DNA from: a virus | Lineage: Duplodnaviria > Caudoviricetes | Direction: 5' to 3' (one strand) | IMG/VR virus record: IMGVR_UViG_3300021197_000064 | Span: 1 to 51,339 of that record | DNA length: 51,339 bases | In this document: in pieces, positions 1 through 51,339 of the stretch | How the letters are laid out: each line of letters begins with the position of its first letter | Position numbering within the stretch: the first letter of the stretch is position 1 | The notes under the pieces: model-generated | Databases searched by the model: none | What the model was told of the DNA's origin: nothing | The model's input: the letters and a program-made list of their open reading frames with translations, nothing else | Position numbers and translations under genes: made by a program

Positions 1-2560
1 TATTATCAAATTTAAACTGAATTAACCCTGCATTATCGCCGTCAGCAGGACTACCCGAATCTCTTTGTAGCAACAAAACAGGGCCAGAGTTTGCATCAGC
101 GTCCGTTGACGAAAGGGTAAGCTGTGCGGTGTTATCGGCAGTCGTGATTGTGCAGCCGTCAGCAAAGGTTGCGCCAGCAGCAAACGTAGCACCTTGAGCA
201 TTATCCAAAGTTAGAGTGGTTGTTCCTGCTTCCTTAAAAAACAAAGAACGACCATCTGGATATACAAGGTTTAAATCATTGCCTGATGCGGTAGTGAACG
301 TACCTCCTGCTGCGGTTGCAAAGCTACTAGAACCAGTAACGGCTCCTGCAACAGTCAAAGTACTGGCCATATCTACAGCACCATCAATGTCTACAACATC
401 TAAGTTGGTGGTGCCGTCAACGTCTATGTCACCACTGATATCAAGACTGCTTGCTTCAATCTCACCACTTGCCTTGAAAATTACATTGTCACCACCAGAC
501 ACTTCAAAAATAATCTGATTGTCTGTGCTAAACTTAATTAGATTATCATCGTCTCTACCAATAACAAGACTAGTGTTTTTTACAGAATTAATCCCTGTCT
601 GTGCAGCGTCAACTGTAATGGTGAGATCAAACGGATCACCATCACTGCCAGTGGACGTGTCGGTAAAGTTGGTTGTTACGCCTGAACCAATGATCTTCAG
701 TTCTTTGGCGTTGTCAATTGTAACTTCTGTGCCATCATCGTCTTCAAGCTGGAAACTGTTAAAGCTACCTGCGTTGTTGTCTACGTATGCTTTGACAGAC
801 TGTTGTGTAGGAATAAGAGTTGCACTGTCAGATGACATGTCGTCTTCGTCAACAAATGCTGTAACTGTAATAGAACCATCAGACAAGCTACCAAATGTCA
901 TAGTGCCAGTGGTTGTTATAGCACTTGATCCGTTATTAATAGAACCAAATCCGCTGGTAATGCTACCACTGTTTAATGCACCTGTTGTAACAATGTTAGA
1001 ACTTCCTGCTGCTGGTGCTGCTGCTATATCAGACAACACTTCTGATGCGGAACGTCCTTCAATAGATGTACCGTCAATACGTAGGAAGTCATTATCGGCA
1101 GCACCGCTGGTAAACACAGGCAGGTTGCCATTAGATATACCAGTAGACAAAGTAGCTACTGTGGTAATTGCTGTGCCGTCTAGCGTGATTGCGTCAGCTT
1201 CCAGAGTACCATCAAAGTCTCCATCTACTGCGTCTATGTTACCTTTAAATATAGTTGATGTTATAGTGCCTGTACTTGGATTGTAGGTAAGATTACCATC
1301 CATTTCTAGGCCAACATTACCTGTGCTAGAAGTAGCACCCTCTACAAAAGTAATGAGGTTTTCTTCGTTTGTGCTTTCGTTGTCCGTTACTAAGACATGG
1401 GCAGAGTTGGTTGCATCAGTAACGGTCACACCTGCAATAACAGTATTTAGTGCTGTGCCATTTACAGTGATTGCATCAGCCTCAAGTGTACCATCAATGT
1501 CAGCATCACCAGATATATCCAAACTTGTAGCATCAACTTCACCAGCCACAGTAAGAACACCACTAGCGACAGTCATCAAGTCTGTGTCGCCCGTGTGTCC
1601 AATAGTTGATCCGTTAATAATTACATTGTCTACAGTCAAAGTTGTCAACGTGCCAACAGATGTTAGGTTTGGCATTGCTGTAATTTCGTCATCAAAATAG
1701 GCAGCTAAGTCAGTGACCGCCACCTGTTTCATAGTTCCAGCATCATTGAATACAACACGGTCTGCATCAGCTACAGTTGTAGAACTGGCAGTTGTATCAC
1801 CATCCATAATGTTTAATTCTGTTGTAGTGACCGTAGCACCATCAAGTATTTCTAGTTCTGTCTCTGATATCTCAGCACTACCAATTGTTAGTGTGCCAGA
1901 TATATCTACGTTACCATTAATGTCAATAGTGGTGGCATTAATTTCTATTTCTGTATCAGCCACAAAATCAAGAACACCATCTGCTGATTGATGAATGTAT
2001 GTTCCGCTATCACCAAATTGTAACTGTCTACTGCTATTTAATAGCAGCGCAGTATCAGCTACATGCGTTAGTGTTACATCATTGTCAACGCCAAAGCCTA
2101 ATACAGCAGCGTCACTATCTAATTTTAAATCATTACTAACAAGCACGGCTGTAGAGGCATTAATGTCTACTGTAGCCTCACCATCTATACGTAAAACTCC
2201 GTCAGATGATTGTTGTATAAAAGATGCAGTATCACCAAACTGTATTTTTTCTGTACTAGCTATAAGTATGTCATCCGAAAACTCAAAGTAGTCTTCGTCT
2301 TCCATCCACTTTAATTCACCGTCACTAGTTTCACCATCAAAGGTAATGGTAATATCTGTGCCAGCAGTACCCGCACCAAAGGTTAGTGTATTGCCAAGCA
2401 GTTTAGTAATAGGACCACCTTCAGCAGCAGTGCCATCATGCGTATGCCCTGTGCTGGCAGCAAATGCCGCAAGAATCTGATTAAACTCGTTGTTGGTGTG
2501 TGCGGCAGTAATAACGTCTCCGTCAGTGTAGGAGGACTGCCTAGTATAAGTATCACCCAT
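1..2560 (-). CDS. Tail fibre protein (3' end runs off the window)
   Basis: Not in the ORF track because the stop lies outside the window. ATG at 2560 directly follows the tail tube B stop. Translation MGDTYTRQSSYTDGDVITAAHTNNEFNQILAAF...GHTHDGTAAEGGPI, open to position 1, with T/D/G/S-rich beta-strand repeats (DIDGTLEADAIT-like twice, QQSVKAYVD). Confidence 0.85.
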   Translation of the reverse strand, partial: MGDTYTRQSSYTDGDVITAAHTNNEFNQILAAFAASTGHTHDGTAAEGGPITKLLGNTLTFGAGTAGTDITITFDGETSDGELKWMEDEDYFEFSDDILIASTEKIQFGDTASFIQQSSDGVLRIDGEATVDINASTAVLVSNDLKLDSDAAVLGFGVDNDVTLTHVADTALLLNSSRQLQFGDSGTYIHQSADGVLDFVADTEIEINATTIDINGNVDISGTLTIGSAEISETELEILDGATVTTTELNIMDGDTTASSTTVADADRVVFNDAGTMKQVAVTDLAAYFDDEITAMPNLTSVGTLTTLTVDNVIINGSTIGHTGDTDLMTVASGVLTVAGEVDATSLDISGDADIDGTLEADAITVNGTALNTVIAGVTVTDATNSAHVLVTDNESTNEENLITFVEGATSSTGNVGLEMDGNLTYNPSTGTITSTIFKGNIDAVDGDFDGTLEADAITLDGTAITTVATLSTGISNGNLPVFTSGAADNDFLRIDGTSIEGRSASEVLSDIAAAPAAGSSNIVTTGALNSGSITSGFGSINNGSSAITTTGTMTFGSLSDGSITVTAFVDEDDMSSDSATLIPTQQSVKAYVDNNAGSFNSFQLEDDDGTEVTIDNAKELKIIGSGVTTNFTDTSTGSDGDPFDLTITVDAAQTGINSVKNTSLVIGRDDDNLIKFSTDNQIIFEVSGGDNVIFKASGEIEASSLDISGDIDVDGTTNLDVVDIDGAVDMASTLTVAGAVTGSSSFATAAGGTFTTASGNDLNLVYPDGRSLFFKEAGTTTLTLDNAQGATFAAGATFADGCTITTADNTAQLTLSSTDADANSGPVLLLQRDSGSPADGDNAGLIQFKFDN

Positions 2561-4066
2561 TTATCTTCTCTCTCCTAGCTGATATTCTAACTGAAAACCT
2601 TTTAATGAGTATGGTGCTGTTTCTGCACTATCTTCTACTCTTAGTGCTATAGCAAACCCAGAACCCTCTACAGACTGTCTTACTAGCGGCTGTGATGCAC
2701 CACCGTAGATAGGTGTTCCATACACGGATGTTCCATATATAGCAACAACATCTTCAGAGTCTAGCGGGTAAGCTGCAGGTCTTGATGAGTTTGCTGATTC
2801 ATAGTCATATCTGACAATTAAATTAGAACTAATGGCGGCTTCAGGTTTGTAGTTTATAATAACCCTTTGCATGTGTTTTCTAATGCCGGGGTCAGCCAAA
2901 GTTAAGTCAGGACTTCTGTATCTTCCAAATACTACAGTGCCATCAAATGTATTACCAGATTCTTGTCTATACACATACCCTGTTTCATAAGCACCATGTA
3001 AAACAATTACATCACCTGCAGAAACAAAGTGATCTGTACTAGCTGGTTTTATTCCTTGAAGTTCTGAAAACTCAAACTTCTGTCCTTTTAGTACACATAT
3101 AATACCTTTTGTTACAGTTTCTGCTGTGCCTGACTTAGTAAAGAATATTCTGTACTGCGTTTTATCTGGAATAACTACAGAGTCAAACTCTGTTGCACTA
3201 CTAATGTTATCATTAAATATAGACTGTACATTGGAACTTATAGTTCCCAACTCCACGTCACCAATCCTTGCTGTACCTGCAATTGTACGCAACCCATCAG
3301 GGCCAAGAAATATAAGATCACCAGCAAATTCCTGAATAGTGTCGCCATTTATACAACCAATATCACGTGTAACAGGAACTATGACAAAGTTAGAACTTGA
3401 TGTACCACTTAGTTTAAATATACGAGTTTCACAAAAGATAAATAAATCTTCACGGAAAACTTTAAGTCCTGTTATAGTGTCGTCTACATTAATAGTGCCA
3501 GCACCAGAGCCGCTGCTAAAGGCATCTTCATCTGCTGGCTGACTAAATACTACAGTCTGTGGTATGGTAGACTTACCAGCATAAAACATATGGTTTTTAA
3601 ATGCTGCGACAAACTTAGCACCTGCTACGTCACTCTCGCTTACGTCTGTTGCAGCTAGAGAACTATTAAATACTGTAGGTGCATTTGCACCATCTACTAC
3701 TATTATCTTATCTGTGCCATCAAAGTTAAAGCGTTCAAAGTTATACTTACCTGCACTGGTCCTGCCGCTATCCCTACTTGTCCAAGAAGAACCACCGGGA
3801 GTTGCACTAAATATACTTGTTCCTCTAGCTGCTAAAACATTGCTACCAAACGTAGCTACCATAAGAACTTTTTCAGAAGTTGATGAAGTATGCGGCACTA
3901 CAGCAGATACGTATTTAGAGAACCCGTTGATCCTCCTATATCCACCCTCAATGTCAGGCTCAAAGTTACGCAGTTCTAATGCTTCACCCGGTTGCATCAT
4001 AAACGTAGAACGATTTAATATCAAACCGCCTTCGCAGTTAAATGCACTAGGTTGTACTGCTGACAT
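2561..4066 (-). CDS. Tail tubular protein B / nozzle (T7 gp12-like beta-propeller)
   Basis: 501 aa beta-rich protein (ITGLKVFREDLFIFC, DLIFLGPDGLR) between the adaptor and the fibre. Confidence 0.7.
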   Translation of the reverse strand: MSAVQPSAFNCEGGLILNRSTFMMQPGEALELRNFEPDIEGGYRRINGFSKYVSAVVPHTSSTSEKVLMVATFGSNVLAARGTSIFSATPGGSSWTSRDSGRTSAGKYNFERFNFDGTDKIIVVDGANAPTVFNSSLAATDVSESDVAGAKFVAAFKNHMFYAGKSTIPQTVVFSQPADEDAFSSGSGAGTINVDDTITGLKVFREDLFIFCETRIFKLSGTSSSNFVIVPVTRDIGCINGDTIQEFAGDLIFLGPDGLRTIAGTARIGDVELGTISSNVQSIFNDNISSATEFDSVVIPDKTQYRIFFTKSGTAETVTKGIICVLKGQKFEFSELQGIKPASTDHFVSAGDVIVLHGAYETGYVYRQESGNTFDGTVVFGRYRSPDLTLADPGIRKHMQRVIINYKPEAAISSNLIVRYDYESANSSRPAAYPLDSEDVVAIYGTSVYGTPIYGGASQPLVRQSVEGSGFAIALRVEDSAETAPYSLKGFQLEYQLGERR

Positions 4067-5001
4067 TAGTTAGCCCTTACGTTGCTAGAACTTCTTGAAT
4101 TACCTGTGTAGGGTATGTAGGTTGATCTGACATACTCAAATTTATTTACTAGGAGTGTCTGCATATTTTTAATGCCCTGCTCAAATCTAGCAAAAGCTAT
4201 ACCGTACTGTTGTGATTCGCCACGATACTGATATATGTAAGATACAGCACCATCTATAACTATAGGTGTAAATCTATCGGGTATGGATGTAGTATCTCCA
4301 TGTGCAGACAAGTCACTAGGAAAAGTAAAGTAATCATACTTTAAACTAAATGCTTTATCAGGATATGGATATAACAAATAGTTATTATCTAATGTTCTAA
4401 CTACAAAAGATGGAGCATCACCAGAATCAAACTGTGCTACTTGAACACCACTGGCATGTGTTGCAGCAGTTGTACTTTCTGCTCCACGAGTACAACCAGT
4501 AAGATCATTACCCAATATACCAGTATACGTTATAATTTCACTGCCTATATAAACTTTACCCGTAGAGTCAAAGCCTGTTGTTGATGTTAGTGTTAATGTT
4601 GTCACAGAACTTGAGTGTGAACCGTTTAGTGTTGTTGTGGTTACTTCATCTTCCTGTGTAATAAAATGATTTATATATTCATTGTAGTCTAGTTTATCTA
4701 ATCTGCCACCAGAAATGGCATTATCGCTATCCTTAACTATTCTAAATGTATTGTAGTCTACGGACTTAGCATCTGTTGGAATACTATAACGAACAGTACC
4801 CGGAACTAATGTTTCAGTTTTAGTAGAGTGATTAAATGGATAATTAAATTCACGTTGATTAATATAACGAATGGCTTCATTAACAGCGTTCTGTGCTTGA
4901 ACTTGAACACCACGTGCTGAAGTAAAATTAGCAGAAGTTAACTCTACTTCGTTTAATTTAACTAACACTTTATTTGTTAATGTAAGAAATGTCTCAGCCA
5001 T
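4066..5001 (-). CDS. Tail tubular protein A / head-tail adaptor, with inserted Thr-rich beta domain
   Basis: N-terminus FLTLTNKVLVKLNE...VNEAIRYIN and C-terminal YPYPD...IPDRF are typical of podovirus adaptors; position downstream of capsid genes. Confidence 0.7.
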   Translation of the reverse strand: MAETFLTLTNKVLVKLNEVELTSANFTSARGVQVQAQNAVNEAIRYINQREFNYPFNHSTKTETLVPGTVRYSIPTDAKSVDYNTFRIVKDSDNAISGGRLDKLDYNEYINHFITQEDEVTTTTLNGSHSSSVTTLTLTSTTGFDSTGKVYIGSEIITYTGILGNDLTGCTRGAESTTAATHASGVQVAQFDSGDAPSFVVRTLDNNYLLYPYPDKAFSLKYDYFTFPSDLSAHGDTTSIPDRFTPIVIDGAVSYIYQYRGESQQYGIAFARFEQGIKNMQTLLVNKFEYVRSTYIPYTGNSRSSSNVRAN

Positions 5002-5012
5002 TATCCATCCTT

Positions 5013-5046
5013 AAAAGAGTTGGGAGGGCAGCTTATGCCGCCCCCC
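5013..5046 (-). terminator. Rho-independent terminator after the capsid gene pair
   Basis: Minus strand GGGGGGCGGC-ATAA-GCTGCCCTCC followed by CAACTCTTTT, just after the 5054 stop. Confidence 0.6.
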
Positions 5047-5053
5047 GTATTAG

Positions 5054-5548
5054 TTATGCAAGTTGGTCACGGTCTACTTCGTCTGCACCGATTGAACCAA
5101 TGTCGTCAATGTCCATCAGAACAGCGTAACAACGTACCACACCTGCAGTAGTTGTACCTGTCATTGCTTGGAGCAGGATATCAATTGTATCTGCTGTTCC
5201 ACCTACAATTACAGGATTAAAGGCTGCTGCTTGTGGTGAGTAATCACCTGCTGATGCACCGTCAAAGTCAAAGCCGTCAACAAAGTTATCAACGTCACCA
5301 CCTGTCACACCAAAGTCAAATGCAGTATCGGTAGACGTACCTGCGTGAACAGTAGTCACCTCAAATCCTGCATGAAGGATTAGTGTGTTAGCTGGAACGG
5401 TAATAGCCTTAATAACATCAGATGCTGCAAGTGCAGTACCTTTGCTAGATGCGGCTGTCGCAAAATTGACAGAGTTCTGGACATAGTAAGGTTTACGACC
5501 ACGTGGCGTATTGCCAGTTTGGGCGATAGAAAGATCAACTGTTGCCAT
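5054..5548 (-). CDS. Virion structural protein (putative capsid decoration/cement)
   Basis: 164 aa beta-sandwich-like sequence directly after the MCP and before a terminator; GGGGGA RBS. Confidence 0.6.
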   Translation of the reverse strand: MATVDLSIAQTGNTPRGRKPYYVQNSVNFATAASSKGTALAASDVIKAITVPANTLILHAGFEVTTVHAGTSTDTAFDFGVTGGDVDNFVDGFDFDGASAGDYSPQAAAFNPVIVGGTADTIDILLQAMTGTTTAGVVRCYAVLMDIDDIGSIGADEVDRDQLA

Positions 5549-5562
5549 GATTTATTCCCCCC

Positions 5563-6630
5563 TTATATACCAGACACATAAAACGCACGAGAGAGAGCCT
5601 CTGGGCGTAGAATTTTGCGTCCATACAAATGCATACCACGAACGATATCAGCAAAGCTGTCAGGGTCACGGTATGTCTCAGTCTTGTTGATTTGCTCTGC
5701 AGTAGCTACTGAACCGCTATGACCAGAAACAATCACACCAAAGTGTGTTGAACCAGTTGCAGTTGCGCCAGTAGGACCATCGCCAATAGCAGGAAGGTTA
5801 TTAGAAACGTAAACCTTAAAGCCATGTACGTTGTTCAGAACAAGACCGTTCTGCAGACCTGAAGTCTGACCACCAAAGTCTGCATCCATGAGGCGTGAGT
5901 CTTCGTCACGCAGTAGTTCAGCAAACACAGGGTCAATTACAAGCCAGCGTCCTGAAGTCTCAACATTCTGTTGATCCATTTTACGAGCCATACGAGCAAT
6001 AACAGCGAGTGGAGTTGCGTTAGCAGTAGTAGTATTCAAGCTATCGCCACCAGCACGAGGCTTAACAACAATTGAGTTGCCACCTGTACCGCCGTTAAAG
6101 TCAGCAGCGTCTACCTGCATAGAGGCAAGCAATTCGTTTGACGCAGCAGTTGAAACAGCCTTCACACCGTTAGCGGTGGTGTTTGCTGTGTCAGGTGCGC
6201 TGTGAATTGCAGACTGCTTAAAGCCACACATATAACCTAGCACGTCTTGGTCAAACTGGTCTGACAGACGGTAAGCTGCACGGTTAGATGCGAGTTCTTG
6301 GAAGTTCACATGCGAGTGAGCCTCCTCAATATCATCTACCTTGAATGCAAAGTAGTTGGCCTTATCAATAAGCAGGGTAAACTGCTCATCGTCAAGGTCT
6401 TGAGGTTGGATAGTCTCGCCACGAGAGTAGGTCTTAACCGTAATCTCTGGCTCTTTGATAATGTTAACTTGGTCGCCCATGTTAGCAATCTCACCAAAGT
6501 AATCGTTATTGGTGATTGCCTCTACTACCGATGCCTTGCGGAATGCAAGTTGCACCTGTTTGGAGTAGATAATAGGGGAGAAGTTACCATTCGGCAGGTT
6601 GCCATAACCTGCTGCAGTGGAAAATGCCAT
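5563..6630 (-). CDS. Major capsid protein (HK97 fold)
   Basis: FSPIIYSKQV, TNNDYFGEI..GD.V.IIKEP, RDPDSFADIVRGMHLYGRKILRPEAL; AGGAG RBS. Confidence 0.92.
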   Translation of the reverse strand: MAFSTAAGYGNLPNGNFSPIIYSKQVQLAFRKASVVEAITNNDYFGEIANMGDQVNIIKEPEITVKTYSRGETIQPQDLDDEQFTLLIDKANYFAFKVDDIEEAHSHVNFQELASNRAAYRLSDQFDQDVLGYMCGFKQSAIHSAPDTANTTANGVKAVSTAASNELLASMQVDAADFNGGTGGNSIVVKPRAGGDSLNTTTANATPLAVIARMARKMDQQNVETSGRWLVIDPVFAELLRDEDSRLMDADFGGQTSGLQNGLVLNNVHGFKVYVSNNLPAIGDGPTGATATGSTHFGVIVSGHSGSVATAEQINKTETYRDPDSFADIVRGMHLYGRKILRPEALSRAFYVSGI

Positions 6631-6832
6631 TGTTATCTCCTATTATAGCATTATACAGATGCAAACCATTCCATCGTAATCACAGGGCTGACAACGTAGG
6701 GTGTGTATCTTGCAGCAGTGGCCGCTGCTACATTCAACAGGCCAAGTATATCAGGTAATCTATATTAGATTGGATGTTTGCGGATTGTGTAAAAGCAGGT
6801 AATTAATCTGCTTTCACCTCTTAGTACGTATA

Positions 6833-6860
6833 GTTATACTAATATTCTATTGTATGTCAA
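6833..6860 (-). promoter_or_regulatory. Sigma70-type promoter upstream of the capsid gene
   Basis: TTGACA-N16-TATAAC on the minus strand; the same -10 hexamer occurs at 22052, 28788 and 35023. Confidence 0.65.
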
Positions 6861-7519
6861 GTCTTTTTTTGTTTTTCTATCTCAAGAAAATTCAAGTTCA
6901 TACTGAAAGACCTGCGTTCACCTTTAGTAGTGAATGGATATACACAGTGGAACAGTTCAGAGGGGAAGATATAGAAGTCTCCTACCTGTGGTTTTACGAG
7001 AAAATTAGTGCTGTTATAACCTGATGATGTTCCATGTGCAAACTGAATATGACCATGAGAAGGGTGATGATCCTTGTAATCTTCTTCCCACTCATCCTCT
7101 ATGCCATCTGGCAATGCAAGGTAGCCTACGCAAGAAAGTTTAGCACCCGTATGAATATGCAACGGATTGTATTCATTTTCATACTGTCGTACAAACCAAG
7201 CAGAGATTACCTGCACACCATAGTCATACTTTTCAGTGTCTACGTTACGTGCGCCAAATGAGTTACGCAACTCGCTATAGGAGTGATACTGCCCAATAAA
7301 GTTGCTAAGACCCTTTGTAGCAATACCTGTAGCCTCTTCAGTAAACGCTAGTTCTTGTTTAACTTTCCCAACTAAATAGTCGGAATAGTCTTCTAGGTTG
7401 TCATCCATGCAGTTGTTTAGCCCGTCCACCATTTCCTGTGGCATTTTAAAGTAACCCATAGTAGGGCCAAACGGACTAATAAACTGTACGTCTTCTTTCG
7501 GAGTAAATATGTTGCTCAT
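6857..7519 (-). CDS. 2OG-Fe(II) oxygenase-like protein (TIGR02466-type)
   Basis: YNPLHIH...LSCVGYL...KPQVGDFYIFPSELFHCVYPF...ERRSFSMN: HxH...H triad and RxS motif. Confidence 0.8.
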   Translation of the reverse strand: MSNIFTPKEDVQFISPFGPTMGYFKMPQEMVDGLNNCMDDNLEDYSDYLVGKVKQELAFTEEATGIATKGLSNFIGQYHSYSELRNSFGARNVDTEKYDYGVQVISAWFVRQYENEYNPLHIHTGAKLSCVGYLALPDGIEDEWEEDYKDHHPSHGHIQFAHGTSSGYNSTNFLVKPQVGDFYIFPSELFHCVYPFTTKGERRSFSMNLNFLEIEKQKKT

Positions 7520-8382
7520 CGTGCTGATCCTGATACATCGTAGACAAACTTACCACTACGGATAGCTTCCATAATTTCGTCTGCCATCTTTTCGTATTGG
7601 GCTGGGTTCATCTTCTGTACTTGAGACTCACGCAGGTAGCTATCAGCTTCGCTATCTTGAGGCTTACTCCTTGCAGTTTTTGTTTTAACTGTCTCAGCAG
7701 CACTCTTATTATTCTTTTTCTTAGGTTCTTTGCTAATTCCTCTGTCTGCTTTATAGAGGTCAATTGCTCTTGCGGCTGATCTTGCGTCATTATCATTCTC
7801 ATATAGTGCGTCTTGTACCCACTTAGGCTGTTCGTCTGCCCACTCGTGGAAGTCATCGCTATCTCGTATCTCATCAAAGTCAGGATGTAGTTGCATTAAT
7901 GCTGCTTCAGCCTTTTCTTTGGTAGCAGAGTTTTGCATCTCATCAATTGTTTTAAGACGCTCTTCAAGTTCTGCAGACTGCTCACGTGCTTTCTTCATTG
8001 CAATTGTTTCTACTATAGCTGCAATGTCAGGATAGTCTCTTGCCCATTCTTCAATATCATCATCAGATTTAGGCAACTTCATTTCTTTTTTAGTAGCAGC
8101 AGAAAGTTGCGATTTTAGTTCTGCAAGTTCAGACTTAAACTCTTCTGCTTGTTTTTGTTGATGCCTACGTAAATCAGAGTAACGCTTCTTAAATGTTTTT
8201 TCTTCTGCGCCTTTGGGTTCTTCTTCAACCTCTTCTTCTACTTCACCTTTTTGTTCTTTAAGAAGTTGTTCTAGTTCTTCTTCATCTTTCTTATTGCGTT
8301 CCTCACTTGTGTAAGGACGTGCCATCATAGATACTTTTTTTGGTGTCTCTACCACCATTTCTTTTTGCTGTTCTTCAGCCAT
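7516..8382 (-). CDS. Capsid scaffolding protein
   Basis: Acidic coiled coil, FKKRYSDLRRH, HPDFDEIRDSDDFHEWA; located upstream of the MCP. Confidence 0.75.
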   Translation of the reverse strand: MAEEQQKEMVVETPKKVSMMARPYTSEERNKKDEEELEQLLKEQKGEVEEEVEEEPKGAEEKTFKKRYSDLRRHQQKQAEEFKSELAELKSQLSAATKKEMKLPKSDDDIEEWARDYPDIAAIVETIAMKKAREQSAELEERLKTIDEMQNSATKEKAEAALMQLHPDFDEIRDSDDFHEWADEQPKWVQDALYENDNDARSAARAIDLYKADRGISKEPKKKNNKSAAETVKTKTARSKPQDSEADSYLRESQVQKMNPAQYEKMADEIMEAIRSGKFVYDVSGSAR

Positions 8383-8456
8383 TGTTTAGTCTCCTTGTTG
8401 GGGCCACCGTAGCCACACTGTCGGGCGTGGGGGATGAGTAGCCAACATATTGTAGA

Positions 8457-10817
8457 TTATTTTTTAGAAGCTAATCCACCACGCTTCATTTTTTTAACTT
8501 TGGGTTTAGGTTTGGATGCTAGACCACCTTGTTTATATCCTCCCGGCCCTTCATCAAAACCCCCACTATATGAATTACCTCCACCTGAAGATTTACTACT
8601 ACCTGATGAACCGCTGCTAGAAGATTTACTACTGCTACTTTTCTCTTCACTTTTTGAGTCTGGTCTATTTCCACCACCAGAATAGTCTTGTCTACCTACA
8701 CCTTTACCTCCCGGTGTTGGAGAACTTTTTAAACTTGCTTCAAGTGCAGCACCTTTTTTAGATACATCATAAGATTCACCTTTATCAGAAGAATCTTTAT
8801 CATCTCCTTTAATAATAGAAGCAGCGGTTACTCTTTCTTCTTCTTTTTTAGCTTCCGCTGCAGCACGTTGTGCTTCACGTGTCTTAGCATCTAACCTTAG
8901 TTTGTTCATTAAATCTTTAGTTCTTTCAGAATTTGCACCAAACTCGTCTATACTTTGTTTAACCTCATTATACTCTTGTCCAGTTACAGTAAATTTACCG
9001 TACTCTGGATTTTGTAGATTTACAGATATTTTATCTACTAAATCTGCAGGTATCATACCGCCAGTAATTAAATTTCCTAACAAACCTTTACCTTCTGTTA
9101 ACGGGTTTATACCATCAAAAGACACTCCATATATGTCTCCTTTAATACCTAAACGTCCACCGCCCGGACCATACATTTCTTCTTCTTTTCTAGCACGTTC
9201 TTCTTGCCGTTCATCTCTGCTGGCATCTGCTCTAACGCTAGTAGTCTGTGGGGTTGTAGGTGTTGTTGTTACCTCTTCCGTTTGTGTAGCCTCTGGGTCT
9301 ACAAATGTAAAGCCTTCTGGAATAGGATAAATAGGTTGTCCAGCTTTAAATGGTATCATGCGAACCATACCAGCTTCATTACGATACTCACGTAATTCAT
9401 CATACTGACCCGGATTTTCTCCTACTAACTGTGTAAAGCTAGGAACTTCTTGCGGTTTATACTGTTGCATTGTAGGCACTGCTGCCTGTTGAGGACGCAT
9501 AGGCTGTACAAACTGTTGTGATGCAGCTTGCGGTATAGGTGCTACACCTGTAGTTGGTGCTGCCGCTTGTTGAAATCCGCTAATACCCATTTGTTGTTGT
9601 TGCTGTGTAGCTGCAGTAGTAGGCTGTACAAAACCACCAATCTGCATTTCTCTAGGCTCGTCATCTAATTCAAGATCATCCAGATTAAATGGAACATCAT
9701 CTGGTATAGTGGCTTCTTCACTATTACCCATCTGACCCATTTCTTCCATCATCTTTAAACCCATCTTAGCTTCTTGTCGCATTTGCATAAGATTGCCAAG
9801 ACCGATATAACGAACTACATCTGCTGGAAAAACAAACTCACCTTCACTTAATTGTGCAGGAATGTCATCACGCACTTCTTCTTGCGTGGAACCGGGAGGT
9901 ACTTCATTACCAGATATAGGGTCTACTGTGCCGCCCTCATCTCGCAAACCGCCTTCTTGAAACATTTCCATTTGTTTTTTCATAGGTACTACTCCACCCT
10001 CTGCTAATCCTAATAATTTTTGTATAGGTTTATACCGTAAAAAAGGTATACCCTCATATTTATTTTCTTCTGCTGGTATATCTATTACACGCTCTAAAGG
10101 AAAATTATTTTGTGTGTCTGGCGGTAAATCTGCACCTGTATCCGCAATAGGTTTACTTTGATTTAAATTTTGATTTCTTCCTTTTAATTCTTCAAAGTAT
10201 GGTTTTTCCGTAAATCTTTTATCTCTAGAATTATCTTTTCTAAAACCTGTTAGTTTTGAGGCACTTTTTAAAAGTTTAGGTTGATTACCTTTATTGTATA
10301 AATTGCTAACAATAGAAGCATACTCATTGTGCCGTAGCCTAGATTTATCTACACCACTATTTTTTAACATCTTATCTATTTCAATATCTATATACTTAGA
10401 TACTATTTGTTCTTCTGCGTCTGGATTATTTATTATGTATCTATGATACTCTGAAGTAGTCATATCTTTTATTTCAGGATTAACTAATGCAGCTTTATCC
10501 TGTTTTATATGATATCTACCAACAGTATTACCTTCAGTTTCTAATCCTAAATTTTGACCGCCGCTGGACTCTTCTCTAATAAGAAGATTTAAAGCTGCTC
10601 TTTTTTGGATTTGCGACAAATCAGCATCTTCAGAAACTTCTGCAGGAAAAGCTGGATTAATATCCTCTGCATTATCTTTTTCTCTACTACGCCTATTAAC
10701 TAACCCTTGAACGACTTTACCACCAGACTTTACAACATCCATATTATCTAATGTATCTAATAATAATTTACGGTCCATTTCTGATGGAGAAATAGGTTTA
10801 GTTATTTGTTTAGCCAT
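8457..10817 (-). CDS. Head-associated/internal virion protein with a GEFV module and possible N-terminal lysozyme-like domain; possible second start at 9983
   Basis: 786 aa between portal and scaffold; DDIPAQLSEGEFVFPADVVRYIGLGNL motif; several xxGG motifs; GGAG-N8-ATG at 9983. Confidence 0.6.
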   Translation of the reverse strand: MAKQITKPISPSEMDRKLLLDTLDNMDVVKSGGKVVQGLVNRRSREKDNAEDINPAFPAEVSEDADLSQIQKRAALNLLIREESSGGQNLGLETEGNTVGRYHIKQDKAALVNPEIKDMTTSEYHRYIINNPDAEEQIVSKYIDIEIDKMLKNSGVDKSRLRHNEYASIVSNLYNKGNQPKLLKSASKLTGFRKDNSRDKRFTEKPYFEELKGRNQNLNQSKPIADTGADLPPDTQNNFPLERVIDIPAEENKYEGIPFLRYKPIQKLLGLAEGGVVPMKKQMEMFQEGGLRDEGGTVDPISGNEVPPGSTQEEVRDDIPAQLSEGEFVFPADVVRYIGLGNLMQMRQEAKMGLKMMEEMGQMGNSEEATIPDDVPFNLDDLELDDEPREMQIGGFVQPTTAATQQQQQMGISGFQQAAAPTTGVAPIPQAASQQFVQPMRPQQAAVPTMQQYKPQEVPSFTQLVGENPGQYDELREYRNEAGMVRMIPFKAGQPIYPIPEGFTFVDPEATQTEEVTTTPTTPQTTSVRADASRDERQEERARKEEEMYGPGGGRLGIKGDIYGVSFDGINPLTEGKGLLGNLITGGMIPADLVDKISVNLQNPEYGKFTVTGQEYNEVKQSIDEFGANSERTKDLMNKLRLDAKTREAQRAAAEAKKEEERVTAASIIKGDDKDSSDKGESYDVSKKGAALEASLKSSPTPGGKGVGRQDYSGGGNRPDSKSEEKSSSSKSSSSGSSGSSKSSGGGNSYSGGFDEGPGGYKQGGLASKPKPKVKKMKRGGLASKK

Positions 10818-11040
10818 TGTTTATTTCATCCCGTAATGATTTTAGTCTACGCAAAGCTAACACAGCCCCCTGACATCTATATACTATAGTAGGATGTTCA
10901 GCTTGTTCCATAGCCACATGTTGATCTTCTATAAGAATATCAATGTAATTATTGAACGCTTCCCACTGGGGGTTGCTGTTGGCCATTGGCTTGAGGCGGC
11001 TGACCACCTGCTTGCGGTGCTTGTACTTGTCCATTTCCAC
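10810..11040 (-). CDS. Small helical protein downstream of portal
   Basis: 76 aa, C-terminal YRCQGAVLALRRLKSLRDE typical of the small post-portal gene in podoviruses. Confidence 0.65.
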   Translation of the reverse strand: MEMDKYKHRKQVVSRLKPMANSNPQWEAFNNYIDILIEDQHVAMEQAEHPTIVYRCQGAVLALRRLKSLRDEINNG

Positions 11041-13093
11041 TAAATCCCTGTTCTCCCGGCACAGGAGCCTGTCCAGTGCCTATTGTGCCGCCACCTGCAC
11101 CTGTAGGGTCTAACGGCCCAGACCCCGCCTGTGGGCCTTGTGGGGGCTGTTCTTGCTGAAACCCTTTCATAATCTCTGCTTGCAGTGCAGCTTCGTTCAT
11201 ATTGTTGGTTACTTTATCGGGGTCTAAGTCCATAGACTTTGCAATCTCACGGATCACATACTGAAACTTAGCAAAAGGTGCTAGTGCTGGATTACTTGCA
11301 ATTTGCAAGAACTGCATTAGGCGTTGACTACGCACTTCGTTAGCCATAAGACTTTCTGTGCCACGTGCTTTAACTTCTAAGTCGCCTTTAATTTCTTTGT
11401 CAAAGTCAAACTGCATATTAAAACGGAAGAAACCTTCTCCCAATGGGCGCAGTAGATAATCATCTACGTTTTTAATAACTGTTTTTGTACCACCTGCAGC
11501 AGCACCCATAAGCATGGAGATACCTGATGCAGTACGACCTACACCCGATATGCCTGTCTGTCCATGTGCAAATGATGGAAAGCCTGTGCTTTCATCTGCA
11601 AGCTGCCTTGCTTTATCAAACAGCATCATGTTTTCGCTAGACACGTTAGGAAACTTAGTTCCAAAGATAGCCTGACCCGGTGCGCCACCCTGCCTACGGA
11701 ATATCTTGCCCGGATACAATGATAAGTCTTGACCCGGCACAAGGTTAGTTTCATCTACTTCTACAACTAAGTTGCCTGACAGTACAGCGTTATCAACAGC
11801 CATACGCATAAAACCATTCATCAAGGTTTGTGTGTCATCCATGTTCTCTGCAATGCCAATACCAAAGAATGAGTATGGGTTCAACTCATACGGTGCAGCA
11901 TGATATGGAATCTTGCTAGGTTTAAACGGATTAAGAACCATACGAATAAGTTTATTATTACATATCCATATGTTTGCCTGTAATTCATCAAAGTCTTGTA
12001 GTTCTTTTGGTATTTCTACACCCTGATCCAAAACCATTTCTGTATCAACCATACCCCAATACTCAAGGACTTCAAAACGGTCAATACCATGTTCAGGTGC
12101 ATAGTCAGATAAATCATCTTCCCAATATTTTTTAGTGTAGTTTTCGCCAATCATAATACATTCGTCAATTACAGCATCACGAAAGTATGGGCGTTTCTTT
12201 AAACTACGCAATTGTGAACGTGACATTTTATGTCTTTGAATTACAAACTGCGCTTCATCCATGTTATTCGCATCAGGGTCTGGATAAAAATCCCAACATG
12301 ATACATGTTCAACTTGTGGAACAGTTTTAAACATTGGATTGTATTCACCATCATCTCCCCAATTAGGATACTCTTTATCTGTAGCAAATGGGCCTTTCAT
12401 TACACCTGTGCCAAACAATGCCATTTCAAAGGCTGCATTACGTAAATGTTTAGATGCTCCCGACTCTTCTAACTGGTCATGTATTTTCTTTTGCATCTTC
12501 TTAGCTGCAATCATAGCAGGGCTAAAGGTAATTGCTGTAGGTGTTTTGCCCGGACCTTCTTTTAATTTATCTTGAATAGGTTCTAGTTTATTTTCAACTA
12601 CACCTAGTTTTTCTTGTAATGACTGTGCTGTTGCCCCTGCAGGAAAGTCCATACCATCTCCAGCAAAACCATACGGGCTAGATAACGCAGTTTCTCCACG
12701 CAGTTGTTCTGGTTCTTTAGGATCAAAACTAACATCTTCCACTACACCCTCTGGTAATTCAGTAGGCTCTACAGATAAAGGAAAACGCTGGTTAGCAAAT
12801 AAAACATCTACAATCTGCCCATAAGCTGCTAGAGTTTTTGTCTTAGTTACTTTAATAAAGATACGAGACTTTTCTGCCTCTGTAAACTGTACATCTGGTC
12901 CATACAAGCCACGGTAGTTACGATATGCTCGTAGCCATCGTTCTTCATCTTGATAACGATAATCTTCTGATCGGGAGTACCTGTCTACAACAAAAGGAAT
13001 AATACCTGATACATCGCTATCTTCAGTGGTAGAATCTTCTGTATCTTCTAATGCAATAGCATCATCCTCTATCATAATTTCATCTTCTGCCAT
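10949..13093 (-). CDS. Portal protein
   Basis: About 714 aa from ATG 13093 (AAAGGA RBS); WLRAYRNYRG, FYPDPDA, PYSFFGIGIAENMDDTQ; follows terminase. Confidence 0.9.
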   Translation of the reverse strand: MAEDEIMIEDDAIALEDTEDSTTEDSDVSGIIPFVVDRYSRSEDYRYQDEERWLRAYRNYRGLYGPDVQFTEAEKSRIFIKVTKTKTLAAYGQIVDVLFANQRFPLSVEPTELPEGVVEDVSFDPKEPEQLRGETALSSPYGFAGDGMDFPAGATAQSLQEKLGVVENKLEPIQDKLKEGPGKTPTAITFSPAMIAAKKMQKKIHDQLEESGASKHLRNAAFEMALFGTGVMKGPFATDKEYPNWGDDGEYNPMFKTVPQVEHVSCWDFYPDPDANNMDEAQFVIQRHKMSRSQLRSLKKRPYFRDAVIDECIMIGENYTKKYWEDDLSDYAPEHGIDRFEVLEYWGMVDTEMVLDQGVEIPKELQDFDELQANIWICNNKLIRMVLNPFKPSKIPYHAAPYELNPYSFFGIGIAENMDDTQTLMNGFMRMAVDNAVLSGNLVVEVDETNLVPGQDLSLYPGKIFRRQGGAPGQAIFGTKFPNVSSENMMLFDKARQLADESTGFPSFAHGQTGISGVGRTASGISMLMGAAAGGTKTVIKNVDDYLLRPLGEGFFRFNMQFDFDKEIKGDLEVKARGTESLMANEVRSQRLMQFLQIASNPALAPFAKFQYVIREIAKSMDLDPDKVTNNMNEAALQAEIMKGFQQEQPPQGPQAGSGPLDPTGAGGGTIGTGQAPVPGEQGFSGNGQVQAPQAGGQPPQANGQQQPPVGSVQ

Positions 13094-13284
13094 TATGCTT
13101 CCTTTGCTCCGACTATAGTGCATTTATAGTCTATAGTTTTCCAATCACCGTCTACAGGTAACTCTTCGTGTAGTGCTTTCATTGCTACGCATTGATACTT
13201 TTCTTCAAACCATTGAATGTCTTGTTTCACACAAGACTGACTATCCATACATGCTATTACTATTAATGACCAAATTATGTTCAT
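13093..13284 (-). CDS. Small Cys-containing hypothetical protein
   Basis: MNIIWSLIVIACMDSQSC..., fills the terminase-portal gap exactly. Confidence 0.55.
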   Translation of the reverse strand: MNIIWSLIVIACMDSQSCVKQDIQWFEEKYQCVAMKALHEELPVDGDWKTIDYKCTIVGAKEA

Positions 13285-13285
13285 G

Positions 13286-14803
13286 CTAATACCCAAACGT
13301 GCTGTCTGCAACAGCCATGTTGTTTCTTGGGCCATGCCCCGTATCAAAGTCAAATATGCTAAACCTTGGTCTGGACATTATACCATACCTTAACGCATCA
13401 TACAAGTGGTCTTCACTATTTGTATCAATGTCTTCTGGATTTTTTTTGTCCAAAGGGATGGCTGGTAGCTGGGAGATAATGTTCGTGCAACTATTAAAGA
13501 AAACAAGTCTAGGCTCCTCTGTAAATTCATCTACTTGTAAACGTCTATGTATTTCATTTTTACCTGCTACACGGCTACCACGACTTCTATCTGATGGTCG
13601 CCACCTGCACCCTCTACTTATCATTTGTTCTGCTAGAGAGGGTCCAGTATCGCCCCGTTTATGCCAAAGTGAACTATCTAATACTCCATACTTAATACTT
13701 CCGTCACCTGCTTCTAAGTCAAGTATCATGTCTGCTAAATCAGTAGCTAATACTTTTGATACATACAATTCTCTGTAAACTATTAGTTGTTCGTCAGGAG
13801 CAACTGCAAACCATACAACACCAGACTTACTGCCGTAACCATAATCACAGGCTCTAAATTTAATCCAATTAGAAGGAATGTCGTAGGGATCAATAACATG
13901 TATATTTCTATCAAACTCTGTAAAGGCTGCGCCTTCTTTAATATCCCAATCACCATCTAATAGTTGCCGCCGCTGTTGCTCTGGCATAGATAAGAGCATT
14001 GCTTCGTAGTCACCCGACTCTGCCAAATAAGGATTGTCAGATAGTCTTGCTGGGATAAACCTCCTTTTGAATAAAGGTCTACCAGCCTTTGCATGTCCTG
14101 CGGGATACCGCAAGACCTCTCCTGTTTCAATATCTGTTGCATCGAATGCTCTGTTATATACTGCAGGGTCGATGAACATTTTCTTGACCCACCCATGACC
14201 TCTACCGCCGGGGTTAGTCGTAGCCCTCATAAAAATTGGCAAGTCTGGTGCAGTGGACCGTAGACGTGACCGCATGTAATTCCATGCATATGGTGTGGCC
14301 CATTGGGTCAACTCGTCAAACCCTATCCAGCTAAACGCCAGACCCTGATAACGCAAGACATCATCATCTCTATCCAGATACGACATCCACAACCTTGCGC
14401 CAGATGGTGCAGTCCACTGCATCTTTCTTTCTGACCACTTAATACCGGGCCAGATTTTTGGGTACAACTCCTGCGATTTAAATACAAGTTCTCTTAGTTC
14501 TTCTGTTGTATGTCGCAAAAGCAATCCACTAAATGCAGGATGCCCCATGTAACGTAGTGGGTCTGACAGCATGGCATAACTTTTACCACCACCAGCACTG
14601 CCCCCATATAATACTTCACGTTCTGCAGCAGCTAAGAAGTCAGTCTGTGGCCCATCGTTAGGTTTAAATAGTATGTTGGCATGTTCTGCTACAGACGTAT
14701 CATACTCTGTAGCTGCTACTTCTTCTATACTAACCGTTTGTTTTGGCTGCGCCTGTTCTTTCTTCTTGGAGTACCTTCGCTTTGGCGATTGCCGTTTCCG
14801 CAT
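13286..14803 (-). CDS. terL: Terminase large subunit
   Basis: Walker A GGSAGGGKS, Walker B IGFDELT, ATTNPGG, nuclease DYG and DHLYDALRY. Start uncertain (ATG 14803 or 14854). Confidence 0.93.
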   Translation of the reverse strand: MRKRQSPKRRYSKKKEQAQPKQTVSIEEVAATEYDTSVAEHANILFKPNDGPQTDFLAAAEREVLYGGSAGGGKSYAMLSDPLRYMGHPAFSGLLLRHTTEELRELVFKSQELYPKIWPGIKWSERKMQWTAPSGARLWMSYLDRDDDVLRYQGLAFSWIGFDELTQWATPYAWNYMRSRLRSTAPDLPIFMRATTNPGGRGHGWVKKMFIDPAVYNRAFDATDIETGEVLRYPAGHAKAGRPLFKRRFIPARLSDNPYLAESGDYEAMLLSMPEQQRRQLLDGDWDIKEGAAFTEFDRNIHVIDPYDIPSNWIKFRACDYGYGSKSGVVWFAVAPDEQLIVYRELYVSKVLATDLADMILDLEAGDGSIKYGVLDSSLWHKRGDTGPSLAEQMISRGCRWRPSDRSRGSRVAGKNEIHRRLQVDEFTEEPRLVFFNSCTNIISQLPAIPLDKKNPEDIDTNSEDHLYDALRYGIMSRPRFSIFDFDTGHGPRNNMAVADSTFGY

Positions 14804-15134
14804 ATTCTGCCCACTTGAGGAGGCTTTTAGCTTGGTTCTTACGCTGTCGCTCATTCTGTAACCGTTTCCTTAAACCTACGTGAGATATATATCTGCCAGT
14901 ATTTGAACTAAGCCAGTTGGCAACTTCACGATAACTATATTGATTTACATGGCTACGTGCCTTGTCTAGTAAATCTAACTCTGTTGGTATTGGGTCAAGA
15001 ATGTCAGGGTCTTCTTCGTTTTGCTTGTAGCCAAAAGGTACAGTCCTAGCAATGCGAGGTATCTGCACCCACTCGTTTTCTTCTTTAATGTCTGTTGGCT
15101 GTGGCAGTTTCCACTTGCCTATACTTCTACTCAT
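14730..15134 (-). CDS. HTH-like DNA-binding protein upstream of terL
   Basis: VPFGY...YSYREVANWLS...ISHVGLRKR; overlaps the terL 5' end. Confidence 0.65.
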   Translation of the reverse strand: MSRSIGKWKLPQPTDIKEENEWVQIPRIARTVPFGYKQNEEDPDILDPIPTELDLLDKARSHVNQYSYREVANWLSSNTGRYISHVGLRKRLQNERQRKNQAKSLLKWAEYAETAIAKAKVLQEERTGAAKTNG

Positions 15135-15501
15135 CGTCTTCCACAACAGCTTTAGGTGGCATAAGCATAACACCGCCTGATGCTTCTACTTGCATCTTCT
15201 CAGTTTTTACTAAACCTGTACGGTCAAGCAGTTCTTTTGCAGCAGACATCTTATCACGTATGCCCAACTCTGTCGGGTCCATCAAAGCACCTGCCATAGC
15301 CACTGCAGCCTGTGGAGCATTACGTGCCATGTATAGTTGTGTGGCTTCTAGTATCTCTTCTTTTAATCCTTTAACAATTTCAGATGTAGAAGTGCTGTCA
15401 GAGTATCCTGCAATCTTTTTAGCTAAGATTACGCTACCTCCCGCTTCATCAAAAAGCGTGTTTAAAAATACTTGTTGTTTTGCTGTTAGTTGTCTAGCCA
15501 C
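15127..15501 (-). CDS. Putative terminase small subunit
   Basis: GTG start with GGAG RBS; LTAKQQVF...AKKIAGYS helix-turn-helix; AAKELLDRTG. Confidence 0.6.
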   Translation of the reverse strand: MARQLTAKQQVFLNTLFDEAGGSVILAKKIAGYSDSTSTSEIVKGLKEEILEATQLYMARNAPQAAVAMAGALMDPTELGIRDKMSAAKELLDRTGLVKTEKMQVEASGGVMLMPPKAVVEDDE

Positions 15502-15985
15502 TAAACTCTCCATGATGCATGGCATGGGCTAACTTCGTACTTCGTGATTTTACCTGAACTGCCCACCTGCTGTCAAGCATTTCTTTTGCTGCGTTGTGGT
15601 AGTCTTCACCTTCAATAGCCGACCACATTTTTTTAAATTTACAAAGTCTTGGAACACCCATATTAAATGCCATGTCCATGACTACAAGTTGACGTACAGC
15701 GTCTAGCTTGTTAACGCAAGGGTGCGCCCGAACAAGTTCTTCCTCAACGATCTGTACGTCATTCCCTGCTAGATACATAGCATCAGCTTCAGTAATACCC
15801 ATTGTATGAACAATTGCCATATTAGGTATATCCATCCACTCTAGTTCTGCTGGTGTGATACCACGATCTTCTAGGTTACGTCCAATACCAATGGTATCAA
15901 TTCCTAGTGAATCTTTATAAACTTCAAGGCGTAGACCTTCGTGTTTAATTAGTTTTTCAATAAAGTCTTCTCTACGATATTTCAT
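15494..15985 (-). CDS. Endolysin, GH24 (T4-type) lysozyme
   Basis: HEGLRLEVYKDSLGIDTIGIGRNL (E-x8-D-x5-T), MAFNMG, EMLDSRWA.Q. Confidence 0.9.
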   Translation of the reverse strand: MKYRREDFIEKLIKHEGLRLEVYKDSLGIDTIGIGRNLEDRGITPAELEWMDIPNMAIVHTMGITEADAMYLAGNDVQIVEEELVRAHPCVNKLDAVRQLVVMDMAFNMGVPRLCKFKKMWSAIEGEDYHNAAKEMLDSRWAVQVKSRSTKLAHAMHHGEFSG

Positions 15986-16185
15986 TTCTCATGCCCCATC
16001 CACACCGCAAATGCACCTGTCATGGCCCCCGTGACTACACTCACTAGTGCTGCTTGCTGACTTGTTGGGTCTTCTAGTGTCATAAACCACTCCACTACCC
16101 GCCAAGCGGATAAGGACATCCCAAGCATCATCAGACGTGGTAGTATCTTCCACTTTAACAATCTTTCCATAGTTACTTCTGCCAC
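15982..16185 (-). CDS. Small two-TM membrane protein (holin-like)
   Basis: Two hydrophobic helices; ATGA overlap with the lysozyme gene. Confidence 0.6.
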   Translation of the reverse strand: MAEVTMERLLKWKILPRLMMLGMSLSAWRVVEWFMTLEDPTSQQAALVSVVTGAMTGAFAVWMGHEK

Positions 16186-16239
16186 GATTTTTCCTCGCTT
16201 GTTCTTCCGTTGTTTGCTCGTGCATACTCCACATCGGCA

Positions 16240-16629
16240 CTAGGACTTCCCTTTTCCGAATAACCTAGTAGCACTGCGAACACCAAAGCTGGCGGCAACA
16301 ATAACACCAAGACTGTACTGATACCATTCAGGCATGGCTTGAAGTTGTGCAAATCCGTTTGCAACTACTTCTTCCATACCCGGAACGAACGCAAGTATGA
16401 GAGGGATGCTGAACAGAATTGTAAGCCACTCGTCTTTCCACGATGAGGAAGAGCCTTTAGCCATTTCCAAATCCCAATCAAGTTCGCCTGTAGCTTTCTT
16501 TTCCATGATTGTAGCTTCAGCTTTAGCCCGTGCAACTTTTGCACCAGTTTCTGCTTTAGACTTTTCAACTTTTCCATTTAACCAAGTTCCTGCTAAATCT
16601 GCTATAGGTCCAATTAATAAGTTTAACAT
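16240..16629 (-). CDS. Holin (3TM/GTA-holin-like)
   Basis: SSWKDEWLTILFSIPLILAF...PEWYQYSLGVIVAASFGVR; lies in the lysis cassette. Confidence 0.7.
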   Translation of the reverse strand: MLNLLIGPIADLAGTWLNGKVEKSKAETGAKVARAKAEATIMEKKATGELDWDLEMAKGSSSSWKDEWLTILFSIPLILAFVPGMEEVVANGFAQLQAMPEWYQYSLGVIVAASFGVRSATRLFGKGKS

Positions 16630-16871
16630 TATGCACCTCTTCTAAACTTTGCGGTTTTCTTTGCAATGTTTTTAGGTTGTTTAACAAACTGCTTACCCGC
16701 AGCCTTACCTTTTCTTTTTGCCTTAGTTGTAGCAGCATATTCACTACTTGTCAAGGACTTTATTGCTGCAGCAGGTAAGTAACGCTCTCCTGTCTTTGCA
16801 GAGGGCTTACCCGATTTAGTGCGCCACTTCTGGCTAGTCCAGTCTTTTAAACTTTTTTGTGGTGCTTTCAT
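16629..16871 (-). CDS. Small basic protein
   Basis: QKSLKDWTSQKWRTKSGKPSAKTGERYLP, Lys-rich; coupled to both neighbours. Confidence 0.7.
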   Translation of the reverse strand: MKAPQKSLKDWTSQKWRTKSGKPSAKTGERYLPAAAIKSLTSSEYAATTKAKRKGKAAGKQFVKQPKNIAKKTAKFRRGA

Positions 16872-17563
16872 TACTTTCTTGACTTCTCTATAGCTTTAAA
16901 TGTTTCATGTAAACTAAGCGGCTTTTCGTTTTTTGGGTCATACTTACACTGTATTTCTTTTGGGAAGTATTCATGTAAATTTATCCAGACGCTATCTACT
17001 GTATTGTTAGCACCATGATATATACATAGTCTTTCCCCATCTATGGTCTGGCATCCTTGTAGTCTACACACTACATACTCTGGTGATGCATTAGCAGCCA
17101 AACCTTTGAGAAATGATATAAATCCATACAGTACGCCTGAAGCAAGCAGCACCATTAATATCCATGCCACAATTTCAACAAACTTACGCCTACGTTGCCT
17201 TTGTTTGTATAAGGTTTCTTGGCGTTGCTTACGGATGGACCCTTCCATACGGACAAGTTCATCCCATTTAGACCTACCCATAGTCATGCCAATCCATTGC
17301 TGCAACTCATATCTTTGTTGTTGAGCCTTTTGCTTTGCAGCAAATGTTTCTATGGCCTCTTGTTCTACAGACTTACCAGCAAATAACTTCTTAAAGATAG
17401 GCGGGTTCTTGGCTTCCTTCTCAAGCATGTCCAAGTCGGACATTGCACCCATCCAGCGTGACAAGTCAGAAGCCATTGACTCAATATCACGGCCTATTTG
17501 GAAGCCTTTCTTAATAGCACCAAACGCTGCTGATGCTGTTGCCATTGCACTAATCGGGTCCAT
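16871..17563 (-). CDS. Membrane-anchored protein with C-terminal Cys-rich domain
   Basis: MDPISAMATASAAF helical N-domain, TM segment, CRLQGC...CIY...IQC. Confidence 0.65.
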   Translation of the reverse strand: MDPISAMATASAAFGAIKKGFQIGRDIESMASDLSRWMGAMSDLDMLEKEAKNPPIFKKLFAGKSVEQEAIETFAAKQKAQQQRYELQQWIGMTMGRSKWDELVRMEGSIRKQRQETLYKQRQRRRKFVEIVAWILMVLLASGVLYGFISFLKGLAANASPEYVVCRLQGCQTIDGERLCIYHGANNTVDSVWINLHEYFPKEIQCKYDPKNEKPLSLHETFKAIEKSRK

Positions 17564-17754
17564 TAATATACCTTTACATTTCCTTCTGTTATAAATTTAG
17601 GTACGCAGTAGGAGGTGATAAGATTACCCTGTTTGTGTAACGTCTGTGCATACCAAACGCATTCTCGTAGGTCTTTGAAGTGCATGTCACTGCTTACTAG
17701 CTTCTTGTCATCCCCTACACCGACAAATACGAATAGGAGAAAAACGTGTAACAT
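17563..17754 (-). CDS. Small hypothetical protein
   Basis: Hydrophobic N-terminus, two Cys; coupled to neighbours. Confidence 0.55.
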   Translation of the reverse strand: MLHVFLLFVFVGVGDDKKLVSSDMHFKDLRECVWYAQTLHKQGNLITSYCVPKFITEGNVKVY

Positions 17755-18006
17755 CTAACCTCTGTAACCTCCTCCTGCTTTTTTGTATGCAGACGCAAGC
17801 ATCTGGGCTTTTCTCGCCGACCACTGACCGGGTGCGCCGCCCTTACCGCCAGCCTTAATGCGATTAAACTGTTGCTTTCTCATTCCGGGCTTAGTGTAGT
17901 TGCCAGCTTCATTAACTCTACTCTTGCTCTTCGGCGCACCGCCTTTCGCAAGGCTAACCTTTCTAGCTGGCCTCTTTTTCGCTTTTGCTTTTGCAATCTT
18001 CGCCAT
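17755..18006 (-). CDS. Small basic protein
   Basis: GNYTKPGMRK...GGKGGAPGQWSARKAQMLASAYKKAGGGY; GAGG RBS. Confidence 0.7.
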   Translation of the reverse strand: MAKIAKAKAKKRPARKVSLAKGGAPKSKSRVNEAGNYTKPGMRKQQFNRIKAGGKGGAPGQWSARKAQMLASAYKKAGGGYRG

Positions 18007-18064
18007 CGTGATAATCTCGCCTCTTTGTGTTGTGAAGAAATGTCCATAGATGCTGCCCTCTATA

Positions 18065-18427
18065 TTAGGCTGCTTCTCTACTACTCCAGTAAATAGTTCC
18101 GTAGTCGTGTAGTATTTCTTGTCCTTTGGCTATGTTTTGAAGTGCGTAGAACCTAATAAAGTTATCGTCTTCTTCATTTACATCCCACTCTGCATTAGGA
18201 GTTTCGCTGTGATTGTATATCATAGCCAATCCTAATGGAATGCAGTACAAATTATCCTCCCCTTCATAGGGAGAATAAAACATGTAGTCGTGAAGAACAC
18301 ACTCATTGCCTATATCGTTTTCACTAGAAACCAGATAAGGACATAACTCTATAGTATCACCTACAGAATAGTCCTTATCTGCAAAAACTCCTAGACCGTG
18401 TATTTTAGATTTAGCTACGTAAGGCAA
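18065..18427 (-). CDS. SET-domain protein lysine methyltransferase
   Basis: SKIHGLGVFA (motif I), YNHSETPNA (NHS motif), IAKGQEILHDYG..YW (ELxxDY). TTG start immediately after the upstream TAA. Confidence 0.88.
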   Translation of the reverse strand: MPYVAKSKIHGLGVFADKDYSVGDTIELCPYLVSSENDIGNECVLHDYMFYSPYEGEDNLYCIPLGLAMIYNHSETPNAEWDVNEEDDNFIRFYALQNIAKGQEILHDYGTIYWSSREAA

Positions 18428-18817
18428 TTACTTCTTCTTTTTTGCCATGCCGCCACGCATCATCTTCTTTTTCTTGGCCATTTTAGCCATGCCGCCGCCC
18501 ATCATTTTTTTCTTCATCATGCCGCCGCCACGCATTTTTTTCTTTTTAGCCATCTTAGCCATTCCGCCACCAGCCATTTTACGTTTCATCATACCACCTC
18601 CACGCATTTTTTTCTTAGCCATTTTAGCCATACCACCTTTTGCTGCTGTCATAGTAGACTTTTTCTTCTTAGGTGTAGCTTTTGCAAAATAGTCTTGCAT
18701 AATTTTTTTGATTTCGATATCGTCAAAACCATCAGATTTAAGACGTTTTTCTGCTTCTTTCATTTCCTTGCGGATACGCTTACCGACACTATCATCTGTA
18801 TCTTTATCACTAGCCAT
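18428..18817 (-). CDS. Lys/Met/Gly tandem-repeat basic protein
   Basis: C-terminal repeats of MAKMAKKK(K)MRGGGMM; AGGAG RBS; synonymous codon variation between repeats indicates selection at protein level. Confidence 0.8.
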   Translation of the reverse strand: MASDKDTDDSVGKRIRKEMKEAEKRLKSDGFDDIEIKKIMQDYFAKATPKKKKSTMTAAKGGMAKMAKKKMRGGGMMKRKMAGGGMAKMAKKKKMRGGGMMKKKMMGGGMAKMAKKKKMMRGGMAKKKK

Positions 18818-19334
18818 TTCTTAATCTCCTTCTTTCGATAACTAAGGCTTCGTAAACATCATCTGGAAAATGCTCATAGTAATTAGACTTTTCCAGATAC
18901 AAAGCTGCATCGTCTAGTTTAGAAAGTTTCTGAACAAAGACCATACAGTAGGACAGGCTGTCATCTGTAACCTCATTATCTACGAGGAAATCAAGCCCAG
19001 CTTCTGTTGCGTCATAGTCAGGATGAAACACCATTAAGTGCAAATCAATACCTGCTATTGACATCAACTCATTCATGCCATCACACAGACCATCAAGGTA
19101 TTCCATGTCTGGCAAATCTTCATCAGCCCATACTACAATATCGTAGTCGTGACCATCAAACTTACGGATAGCTTCTAGTAGTCCATCTATCCCTGTATTA
19201 AGACTGAACACTACCTTGTCATCAGCCCATGCTTTTCTAGCATAGGGGCAAGGTGGTAGACCATTTAATTTAGCACTAGGTACTTCTAAAAAGTCTTTTG
19301 ACCATGTGCGTATATCACGCTCTACTGGATGCAC
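18810..19334 (-). CDS. DUF1415-like protein
   Basis: LNGLPPCPYARKAW...MVFHPD motifs; probable GTG start at 19334. Confidence 0.6.
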   Translation of the reverse strand: MHPVERDIRTWSKDFLEVPSAKLNGLPPCPYARKAWADDKVVFSLNTGIDGLLEAIRKFDGHDYDIVVWADEDLPDMEYLDGLCDGMNELMSIAGIDLHLMVFHPDYDATEAGLDFLVDNEVTDDSLSYCMVFVQKLSKLDDAALYLEKSNYYEHFPDDVYEALVIERRRLRNG

Positions 19335-19623
19335 GTTTTTTGGTCTTTCGTTTTTGAGATTCAATAAACTTTCTATACACTGCAGCAGCGGCCTTTTTAC
19401 CAGCCGCCCTAGCACGTTGTTCCATAGCAATCGCCGCTTGTGTCTTATGAGCATGTGTACGACTTGCCGCCTTTATTTTACGCACAGATGCCTCTGCATC
19501 TTTAGCTGTAGCAAACTTCAACCCTTTAATAGTACCTTTAGGATTTTCATCCGTGTACAGGTCGCTATGCTTTTTTGACCCGGCGGGTTGTCCTTTTTTT
19601 CTTGGTACTCTGGGATTGGGCAT
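19315..19623 (-). CDS. Small basic protein
   Basis: HSDLYTDENPKGTIKGLKFAT...AMEQRA; ATG at 19623. Confidence 0.7.
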   Translation of the reverse strand: MPNPRVPRKKGQPAGSKKHSDLYTDENPKGTIKGLKFATAKDAEASVRKIKAASRTHAHKTQAAIAMEQRARAAGKKAAAAVYRKFIESQKRKTKKRASSRA

Positions 19624-19729
19624 TACTAACCACCTTTGACAAAATATTAGATTGTTTAGCATGGGCTTTAGAAGCCTTCTTTAGTTTACCTGCTACAGTT
19701 TTCAGTTTTTTTAAGTTTTGATTTCTCAT
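19565..19729 (-). CDS. Small basic protein (54 aa, not in ORF track)
   Basis: MRNQNLKKLKTVAGKLKKASKAHAKQSNILSK...; ATG abuts the upstream stop. Confidence 0.55.
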   Translation of the reverse strand: MRNQNLKKLKTVAGKLKKASKAHAKQSNILSKVVSNAQSQSTKKKRTTRRVKKA

Positions 19730-19966
19730 TTACTTTTTAACCATTCCACCTTTTTTCATAAAGCCCATGTTGTTACGTGCAGACTGTGGGAGCATACTTA
19801 GACCCTTTCCTTTTTTACCGGGAGGGATAGGTTTAAGATTGTTAGATGTGCCTGTTACCATGCCACCATTACGGAAGTCCATACTACCTTTGCGGGGCTT
19901 TTTACCTTTAGGCATTTTTGCCATACCAATACCGATTGTAATTACGGGTACTTTCTTTTTAGCCAT
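19730..19966 (-). CDS. Small basic protein with xxGG motifs
   Basis: FRNGGMV, FMKKGGMVKK; AGGAG RBS. Confidence 0.7.
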   Translation of the reverse strand: MAKKKVPVITIGIGMAKMPKGKKPRKGSMDFRNGGMVTGTSNNLKPIPPGKKGKGLSMLPQSARNNMGFMKKGGMVKK

Positions 19967-19975
19967 AATTAACTC

Positions 19976-21151
19976 CTACTTTTTCTTTTTGAAGACCATA
20001 GTCTTCGTTTTACCATTAACAGTTATATTCCTCAAGACTTCTGTCTTTTGATTATAACTACCCTGAAATACTCTACCTCTATCTCTCATTGAAGGGCTAA
20101 TACGCTTTGCCGTTACCTTACCACCACGTGGTCTACTCTGGTCAGCCGTTGGTCTTTTAGGTCTTCGTTTTGCAGCATCACTAGCTTGCTCTGGACCTTT
20201 ACGTGCTTCAGCATCTTTCTTCTTTTTAGCTGCATCACGTATTCTTTTTCTAGCTGCAGCTTCTTCTGCCGCTGCCTGTGCAGCAGTCCTGCCACCGGGT
20301 GATTTTCTACGTATACTTTGATCTGGCTTTGGTCTTACAGGACGTTTCTTAGTTGTGGCAGCCGCCGCCGTGCTTGCACTTTGTGTTTTTTTATCTGATT
20401 TTGTAGCCATACCTATTCCCGCAACACTAACACCTGCTGCTAACAAAGCTGCTTTAGTAATATCGCCTGACCTAAAAGCACGTAGCTGTGCAGGAGTAGG
20501 TTGCTTTAGTTTACTAGGAGTACCAACTGTCGTTGACTTACCTTTTTTAGTTTTTCTATCTCCCCGTAACGGTTTTCTTTCTGCTTTAATAGGAGTGCGT
20601 TGCGCCCGTACATTAGACTTAGTAGTGCTAGTGCCAGCCCCTTGTGCTTTAGGTGCTGGGGGTGTAGGTTTTTTAGCTGCTACTCCACTTGGTTTTATTT
20701 TAGTCTGTGTTTTTATGGAGGGTGTCTCTGATTTAACAGACTTGCGTTCTGCTTGTACATTAGAACGTAATGCACGTTTTTGGTCAGGGGTAGGCTGTTT
20801 TGTTTCTTTTAATTTTTTAGGAGTAATCTTACTCTCTGCCTTAATGGGTTTGCGTTCTGCTCTAACCTTGCGTCTTTGCTGACGAACACGAGAGGCTTTT
20901 GTTCCAGCAGCACTAAGAGTCTTTTGTACTTTAGCTGCTTTAGCAGGAGCAGCAGCACGTCTAGCTTGAAGAAGTGTTCTAGCAGCTTTTGTACCTGCTC
21001 TTACTGCCTTGATAGCAGCACCTCCCGGTACTCCTAAAAGAAGAAGTTCAGCTAGTATTGTTGCTCCTCTAGCATCAGCTTTATCAAAAACATCTTTACT
21101 TACACCTGCATCTTTAGCAATCTGAGTTTTCATCTCATCCGATAAAGCCAT
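19976..21151 (-). CDS. Histone H1-like K/A/R/P-rich protein
   Basis: 391 aa low-complexity basic protein with internal duplications (AERKPIK-like three times, KQPTP twice, KRP.RP..DQS twice); AGGAG RBS. Confidence 0.7.
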   Translation of the reverse strand: MALSDEMKTQIAKDAGVSKDVFDKADARGATILAELLLLGVPGGAAIKAVRAGTKAARTLLQARRAAAPAKAAKVQKTLSAAGTKASRVRQQRRKVRAERKPIKAESKITPKKLKETKQPTPDQKRALRSNVQAERKSVKSETPSIKTQTKIKPSGVAAKKPTPPAPKAQGAGTSTTKSNVRAQRTPIKAERKPLRGDRKTKKGKSTTVGTPSKLKQPTPAQLRAFRSGDITKAALLAAGVSVAGIGMATKSDKKTQSASTAAAATTKKRPVRPKPDQSIRRKSPGGRTAAQAAAEEAAARKRIRDAAKKKKDAEARKGPEQASDAAKRRPKRPTADQSRPRGGKVTAKRISPSMRDRGRVFQGSYNQKTEVLRNITVNGKTKTMVFKKKK

Positions 21152-21163
21152 CAGTATCTCCTG

Positions 21164-21457
21164 TTACCATTTAACTTTGTGCGACCAGTATTTCGCTGAC
21201 AGCTTTGTGGTCGGCTTGCCCTGTGCATCGTGACGTGCGTAGTAGGACTTCTTACGTGCTTTGTCTTTAGCACTCTTCGGGTTCTTACCAGCCCCGGATA
21301 CGCCTTGCTGTCCAAAACGTATGAACTTATACTTACCACCTTCAGACGCCATCACTGCGTGTGATTTCTTTGGGTGTTTAGGAGTACGCTTTGGCTTATT
21401 GACGCCAGACAGCCCCTCCTCCTTCATCTTATTTTTTACTCTTTCGGGTATGGCCAT
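21164..21457 (-). CDS. Small basic protein
   Basis: NKPKRTPKHPKKSHAV...IRFGQQG...SYYARH...SAKYWSHKVKW. Confidence 0.75.
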   Translation of the reverse strand: MAIPERVKNKMKEEGLSGVNKPKRTPKHPKKSHAVMASEGGKYKFIRFGQQGVSGAGKNPKSAKDKARKKSYYARHDAQGKPTTKLSAKYWSHKVKW

Positions 21458-21663
21458 TATGTTGGAGTTCCCGGTGATGTACACTTCCAGCTTACAGGTA
21501 CGTGTAGTGGAATGTTCTCAATAATATCTGCACTCATTTCTACAGTACGCTCATAGCACTCGTCATGCGTCTTATACGGACCACGAGTATCTTGTGCAGG
21601 AAAACACGCACCTGTCTGGTACATAACACAGACCATTATCCATGCTTCAAACATATCATTCAT
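21457..21663 (-). CDS. Small Cys-containing hypothetical protein
   Basis: 68 aa, CFPAQDTRGPY...EC...KC; coupled to neighbours. Confidence 0.55.
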   Translation of the reverse strand: MNDMFEAWIMVCVMYQTGACFPAQDTRGPYKTHDECYERTVEMSADIIENIPLHVPVSWKCTSPGTPT

Positions 21664-21868
21664 TCCCTTCTGTCCATCCCTCTGCCCTCATAGCGTCTTC
21701 AACATGCTTCAGAGTAAAGGAACGACCATAGTGTGCCTCTACCGCCTGACGCACGTAGAAAACATCACTATGGGGTATGTGGAGTTTGTCTAATGAGTTA
21801 GTACGGATAGCATGATAGAATGCATCAAGTACATTGTCTGTGTATAGTTTTACGGATTTCTTCGCCAT
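21656..21868 (-). CDS. Hypothetical protein, first gene of the late arm
   Basis: LHIPHSDVFYVRQAVEAHYG...; start uncertain. Confidence 0.55.
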   Translation of the reverse strand: MAKKSVKLYTDNVLDAFYHAIRTNSLDKLHIPHSDVFYVRQAVEAHYGRSFTLKHVEDAMRAEGWTEGNE

Positions 21869-22051
21869 TGTCAAGCCTTTTTTAATATAACACGTATTTT
21901 TTACGTATTATACCATATAAGTGTTATCACTTGCAAGTGACTTTAACAAGAATATTTAACTAACAGTAAAGATGCACCGTTAAAAGTTATTATAGTTAAG
22001 TAAATAGAACAGTCTAACTGTACACCTTTAGTGTGCATTAGTTATAGCGTG

Positions 22052-22080
22052 GTTATATCAGATTTCGGCAAACCTGTCAA
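22052..22080 (-). promoter_or_regulatory. Sigma70-type promoter for the late arm
   Basis: TTGACA-N17-TATAAC with TG extended -10. Confidence 0.65.
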
Positions 22081-22507
22081 GAGCAGAAATATCACAATCA
22101 CAAAAATACCTTAATGTTGCACAATAATTAGGCACATTGCACAATGCTTGTGCATGTATGTGTATCAGTATCCACCGTGGTTAACAGTCAATTTTACTGA
22201 TCTGTGTGTTTCTGTGTATATACGTACGCTATACCCCCGGGTGGCCCCTGCCCGTACCCGGCTATGTGTCTGCATATACAGGCATTATGCCTCTGTAGCC
22301 ACGCAGGATTGCAATCATGTGTCCGTAAGCGTATGAAGATGCTGCATTTTCCCTGTGATTACAACGGATTGATAGGCATTAGCGACTGTTATGGTATCAG
22401 TCGTCATCTATGATGGTAGGCAAAACATGAGATTTGACAGAATGGCATCGGATCAGCGAGGCGGAGCATACTACCCCTACCCTATGGGGTGGCTGGCAAA
22501 TCGAAGT

Positions 22508-22521
22508 GTCCGACATCGGTC
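22508..22521. repeat. Palindrome copy 1 (one mismatch, flanks inverted)
   Basis: AAGT-GTCCGACATCGGTC-AGTT. Confidence 0.75.
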
Positions 22522-22675
22522 AGTTCCCCTCTCGTATACACGGGGAAAACTTCACGCCTGTTTCCCCACGCATAATGCGCAGGAGAAATCACGCACGGTT
22601 TTAGGTTGACCTTTTTGGGCGGTTCGATTTACAAAGTAAGCAATCGGCAACGAGCCGTTCACAACCTCATCGGAG

Positions 22676-23212
22676 ATGAAAATGCAAAATCAAAACGCTA
22701 ACGAAGTTACTGTCAAACTCAACACAGCTTTCGACACTCTCAACACACTTGAAGCACAAGGTGCTTGGCTTGGCAAAAAGTTCAAGGCTATCACGAACTC
22801 TGACCGCAAAGCAATCACGGAGTTTGACCTGCCACTTGGCAAATTGCTGATGACCTTGAGAACCGAAGGTGGCAAGCAAATCAAGAAAGCCAGATTGCTG
22901 GATTGTGGCATTGCAAACATTGATCGCCGCCGCCGCAATGAGAGTGAGCAGTTAGCCCGTAACTGGGAGAATCCAGTCATGCAAGAACTGGTCGAGTCGA
23001 AGCGGTTTTCTAGTGCATCAGCTTTGTGCAAAGAGTTTAAGAAACTCACTGATGCCGACAAAGAGCCTGTCGTTAAGACAGCTTCTGATCTTGTCGAAAA
23101 GCTGTTCAAGGATATGATCGCATTCGATATCTCAGATGCTGAGATTCAGGCCGCACTCATTGCAAAGCTGGGTGAGGCAAAGACAGAAAACACACAACAA
23201 GAGGCAGCGTAA
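22676..23212 (+). CDS. First early gene, possible DNA-binding protein
   Basis: 178 aa; LPLGKLL...DRRRRNE..QLARNW loosely resembles DUF3102-type helical proteins; followed by a palindrome and a terminator. Confidence 0.7.
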   Translation: MKMQNQNANEVTVKLNTAFDTLNTLEAQGAWLGKKFKAITNSDRKAITEFDLPLGKLLMTLRTEGGKQIKKARLLDCGIANIDRRRRNESEQLARNWENPVMQELVESKRFSSASALCKEFKKLTDADKEPVVKTASDLVEKLFKDMIAFDISDAEIQAALIAKLGEAKTENTQQEAA

Positions 23213-23226
23213 GCTGTCTCTTAACT

Positions 23227-23240
23227 GTCCGACATCGGAC
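23227..23240. repeat. Palindrome copy 2
   Basis: AACT-GTCCGACATCGGAC-ACTT. Confidence 0.95.
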
Positions 23241-23244
23241 ACTT

Positions 23245-23273
23245 TGGGTCACCATCACGGTGGCCCATTTTTT
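23245..23273 (+). terminator. Rho-independent terminator
   Basis: TGGGTCACC-ATCAC-GGTGGCCCA-TTTTTT. Confidence 0.8.
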
Positions 23274-23289
23274 ATTGGAGAAAATCGAC

Positions 23290-23529
23290 ATGACAAAACG
23301 CAATCCACAATGCACTACACTCATCCGCAATTTCAATGCGAGGGGTGTGGTGTCTAGCTGGGCAGCTATGGACACAAAGGCATACAGCCATAGCTATGAG
23401 CCTGAGACACGTCCTGAGTTCCAGTGCTTTGTCGGCGGACAAGCAAAGGCTATGGCGGACGAGTACCAGCGCAAAGTCGATGCCGCCGGATGGCAGGACG
23501 TTATCAACCTGCTTGGCAAAAACACTTAG
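23290..23529 (+). CDS. Early hypothetical protein
   Basis: GGAG RBS; ATG 23290 (MTKRNPQC...). Confidence 0.65.
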   Translation: MTKRNPQCTTLIRNFNARGVVSSWAAMDTKAYSHSYEPETRPEFQCFVGGQAKAMADEYQRKVDAAGWQDVINLLGKNT

Positions 23530-23591
23530 TAGTTCTTACGTGATAAGCACACTTGAACTTTAGTGAAAGTGTGTTATCACTTAGAACTACT
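23528..23591. repeat. Long imperfect hairpin, copy A
   Basis: AGTAGTTCT/AGAACTACT, GTGATAA/TTATCAC and CACACTT/AAGTGTG around GAACTTTAGTGA. Confidence 0.9.
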
Positions 23592-23597
23592 TAAACC

Positions 23598-23611
23598 GTC
23601 CGACATCGGAC
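23598..23611. repeat. Palindrome copy 3
   Basis: AAACC-GTCCGACATCGGAC-ACTT. Confidence 0.95.
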
Positions 23612-23630
23612 ACTTCAAACGGAGTTCGTT

Positions 23631-23873
23631 ATGATTACAAACAAGCGTGATTTTCTTCGTGACAGCGATTGGCAATGGCTCAAGCTGTCTGGTAAAACTC
23701 GCCACGGCAAGAACCGTATTGCCCAGCATGGCATACATTGGCTTGTAAAAGCTGATGGCGTGTTCAATGGCGAACCTGCATGGCTTGTGTCATCTATGCA
23801 CAAGACTGACCGTGGTGGTTTTGATGGTCGCTGGATTCTGAAACAGAATGACCCTAACTTTAACGTCAATTAA
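23631..23873 (+). CDS. Early hypothetical protein
   Basis: GGAG RBS; LSGKTRHGKNRIAQHG..W...DGRWI...NDPNF. Confidence 0.7.
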   Translation: MITNKRDFLRDSDWQWLKLSGKTRHGKNRIAQHGIHWLVKADGVFNGEPAWLVSSMHKTDRGGFDGRWILKQNDPNFNVN

Positions 23874-23876
23874 ACC

Positions 23877-23890
23877 GTCCGACATCGGAC
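23877..23890. repeat. Palindrome copy 4
   Basis: AAACC-GTCCGACATCGGAC-ACTT. Confidence 0.95.
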
Positions 23891-23909
23891 ACTTTCAATG
23901 GAGTTAAAC

Positions 23910-24317
23910 ATGACACAGCAAGAATTTGACCTTATCCGTGACCTTCACAAAGAGGCACGTGGTCGCCGTCCGTCCTACGATTGGGATGTATGGTTCGACA
24001 GCCTGTCGCTTACCGATAAGCAAGGCGTCTGGAATGGCTTGGTTGACGAGTCACAGGACCGTGACAACGAGGAGGCTCGTGCGGAGCAACGGTGTTGCCG
24101 CCAGTTCCGTGATGCCATCCGTGCCACAATGAGGGCTGGTGCGCCGTCTGTAGACGATGCACTGTCATGGCTCTATGGCTACCATGCCCACGGCGTTAAG
24201 CCATACAGTGTTCAGGACATTGAGCATTGGGTATGGGATTTAGGCATCCTATTCACTCCGCTTGGCAAAGCTGTTGTCGAGCGTCTTGACGCTATCACAG
24301 ATTACAAGGAGTGGTAA
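23910..24317 (+). CDS. Early hypothetical protein
   Basis: GGAG RBS before ATG 23910; DLHKEARGRRP motif. Confidence 0.7.
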   Translation: MTQQEFDLIRDLHKEARGRRPSYDWDVWFDSLSLTDKQGVWNGLVDESQDRDNEEARAEQRCCRQFRDAIRATMRAGAPSVDDALSWLYGYHAHGVKPYSVQDIEHWVWDLGILFTPLGKAVVERLDAITDYKEW

Positions 24318-24488
24318 ATGTGTACTACGCTTGACATAATCATAGGCATGGTGCTACTGTTTTTTGGTAGCATTGCCTTGATATTTTCTGTCCTTGACGG
24401 ACATTTCTGGGCAGCACTTGGTGGCACGGCGTGTGCTATCGGCGGCTGTAAACACATGATGGATGCAATCCACGGGAGAAGCAGATGA
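24318..24488 (+). CDS. Small membrane protein (56 aa, not in ORF track)
   Basis: MCTTLDIIIGMVLLFFGSIALIFSVL...; AGGAG RBS; ATGA overlap with the next gene. Confidence 0.6.
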   Translation: MCTTLDIIIGMVLLFFGSIALIFSVLDGHFWAALGGTACAIGGCKHMMDAIHGRSR

Positions 24489-25186
24489 CTTATTCGATTA
24501 TCGGTGTTGGCAATAATGCAAAGACAATCAAAGGTGATGGCTCTGAATACATAACAGCCATCCGTTACCTCAAGCCATTTAAGACCGTGTTCAAAGGCAA
24601 GGTACACAACCTGTGTGCTATGGCGGAGAAAGCACAGTGCCATGTCGGCTGTCTGTTTACGGCAGGACGTGGGCAAATGTCTAGCGTACAGCGTGGCAGA
24701 GAACGCAAGACAATGCTTTTGCTGTCGGACCCTGTGGCATTCTATGATGCCTTGTATAAGGACATTGAGACATTCCAAAGGCGTTGTCTCAAAAACATGA
24801 TAACACCTTGCATACGACTAGGCGGTACGGATGACAAGGGGGATGGCATACGCATTGCCAAGCTGTTCCCCTTGTCACAGTTTTATGACTACACAAAGGT
24901 AGTCAAACGTGCCTATCAGGATTTGCCTGACAACTACCATATCACGCTGTCTTACAGCGAGGCTGACATGGACTATGCCGACAAGGTATATCAGGCAGTG
25001 CTTGACACTGGCGTAAACATGGCTGTGGTGTTTCGTGACAAGCTACCTGCTACGTTCCGTGGCTTGCGTGTCATTGACGGTGACAAAGATGACTTGCGCT
25101 TTCTTGATCCCAAAGGTGTAGTCGTTGGCCTCAAAGCCAAAGGCAAGGCAAAGCGTGATGACACTGGATTTGTCATTGACAACTAG
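24485..25186 (+). CDS. GP88-like protein (Cys cluster, possible Fe-S enzyme)
   Basis: NAKTIK, C-x7-C-x3-CL..AGRG, IRL.GTDD, QFYDYTK, NYHITLSYSE, IDGDKDDLRFLDP. Confidence 0.65.
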   Translation: MTYSIIGVGNNAKTIKGDGSEYITAIRYLKPFKTVFKGKVHNLCAMAEKAQCHVGCLFTAGRGQMSSVQRGRERKTMLLLSDPVAFYDALYKDIETFQRRCLKNMITPCIRLGGTDDKGDGIRIAKLFPLSQFYDYTKVVKRAYQDLPDNYHITLSYSEADMDYADKVYQAVLDTGVNMAVVFRDKLPATFRGLRVIDGDKDDLRFLDPKGVVVGLKAKGKAKRDDTGFVIDN

Positions 25187-25197
25187 CAACCCCTTAT

Positions 25198-25256
25198 GTA
25201 TACCTTATGTGATATACACTTGAACTTTAGTGAAAGTGTTTATCACTTAGGTATAC
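25198..25256. repeat. Long imperfect hairpin, copy B
   Basis: GTATACCT/AGGTATAC, GTGATA/TATCAC and ACACTT/AAGTGT around the identical GAACTTTAGTGA. Confidence 0.9.
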
Positions 25257-25263
25257 TAGAACT

Positions 25264-25277
25264 GTCCGACATCGGAC
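25264..25277. repeat. Palindrome copy 5
   Basis: AACT-GTCCGACATCGGAC-ACTT. Confidence 0.95.
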
Positions 25278-25293
25278 ACTTGGAGATTTGACA

Positions 25294-25449
25294 ATGCGTA
25301 CTAAGACAATCAACCCTGTAGCCAAGGCACTCCTACAGAGTAATCGCAGACGCCAACAAGTAGTGCCTGACAAAACAAAGTACAATCGTAAGAAGGACAA
25401 GCACGATGCAAATCAAGCTAGAAAACATGAAGAACCAAAAGACAACTAA
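25294..25449 (+). CDS. Small basic ArfA-like protein (51 aa, not in ORF track)
   Basis: GGAG RBS; MRTKTINPVAKALLQSNRRRQQVVPDKTKYNRKKDKH... Confidence 0.6.
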   Translation: MRTKTINPVAKALLQSNRRRQQVVPDKTKYNRKKDKHDANQARKHEEPKDN

Positions 25450-25558
25450 GCCAGAAGGCAAGCGTGACCATTGGCGTGAAGAAAAGAAACGCAAGCAAAA
25501 CATACGGCGTATGGCACGGCGTAACGTACAGCAAACACAGGAGCGTAACTATGGATAA
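25406..25558 (+). CDS. Small basic protein (50 aa, not in ORF track)
   Basis: AAGGA RBS; MQIKLENMKNQKTTKPEGKRDHWREEKKRKQNIRRMARR... Confidence 0.5.
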   Translation: MQIKLENMKNQKTTKPEGKRDHWREEKKRKQNIRRMARRNVQQTQERNYG

Positions 25559-25928
25559 GGTACGTGTATATTGGAATCTTCACAAGAAGTGCTGGTCCGT
25601 ACAAGACCGCAAGACAGGCAGAGTAATACGTCATGTGACAACCTGTGTCATATCGGATGCCAAATTCGTTGTCCGTAAGGCAGGACAGGCCAAGGTACGG
25701 CGTGAGGGCAAGAAGAATGTCCACGCCTTTGCTGTAGGCACTGTGATAGAGTACAGGTTTACACCTGACACTGCACGTTTATTCATGCAGAATACTTGCA
25801 GGGCTGTCACCTACAACCCCTATGTCAATGATACCTTTGTATACAGGGACATAGGACAACCCGTTACTGACGCTGACACTATCATTGTCGGCAAGTATGA
25901 AGGTAAGCCATACGTATGGGCTTACTAA
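25551..25928 (+). CDS. Early hypothetical phage protein
   Basis: AGGAG RBS before ATG 25551; VRVYWNLHKKCWSV...VRREGKKNVHAFA.G...VTYNPY. Confidence 0.75.
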   Translation: MDKVRVYWNLHKKCWSVQDRKTGRVIRHVTTCVISDAKFVVRKAGQAKVRREGKKNVHAFAVGTVIEYRFTPDTARLFMQNTCRAVTYNPYVNDTFVYRDIGQPVTDADTIIVGKYEGKPYVWAY

Positions 25929-25932
25929 AACC

Positions 25933-25946
25933 GTCCGACATCGGAC
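25933..25946. repeat. Palindrome copy 6
   Basis: AAACC-GTCCGACATCGGAC-ACTT. Confidence 0.95.
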
Positions 25947-25981
25947 ACTTAAACCCCAACAAACTAAAAGGAGATTTTACC

Positions 25982-26386
25982 ATGACATCATTCAACATTG
26001 AGAACACCATCCCATCAGGTACATACTTCAAGCGTTCAACAGGCAAGACAGGACAGGTGATTGCATCGCCAGAGTTTGAAGCCAAGCTGTTGAAAGTAGA
26101 GGCATTGTACCGTGAGTATCATGGCGTAGCTATGGGCCGTGGTAAGTTCTATGACATGGTGCTTGAGCCTACTCGTGAGACAAAGGACGAGGTAGGTGGT
26201 TACATCCAGTACACAGCGGAGGCTGTGGCTGGTATCATTCTGGACAAGGTACACAAGGCACTTGGACAGGCCGTGCGCCGCAAGAACCGCAACAAGCCTA
26301 TCGTTGTGGAGGTGGGTAGCTTCACCATCAGCAACCTGCGTGACCTTGCTCGTAATGGTCGTGGTCGTGCAAAGAAGGTTGCATGA
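25982..26386 (+). CDS. Early hypothetical protein
   Basis: AAGGAG RBS before ATG 25982. Confidence 0.7.
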   Translation: MTSFNIENTIPSGTYFKRSTGKTGQVIASPEFEAKLLKVEALYREYHGVAMGRGKFYDMVLEPTRETKDEVGGYIQYTAEAVAGIILDKVHKALGQAVRRKNRNKPIVVEVGSFTISNLRDLARNGRGRAKKVA

Positions 26387-26568
26387 CCAAGTGGGTTTGC
26401 TATGAATGTGGTGGCACGAATGTGTGGGAACTCTCATGGGTTCGTGCCAACCGCATATCGTGGATGCTAGTCTATGATGAGGATGTATACACAGATGAGT
26501 TGCATCCGAAAAGTAAATGTGATGACTGCAACAAAGAAGTTTTTCTAGTAGAGAAAGGAGACACATAA
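26383..26568 (+). CDS. Zinc-ribbon protein
   Basis: CYECGG...CDDC; ATGA overlap. Confidence 0.6.
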   Translation: MTKWVCYECGGTNVWELSWVRANRISWMLVYDEDVYTDELHPKSKCDDCNKEVFLVEKGDT

Positions 26569-26762
26569 TGTATTGGCAAGTAGGTGTTAAGATTGACAGC
26601 GAGGCTGGACAGGTAAATGTCCATCCCGCCGCACTTGAACAATCAAGGTGGGATAACGCAATGGAACACGCATTGGAAATGGCGCAAGCCTTGTATCCAA
26701 ACAAGCGTATTGAGTTCCTGTACATCAAGGAATATGAAACAAGCCAAGAGGGACACTGCTAA
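26568..26762 (+). CDS. Hypothetical protein
   Basis: AAGGAG RBS; TAATG coupling. Confidence 0.6.
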   Translation: MYWQVGVKIDSEAGQVNVHPAALEQSRWDNAMEHALEMAQALYPNKRIEFLYIKEYETSQEGHC

Positions 26763-27073
26763 TGCCCAAAAGAAGCACAATACCAAACGTAGAAGGCCAT
26801 GAAGATGTCATACAAGATTTCTTTGCTGCCTTCCCAGCTAATCGCAATACATATGAAGCACCAGAGGGTTACACATGGGATACCCACATATACCACCACA
26901 GTCGTAGAGACAGAAAGCGTGGTGGCAATCATGTGTATGCACCCAAAGTGGGCGGCACTTGGTTTGGTGACAAGGTAATTGCCAAGTCGCAGTCTAAGTG
27001 GCACGGCACTGGTGGCAATTATCGTGTATACACAACCATGCTATGCTTGATAAAGGAGGACGCTGATGACTAA
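26762..27073 (+). CDS. Hypothetical protein
   Basis: TAATG coupling; 103 aa. Confidence 0.6.
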   Translation: MPKRSTIPNVEGHEDVIQDFFAAFPANRNTYEAPEGYTWDTHIYHHSRRDRKRGGNHVYAPKVGGTWFGDKVIAKSQSKWHGTGGNYRVYTTMLCLIKEDADD

Positions 27074-27293
27074 ATGGCTCACAAAAGAAGAGAGAATGCA
27101 GATGCACAGTATGCAGGAGGACTACATAGAGATTTTCCACACTAGGACTGAACTGCGTGAGGATAATCCAGAACTGTGGCATAGTATCGTTGACCAGTGG
27201 GAGGCGATTAAGTTTCGTCTTTCAGAGGATGAACATTCAAAGTGCATGAGTACAGCAACGCATACGATAGATGACATAATAGAAGGAGAATAA
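27066..27293 (+). CDS. Hypothetical protein
   Basis: GGAGG RBS. Confidence 0.6.
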   Translation: MTKWLTKEERMQMHSMQEDYIEIFHTRTELREDNPELWHSIVDQWEAIKFRLSEDEHSKCMSTATHTIDDIIEGE

Positions 27294-27295
27294 TT

Positions 27296-27493
27296 ATGAT
27301 TGCACTAATAGTAGTCTTTAGCTTTGCCATGTTCTCACAGGACAATGCAGAGTTTATACAAGACATGAATGACAAGCTGGAATGGGATTGCACGTTTACA
27401 TATGTAGGCAAGCAGGATGCTAGGCCAGACGTGCCACACATTGCAGTGGACAACAAGTATGTATACTTTAGTATGGAGCCATGTGATGAGTAA
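27296..27493 (+). CDS. Hypothetical protein with signal/TM N-terminus
   Basis: AAGGAG RBS. Confidence 0.6.
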   Translation: MIALIVVFSFAMFSQDNAEFIQDMNDKLEWDCTFTYVGKQDARPDVPHIAVDNKYVYFSMEPCDE

Positions 27494-27767
27494 CATATAC
27501 AACTTAATCATGGACAGCAGGTACAACCCACTGCGTCACATACCTGACAACAACACACGGCATCTGGTAATGCAGATGCTGGCGTGGATGTGGTGTATCA
27601 TCTTCAGCATGTGGATGGGTAGCATCGTGGTCTTTGGCATTAGTGCTATTGCCCATGCCCTGCTGATTGCTGGTGTGTTCATCACGGCGGGTGTATTTGA
27701 GACAGCAAGACGCAAGCCCAATTACTTTGGTGGATTGGGTAGAGGCAATGGGGGTGAGCATGAGTGA
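27486..27767 (+). CDS. Membrane protein
   Basis: IMDSRYNPLRHIPD..TRHLVMQMLAWMWCIIFS followed by two TM segments. Confidence 0.7.
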   Translation: MSNIYNLIMDSRYNPLRHIPDNNTRHLVMQMLAWMWCIIFSMWMGSIVVFGISAIAHALLIAGVFITAGVFETARRKPNYFGGLGRGNGGEHE

Positions 27768-27912
27768 ATATAAAATACTGCCTCGCTCTGAAGTTGAGCA
27801 ACTTGTAACAAGTTTTATAGAAGAGAACAAAATATATGCAGAATATGGCAAAGACGCAGAAGGTCTTTTTGTTGTGCATTTTGTAGTTCAAGAGGAGAAT
27901 GAGCATGAGTGA
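27760..27912 (+). CDS. Hypothetical protein
   Basis: MSEYKILPRSEVEQ...; coupled through the repeated junction. Confidence 0.55.
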   Translation: MSEYKILPRSEVEQLVTSFIEENKIYAEYGKDAEGLFVVHFVVQEENEHE

Positions 27913-28192
27913 CAACTACGACAGCGGTTTTGACCTTGTATTATCTGACTATGAACGTAGGGATTTGATTGCTTACTATGAAACTGATTCACTGCCTGAC
28001 TATTTGTCATGTGATGACGAGGATATGTGGTATGGATACCAGATAGGTGACAGGATGTTTGACTTAAATATCTGGACTGACGACATGACAGGTGACATTG
28101 TTTGTGCAGTGTACGAATGTGATTGGATAAATGACAACTGGCAAACTAACTGTCGCCACAGTTGGACGCTAACAGGAGGTGAGCATGAATGA
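27905..28192 (+). CDS. Acidic hypothetical protein
   Basis: AGGAG RBS; WYGYQIGDRMFDLNIW. Confidence 0.6.
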   Translation: MSDNYDSGFDLVLSDYERRDLIAYYETDSLPDYLSCDDEDMWYGYQIGDRMFDLNIWTDDMTGDIVCAVYECDWINDNWQTNCRHSWTLTGGEHE

Positions 28193-28373
28193 TGATGAGA
28201 TAAAGGAGAACCTTAGAGCATATGTTGGTTCATTAGAACATTGGGCCGACTGGTTCAGATGTAGTGACGAGGACTATGCTAGTGAACTTGCCTATCTACT
28301 AGAAGATAAGGCACACGATATCAGTATGTACATTCTAAAAGAGGAGTTTAGCCATGAACAGACAAGCACATAA
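28185..28373 (+). CDS. Acidic hypothetical protein
   Basis: GGAGGT RBS. Confidence 0.55.
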   Translation: MNDDEIKENLRAYVGSLEHWADWFRCSDEDYASELAYLLEDKAHDISMYILKEEFSHEQTST

Positions 28374-28518
28374 ACAACACATTCTTGCTTTGATTGAGGA
28401 GGTGAGACAACTGGAAGCACGTATGCAACCTACCGACACAGGACACATTGCGACTGCAATCAATGTCCTCATGGGTAGGATTGAGGAACTGCTAACCAAA
28501 CTTGTAGAGGAGAAGTGA
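28354..28518 (+). CDS. Small helical protein (54 aa, not in ORF track)
   Basis: GAGGAG RBS; LIEEVRQLEARMQPTDTGHIATAINVL. Confidence 0.6.
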   Translation: MNRQAHKQHILALIEEVRQLEARMQPTDTGHIATAINVLMGRIEELLTKLVEEK

Positions 28519-28519
28519 T

Positions 28520-28768
28520 ATGAAAAGTAAAAAGTGTAAGATAGAACTAGAAGGCCACCAGATTGAACGTCTGCGTAGCATCGTCAATGCTATCAAAGAC
28601 TTCAACATAACTACATCTGATAAGGCATGTATTGATTATGATACCATCCGTGAACTAGATGGTGCTGATGATTTTCTTGCTAGGCATTTCGGTTTGGCCC
28701 AGCCAAGTAACAAAGATTTTGGCACAAGCTGGTATGCAGATTATCAGTGGGATGAGGATGACACTTGA
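28520..28768 (+). CDS. Hypothetical protein
   Basis: GAGGAG RBS. Confidence 0.6.
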   Translation: MKSKKCKIELEGHQIERLRSIVNAIKDFNITTSDKACIDYDTIRELDGADDFLARHFGLAQPSNKDFGTSWYADYQWDEDDT

Positions 28769-28793
28769 CCGATGCTACGTTATATGATATAAC
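28765..28793 (+). promoter_or_regulatory. Sigma70-type promoter of the replication operon
   Basis: TTGACC-N17-TATAAC with TG extension. Confidence 0.65.
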
Positions 28794-28823
28794 TGCATCT
28801 TTACAACCAAAAGGAGAATAGAT

Positions 28824-29651
28824 ATGCCATTAGAATATATCCCTGAGAAACTTGACTTCAAGGTAGACTTTGAACCCACTAGAGTTAGTGACAAGAAGTA
28901 TGTAATCAATCGCAGCACTGGCGAACCCATTGCTATTGTTGGTAAAGACTTCACCTGTGCATCACATGGTGACTTCTTTCGCAGCGTTATGGACGCAGTG
29001 ACAGAGAACCTTTCCTCACATGAGGTGGACGGTGCTAACATTGCATGGCGTGATGCCCATCACAATGGCTGGGCCATGATGGACATGACCTTGCCTAATG
29101 TGAAGGCTAAGATTACTACGCCAAAGCATGAGACTGAAATAGCACAGCGCATCATTGCATTGCATGGTGTGGACGGTACGTGTTCAAACACGGTACTGTT
29201 TGGTGCTATCGACTTCTTCTGCACCAATGGGCAGATACGTGGTGAGCATGACAAGGTACGCCGTAAGAACACCAGCGGGTTCAACCTTGACACATTCATT
29301 GACCAGCTAAACCGTAGCAAGCAGGACTTCTATACACAGTCAGAACGCTTGCAAGGCTGGGCTAACAAGCCTCTGTATGCAGACAATGTGAAGTCTATGC
29401 TTGAGTCTCTCGACAAAGGCAAGTCCAAGCGTATGTTTGAATTGTACAATCAAGAGGCTGGTGTGCGTGGCAACAATGCCTTTGCTCTGTACTCTGCTTT
29501 CACCAACTACGCCACCTATGCTGATGAGCGTAACGGATTCAAGCTGCGTAACACTGGCAAGGATACCGATGCTGTCTCAATGTGGGAGCGTGAAGAAAAG
29601 GTATCTCGCTGGGTAGACAGCAAGCAGTTCAAGGAGTTACTTGCAGCATGA
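28824..29651 (+). CDS. DUF932-family protein
   Basis: AIVGKDF...H.DFF, LHGVDGT, FFCTNG, NAFALYSAFTNYATY. Confidence 0.7.
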   Translation: MPLEYIPEKLDFKVDFEPTRVSDKKYVINRSTGEPIAIVGKDFTCASHGDFFRSVMDAVTENLSSHEVDGANIAWRDAHHNGWAMMDMTLPNVKAKITTPKHETEIAQRIIALHGVDGTCSNTVLFGAIDFFCTNGQIRGEHDKVRRKNTSGFNLDTFIDQLNRSKQDFYTQSERLQGWANKPLYADNVKSMLESLDKGKSKRMFELYNQEAGVRGNNAFALYSAFTNYATYADERNGFKLRNTGKDTDAVSMWEREEKVSRWVDSKQFKELLAA

Positions 29652-30526
29652 GGACTGTCGATGACCTGATACAGAAGTACCTAGTCTCTAACGATTTCAA
29701 TATGTTACGAGACAAGTCTAAGAAAGACTATAGGTACTTTCTGTCTGTCATGTCGGATCAGTTTGGTGATACAGCCTACGACAAAGTGACAAGCAAGCAA
29801 GCTAAACACGCCTACGAAGAATGGGTTGTGCGTGGTATTACGCTTGCGAATCACGTGAGGAACTCATCGTCTAGGTTGTATCACTACGCCATCGACATGG
29901 AGTATGCCACCTTCAATCCATTCGCTAACATTAAACGTAAGACTGCACCACAACGAAAGGTGGTGTGGTCAGAGGATGACGTGCGTCATTTTCTTGACAC
30001 TGCATATAGTTCGTTTGAGTGGCGTAGTATCGGATTGATAGTACAGATGGCATACGAATGGTGTCAAAGATTGGGTGATATGCGCTTGCTTACATGGGAT
30101 AACCTAGATTTGCCTGACAAGAAACTTTACCTTGAGCAATCAAAGAAGAGGGCAGAGGTTACATTACCTATTGAAGATGACCTACACTCTATGCTGATAC
30201 AACAGCAGGAGGACTTTGGTTTTCAACAGTACGTTGCGCCCCGTGTGAGACCCGTCAGGGGCGTGTACGAACCCTATGGCTTGGACAGGCTAGGCAAAGC
30301 AGGACGTGTCGTCATGCGTGAAGCTGGATTGTCTGATGAACTACGACTGATGGACCTACGCCGCACTGGTACTACAGAGATGGTAGAGGCTGGTGTATCT
30401 ATGGGCCAGATCATGTCGGTTACAGGACATACTAACCCACAGTCTGTCAAACCGTACATGAAAAATACATATGCCAGTGCTAATAATGCATTGACAATGC
30501 GTAAATCTCGTGATAAAAGCACTTAA
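29648..30526 (+). CDS. int: Tyrosine recombinase/integrase
   Basis: QRLGDM (R), QSKK (K), MDLRRT (HxxR equivalent), TGH, PY catalytic Tyr. Confidence 0.88.
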   Translation: MRTVDDLIQKYLVSNDFNMLRDKSKKDYRYFLSVMSDQFGDTAYDKVTSKQAKHAYEEWVVRGITLANHVRNSSSRLYHYAIDMEYATFNPFANIKRKTAPQRKVVWSEDDVRHFLDTAYSSFEWRSIGLIVQMAYEWCQRLGDMRLLTWDNLDLPDKKLYLEQSKKRAEVTLPIEDDLHSMLIQQQEDFGFQQYVAPRVRPVRGVYEPYGLDRLGKAGRVVMREAGLSDELRLMDLRRTGTTEMVEAGVSMGQIMSVTGHTNPQSVKPYMKNTYASANNALTMRKSRDKST

Positions 30527-30551
30527 CTGCCGACAAGAAAGGTGTATATAC

Positions 30552-31331
30552 ATGGATAATATATATAACATTGTAAGTGATTTACACGTAGGTGTAGGTG
30601 AAACCCAACGAATGAACTGTCCTATATGCAAAGGACGTAAGACTTTTACTGTGACAAATAGCATGGGCAGTCTTGTGTGGAACTGCTACAAAGCATCGTG
30701 TGATGTAAGTGGTGGCACAAGAGTACACATGGCTGTTGAAGATGTACGCCGTGCATTACATGGTGTAGAGCATTTTGCAGAGGACAAGTTTATCCTGCCC
30801 ACCTACATCACACACAATACGGACAGCCTGTACATCAAACGGTTCTGTGCCACGTGGGGCATAGACAAGGACAGGCTGGGCCTTATGTGGGATGTAAAAG
30901 AAGATCGCCTTGTGTTCCCCGTTAAACACGATGGTGTTATCGTTGATGCCACAGGCAGGTCATTGGGTAAGCGATTACCTAAATGGAAACGATATGGAAA
31001 AAGTGGCTTGCCATACACGTCAGGGTGTGGTAAAGTCGCCGTAGTTGTTGAGGACTGTGTGAGTGCCGCAGTTGTAGGCGAGGATGTAAGGCTTGTCGGG
31101 GTAGCCATGTTGGGTACATCCATGCTTGAATCACACAAGAGGTATCTCTCGCAGTTCTCAACAGCAATCATAGCACTGGACCCCGATGCCCTAAAGAAGA
31201 CGCTATTGATTGCCAAAGAACTTAGAGGACACGTAGCCAACGTGCGTGTACTCAAACTGACGGACGATCTGAAGTACCGTCACCCCGATGACCTAGCTGC
31301 ACTGGCAGCGATAACCAACGAAGGAGACTAA
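30552..31331 (+). CDS. DNA primase (Zn finger + TOPRIM)
   Basis: CPIC...WNCYKASC; VVEDCVSA; ALDPDA. Confidence 0.85.
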   Translation: MDNIYNIVSDLHVGVGETQRMNCPICKGRKTFTVTNSMGSLVWNCYKASCDVSGGTRVHMAVEDVRRALHGVEHFAEDKFILPTYITHNTDSLYIKRFCATWGIDKDRLGLMWDVKEDRLVFPVKHDGVIVDATGRSLGKRLPKWKRYGKSGLPYTSGCGKVAVVVEDCVSAAVVGEDVRLVGVAMLGTSMLESHKRYLSQFSTAIIALDPDALKKTLLIAKELRGHVANVRVLKLTDDLKYRHPDDLAALAAITNEGD

Positions 31332-31332
31332 C

Positions 31333-32556
31333 ATGGAACTATCACTCATCAGAAGCCTGATGGACAAAGACTTCTACGATGACCATCGTGGTTCTAAATG
31401 TCCATCAGAGTTGTTCAGTTCGGACAACAGAAAGATCAAGCAAGCTATCGACACAGCTATGGACAGGTACAATCGCACGGTCACACCCGATGAGATTGAG
31501 GCACTGTTTATATCAGGCAATCCGACATTGACCACTGCACAAAAGCAGGGGTATGCCAGCTTGTTTGCACAGATCAAGAAGGAGACGCCACTGGGTGGCG
31601 ATGTAGCACAGGAGGTTCTATCCAAGCTGTTCCAGCGGGTAGTCGGAGAGAAGGTAGCTGAACTAGGTTTTGATATGGTCAACGGTGACAACCGTTCTCT
31701 TGAAGCCCTGCGTGGGCTGATGGAGAAGTACAATGATGACTTCATCCCTAACATGAATATCGAATGGGAGGACATCAGCATAGAAAGCATCATGGCTGCA
31801 GTCGGAGAAGAGGCACGTTGGAAGTTCAACATCCCCTCTGTAATGCGTAAGCTAGACGGCATCAGCGGCGGTCACTTGATTGAGGTAGGTGCTAGACCTA
31901 ACGTGGGCAAGACCTCGTTCCACGCCTCTCTAATCGCTGGTCCTAACGGGTTTGCACACCAAGGTGCTAACTGTATTATCCTGTGCAACGAAGAGGCTGG
32001 CAAGCGTGTAGCAGAGCGATATCTTAATGCTGCATCTGGCATGTCACGGTATGAGATTGGCGTGAACTTTCAGAAGGCATCTGCTGCTTACTATCCCGTA
32101 TCCAAGAACATCAAGATCAAGGAGTGTCAGGGTCGTGACATGGCGTGGGTTGAGTCTGTAGCCAAGTCGTATAAGCCTGACATTCTTGTGCTTGACATGG
32201 GTGACAAGTTCAGTGCTGGCGGTAACTATGCCAGACCTGATGAAGCACTCAAGGCTTGTGCCATATATGCTAGGCAGATTGCTAAGACATACGACTGTGC
32301 AGTATTCTATATGTCACAGCTATCAGCAGAGGCAGAGGGGCGTACCACACTGAATCAATCCATGATGGAGGGGTCACGTACAGGTAAGGCAGCAGAGGCT
32401 GACCTCATGCTACTGATAGGCAAAGCACCACATGTAGAGGGTGAGGAACAGGAAAGCCCACTACGCCACATTAACGTAGTCAAGAACAAGTTGAACGGCT
32501 GGCATGGCATGGTCAACTGTGACTTAGACTACTTGACAGCGAGGTACGGAGTATGA
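31333..32556 (+). CDS. DnaB-like replicative helicase
   Basis: GARPNVGKT Walker A, LVLD, SQLS, VKNK. Confidence 0.9.
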   Translation: MELSLIRSLMDKDFYDDHRGSKCPSELFSSDNRKIKQAIDTAMDRYNRTVTPDEIEALFISGNPTLTTAQKQGYASLFAQIKKETPLGGDVAQEVLSKLFQRVVGEKVAELGFDMVNGDNRSLEALRGLMEKYNDDFIPNMNIEWEDISIESIMAAVGEEARWKFNIPSVMRKLDGISGGHLIEVGARPNVGKTSFHASLIAGPNGFAHQGANCIILCNEEAGKRVAERYLNAASGMSRYEIGVNFQKASAAYYPVSKNIKIKECQGRDMAWVESVAKSYKPDILVLDMGDKFSAGGNYARPDEALKACAIYARQIAKTYDCAVFYMSQLSAEAEGRTTLNQSMMEGSRTGKAAEADLMLLIGKAPHVEGEEQESPLRHINVVKNKLNGWHGMVNCDLDYLTARYGV

Positions 32557-32996
32557 GGACAAAGCCATTTAACAAAGCATCCTTTGAGAAGTATGACAGG
32601 GCTGCACGTATTCGTACAGGACAGCACCTAACTCTCAAGGGGTACAAGGTAAAGGATCACCCAGACAAGTACGCCCAAGACCTGATAGCTACACAAGATA
32701 ATAATAGCATATGTGTAGAGTGTGAGGTGAAGGTGGTGTGGTCTGGCCCTGACTTCCCATATGAAACGGTGCAGTTGCCACAGCGCAAGCAGAAGTTCTT
32801 CAATGAGCCTACGCTGTTTTACATATGGAATAAACAATTAGATAATGCAGTTACATTCTTGTCGGAAGAGATAAAGGACTTGACGCCAGTGGAAGTACCG
32901 AATAAGTATATAAGCAAAGGCGAATACTTCTATCAGATACCGATGGACTTAGTAACTAAAGTAAAAGTGAGGATTAAAGATGAAGCTAACACTTGA
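32553..32996 (+). CDS. PD-(D/E)xK-like nuclease-fold protein
   Basis: QDLIA...VECEVK motif. Confidence 0.55.
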   Translation: MRTKPFNKASFEKYDRAARIRTGQHLTLKGYKVKDHPDKYAQDLIATQDNNSICVECEVKVVWSGPDFPYETVQLPQRKQKFFNEPTLFYIWNKQLDNAVTFLSEEIKDLTPVEVPNKYISKGEYFYQIPMDLVTKVKVRIKDEANT

Positions 32997-35022
32997 TGTA
33001 GAGAACACCGTCACCAAGCGTGGTGGCAAGCTGCACATGGACCCCTTTGAGACAGACAATACGCTGGTCATGGTGGGTATGTTAAACGATCAGGGTAACA
33101 AAGCTATCGTTACCTTTGACCATAGTGATGAACCAGCTACGGGTTTTGGTAGAGAGATGGTGCAGGATTGGTTAGATCAAGCCACTATACTTATAATGCA
33201 TAACGCAGCGCACGACTTGTTGTGGCTGTGGGAGTCTGGCTTTACGTATGATGGCCCCGTGTTCGACACGATGCTGGCAGAGTATGTGCTACAGCGTGGT
33301 ATCAAAGAGCCACTGTCTCTTGAGGCTTGTGCAGAACGCTATGAGTTAGACACTAAGAAGCAAGACACACTCAAGGAGTATTTCAAGAAGGGTTATTCTA
33401 CCCGTGACATACCCTACGATGAGTTGTGTGAGTACCTATCTGCTGACCTACACGCTACACAGCAACTATCAGATAAGCTGATATACCGCCTCAACACAGA
33501 GGCAGACGCAGGACTCCGTGGTACAGTTGATCTGACTAACGAGGTGGCTGTATGTCTGTCACGTGTTTACCAGCGGGGCTTTACCGTAGACATGGACAAG
33601 CTGGATGAGGTGCGTCAAGAGTTTGAACAGGAGAAGCGTCAACTTATTGACGATCTAAATACCCATGTTCGTAGGCTGATGGGTGACACTCCTATCAACC
33701 TCAATAGTCCAGAGCAGTTGTCTTGGGTTATCTACAGCCGTAAGGTATTGGACAAGCCCTATTGGGGCAACGCCATTGACCCCTACATGGATGAACAAGA
33801 CTTTCGCAGCCTCGTTGCAGCAGGTACAGAACGTGTATACAAAACCAAAGCTAGTCAATGCAAGGAGTGCTATGGCAGTGGTCAGGTTAGAAAGGTAAGG
33901 AAAGATGGAACCCCGTACTCAAGAACTAATAAGTGTCCTACTTGTTCTGGTGATGGTTATCTTCTTACACACAGCCAAACGCTGGCTGGTCTGAAGTTTA
34001 AGCCACCATCAGCCAAGTGGGCTAGTGCCAATGGCTTTAGCACAAGCAAGTCTAATCTTGAACTGCTAGAGAATACAGCCAAGTCTAAAGGCATGACAGA
34101 TGCGGTTGACTTCCTATATAAAGTACGCAGACTATCCGCTGTGGATACCTACCTGTCGTCCTTTGTAGAGGGGATCAGCCTACACACAAAGCCTGACAAT
34201 AGGCTGCACGTGCGTTTACTACAGCACCGCACAGCTACTGGCAGGTTTAGTGGTGCAGACCCTAACATGCAGAACATGCCACGTGGTGGTACGTTCCCCG
34301 TGAAGAAGGTATTCGTATCACGATTCGACAATGGTAAGATAATGGAAGCAGACTTTGCACAGCTAGAGTTTCGCACTGCCGCTTACCTATCACAAGATGG
34401 AGTTGCAATTGAAGAAGTATCTACTGGGTTTGATGTACACGCATACACCGCTGAAGTTATTACTAATGCTGGTCAGCCTACGAGCAGACAGGATGCGAAA
34501 GCGCATACATTTGCGCCCCTCTACGGGGCCACTGGGTTCGGAAGGACGCAAGCAGAAGCATCTTACTACCAACACTTCACAAAGAAGTACACGGGAGTTG
34601 CCGCTTGGCACTCCAAGTTGGCTAAAGAAGCTATCGCAACCCAGAAGATAGCTACACCATCTGGCAGGGAGTTTGCATTTCCTGATGTAGTGCGTAAGCA
34701 TACAGGTAGAGTGTCACACTTTACACAGATCAAGAACTATCCCGTGCAGTCATTCGCTACGGCAGACATTGTGCCACTGGCTTTGTTGCACATAGAAAAA
34801 CTACTTGACGGTATGCAATCATGTGTGGTAAATACTGTACACGATTCAATCGTCATTGATGTTCACCCAGATGAGGAGAGGAGATGTATTGATGTAATAC
34901 AAGAGACTAACAGAGTATTGCCTGACTTGATTACCATACGTTGGGGGTTGGTATTCAATGTTCCACTAGAACTAGAGGCAAAAATTGGCCCCAACTGGCT
35001 TGACACTAAGGATGTGTCGTGA
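32980..35022 (+). CDS. polA: DNA polymerase A with 3'-5' exonuclease and DnaJ-type zinc-finger insertion
   Basis: LDVEN exo I, HNAAHD, ADFAQLEFR (motif A), AKAHTFAPLYG (motif B, Phe at the 762-equivalent position), VHDS (motif C); CKECYGSG...CPTCSGDG. Confidence 0.95.
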   Translation: MKLTLDVENTVTKRGGKLHMDPFETDNTLVMVGMLNDQGNKAIVTFDHSDEPATGFGREMVQDWLDQATILIMHNAAHDLLWLWESGFTYDGPVFDTMLAEYVLQRGIKEPLSLEACAERYELDTKKQDTLKEYFKKGYSTRDIPYDELCEYLSADLHATQQLSDKLIYRLNTEADAGLRGTVDLTNEVAVCLSRVYQRGFTVDMDKLDEVRQEFEQEKRQLIDDLNTHVRRLMGDTPINLNSPEQLSWVIYSRKVLDKPYWGNAIDPYMDEQDFRSLVAAGTERVYKTKASQCKECYGSGQVRKVRKDGTPYSRTNKCPTCSGDGYLLTHSQTLAGLKFKPPSAKWASANGFSTSKSNLELLENTAKSKGMTDAVDFLYKVRRLSAVDTYLSSFVEGISLHTKPDNRLHVRLLQHRTATGRFSGADPNMQNMPRGGTFPVKKVFVSRFDNGKIMEADFAQLEFRTAAYLSQDGVAIEEVSTGFDVHAYTAEVITNAGQPTSRQDAKAHTFAPLYGATGFGRTQAEASYYQHFTKKYTGVAAWHSKLAKEAIATQKIATPSGREFAFPDVVRKHTGRVSHFTQIKNYPVQSFATADIVPLALLHIEKLLDGMQSCVVNTVHDSIVIDVHPDEERRCIDVIQETNRVLPDLITIRWGLVFNVPLELEAKIGPNWLDTKDVS

Positions 35023-35028
35023 TATAAC
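35000..35028 (+). promoter_or_regulatory. Sigma70-type promoter upstream of the SSB gene
   Basis: TTGACA-N17-TATAAC with TG extension, overlapping the polA 3' end. Confidence 0.7.
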
Positions 35029-35062
35029 TATGGATTCAAACTCAAAAGAAGGAGTATAAAAT

Positions 35063-35929
35063 ATGGAACTTACAACTATCAATACCGCTAACTATGCGGA
35101 AATGGCTAAAGCTATGGGCATCGCCCATGAAGGAATTGGTGAGCGTAAACAGGCAAGCACCCTTGCACGTCTGCGTATCAATCACTCACCTATTATCGGT
35201 ACGGAAAAGGTACTGGTTAAAGGTGGAACCTATAAGCTGGAGATACCAGACGGTCCTACCTACTACGCTGAATCTGTAAAGATTCGCCCGTATGTACAAC
35301 GCTTCATGTATAAGCGTTTTATTCGTGGTGATGCAGGTTCATCTAACCGCTACGTTAAGACTGTCATGGCTGATAATCTTAACATCGACTTGAAAGACAA
35401 CGATGGTGGATTCAATTGTGGTAAACCTGCTGGTTTTATCAAGGATTGGAACTCTGTTCCTGATAAGATGAAGGAACTCATTAAGTCTATCAAGCGTGTG
35501 CGTGTAGTGCTTGGCATGGTTGAACTTGTCAACGCAACAGATGAGCATGGGGAGTCTGTCGATGTAGACGACACAGCATTCATCTGGGAAGTTGAGAACC
35601 GTGATGCATTCAAGATTGTTGGTGAGGTCTTTACTCGCTTGGCAAAGATGAAGCGTCTGCCTGTGCAGCATATCATCACAGCTACATCAGAGGAGCGTAA
35701 GATTCCTACAGGTGCTGTGTTCTATCTGCCAACAGTAAGCCTTGATACTACCGTTAGCCTTGACCTCACTGAGAAAGAGCAGACTATGTTTGCTGACTTC
35801 ATGCAGTGGGTACAGAACTACAACGAGTATATCATCAATGCGTATGCAGAGAAGGCTAACCATATCGAAGATGATATGGAAGTTGATCTGGATTCGATTA
35901 TGGATATCGAAGTAGAAGAGGTAGCGTAA
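35063..35929 (+). CDS. Putative single-stranded DNA-binding protein
   Basis: Position after polA, strong RBS, acidic C-terminal tail. Confidence 0.55.
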   Translation: MELTTINTANYAEMAKAMGIAHEGIGERKQASTLARLRINHSPIIGTEKVLVKGGTYKLEIPDGPTYYAESVKIRPYVQRFMYKRFIRGDAGSSNRYVKTVMADNLNIDLKDNDGGFNCGKPAGFIKDWNSVPDKMKELIKSIKRVRVVLGMVELVNATDEHGESVDVDDTAFIWEVENRDAFKIVGEVFTRLAKMKRLPVQHIITATSEERKIPTGAVFYLPTVSLDTTVSLDLTEKEQTMFADFMQWVQNYNEYIINAYAEKANHIEDDMEVDLDSIMDIEVEEVA

Positions 35930-36789
35930 TGAACCATCCTGCTGAACTGGCGTTGCACCAGTACATGACTAATGCTGCTAATGGTAATTCCACCATGTCG
36001 GAAGAGACAGTTCTTCAAGTAGCTAATGATGTTGCTGACGCATTAAAACGCCAGTTTGGTGGGGGCAATAAGCGTGACGAGTTTAGGCTACGCATGTCAA
36101 ATGTGGGTAGGCCAACTTGTCAACTCTGGTTCCAGAAGAATCAGCCAGAGAAAGCGTTGCCCTTACCGACTACATTCGTAATGAACATGATGCTAGGTGA
36201 TATCGTAGAGGCTGTGTTCAAAGGACTATTGAAAGAAGCTGGAGTAGATTATGAAGACAATAAGGAAGTTACTCTTGAAGTTGATGATGATACATCCATT
36301 AACGGCACATATGATATTGTTATTGATGGTGCTGTTGATGATATCAAGTCAGCTTCTAGCTGGTCCTATCGAAACAAGTTCGACAGCTATGACACGTTAG
36401 CTAGTCACGATAGCTTTGGGTATGTGGGTCAGCTTGCTGGCTACGCCAAGGCATCAGGCAAACGTGCTGGTGGATGGTGGGTAGTAAACAAAGCCAACGG
36501 TGAGTTTAAATATGTACCAGCCACAAACCTTGACTTGGATGAAGAGATAACCAAGATTAAGGATACAGCACAGACTGTAAAAGATAACACGTTCAAGCGT
36601 TGCTTTGATGCAGTGCCTGAAAAGTTTAGAGGTAAGGAGACAGGCAATACAGTGCTTAATGAGAACTGTATCTTCTGTTCCTATCGCTTTACGTGTTGGC
36701 CTACATTGACAGAACGTCCAGCGGTAAAGTCACAGGCTAAAGAACCTAAGATGGTTCCATACATAAGTATGGCAGAAGAATATGCCTAA
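35929..36789 (+). CDS. Cas4-like PD-(D/E)xK exonuclease
   Basis: RMSNVGRPTCQLW, GTYD...DIKS, QLAGY, CIFCSYRFTCW. Confidence 0.8.
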   Translation: MNHPAELALHQYMTNAANGNSTMSEETVLQVANDVADALKRQFGGGNKRDEFRLRMSNVGRPTCQLWFQKNQPEKALPLPTTFVMNMMLGDIVEAVFKGLLKEAGVDYEDNKEVTLEVDDDTSINGTYDIVIDGAVDDIKSASSWSYRNKFDSYDTLASHDSFGYVGQLAGYAKASGKRAGGWWVVNKANGEFKYVPATNLDLDEEITKIKDTAQTVKDNTFKRCFDAVPEKFRGKETGNTVLNENCIFCSYRFTCWPTLTERPAVKSQAKEPKMVPYISMAEEYA

Positions 36790-37237
36790 CGCAAAACAAT
36801 TTAGAGCAGCACGTAAGTACGGCTATCGTAGTGGGCTTGAGTTAAAACTAGCAGAGTACCTAAAGGAACTCTCTATCAAGTATGACTATGAGTGTGTAAA
36901 GATAGAATGGGAAGACCTAGCCTATCGTACATACACGCCAGATTTCGTGCTGTTCAACGGCATCATTATAGAAACAAAAGGTATGTTTACTGCAGCAGAT
37001 AGACGTAAGCATCTTGCAATTAAGAAACAACACCCTAAGTTAGACATACGCTTTGTGTTTGAGAATAGTAGACGTAAGCTACGCAAAGGTGCTAAGTCTT
37101 CTTATGCAGAGTGGTGTATAAGATACGGGTTTCTTTACTATGACAGGATCATACCAGAGGATTGGCTAAAAGAGAAGGGTAAGAATAGGCACAGAAAGTT
37201 TATCAAATTCACAGGAAGTAAAGTAAAAAGGAGATGA
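36782..37237 (+). CDS. Endonuclease I (T7 gp3-like Holliday junction resolvase)
   Basis: YRSGLE, YTPDF.L.NGIIIETKG, LDIRFVF. Confidence 0.92.
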   Translation: MPNAKQFRAARKYGYRSGLELKLAEYLKELSIKYDYECVKIEWEDLAYRTYTPDFVLFNGIIIETKGMFTAADRRKHLAIKKQHPKLDIRFVFENSRRKLRKGAKSSYAEWCIRYGFLYYDRIIPEDWLKEKGKNRHRKFIKFTGSKVKRR

Positions 37238-37620
37238 GTATGCACAATGATGAGGAGTACTACAACGATGAAGACTACGTGATAAGAATACGCCCCGGCT
37301 GTGACATGCAAGCAAATGCAAATGGGCGTAAGGAAGCTGTGTGGACGGGGGAGATTGATATATCTATTATAACAGGTCCAGATAATCCATTAGACGATGA
37401 GTCTTACTCGCAGGTTATGCACTTTGTACGTATGATGTGTGCTACCGTTCCTTTAATGGAGAGCAACAAAGAACTACGTAATTTAGTGCATGAGTTTGTA
37501 ATGGAAGAACTTGACTTAGAAGATGAAGAAGAATATGATGAGCCTTCTGTCGTTGTTAAACAAGAAGATGGCAACGTAGTACGGTTACAGTTTTCATCAA
37601 AGACTAAAGGGAGTGCATAA
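37234..37620 (+). CDS. Acidic hypothetical protein
   Basis: 128 aa, coupled to neighbours. Confidence 0.65.
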   Translation: MSMHNDEEYYNDEDYVIRIRPGCDMQANANGRKEAVWTGEIDISIITGPDNPLDDESYSQVMHFVRMMCATVPLMESNKELRNLVHEFVMEELDLEDEEEYDEPSVVVKQEDGNVVRLQFSSKTKGSA

Positions 37621-37621
37621 T

Positions 37622-37927
37622 ATGAGACATGAAGAGTATATGAGACAGGCAATGAGGCAAAGTGATGTTGACAACATAGAAGATTATCCACCTTCTGTTG
37701 ACAAAGACATGGTGAATAGTCCATCACATTATAATCAGTCAGGCATTGAGTGCATTGCTGCCATCCAAGCTGCACTTGGTCCTAACTTTAAATACTATTT
37801 GCAAGGCAACATTATGAAATACTTATGGCGGTTTGACTACAAAGGCAGACCACTTGAGGATTTGGAGAAAGCTAAATGGTATTTAAATTCGCTACTAGAA
37901 GACGTGGCAGCGAGTGATGAGAGTTAA
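37622..37927 (+). CDS. DUF3310 (T7 gp1.7-like nucleotide kinase)
   Basis: DMVNSPSHY...IECI.AI...GNIMKYLWR...EDLEKAKWYL. Confidence 0.85.
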   Translation: MRHEEYMRQAMRQSDVDNIEDYPPSVDKDMVNSPSHYNQSGIECIAAIQAALGPNFKYYLQGNIMKYLWRFDYKGRPLEDLEKAKWYLNSLLEDVAASDES

Positions 37928-38075
37928 AGTATTTATTACTCTCGACATTGACGAGGAAGAATACCCCATACCTGCGGATGGGCAGGTTGGGGAAGAAATA
38001 GAGGATGGCATACGTGAATACATCTATGATGTAGACGGTGCTGACATTAGAACAATAAGAACTATAACGGAGTGA
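37917..38075 (+). CDS. Small acidic protein (52 aa, not in ORF track)
   Basis: MRVKVFITLDIDEEEYPIPADGQVGEEIED...; fills the gap before the RNR gene. Confidence 0.6.
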   Translation: MRVKVFITLDIDEEEYPIPADGQVGEEIEDGIREYIYDVDGADIRTIRTITE

Positions 38076-38080
38076 TGGAT

Positions 38081-40021
38081 ATGAACAATTACCTACCAAC
38101 AGACTACCAAAACTTCATTGCGCTATCACGGTATGCCCGATGGAAAGAAGATGAACAACGCCGTGAGACATGGGGCGAGACAGTAGAACGATACTTTGAC
38201 TACATGAAGAACCATCTGTATAGCACGTGCAGATATGTAATGCCTGATGATTTAAGAGGCGAACTAGAGCAAGCTGTATTGAATCAAGACATCATGCCCA
38301 GCATGAGAGCATTGATGACTGCTGGCCCTGCGCTAGACCGCTGCCACGTGGGTGCATATAACTGTTCCTACGTGCCTATAGACAGCCCTAGAGCCTTTGA
38401 TGAGACTATGTATATACTTATGTGTGGCACAGGCGTAGGCTTCTCTGTAGAGCGTGAGAACGTGGACAAGCTGCCTATAGTTAATGAGGTGATGCATGAC
38501 ACAGATACAGTAATAAAGGTAGGTGATAGCCGCCCCGGTTGGTCAAAGTCTCTGCGTGAACTTATCTCTCTGTTATATGCTGGTCAGATACCAAAGTGGG
38601 ATGTATCCGATGTACGTCCTGCAGGTGCAAGGCTCAAGACATTTGGTGGTCGTGCCAGTGGCCCAGCACCACTAGAAGAGTTATTCCAGTTTGTTATTGA
38701 CAAGTTCAAGGCAGCTACTGGTCGCAGACTATGGCCCGTTGAGTGTCACGATATCATGTGCAAGATTGGTGAGGTTGTAGTTGTTGGTGGTGTACGCCGT
38801 TCTGCTCTTATTAGTCTGTCTAATCTTGGTGATGACCAGATGGCACATGCCAAGTCAGGTCAGTGGTGGGATACAGAACCACAACGTGCGTTAGCTAACA
38901 ACTCTGTAGCCTACAAAGGCAAGCCAGAGATGGGTACATTCATGCGTGAGTGGGTAGCACTGTATGAATCTAAGTCAGGGGAGCGTGGTATCTTCAATCG
39001 TGAAGCAGCAAAGGTACAGGCAGCTAAGAATGGTAGACGTGAGATAGAACATAGTTTCGGGTGCAACCCCTGCAGTGAAATTATATTGCGTCCATATCAG
39101 TTCTGTAATCTGTCGGAGGTAGTAGCACGTGCCAGTGACACGCAGCAGACGCTACGTGAGAAGGTACGCCTTGCTACAATCTTAGGCACGTTCCAATCCA
39201 CACTAACTGACTTCAAATACCTGCGTAATGTATGGAAGAAGAATACAGAGGAAGAGCGTTTGCTTGGTGTATCACTTACAGGCATCATGGACAACGACTT
39301 GCTTAGTGGTACATCAGCCCATCTTGGCAAGAACATTGGGCAAACACTGGAGACATTGCGTGATACAGCAGTAGAGACTAACGCTGCTATGGCTGAACAG
39401 CTTGGTATTCCACAGTCAACAGCCATTACATGCGTCAAGCCTAGTGGTACAGTGTCACAGCTTGTAGATAGTGCCAGTGGCATACATGCGAGGCATAATC
39501 CACACTACATTCGTACTGTACGTGGAGATAACAAAGACCCACTTACACAGTTCCTTATGTCAGAAGGTATACCAGCAGAGCCAGATGTTATGAAGCCAGA
39601 GTCCACTACAGTGTTCAGTTTTCCAATGGCATCACCACGTGGGGCTGTTACACGCACAATCCTGTCGGCTATTGAACAGCTTGAGTTGTGGCTTACCTAC
39701 CAGCGTTATTGGTGCGAACACAAACCGTCAGTGACAATCTCTGTCAAAGAGAATGAGTGGATGGATGTAGGTGCATGGGTGTACAAACACTTTGATGAAG
39801 TGTCAGGCATCAGTTTCTTACCATTCAGTGACCACACGTATAAGCAAGCACCATATCAGGACTGTACAGAAGATGAATATGATGCTATGATAATACAGAT
39901 GCCTAGAAGTGTTGATTGGGCAAAGCTACAGGAGTTTGAGAAAGAAGACATGACAACAGGAGGACGTGAGTTGGCATGTACAGCAGATGCTTGTGAGGTA
40001 GTGGACTTGAATGCAGCATGA
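38081..40021 (+). CDS. nrdJ: Class II (B12-dependent) ribonucleotide reductase
   Basis: PSMRAL, NCSY, VGGVRRSA, NPCSEI, TCVKPSGT, C-terminal CTADAC; no NrdB in the window. Confidence 0.9.
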   Translation: MNNYLPTDYQNFIALSRYARWKEDEQRRETWGETVERYFDYMKNHLYSTCRYVMPDDLRGELEQAVLNQDIMPSMRALMTAGPALDRCHVGAYNCSYVPIDSPRAFDETMYILMCGTGVGFSVERENVDKLPIVNEVMHDTDTVIKVGDSRPGWSKSLRELISLLYAGQIPKWDVSDVRPAGARLKTFGGRASGPAPLEELFQFVIDKFKAATGRRLWPVECHDIMCKIGEVVVVGGVRRSALISLSNLGDDQMAHAKSGQWWDTEPQRALANNSVAYKGKPEMGTFMREWVALYESKSGERGIFNREAAKVQAAKNGRREIEHSFGCNPCSEIILRPYQFCNLSEVVARASDTQQTLREKVRLATILGTFQSTLTDFKYLRNVWKKNTEEERLLGVSLTGIMDNDLLSGTSAHLGKNIGQTLETLRDTAVETNAAMAEQLGIPQSTAITCVKPSGTVSQLVDSASGIHARHNPHYIRTVRGDNKDPLTQFLMSEGIPAEPDVMKPESTTVFSFPMASPRGAVTRTILSAIEQLELWLTYQRYWCEHKPSVTISVKENEWMDVGAWVYKHFDEVSGISFLPFSDHTYKQAPYQDCTEDEYDAMIIQMPRSVDWAKLQEFEKEDMTTGGRELACTADACEVVDLNAA

Positions 40022-40155
40022 TTGAAGGAGTGGACATGCCTACATGGTGGCAGTGGTGGCTGATACTAGCTATCACTGTCAACACCACAATCAATTTGAT
40101 TGTATTCTTCAAGCATAGGTTTAGAAAAAGGAGTGATAATGGTAAGAAAAATTGA
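40018..40155 (+). CDS. Small membrane protein (45 aa, not in ORF track)
   Basis: MPTWWQWWLILAITVNTTINLIVFFKHRF; ATGA overlap. Confidence 0.5.
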   Translation: MIEGVDMPTWWQWWLILAITVNTTINLIVFFKHRFRKRSDNGKKN

Positions 40156-40372
40156 AGTACTAAAAGTAGTAGAACATGAAAATGGTTCAGCTACTGTTGT
40201 GTTTGATTGTGATGATGAATCGAGAAAGGCACTAATTAATGAAGGCTTATTATCATTAATCACAAAAGCAGTAGACAAAAACAATGAAGAGTATGATTGG
40301 CATACGGAAGGAAAGGAGTTGACAGATGAGAGAGATGATGATACAAACACTAAAGCAACACGCAAAGGCTAA
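40139..40372 (+). CDS. Hypothetical protein
   Basis: AGGAG RBS; VEHENGSATVVFD. Confidence 0.6.
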   Translation: MVRKIEVLKVVEHENGSATVVFDCDDESRKALINEGLLSLITKAVDKNNEEYDWHTEGKELTDERDDDTNTKATRKG

Positions 40373-40529
40373 TAGCCAGTTGCATTGTATGAATATTGAG
40401 GTCTATCTTAAAAATCCAGCAGGTATAGGAGAGCATTCAGACATCATGGAAGCCATACAAGCAGAGTTAGACAAGATGGCTATGTATGAAGACAGACTAG
40501 ATATTTTGGACAACTACTTTAATGAGTAA
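40326..40529 (+). CDS. Hypothetical phage protein
   Basis: NIEVYLKNPAGIGEHSDIMEAI. Confidence 0.7.
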   Translation: MREMMIQTLKQHAKANSQLHCMNIEVYLKNPAGIGEHSDIMEAIQAELDKMAMYEDRLDILDNYFNE

Positions 40530-40647
40530 GTTGGTGTGGAAACGGGGAGAGGATTGGTTGATAGCTAATCCACCCCGCAAGTCTGAACAGTACAAAGAGT
40601 GGCTAAAAGAAAAGGAGAAGCACGATGACAAAAAAGAAAACAAGTGA
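40522..40647 (+). CDS. Small hypothetical protein (41 aa, not in ORF track)
   Basis: MSKLVWKRGEDWLIANPPRKSEQYKEW...; fills the gap. Confidence 0.45.
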   Translation: MSKLVWKRGEDWLIANPPRKSEQYKEWLKEKEKHDDKKENK

Positions 40648-40843
40648 GGACAAGCAGGTAGTTAATATTGACGGTGAAGACTACGCCTTTGATGATTTGA
40701 CTGACCTGCAAAAGTATATGCTGGAACAAGTAGTAGATTTAAAAGGCAGAATAAGAACTGCCCGACTACACTTAGATCAGCTTAAAGTTGCCAGCGCAGA
40801 GTTTGGCAGGAACCTTTCTGAGTCTGTAAAAAAGGGAGAGTAA
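40625..40843 (+). CDS. Small coiled-coil protein
   Basis: VNIDGEDYAFDDLTD..K; AAGGAG RBS. Confidence 0.65.
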   Translation: MTKKKTSEDKQVVNIDGEDYAFDDLTDLQKYMLEQVVDLKGRIRTARLHLDQLKVASAEFGRNLSESVKKGE

Positions 40844-40845
40844 CT

Positions 40846-41388
40846 ATGTTCGTAGATAGTCTTAAACCAAACTACACAAAAGAAGAGGCTGTGTTTGAGG
40901 ACGGAGAATGGTGGTATATACAACCGGGAGACGGTACTCGTAGACGTATTGCATCTCACGCACGTAAAAATACTACTCGCATGTTTGTTAATGGTAAGTA
41001 CGTGCCTAAGTCAGACCCCTTGCACAAACCGGGCAACTGGAAAACATGGACACACGTACACTCTCTTGAGAAGTTAGAGAGTACAGATTCAGGAGTAGCT
41101 GGATACGTTTATGTAATAGTAAATGAGGCTTGGCCTGAGTGGGTAAAGATTGGCTGCGCTAAAGATGCTGATGATCGTCTGAATAGCTATCAAACCTACT
41201 CACCATTTCGTGATTACTCTATTGTTGCCCGAATCAAAACAGACAACAGGCACATGGAAGAAAAAGAAATGCACAAAGCCTTTACTCACTTTGCAAAGGA
41301 GCGAAAGAACGAGTGGTTTAAGATTGATAGAGTAACAGCGATCAAGATATTTAACTACAAGCTGAAGGAGAAAGAGGATGCGGCGTAA
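40846..41388 (+). CDS. GIY-YIG-superfamily (T5orf172-like) domain protein
   Basis: GYVYVIVNEAWPEWVKIG...RLNSYQTYSPFRDY...EWF. Confidence 0.75.
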   Translation: MFVDSLKPNYTKEEAVFEDGEWWYIQPGDGTRRRIASHARKNTTRMFVNGKYVPKSDPLHKPGNWKTWTHVHSLEKLESTDSGVAGYVYVIVNEAWPEWVKIGCAKDADDRLNSYQTYSPFRDYSIVARIKTDNRHMEEKEMHKAFTHFAKERKNEWFKIDRVTAIKIFNYKLKEKEDAA

Positions 41389-41617
41389 CGGCCTAAGTAA
41401 ATACGATGCCCCACTTAGAGTACAATACGAGTGGGGCTATCAAGACTTCTTTAATTGGGGAGAGTCTGTTGAGAGTGATAGGATAAAGCCCAAGGTAGAA
41501 AGGAAGCTGCACCATAACACAATGCAGTTTCGTGAGTGGCAGAGAGGATGGAATGATGCTTACTATGCCAACCTAAAGAGAGTGCAACGCAATGAACAAG
41601 CTAGAGCAAGAAGCTAA
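41378..41617 (+). CDS. Small protein with RMF-like motif
   Basis: YEWGYQDF...REWQRGWNDAY. Confidence 0.5.
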   Translation: MRRNGLSKYDAPLRVQYEWGYQDFFNWGESVESDRIKPKVERKLHHNTMQFREWQRGWNDAYYANLKRVQRNEQARARS

Positions 41618-41978
41618 AGATTGGATGAAGGAGAAATATATGTATGGTATTACAGCTAAAGCGTACCAGATAGCAGCGTGTGAAACTGCCATCTTCCCAA
41701 AGGAAAAGGCCACAGAGTATTTGACTCTGGGCCTGACGGGTGAAGCAGGGGAAATTGCTAACAAGGTTAAGAAGTTTATTCGTGACGGCGCACCACCAGA
41801 CGAGTATGAAGCCAAGAAGATAGAGATTGGCTACGAGATTGGTGATGTTATGTGGTACTGTGCTGTATTAGCAGAAGAAATGGGGATGGACCTTGGACAT
41901 ATCATGGAGAACAATCTACAGAAATTGGCTGACCGCAAGGCTAGGGGTACTCTGTCTGGCTCTGGTGACAATCGTTAA
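41592..41978 (+). CDS. mazG: MazG-like nucleotide pyrophosphohydrolase
   Basis: GLTGEAGEIANKVKK..RD...EIGDVMWY...N..KL.DR. Confidence 0.9.
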   Translation: MNKLEQEAKDWMKEKYMYGITAKAYQIAACETAIFPKEKATEYLTLGLTGEAGEIANKVKKFIRDGAPPDEYEAKKIEIGYEIGDVMWYCAVLAEEMGMDLGHIMENNLQKLADRKARGTLSGSGDNR

Positions 41979-41997
41979 GTATACTATAGGGGGTGCT

Positions 41998-42117
41998 ATG
42001 TGCCTGTGGTTAATTTATATTGTGGGCATGGCACTAACTAATACCATATGTGATTGTGTCAGAGACTTTAACGGTTGGTGGGAGTTAGAATACTGGATAA
42101 AAAAAGAAGGGGCTTAA
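41998..42117 (+). CDS. Possible small membrane protein
   Basis: Hydrophobic peptide between mazG and the terminator; start uncertain. Confidence 0.35.
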   Translation: MCLWLIYIVGMALTNTICDCVRDFNGWWELEYWIKKEGA

Positions 42118-42130
42118 TTGCCCCTTTTTT
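42099..42130. terminator. Bidirectional rho-independent terminator between the two genome arms
   Basis: A-run, AAGGGGC-TTAATT-GCCCCTT, T-run; convergent genes on both sides. Confidence 0.85.
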
Positions 42131-45100
42131 ATTGTTTAGCCTCTGCGTTAGCTATCCGTATCGCCAATCTAAGATGGTTTACTTCTGGCTCTAGTTCCTG
42201 CATCTCCATTACACTTCTACCTCCATAATCAGGATGTTGACGGTAGTAGTCATCAGCAAGTCTACGTTTTAGCTTTGATAGCTTTGTATATTGTGCTTTA
42301 TCAAATGCCGTAAACGGTTTATTAAATTTAGAGGCATCATTCTCCGCTTCAACTACAGCTAATCGTTTTGCTCTTGATCTAAATTGTTTAATTGTGTTCG
42401 TTATCTTTGCCTTCTTTTGATTTAGGCTTAACCGTTTGTACTCTGGTGTATTTACAAGTTTGTTTACTTCTTTTTCAAACTCTATACCCATATACTTTTT
42501 TACAAGGGCATCAGCTTCTTTAGCCCCTGTTCCCGGCACAATGGCATAATCTTTAATGCCAAGTCGCACCAACTCCTTTTCACCGTCAGACCTTTCTGCA
42601 ACCTTACGTGGTGTTCCAAACAATTGTGAAGTAAGAGAACTCTGCCTATACAAAGGGTCTTCTCTGGTAGCTGCTTGGAACTCTGGTAAGTCTTTAGACA
42701 AACCGGGAAGTTCTTTTTGTATCGTAGCTGCAAAACCGCTACTAAATCTATCACCAAATCCTATACCGCTAGTTTGTTTAGCATCTCTAACAATAGCAGC
42801 CTCTGTATCATATGCAGCCTGTACATCACGAACTACACGTAGTGGTGTTACAGCCCCACCAAATAGAGTTGCTGTGTATTGACCCATTACTTCAGCGAAT
42901 TTTTCGGATTTAAGAAAATCTGTTTCTCCTGCTACTAAGTCTTCAAATTGGTCAATAACAAAAGAACTAGCACCAGTTCTAAACTGTGCGCCTGTTACAC
43001 CTTCAAAGGTTTCAACTAGATTTACATCAGCAGATATATCAGGCTGCTCAATTGTACCTAGAGTTACATCTTCAGTAACACCTGCTTTAACTATTAAATC
43101 AGCGATAGCAAGGTAAGGAGTGATAGGGAAGTATGGACGTAAATCACCTGTCCTACCATCATCCGTTTTATATTCATACCAGTTAGTGTCTTGATTACTT
43201 GCACGATGATTGATAGCTGCATATAAAGCGGCTGTTCCAACCATGCCCGATGATAGTTCCTTACGTGCTTGGTTAGCTACTTGCTGCGCCTGTGTGGCTT
43301 TCTTGTCTGCCTCTTTTGCTAGTGCTTTAGCCTCTGTACGCAGCTTCCTAGACAGGTTCATATCCCCCGCCTTCTTAGCCTGTTCAGCAGCCTCATCAGC
43401 TAGTTCACCAGCCTTCCTAGCAGTCTCTGAGGCTTTCTGTATAGCCTTCCTAGTGAACACGCTTTTACTGACGCCTGTGACCACGCTGGCAGGGCTGTAC
43501 TGGAATTGAAACTGCAAGGCATTAACCATAAACTTAGCAAATGGAAACGCTGCTGTACCAATAGGAGCAGGTATTGGTCCTAGTCTTTCATTAAACTTTA
43601 AGAAAGCGTAGGCAAGAGAATCACCCGGCTTGCCACCAGACTCTTTAGGTATTCTTGCAAAGGTAAATGCCAGAGACTCTTCAACCGCATTCTCCAATAC
43701 TTTTGGTGGCAGCACTTTACCTGATGCCACAAACTCTTCCATACTTTTAAACTGACCTACCTTAGTAGGGTTGTCTACAATAAGACCAGAACGGCGTAGC
43801 TGTTTATCAATTGTATCTACAAAGATAGCCCGTCTAAAGAATAAATCTTGCCCTATGTTAAGACCATTAAGAAACCGTGTGGCTTTTGACAACTCTTTGT
43901 CAGGTGCTAGTTCGTTTAACGATCTGTTCATATTAGCAAGAAGCCTTGGGTTATGCTGCAGCAAAGCGTCAGATATCTCTGCTGTTTCGTTAGCATCTGC
44001 CATCTTACCTAAAGCACCAAAGCCATCACGTACAGCCTCACGCAAACTAAACTTAGGTGGAGACAATGATGTTGTGCCATTTAGTGAGGCATCTACTTGC
44101 CTTCCCATTTGATATATTACAGATTCTAAAGTTCCTGCAAGGCCATCCATACCCAGCCTAGTCACGGCACTATATACGTTACGCATTGTAGTTGATATCT
44201 GCGTGACCATTAATGCTCTACGCTCACGGTCTAGCTTCCTACCAAATTCTATTGCCTTGCCCATAGGGCCAACTATCCCGTCAGGATCATCAAATACTTT
44301 TAGCTGCTGTTGAAACTCTGGATCAATCTCAAAGAATGCCTTTAGAACTTTACCTGTTTGACTTCCTGATTGTAATATCTTAGCTGCTTCACTAGCTGAT
44401 GCGCCAAACGCATTTCTAAACTGCTCAATGGATAAGCCCTGCTTAGATATAGCTTGCTCAAGACTGTTAATTAACTCCTCGTTGGTAGTTCCTTCAGGCA
44501 AGAAGTCTAACAGATTTTCGCCGCCTTCTATATCATCTAGCATCTTTCTAGTTTGTTCAATAGCATCCCCTGCTTTGCCACCTTTTTGTGCAGCAGTAGC
44601 AAGATTGTCTGACAATACTTTAGTCATAACCTCAAAGGCTTTTGTATCTGCGTTAGCTATCTTACCAAGATCGCCTGTTTCAGCCATGTCACGAACAATG
44701 TCTGTTAACACACCGCCTACACGTTTCATTACTTCTGAATTGTAGGCACGAGCCTGATCTTCACTAGCACCTTCAGCTAAGTCATCAAGAACTTTACGGC
44801 CCTGTGTTAAGTCAATAATGCCATTAGCTAGATCACTACCGGGAACTAGAGTTGCACTATCGCTACGCTGTGCAGCTTCTTGTGCCGCAAGGTCTTTGTT
44901 TCTAGCAACAAGTCCATCTGCAATCTTTTGTTTTTTGTCAAATGTATCTTGTACATTACGTAGTATTTTGCTACCGCCTAAACCACCAGACAGTTTAACA
45001 CCTAAAGCACCAGCACCAAGACCAATGCCACCTACTAATGCAGCCCGTCCAAAGTCACGCTCTGTAGGTGTGTCCTCACCATACCTTTGTGATAGCATAT

Positions 45101-45839
45101 CTACTTCTTGCTGCTTTAGGTCTTGTACAGCAGCAGCACCTGCTTCTACAGCTACACCGCCAGCAGCAATCTTGCCAGCCTTTGTACCTATCATACGTTT
45201 AGCTGATAGTTTAGCTGCTTCTTCTAATGCTAGTTTTTTGCCGCCCTCTTTTAGTGCTTTTGTTATTGCTCTAGTAGCAACAAAACCCGCAACTTTACCA
45301 GTACCAAAACCGATATAGTTAAGCGGGTCAAATATAAGTGACTTACCAAAGTCACGCATTGCAGATACAGCACCAGTACCACCATCTTCATAGAAGTCAG
45401 GCAGTCTGTCAAGCTGACTATACAAATAGCCAAACTTCATGCGGTCTTCTTCACTTGCTGTTCGCACCCAATCAAGCTGTGCGCCCATGTCAAGAGAGTT
45501 AAACTCAAACTCACGTGTATGTGTTAGAAATCTACGCAGATAGTCAGCGTTGCTTTCACCCTCTTCTTGATCTCCCTTTTTACCAAAGCGTTTTTTCTGA
45601 TACTCACGGAGCATTTCCATGTAGTCTGTATCAGAAGCCATGTCATCAAAAGATATAGCTTGATTTAGCTGCCTATCTTCTGGCTTATCAAACTCAATGT
45701 CTGGCTTGGGTGGAGCAAACTCTTCAGGTATAGGTTCAGCGTCTACTTCAAGTAGAGATGAAGGGTTGAAAGAACCTGTTGATTCTATCTTTGTATCCTC
45801 ATCTACAGGTTTAAGAAGAGTGGAGGGATCAAAAGCCAT
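42129..45839 (-). CDS. Large internal virion (ejection) protein
   Basis: 1236 aa helical protein, last of the internal-protein block (positional analogue of T7 gp16). Confidence 0.7.
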   Translation of the reverse strand: MAFDPSTLLKPVDEDTKIESTGSFNPSSLLEVDAEPIPEEFAPPKPDIEFDKPEDRQLNQAISFDDMASDTDYMEMLREYQKKRFGKKGDQEEGESNADYLRRFLTHTREFEFNSLDMGAQLDWVRTASEEDRMKFGYLYSQLDRLPDFYEDGGTGAVSAMRDFGKSLIFDPLNYIGFGTGKVAGFVATRAITKALKEGGKKLALEEAAKLSAKRMIGTKAGKIAAGGVAVEAGAAAVQDLKQQEVDMLSQRYGEDTPTERDFGRAALVGGIGLGAGALGVKLSGGLGGSKILRNVQDTFDKKQKIADGLVARNKDLAAQEAAQRSDSATLVPGSDLANGIIDLTQGRKVLDDLAEGASEDQARAYNSEVMKRVGGVLTDIVRDMAETGDLGKIANADTKAFEVMTKVLSDNLATAAQKGGKAGDAIEQTRKMLDDIEGGENLLDFLPEGTTNEELINSLEQAISKQGLSIEQFRNAFGASASEAAKILQSGSQTGKVLKAFFEIDPEFQQQLKVFDDPDGIVGPMGKAIEFGRKLDRERRALMVTQISTTMRNVYSAVTRLGMDGLAGTLESVIYQMGRQVDASLNGTTSLSPPKFSLREAVRDGFGALGKMADANETAEISDALLQHNPRLLANMNRSLNELAPDKELSKATRFLNGLNIGQDLFFRRAIFVDTIDKQLRRSGLIVDNPTKVGQFKSMEEFVASGKVLPPKVLENAVEESLAFTFARIPKESGGKPGDSLAYAFLKFNERLGPIPAPIGTAAFPFAKFMVNALQFQFQYSPASVVTGVSKSVFTRKAIQKASETARKAGELADEAAEQAKKAGDMNLSRKLRTEAKALAKEADKKATQAQQVANQARKELSSGMVGTAALYAAINHRASNQDTNWYEYKTDDGRTGDLRPYFPITPYLAIADLIVKAGVTEDVTLGTIEQPDISADVNLVETFEGVTGAQFRTGASSFVIDQFEDLVAGETDFLKSEKFAEVMGQYTATLFGGAVTPLRVVRDVQAAYDTEAAIVRDAKQTSGIGFGDRFSSGFAATIQKELPGLSKDLPEFQAATREDPLYRQSSLTSQLFGTPRKVAERSDGEKELVRLGIKDYAIVPGTGAKEADALVKKYMGIEFEKEVNKLVNTPEYKRLSLNQKKAKITNTIKQFRSRAKRLAVVEAENDASKFNKPFTAFDKAQYTKLSKLKRRLADDYYRQHPDYGGRSVMEMQELEPEVNHLRLAIRIANAEAKQ

Positions 45840-47383
45840 TAACCAAACCTTCTAGTTTCTGCTCCTTCAAGTATGTTAGGAGTTTTACTTGTTTCATTTT
45901 CTTGAGAAGGATTTAAGAAACTTTCTAATTCAGCTTCCTCCTTTATTCTTTGCTGTTCTATTTGCTCTATTCTACTTCTAATAGGAGTTAAAACTTCAAT
46001 GATTTTACTAGCCGCTACTCCTGCTTCTTGCATTTGTTTGGCTAATAAATCTATAGAGACATTAGGATTATTAGCAATAATATACTCAGCAAATCCAGAA
46101 GGATTAGAAATCACGTTTTCTGGTTTATCAAAACCTGAATCTTCTATAGCCATACCCACTATATCTTTAGCTATATCTCCAGATTCTAAATCTGAATCTT
46201 CTTCTGTAATTGTTTCTGCTTCTGTTTCTGTGCCATCTTCTTTACTCTTTGCAATGTCCTCTTGAACTTGTTTAACAACACCGCCAAGTTGATGACCTGT
46301 AATATATGCAGATGCATCTACACTAACAGCCTCGCCGTCTGCATCAAGCAGGTTATCTTTTACCCAGCCTACACGTCTTTGATTTACTACCTTGTTTCTG
46401 TAAGCTACAGCATCTTGACCTGTAAGCCTTTGCCCTGTCGGCTCACCGTCTGCACCAAGAGGATTCTCAACAATAGCAGCTTGACCCGGTTTACCTGCTA
46501 CGTAACCCATGTCTTCTTCTACACCTGTTCTCCAACTTTTAAATTGGCTAGTTAACTCTGTTAAAGTAGTGCCACCTGTAGTACCTGCCTCTGCTTCTCT
46601 AAATAGTTCTGTGCCTAGTAGAATACGAGAATTTTCATCCTGTATTCTTTCTTTTTCGGTATCATCTAAATCTGAATTAGAAAGTAATAGCAGATTGTAC
46701 TGGAATTTAGGTTCGCCTACTAGAGTTTCTGCAGCAACCTTTCTTGCATACTCTTCTGTTCCCACAAGACCTGATCTATCTAGCGTAGCTTTAGCAAAGT
46801 CGGTAACATCTTCATATGTACGTGCTTTGATAAGTGAGTTAACATCTTCTGATACTGCTGCACCTATATCTCCTGAACCCGGACTTATTAAATTTAGTAA
46901 ACCTGATCCTCTAAAGGCAGTTTGAGTTTGCACGTCAATAGGCTTAATTTCTTGATATAGAGATTGCCTACCTGCAGTAAGTTTAGCTTTACCTGTTGTT
47001 TCATCATAATATGAAGACAAATCTAAGCCATCTAAATTTAGTTTGTCTGTAATGTCATAAGCACCTAATTTATCACGAGTGTCAGTTACATCAGTTAAAT
47101 ACTTTTCTACACTATCTACTGTACCGCCAATAGCAGTATAAGCAGCTAGTGCTTTTGCTTCATCTCCATTAAATTCATTAATTAAAGTTGTTAATGCTTT
47201 ATCAACACGAGCATCATGCTCATCAGCAAGGTCCATCTTCTGTGCTTGCCGTGTTTCCCAAAACTGTCTGGCACGACTTACTTCTTTATCACGTCTATTC
47301 ATAGCACTTTTTAAAGACTGATCTACGCTTTCAGCTAAACCTTCAGCTAAACCTGTTCCAAATCCACCGCTAAACAATCCCAT
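45839..47383 (-). CDS. Internal virion protein
   Basis: MGLFSGGFGTGLAEGLA N-terminus, helical and acidic. Confidence 0.65.
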   Translation of the reverse strand: MGLFSGGFGTGLAEGLAESVDQSLKSAMNRRDKEVSRARQFWETRQAQKMDLADEHDARVDKALTTLINEFNGDEAKALAAYTAIGGTVDSVEKYLTDVTDTRDKLGAYDITDKLNLDGLDLSSYYDETTGKAKLTAGRQSLYQEIKPIDVQTQTAFRGSGLLNLISPGSGDIGAAVSEDVNSLIKARTYEDVTDFAKATLDRSGLVGTEEYARKVAAETLVGEPKFQYNLLLLSNSDLDDTEKERIQDENSRILLGTELFREAEAGTTGGTTLTELTSQFKSWRTGVEEDMGYVAGKPGQAAIVENPLGADGEPTGQRLTGQDAVAYRNKVVNQRRVGWVKDNLLDADGEAVSVDASAYITGHQLGGVVKQVQEDIAKSKEDGTETEAETITEEDSDLESGDIAKDIVGMAIEDSGFDKPENVISNPSGFAEYIIANNPNVSIDLLAKQMQEAGVAASKIIEVLTPIRSRIEQIEQQRIKEEAELESFLNPSQENETSKTPNILEGAETRRFG

Positions 47384-47898
47384 TATTTTCTCCGTGCCAT
47401 AAGACCTGATGAGTATTGGGCCTCTTTTTCACCCTCTTCTTCTGCTTCTTCTATTACTTCTTTAACATCAACCTCTTCTAAAGTCTTTGTATACTTTTTA
47501 GCTACCTTAGACAGCAAACTATTTCTAGTCTTACCTTTGTTTGGATTATCCAAGCCAGTTTGATATTTAACACCTGCCGTATCGCCAAGCATCATAATCA
47601 TTTCCATAAGCACGGGCATAATAAGAATGCCTACATCTACCGTATGCAGCCCCTGCATTACTCCTGACAACTGTATTGTATTAGCTAGTGCGCTTACAGG
47701 AACATCCATCTCTAGCACGTCTACAAGCTGAACCATAAAGTCTTCTTGAGCCATGCGAGACAGGTAATATTCCATTGCATCATCCACATTTGAATATTGT
47801 GGCGGTGACTGCCAAGGTCTTGCGCCTAACTCTGAAGTAAGAGACTCACCCGGAATAGGGCTGTCAAACATTGGTTCATTAGTTTCAAGCATCATCAT
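47383..47898 (-). CDS. Hypothetical virion-module protein
   Basis: FDSPIPGESLT.ELG.RPWQSPPQY; C-terminal GLMARRK. Confidence 0.7.
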   Translation of the reverse strand: MMMLETNEPMFDSPIPGESLTSELGARPWQSPPQYSNVDDAMEYYLSRMAQEDFMVQLVDVLEMDVPVSALANTIQLSGVMQGLHTVDVGILIMPVLMEMIMMLGDTAGVKYQTGLDNPNKGKTRNSLLSKVAKKYTKTLEEVDVKEVIEEAEEEGEKEAQYSSGLMARRK

Positions 47899-48118
47899 TA
47901 GACATGTTCCTATACTTACGAATTACTTCCATCTGCTTGGCAACCCTAAATACAGGGTTAGACTGATCCATATTTTTATTAGCCATGCCCATATCTTTAC
48001 GTACAAGTAGTCCACCTTCTTTAGATGGCGCACGTTCTTGTGGCAAGTTCTCAATATCCATTGCTTTATATAGAGCGATACCGGGATTGTAATTACGTGT
48101 AGAACCATACATAGACAT
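47885..48118 (-). CDS. Small hypothetical protein
   Basis: TAATG coupling at 48118. Confidence 0.55.
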   Translation of the reverse strand: MSMYGSTRNYNPGIALYKAMDIENLPQERAPSKEGGLLVRKDMGMANKNMDQSNPVFRVAKQMEVIRKYRNMSNDDA

Positions 48119-51036
48119 TATAAACCTCCAATCCAAGCACTACCAAGTGTGCCAATCAAACTACCAATAGCTTTACCTGAAGACGATGCTGCTTGTCTAG
48201 CTGATACAGCTTCCTGCGTCTTAGCATCTAACTCTGCAATAGCCAATGCACTAATACGATCAATCTCATTCTCTGCAGACTTCCATGCCCACTCCATAGT
48301 ATCGCCATAATACTGCCACAGATTATCATAAGCAGTCTTAGATATATCCAGTACGTTCTGTGCATTAATTTCGTTTACACGATTTATTGTAGCTGTATCT
48401 GCTGTAGCTAACTGCCTACGCCACTGTGCATTAGACTGTGCAATTACTAGCTGGTTCTGTGCGTTAAACTGGTCACGTTGATTATTCATCTCTGCATTAA
48501 ATCTTTCAACTGTGTTGGCTTGACCCGCATTAAACTGTGACTGTGCATTAGACTGTGTAGCATTAAACTGTGATGTCTGCAAACCTAAATTTGCAAAGAA
48601 CTGATCTACTTGATTTTGACTAGATGCGTTAAACTGTGATGCGGCATTAGCTGCAGCAGCATCAGTAAACAAAGACTGCACTCTTTGCTGTGCATTAAAT
48701 AGTTCTGTTTGTTGTGAATTAGACAAATTAGCCATGTCACGCTGCAGGAAGTTAGATGCATTTTGTACAGCACTCTGTTGTCTATTATTTAAGTTAGACA
48801 AATCCATTTGAGTTAGTGCTGATGCTTCTGCAATAACAAGAGCCTGTTTATTAGACAAGTTATTAAGGTTCATTGTGTTAGCAGCACGAGAGTTTTCTAG
48901 CTGTACTTGTTGCTCTGCCGTAAAGTTTTGATTGGCAATGTCACTAATCTTAGCAGCATTTTGTACCCGTGCTTGAAAGGCTTGGTCAAACTCTTGACCT
49001 ATAAACTGCGCCCGTTGTTGAGCAGACAACATAGCACGTTGTTGACGATTAGAAAGATTTTGTGTTTCAAACTGTGCGGTAACAGATGCGTCAGCTTGTG
49101 CAATAGGAATAGCAGACTCTAGTGCTGCTTGAACCATAGCCTGACCAGCGATAGAAGACGCACCAAGCCCCCTTGCAGCCATCTGTGCCTGTACCCCCCG
49201 CAAAGCACCTGCAGCCCATGCAGGAGGATTAGAAGCGTCAAAGTTAGCAGTTAGCTGTGCAAGCTGTCCTTGTACAGTAGCCTGTGTAGAGGGGGTAGCT
49301 GTGGCTGCTTGCACTTGTTCAGTAAAGCTAGACGCTACTTGTGCATTTGCTACACCTGATATTAATTCACCCGATTGAATATTGCGTTGTACAGGATTAT
49401 CTATAAGTGTAGCGTTACCTTGTGCAGCAGTAAGATTTCCTACGGAAGATGCTGTTTGTTGTGCAGCAGCTACTTGCGCCCGTACATCATCAGGTTGTAC
49501 TTGTGCAGCTTGTACAGTTTGTAATGCTGCATTTATTGCTGGTGCTGCTGTAGTAGCAGTCATTAAATTTGCTTGTGTTTCCTGCTGTGGAGAAACCATA
49601 GCTGTCTGTGCCATAGCTGTAGGAACCGCAACCGCACCTGTAAGTGCGCCAGTACCTTGCTGTACTTCTTGACCCGGACCTGTGGGTGTCATAGCAGCGG
49701 TAGTTACACCGCCCTGCGGTAGACCGGGTGCATACATACGCTGTGTAGTTACATCACCAATAGCTACGTTCTTTACATCACTTTGGGGTGTAGGTGCAGC
49801 AGGTGGTGTGTCTTGTTGTGCTGTAGAAGGGCCACGTGCAATTGCTGCATCAATAGCTGCTTGTTCAGCGGGTGACTTCATGTCCATTTGCCTTAGACGA
49901 CTTTGTGCTTGTTCAAAAGTCATGCCGCTGTAGTCTGGAGGTGGTGCCATTTCACCTGTTAGCAAGTTAACAAGAGGAAGACCGGGGCCAGCCATATTTC
50001 CACCTACCTGCAAACCACCACGTGGGTCATTCATAACAGGTGTAGCACCTCCCGGTTGTCCACCAGTAAGTGCTAGAGGTGGTGGTGTTTCTTTATACTT
50101 AGGATTAATTTCTGGTGTTACACCCGGAGGATATGCACCGGGTAAGTAATAGTCTAGTGGTTTATCAAAACTTCCAACAAATTCACCGCCGGGTGCTTGT
50201 GGACGTGGGTCAAAATATCCTTGCTTAACAGTTACACGTGAACCGTCAGGTTTATACGCATACTCACCGCCTGTTCTTGGCATAACTGCTGTGTATGCAT
50301 TAAAGGGTGTAGGTGTGTTTCTAAGTAAAGTTTCACCCTGTTGTGGTGTGTAAAACTCTGGACCTTCAGATAAAAATCCACCCGGCAAATTAGATATAGA
50401 TTGCTGTGCAGCTTGCATACCGCCTGTACCACCGGGTCCAACAGAACCAATTTGGCTGCCAAGAAAACCACGCTCAGAATAATCAGTTCTATCAATATTG
50501 TTACCAATTAAACCACCACTTGGGGGTTGACGTGGGTCAACGAGTTGCGGTGGAGGTTGTTGAGGCTGTGACGCTGCTTGTTTTTGCATATCTGCGTATT
50601 GTTTTTGTAAATTTGTTAGGTTAGCTGTAGCACTTCTGTAGGCTTGGTCAGCCGCAAGTACGTCAGGATGTTGATTAAATTTTCTAAACCTGCCACCTGC
50701 ATCGTAAAAACCTTGATAATTTGTTCCGCTTTTACTATCTGTCATTGAAGGGCCACCCGCAATATTAATGCTAGAACCCCTGTAGTTAATACTACGTGAA
50801 GCGTCTACTTGCTTTTGTGCCTCTTCAATTTGTTTTTGTAAGTCACCACCAGCTTGCAGTTTAACCACACCACCACGTGCCATCTGCATGGCAGCATTAG
50901 TAAACTGATTCATACGTGCTTTACGTGCAGGGTCTTGTTCAATGAAAGACTCAAACTCTCTCATGTCACCAGAGTAGCCCATAGACTGTGCAATCTTGTT
51001 CATCGCTTCTGGTTTAAATGCTCTAAAGACTGCCAT
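48118..51036 (-). CDS. Internal virion protein, Q/A/N-rich coiled coil with Pro/Gly-rich insertion
   Basis: NLSNRQQ and QFNA repeats, RGLGASSIAG, hydrophobic C-terminal helix. Confidence 0.7.
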   Translation of the reverse strand: MAVFRAFKPEAMNKIAQSMGYSGDMREFESFIEQDPARKARMNQFTNAAMQMARGGVVKLQAGGDLQKQIEEAQKQVDASRSINYRGSSINIAGGPSMTDSKSGTNYQGFYDAGGRFRKFNQHPDVLAADQAYRSATANLTNLQKQYADMQKQAASQPQQPPPQLVDPRQPPSGGLIGNNIDRTDYSERGFLGSQIGSVGPGGTGGMQAAQQSISNLPGGFLSEGPEFYTPQQGETLLRNTPTPFNAYTAVMPRTGGEYAYKPDGSRVTVKQGYFDPRPQAPGGEFVGSFDKPLDYYLPGAYPPGVTPEINPKYKETPPPLALTGGQPGGATPVMNDPRGGLQVGGNMAGPGLPLVNLLTGEMAPPPDYSGMTFEQAQSRLRQMDMKSPAEQAAIDAAIARGPSTAQQDTPPAAPTPQSDVKNVAIGDVTTQRMYAPGLPQGGVTTAAMTPTGPGQEVQQGTGALTGAVAVPTAMAQTAMVSPQQETQANLMTATTAAPAINAALQTVQAAQVQPDDVRAQVAAAQQTASSVGNLTAAQGNATLIDNPVQRNIQSGELISGVANAQVASSFTEQVQAATATPSTQATVQGQLAQLTANFDASNPPAWAAGALRGVQAQMAARGLGASSIAGQAMVQAALESAIPIAQADASVTAQFETQNLSNRQQRAMLSAQQRAQFIGQEFDQAFQARVQNAAKISDIANQNFTAEQQVQLENSRAANTMNLNNLSNKQALVIAEASALTQMDLSNLNNRQQSAVQNASNFLQRDMANLSNSQQTELFNAQQRVQSLFTDAAAANAASQFNASSQNQVDQFFANLGLQTSQFNATQSNAQSQFNAGQANTVERFNAEMNNQRDQFNAQNQLVIAQSNAQWRRQLATADTATINRVNEINAQNVLDISKTAYDNLWQYYGDTMEWAWKSAENEIDRISALAIAELDAKTQEAVSARQAASSSGKAIGSLIGTLGSAWIGGL

Positions 51037-51037
51037 A

Positions 51038-51238
51038 CTAACTCATTCCCATAAATACTGTAACCACCATTGCGACTACCATTATGGTGCTACCCATAAT
51101 CATGGCCTCTAGTCTCCACATACGCTTGTCAAGAGCCTCTAGCTTCTCCTGCACAGAGGCATACCTAATGGCGCACTCTTTCTCGTGTGCCTCAAGTTCC
51201 ATCTGTGTTTTCAGTACGGGTTCCATTGTCATTTTCAT
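51038..51238 (-). CDS. Small coiled-coil protein with C-terminal TM
   Basis: LEAHEKECAIRY...RMWRLEAMIMGSTIMVV. Confidence 0.7.
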   Translation of the reverse strand: MKMTMEPVLKTQMELEAHEKECAIRYASVQEKLEALDKRMWRLEAMIMGSTIMVVAMVVTVFMGMS

Positions 51239-51243
51239 CTTTG

Positions 51244-51339
51244 CTACCAGCCAGAGGGTGTGCCAGTGAGGATTGTTGGTGTCTTTTGTTCTGTAATAAC
51301 TGCATCAAGTTTTGTTTTTACTTGATCTTCTGTTTCGTT
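51244..51339 (-). CDS. 3' end of a probable tail-fibre-associated small protein (partial)
   Basis: ...VKTKLDAVITEQKTPTILTGTPSGW*; start lies outside the window. Confidence 0.45.
   Translation of the reverse strand, partial: NETEDQVKTKLDAVITEQKTPTILTGTPSGW

Follow-up and report, generated by a model that had tools for sequence, protein, structure and literature searches.

PBCV-1, a giant virus of a eukaryotic alga, encodes the H3K27 methyltransferase vSET (A612L), which acts on histone H3 of its host. Methyl-lysine also occurs in the Lys/Ala-rich C-terminal repeats of the mycobacterial proteins HBHA and laminin-binding protein, where it is reported to protect against proteolysis. Among prokaryotic SET enzymes, the chlamydial cpnSET methylates the histone-like protein Hc1, in the account given by a review (PMC10117894) that also cites, by title, work on an archaeal SET whose target is the DNA-associated protein MC1-alpha. 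For tailed phages, our literature search found no characterized SET among the papers listed, in agreement with an earlier note on the DNA studied here, which a model had made from the sequence alone; nor did the search find a paper linking phage HMO-2011 with "SET domain" or, among those listed for SAR116/Puniceispirillum, one that contains this term. We know of no job for the SET proteins of free-living bacteria or of tailed phages. A survey of HMO-2011-type phages (PMC9038755) uses neither "methyltransferase" nor "lysine" in its main text, and its supplementary orthogroup tables could already include the SET gene described here. Entries named "uncultured Caudovirales phage" already carry annotated SET domain proteins (BFVD; e.g., a 128 amino acid protein with 36% identity). 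Here we describe one phage SET gene, its neighbors and its relatives in phages and bacteria, and we weigh what its product may act on.

Results

A Minimal SET Enzyme in the Late Arm of a Marine Podophage

The window, by which we mean the whole stretch of DNA analyzed here, is a virus record of 51,339 bases with the gene content of an HMO-2011-type marine podophage. Among phage records, Puniceispirillum phage HMO-2011 alone matches it at the nucleotide level. The minus strand, read from about 21.9 kb to base 1, carries genes for small basic proteins, an endolysin, the large terminase, a portal/adaptor protein, a 2OG-Fe(II) oxygenase, the major head protein and tail proteins, with additional minus-strand genes at 42–51 kb; the plus strand between 22 and 42 kb carries DNA polymerase, ribonucleotide reductase and other replication genes. 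The SET gene (18065..18427, minus strand) belongs to the late arm and lies on the same strand as the lysis, terminase, portal and major capsid genes. Promoter and terminator scans around it return chance-level sites only.

The gene starts with TTG and encodes 120 amino acids. We are highly confident that the product is a SET enzyme, and we classify it as a SET-domain protein lysine methyltransferase of the minimal, vSET-like form on the evidence of Pfam, PDB and AF2. The Pfam SET profile (PF00856) matches from position 1 to 105 of 105 (E = 6.5e-13; 49.4 bits, cut-off 22.4), and the best PDB sequence match is PBCV-1 vSET (1n3j; phmmer, E = 3.4e-14). The AF2 model (mean pLDDT 85.2) has 317 PDB matches at E <= 0.001 in Foldseek, the top ones being Plasmodium PFL0690c, vSET (3kma_A) and S. 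pombe Set7. It superposes on vSET 3kma_A, a near-best structural match, with a TM-score of 0.74/0.83, an rmsd of 2.3 Å and 33% identity.

Three motifs stand out: HGLGVF (residues 10–15), YNHS (71–74) and EILHDY (104–109). The first contains a GxG, which we take to be the SAM-binding motif, and the second an NHS, which we take to be a SET motif; their positions come from the alignment. In an alignment of 20 SET sequences, G13, V14, F15, Y71, N72, H73, E104 and Y109 are invariant, and Y113 and W114 are at least 90% conserved. EILHDY aligns with EITISY of vSET, and IYW with its DYW. The six residues from G13 to H73 in this list are also conserved across 82 phage and 64 host SETs (for the hosts, see below). 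The protein is acidic (pI 4.2). The earlier note had read the gene as a minimal, acidic SET domain keeping the GxG, NHS and ELxxDY-type motifs, and it was right on each point.

The TTG start (18425–18427) directly follows the TAA (18428–18430) of the upstream ORF (junction AAGAAGTAATTGCCTTAC), as the earlier note had it. This start is inherited, being common to the nine nearest relatives. Over 78 relatives the start is ATG in 66, TTG in nine and GTG in three, and the ATG mostly lies in a TAATG overlap with the upstream stop. We gathered 154 SET frames from 156 phage loci (some contigs are present twice); all 154 are open, and they represent 90 distinct sequences. In one further record match, a TAA stands at the boundary of the gene. 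Judging from family and motifs, the phage protein is intact and is probably an active SAM-dependent protein-lysine methyltransferase of the vSET-like kind.

The Adjacent Gene Encodes a Lys/Met/Gly-Repeat Protein

The ORF directly 5′ of the SET gene (18428..18817, minus strand) encodes a protein of 129 amino acids, called KMG here after its composition (29% K, 17% M, 14% G). Its composition and homologs define a helical N-terminal extension and a Lys/Met/Gly-repeat core (residues approximately 58–129), which has 30–40% Lys and no acidic residue. The repeated tail that the earlier note had seen in this protein is a tandem repeat at 18449..18631 (minus strand) with a period of 72 nt (24 amino acids) and 2.5 copies (Tandem Repeats Finder: 78% matches, score 192). 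Across all loci gathered, in which some contigs occur twice, 221 KMG-type frames are open. They vary in length by whole codons, and almost all of them stop at the start of the next gene or reach one base into it; we therefore regard KMG as a real coding gene. A plus-strand ORF in the same place (18398–18841, 147 amino acids) was considered as a gene and rejected. It is the mirror frame of the low-complexity repeat, the conserved frame is that of the minus strand, and it should not be annotated.

KMG matches no Pfam or PHROG family; none of its 133 database relatives has a Pfam domain, and in the Protein Atlas it falls in unnamed viral clusters only. A pattern coding for MRGGM has one site in the window, inside KMG, and none in 100 shuffles. 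In relatives, at least three extensions, unrelated to one another, are found joined to the KMG core (P0054, P0061, P0072, P0121, P0064, P0131). One of these is an N-terminal helix pair, called a "predicted transcriptional regulator" in two sources, and the others are C-terminal domains. Such fusions hint that the core may be a portable nucleic-acid-binding tail.

KMG is also present where there is no SET gene. HMO-2011 has an unannotated KMG ORF of 50 amino acids in the 141-bp gap between gp66 and gp65 (locus position 4503–4655), which overlaps the start of gp65 by 1 nt, and roseophage CRP-345 has a KMG of 47 amino acids followed by an unrelated gene; both phages lack SET. KMG seems to be a core gene throughout the HMO-2011-type phages that has gone unnoticed.

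On the other side of KMG lies an acidic protein of approximately 175 amino acids, which we call acid214 (18810..19334, minus strand; phrog_28122, PHROG E = 1.7e-76). It too is a core gene, always 5′ of KMG, with an 8-nt overlap with the KMG start. The listed ORF extends to 19454; in a representative search the homologs start at residue ~41, and the true start probably lies about 40 codons inside the listed ORF (18810–19454). Homologs include HMO-2011 gp66 (76.9%) and a gene of CRP-345, with distant ones in cyanomyophages, and Cys-Pro, Gln, Tyr and Arg positions are invariant. The AF2 model (pLDDT 93) is an alpha/beta domain that matches no PDB fold (best E = 0.039, TM <= 0.33). We considered acid214 as a clue to the function of KMG and dropped it, given the missing fold match and the weak matches to DUF6875 and DUF1415 (7 and 6 of 37 members). 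A role as partner or chaperone for the basic KMG peptide is conceivable.

The surrounding region (16629–21484, minus strand) encodes a series of at least eight proteins, small or rich in repeats, with pI values of 10.4–12.0. The series includes a 78 amino acid protein that also has GGM motifs (19730–19966) and a Lys/Arg/Ala/Pro-rich protein of 391 amino acids without a PHROG match (19976–21151). These look like nucleic-acid-binding or internal proteins.

SET Is Accessory Cargo behind a Core Gene

Does the pairing of the two genes hold from both sides? We kept the best 80 of 138 relatives from a SET scan of viral contigs, and the best 80 of 345 from a search with a profile of distant SETs; many viral records are fragments. 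Wherever the first set includes upstream sequence (77 loci), a KMG-type ORF (44–137 amino acids) stands directly 5′ of SET. After removal of duplicates from the best-80 sets, KMG precedes SET in 81 of 81 distinct junctions of the HMO-2011 lineage, down to 46% SET identity, and the junction is usually a 1-nt TAATG overlap. Insertions pile up downstream of SET and not at the KMG side. That SET abuts a Lys/Met/Gly-repeat gene, as the earlier note had reported for this one locus, is thus true of every related phage locus with SET.

Seen from KMG, the picture differs. We collected 80 loci through HMO-2011 gp66, a sample that leans to HMO-2011's own relatives, and 77 of them have room after gp66. 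KMG is present in all 77: 67 were found by an automatic rule (at least two GGM), and ten, with GGV variants that the rule misses, by eye, one of these being frameshifted. SET follows KMG in only ten of the 77. The other followers are a gp64-like gene of 119 amino acids (27 loci), gp65 (three), the small basic gene basic83 described below (one) and unidentified genes (26); the ten by-eye loci were left unscored. On one phage contig (L230) KMG is split between two frames, possibly through a sequencing error.

The gene order in HMO-2011-type contigs is acidic protein, KMG, SET, an optional insert, basic83 and then the lysis genes; in the window, acid214, KMG, SET and basic83 are all on the minus strand. 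The slot between KMG/SET and basic83 holds, depending on the relative, the gp64-like 119 amino acid gene, the 419 amino acid "virion structural protein" gp65, the start of a methanesulfonate-monooxygenase-like gene or several unidentified ORFs, and KMG is packed stop-to-start against whatever gene comes next. SET is therefore accessory cargo in a variable slot behind the core KMG gene, and its presence is patchy in related phages. In the phage collection no isolate has SET; the matches there are two records of one uncultured 735-kb phage.

A tree of the phage SETs (101 sequences, 121 columns, quick search) places the HMO-2011-type sequences in two well-supported clades of 74 and 8 rows, and the SETs of this lineage may have a single origin. 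Since they form two clades, perhaps one, the KMG-SET adjacency counts as one or two insertion events, however many loci display it. We find no co-occurrence of SET and KMG beyond shared descent, which a dedicated enzyme-substrate pair should show. The conserved junction fits some selection for co-translation.

ARK Motifs of the Downstream Basic Protein

The downstream border of the cargo slot is basic83 (17755..18006, minus strand; 83 amino acids, pI 11.7; phrog_17747, PHROG E = 5.5e-32). The earlier note had drawn attention to ARKV and ARKA in this protein for their likeness to the ARKS context of histone H3. Both are present, ARKV at residue 14 and ARKA, within SARKAQ, at residue 64, and two ARK are mildly unusual for the composition (2.3% of 20,000 shuffles), but as evidence for a substrate they are uninformative. 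All 114 distinct basic83 homologs contain SARKAQ unchanged, and they divide into 72 whose loci have SET and 42 whose loci lack it. An extra ARK, like ARKV, is sporadic (5/72 with SET versus 1/42 without). Four further proteins of the region contain ARK as well. No ARK motif thus follows the presence of SET as the substrate motif of an enzyme-substrate pair would.

SET Genes of Other Phage Types

The survey of phage SET neighborhoods that the earlier note had proposed shows SET always behind KMG in the HMO-2011 lineage. In other phage types, none of nine distinct junctions has a KMG ORF. The MRGGM-coding pattern is likewise absent from five SET records of other types, these being 3–67% complete. 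In one such type, SET sits in the replication module, with the gene for a DnaB-like helicase or endonuclease VII on one side and that for a 2OG-Fe(II) oxygenase on the other.

The window has an oxygenase of its own (2OG-FeII_Oxy_5; 6857–7519, minus strand), flanked by the major head gene and phrog_13678. It shares 68% identity with the gene next behind SET in a different type of phage (L083, 2588–3256; L284). We considered SET and the oxygenase as a writer/eraser pair and dropped the idea: SET lies beside the oxygenase in one of 80 oxygenase loci. The oxygenase is found in two of five SET-bearing records and none of five SET-less ones, and SET in two of five oxygenase-bearing records. The link is probably one of shared cargo, not of a pathway.

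The Nearest Cellular Relatives Are SAR116 Chromosomal Genes

We scanned bacterial genomes, one per species, for SET and kept the best 80 of 215 relatives. Among these 80, 65 are SAR116, Puniceispirillaceae or Alphaproteobacteria records (45–53% identity, on contigs of up to 444 kb), and 15 belong to Saprospiraceae and other Bacteroidota. Within the SAR116 (Puniceispirillaceae) family to which one of these genomes belongs, and which is also the host family of HMO-2011, 70 of 72 genomes have a SET match, nearly always a single one. In one genome of the family (G039:C77:6997-7339) the match is broken by four stop codons, a possible pseudogene. The recorded host of HMO-2011, a phage that itself lacks SET, is Ca. 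Puniceispirillum marinum, and we refer to the SAR116 genes as host SETs.

The host SET stands alone in at least two ordinary metabolic settings, named by eye from translations: one with a LysE-type exporter and pyruvate kinase, the other with an OYE-type reductase, an MBL-fold hydrolase and a molybdopterin oxidoreductase. No KMG-like neighbor occurs in 31 host loci; the one basic neighbor on the same strand is Arg-rich. In five SAR116 genomes, MRGGM or MSGGM is encoded in three coding stretches, none of them in a Lys-rich peptide.

In a tree of host and phage SETs (104 sequences, 119 columns, quick search, midpoint root), the two group together in a single clade (98% SH-aLRT) that leaves out the Bacteroidota sequences. 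A branch with support 80 sets off the hosts, and the phage clades stand beside and not within them, under the midpoint root and with 119 columns. Host and phage SETs have the same residue at 36 positions that are at least 85% conserved in both, share one gap column, and show four group-specific differences. Their pI values are 4.1 and 4.2. Because the host enzyme is equally acidic, the acidity of the phage SET is not an adaptation to KMG.

Since its nearest cellular relatives are single-copy chromosomal genes of SAR116, the SET gene seems to have been exchanged between host and phage. With the phage SETs sister to the host clade, capture from the host and transfer in the reverse direction are both possible. 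The GC content of the phage SET is 38% and that of the host loci 51%, a gap from which we judge the transfer to be old, so that function could have drifted. The presumed host lineage contains a close homolog of the phage gene, as is expected of an auxiliary gene.

Discussion

What does the phage SET act on? The best explanation overall, to which we give an even chance, is that it is a SAR116-related enzyme, carried as accessory cargo, that methylates a host-type basic target. The narrower statement that it shares its target with the host enzyme, a host or host-like protein, we hold at about that level or slightly lower; it draws on homology and distribution. SET occurs in hosts and in other phages, a distribution that favors a target existing in the phage-free cell. 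Late in infection, the phage SET would methylate lysines of a basic target like that of the host enzyme, most likely a cellular protein, and it might supplement or take over a host modification in the manner of an auxiliary gene. The contact between KMG and SET would then be a consequence of the insertion site and of the tight stop/start packing of the operon; the position of SET beside KMG is more likely an accident of insertion than proof of a joint function. Against a host target speak the sister position of the phage SETs and the age of any transfer, after which the function could have drifted, and also two features of the locus. The junction is never broken, and at least eight basic, Lys-rich proteins made from the same operon would meet SET at high concentration.

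These two features lead to the writer-substrate pair proposed in the earlier note. In the form considered here, SET would methylate the lysines of KMG, translated just before it from the same mRNA, and perhaps those of other basic late proteins, with an effect on nucleic-acid binding, protease resistance or packaging. Several observations agree with it. KMG is directly 5′ of SET in all 81 distinct junctions, usually through the TAATG overlap, and this side is kept down to 46% SET identity while the downstream side takes insertions. The charges match, an enzyme of pI 4.2 facing a core with 30–40% Lys and no acidic residue, and the late arm around SET encodes eight proteins of pI 10.4–12.0. There is also a precedent, as reviewed, in chlamydial cpnSET and Hc1 (PMC10117894). 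Yet KMG is a core gene that manages without SET in 67 of the 77 loci sampled and in the two isolates examined, and genes other than SET adjoin or overlap it just as closely, such as gp65 in HMO-2011. One or two insertions explain every adjacency; equally similar SETs lack KMG in other phages (0/9) and in the 70 of 72 SAR116-family genomes; the host enzyme is just as acidic; and the ARK motifs do not track SET. A complex prediction of SET with SAM and KMG residues 58–129, run without controls, scored 0.02 against a mark of 0.32 and weighs neither way. The inference from adjacency to substrate is not supported by this distribution, and we consider such a module unlikely. Much the same low standing applies to the general statement that SET methylates KMG or other basic late proteins. 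The chromatin-like modification system of the earlier note becomes a minority reading on the same evidence: a phage "chromatin mark" layer on protamine-like KMG and basic peptides, with a functional and translationally coupled KMG-SET junction, is in our estimate a little less probable still.

Could the target instead be part of the virion? SET might methylate capsid, portal or internal proteins, for instance stabilizing the particles, and its place in the late arm would then reflect the timing of assembly. It does share strand and arm with the lysis, terminase, portal and major capsid genes, and no terminator- or promoter-like site above chance separates it from its surroundings. However, in another type of phage the related SET genes lie in the replication module next to a DnaB-like helicase, host genomes keep the enzyme without any virion, and SET-less relatives build the same particles, all of which makes a virion target improbable. 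Least probable is a non-catalytic SET, whether a decoy for SAM or for substrates of the host enzyme or a gene being lost: the weak TTG start of the window and its nine nearest relatives and the dispensability of SET in most of the phage group would suit it, but the SAM-binding and catalytic positions are all invariant across phage and host SETs, the 154 frames (90 distinct) are all open, and 66 of 78 relatives start with ATG.

The preferred reading, a host-type target, has consequences beyond this phage. SAR116 is a very abundant marine clade in which a minimal SET is near-universal, and the same SET turns up again in phages of a group whose type isolate infects SAR116; this suggests that the SET target matters during infection. 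An enzyme common to host and phage offers a concrete route to finding that target. The analysis also removes a weak inference, that adjacency implies a substrate, and brings to light KMG, a core gene with a Lys/Met/Gly-repeat product of 45–130 amino acids that the HMO-2011 reference record leaves unannotated. If KMG were methylated after all, it would mean a layer of lysine methylation on protamine-like DNA/RNA-binding peptides in a very abundant group of ocean phages.

Comparison with Known Systems

HBHA and laminin-binding protein offer a model for what methylation of KMG could do, with another class of enzyme and in other organisms. In the enzyme itself, the closest likeness is to PBCV-1 vSET. 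Both are virus-encoded, bare SET cores (119 amino acids for vSET, 120 here) without pre-SET or post-SET domains, and both have the GxG, NHS and E..Y motifs. The settings differ, however: vSET serves a virus whose eukaryotic host has histones, whereas the phage SET belongs to a podophage of approximately 51 kb that infects histone-less bacteria, and its nearest cellular relatives are bacterial (SAR116) genes.

In kind of client, the nearer parallels are cpnSET with Hc1 and Methanosarcina Go1-SET with MC1-alpha, as the review presents them (PMC10117894). There, as plausibly here, a prokaryotic SET has small, basic, Lys-rich nucleic-acid-binding proteins as clients. Those pairs have been proven biochemically; phage SET and KMG, a candidate pair, do not co-occur in the manner of a pair. 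The SAR116 SET is the relative that matches the phage enzyme in sequence (45–53% identity), clade (98% SH-aLRT), length class and acidity. The two differ in genomic standing: the SAR116 SET is a stand-alone chromosomal gene kept in 70 of 72 genomes, and the phage SET is accessory cargo.
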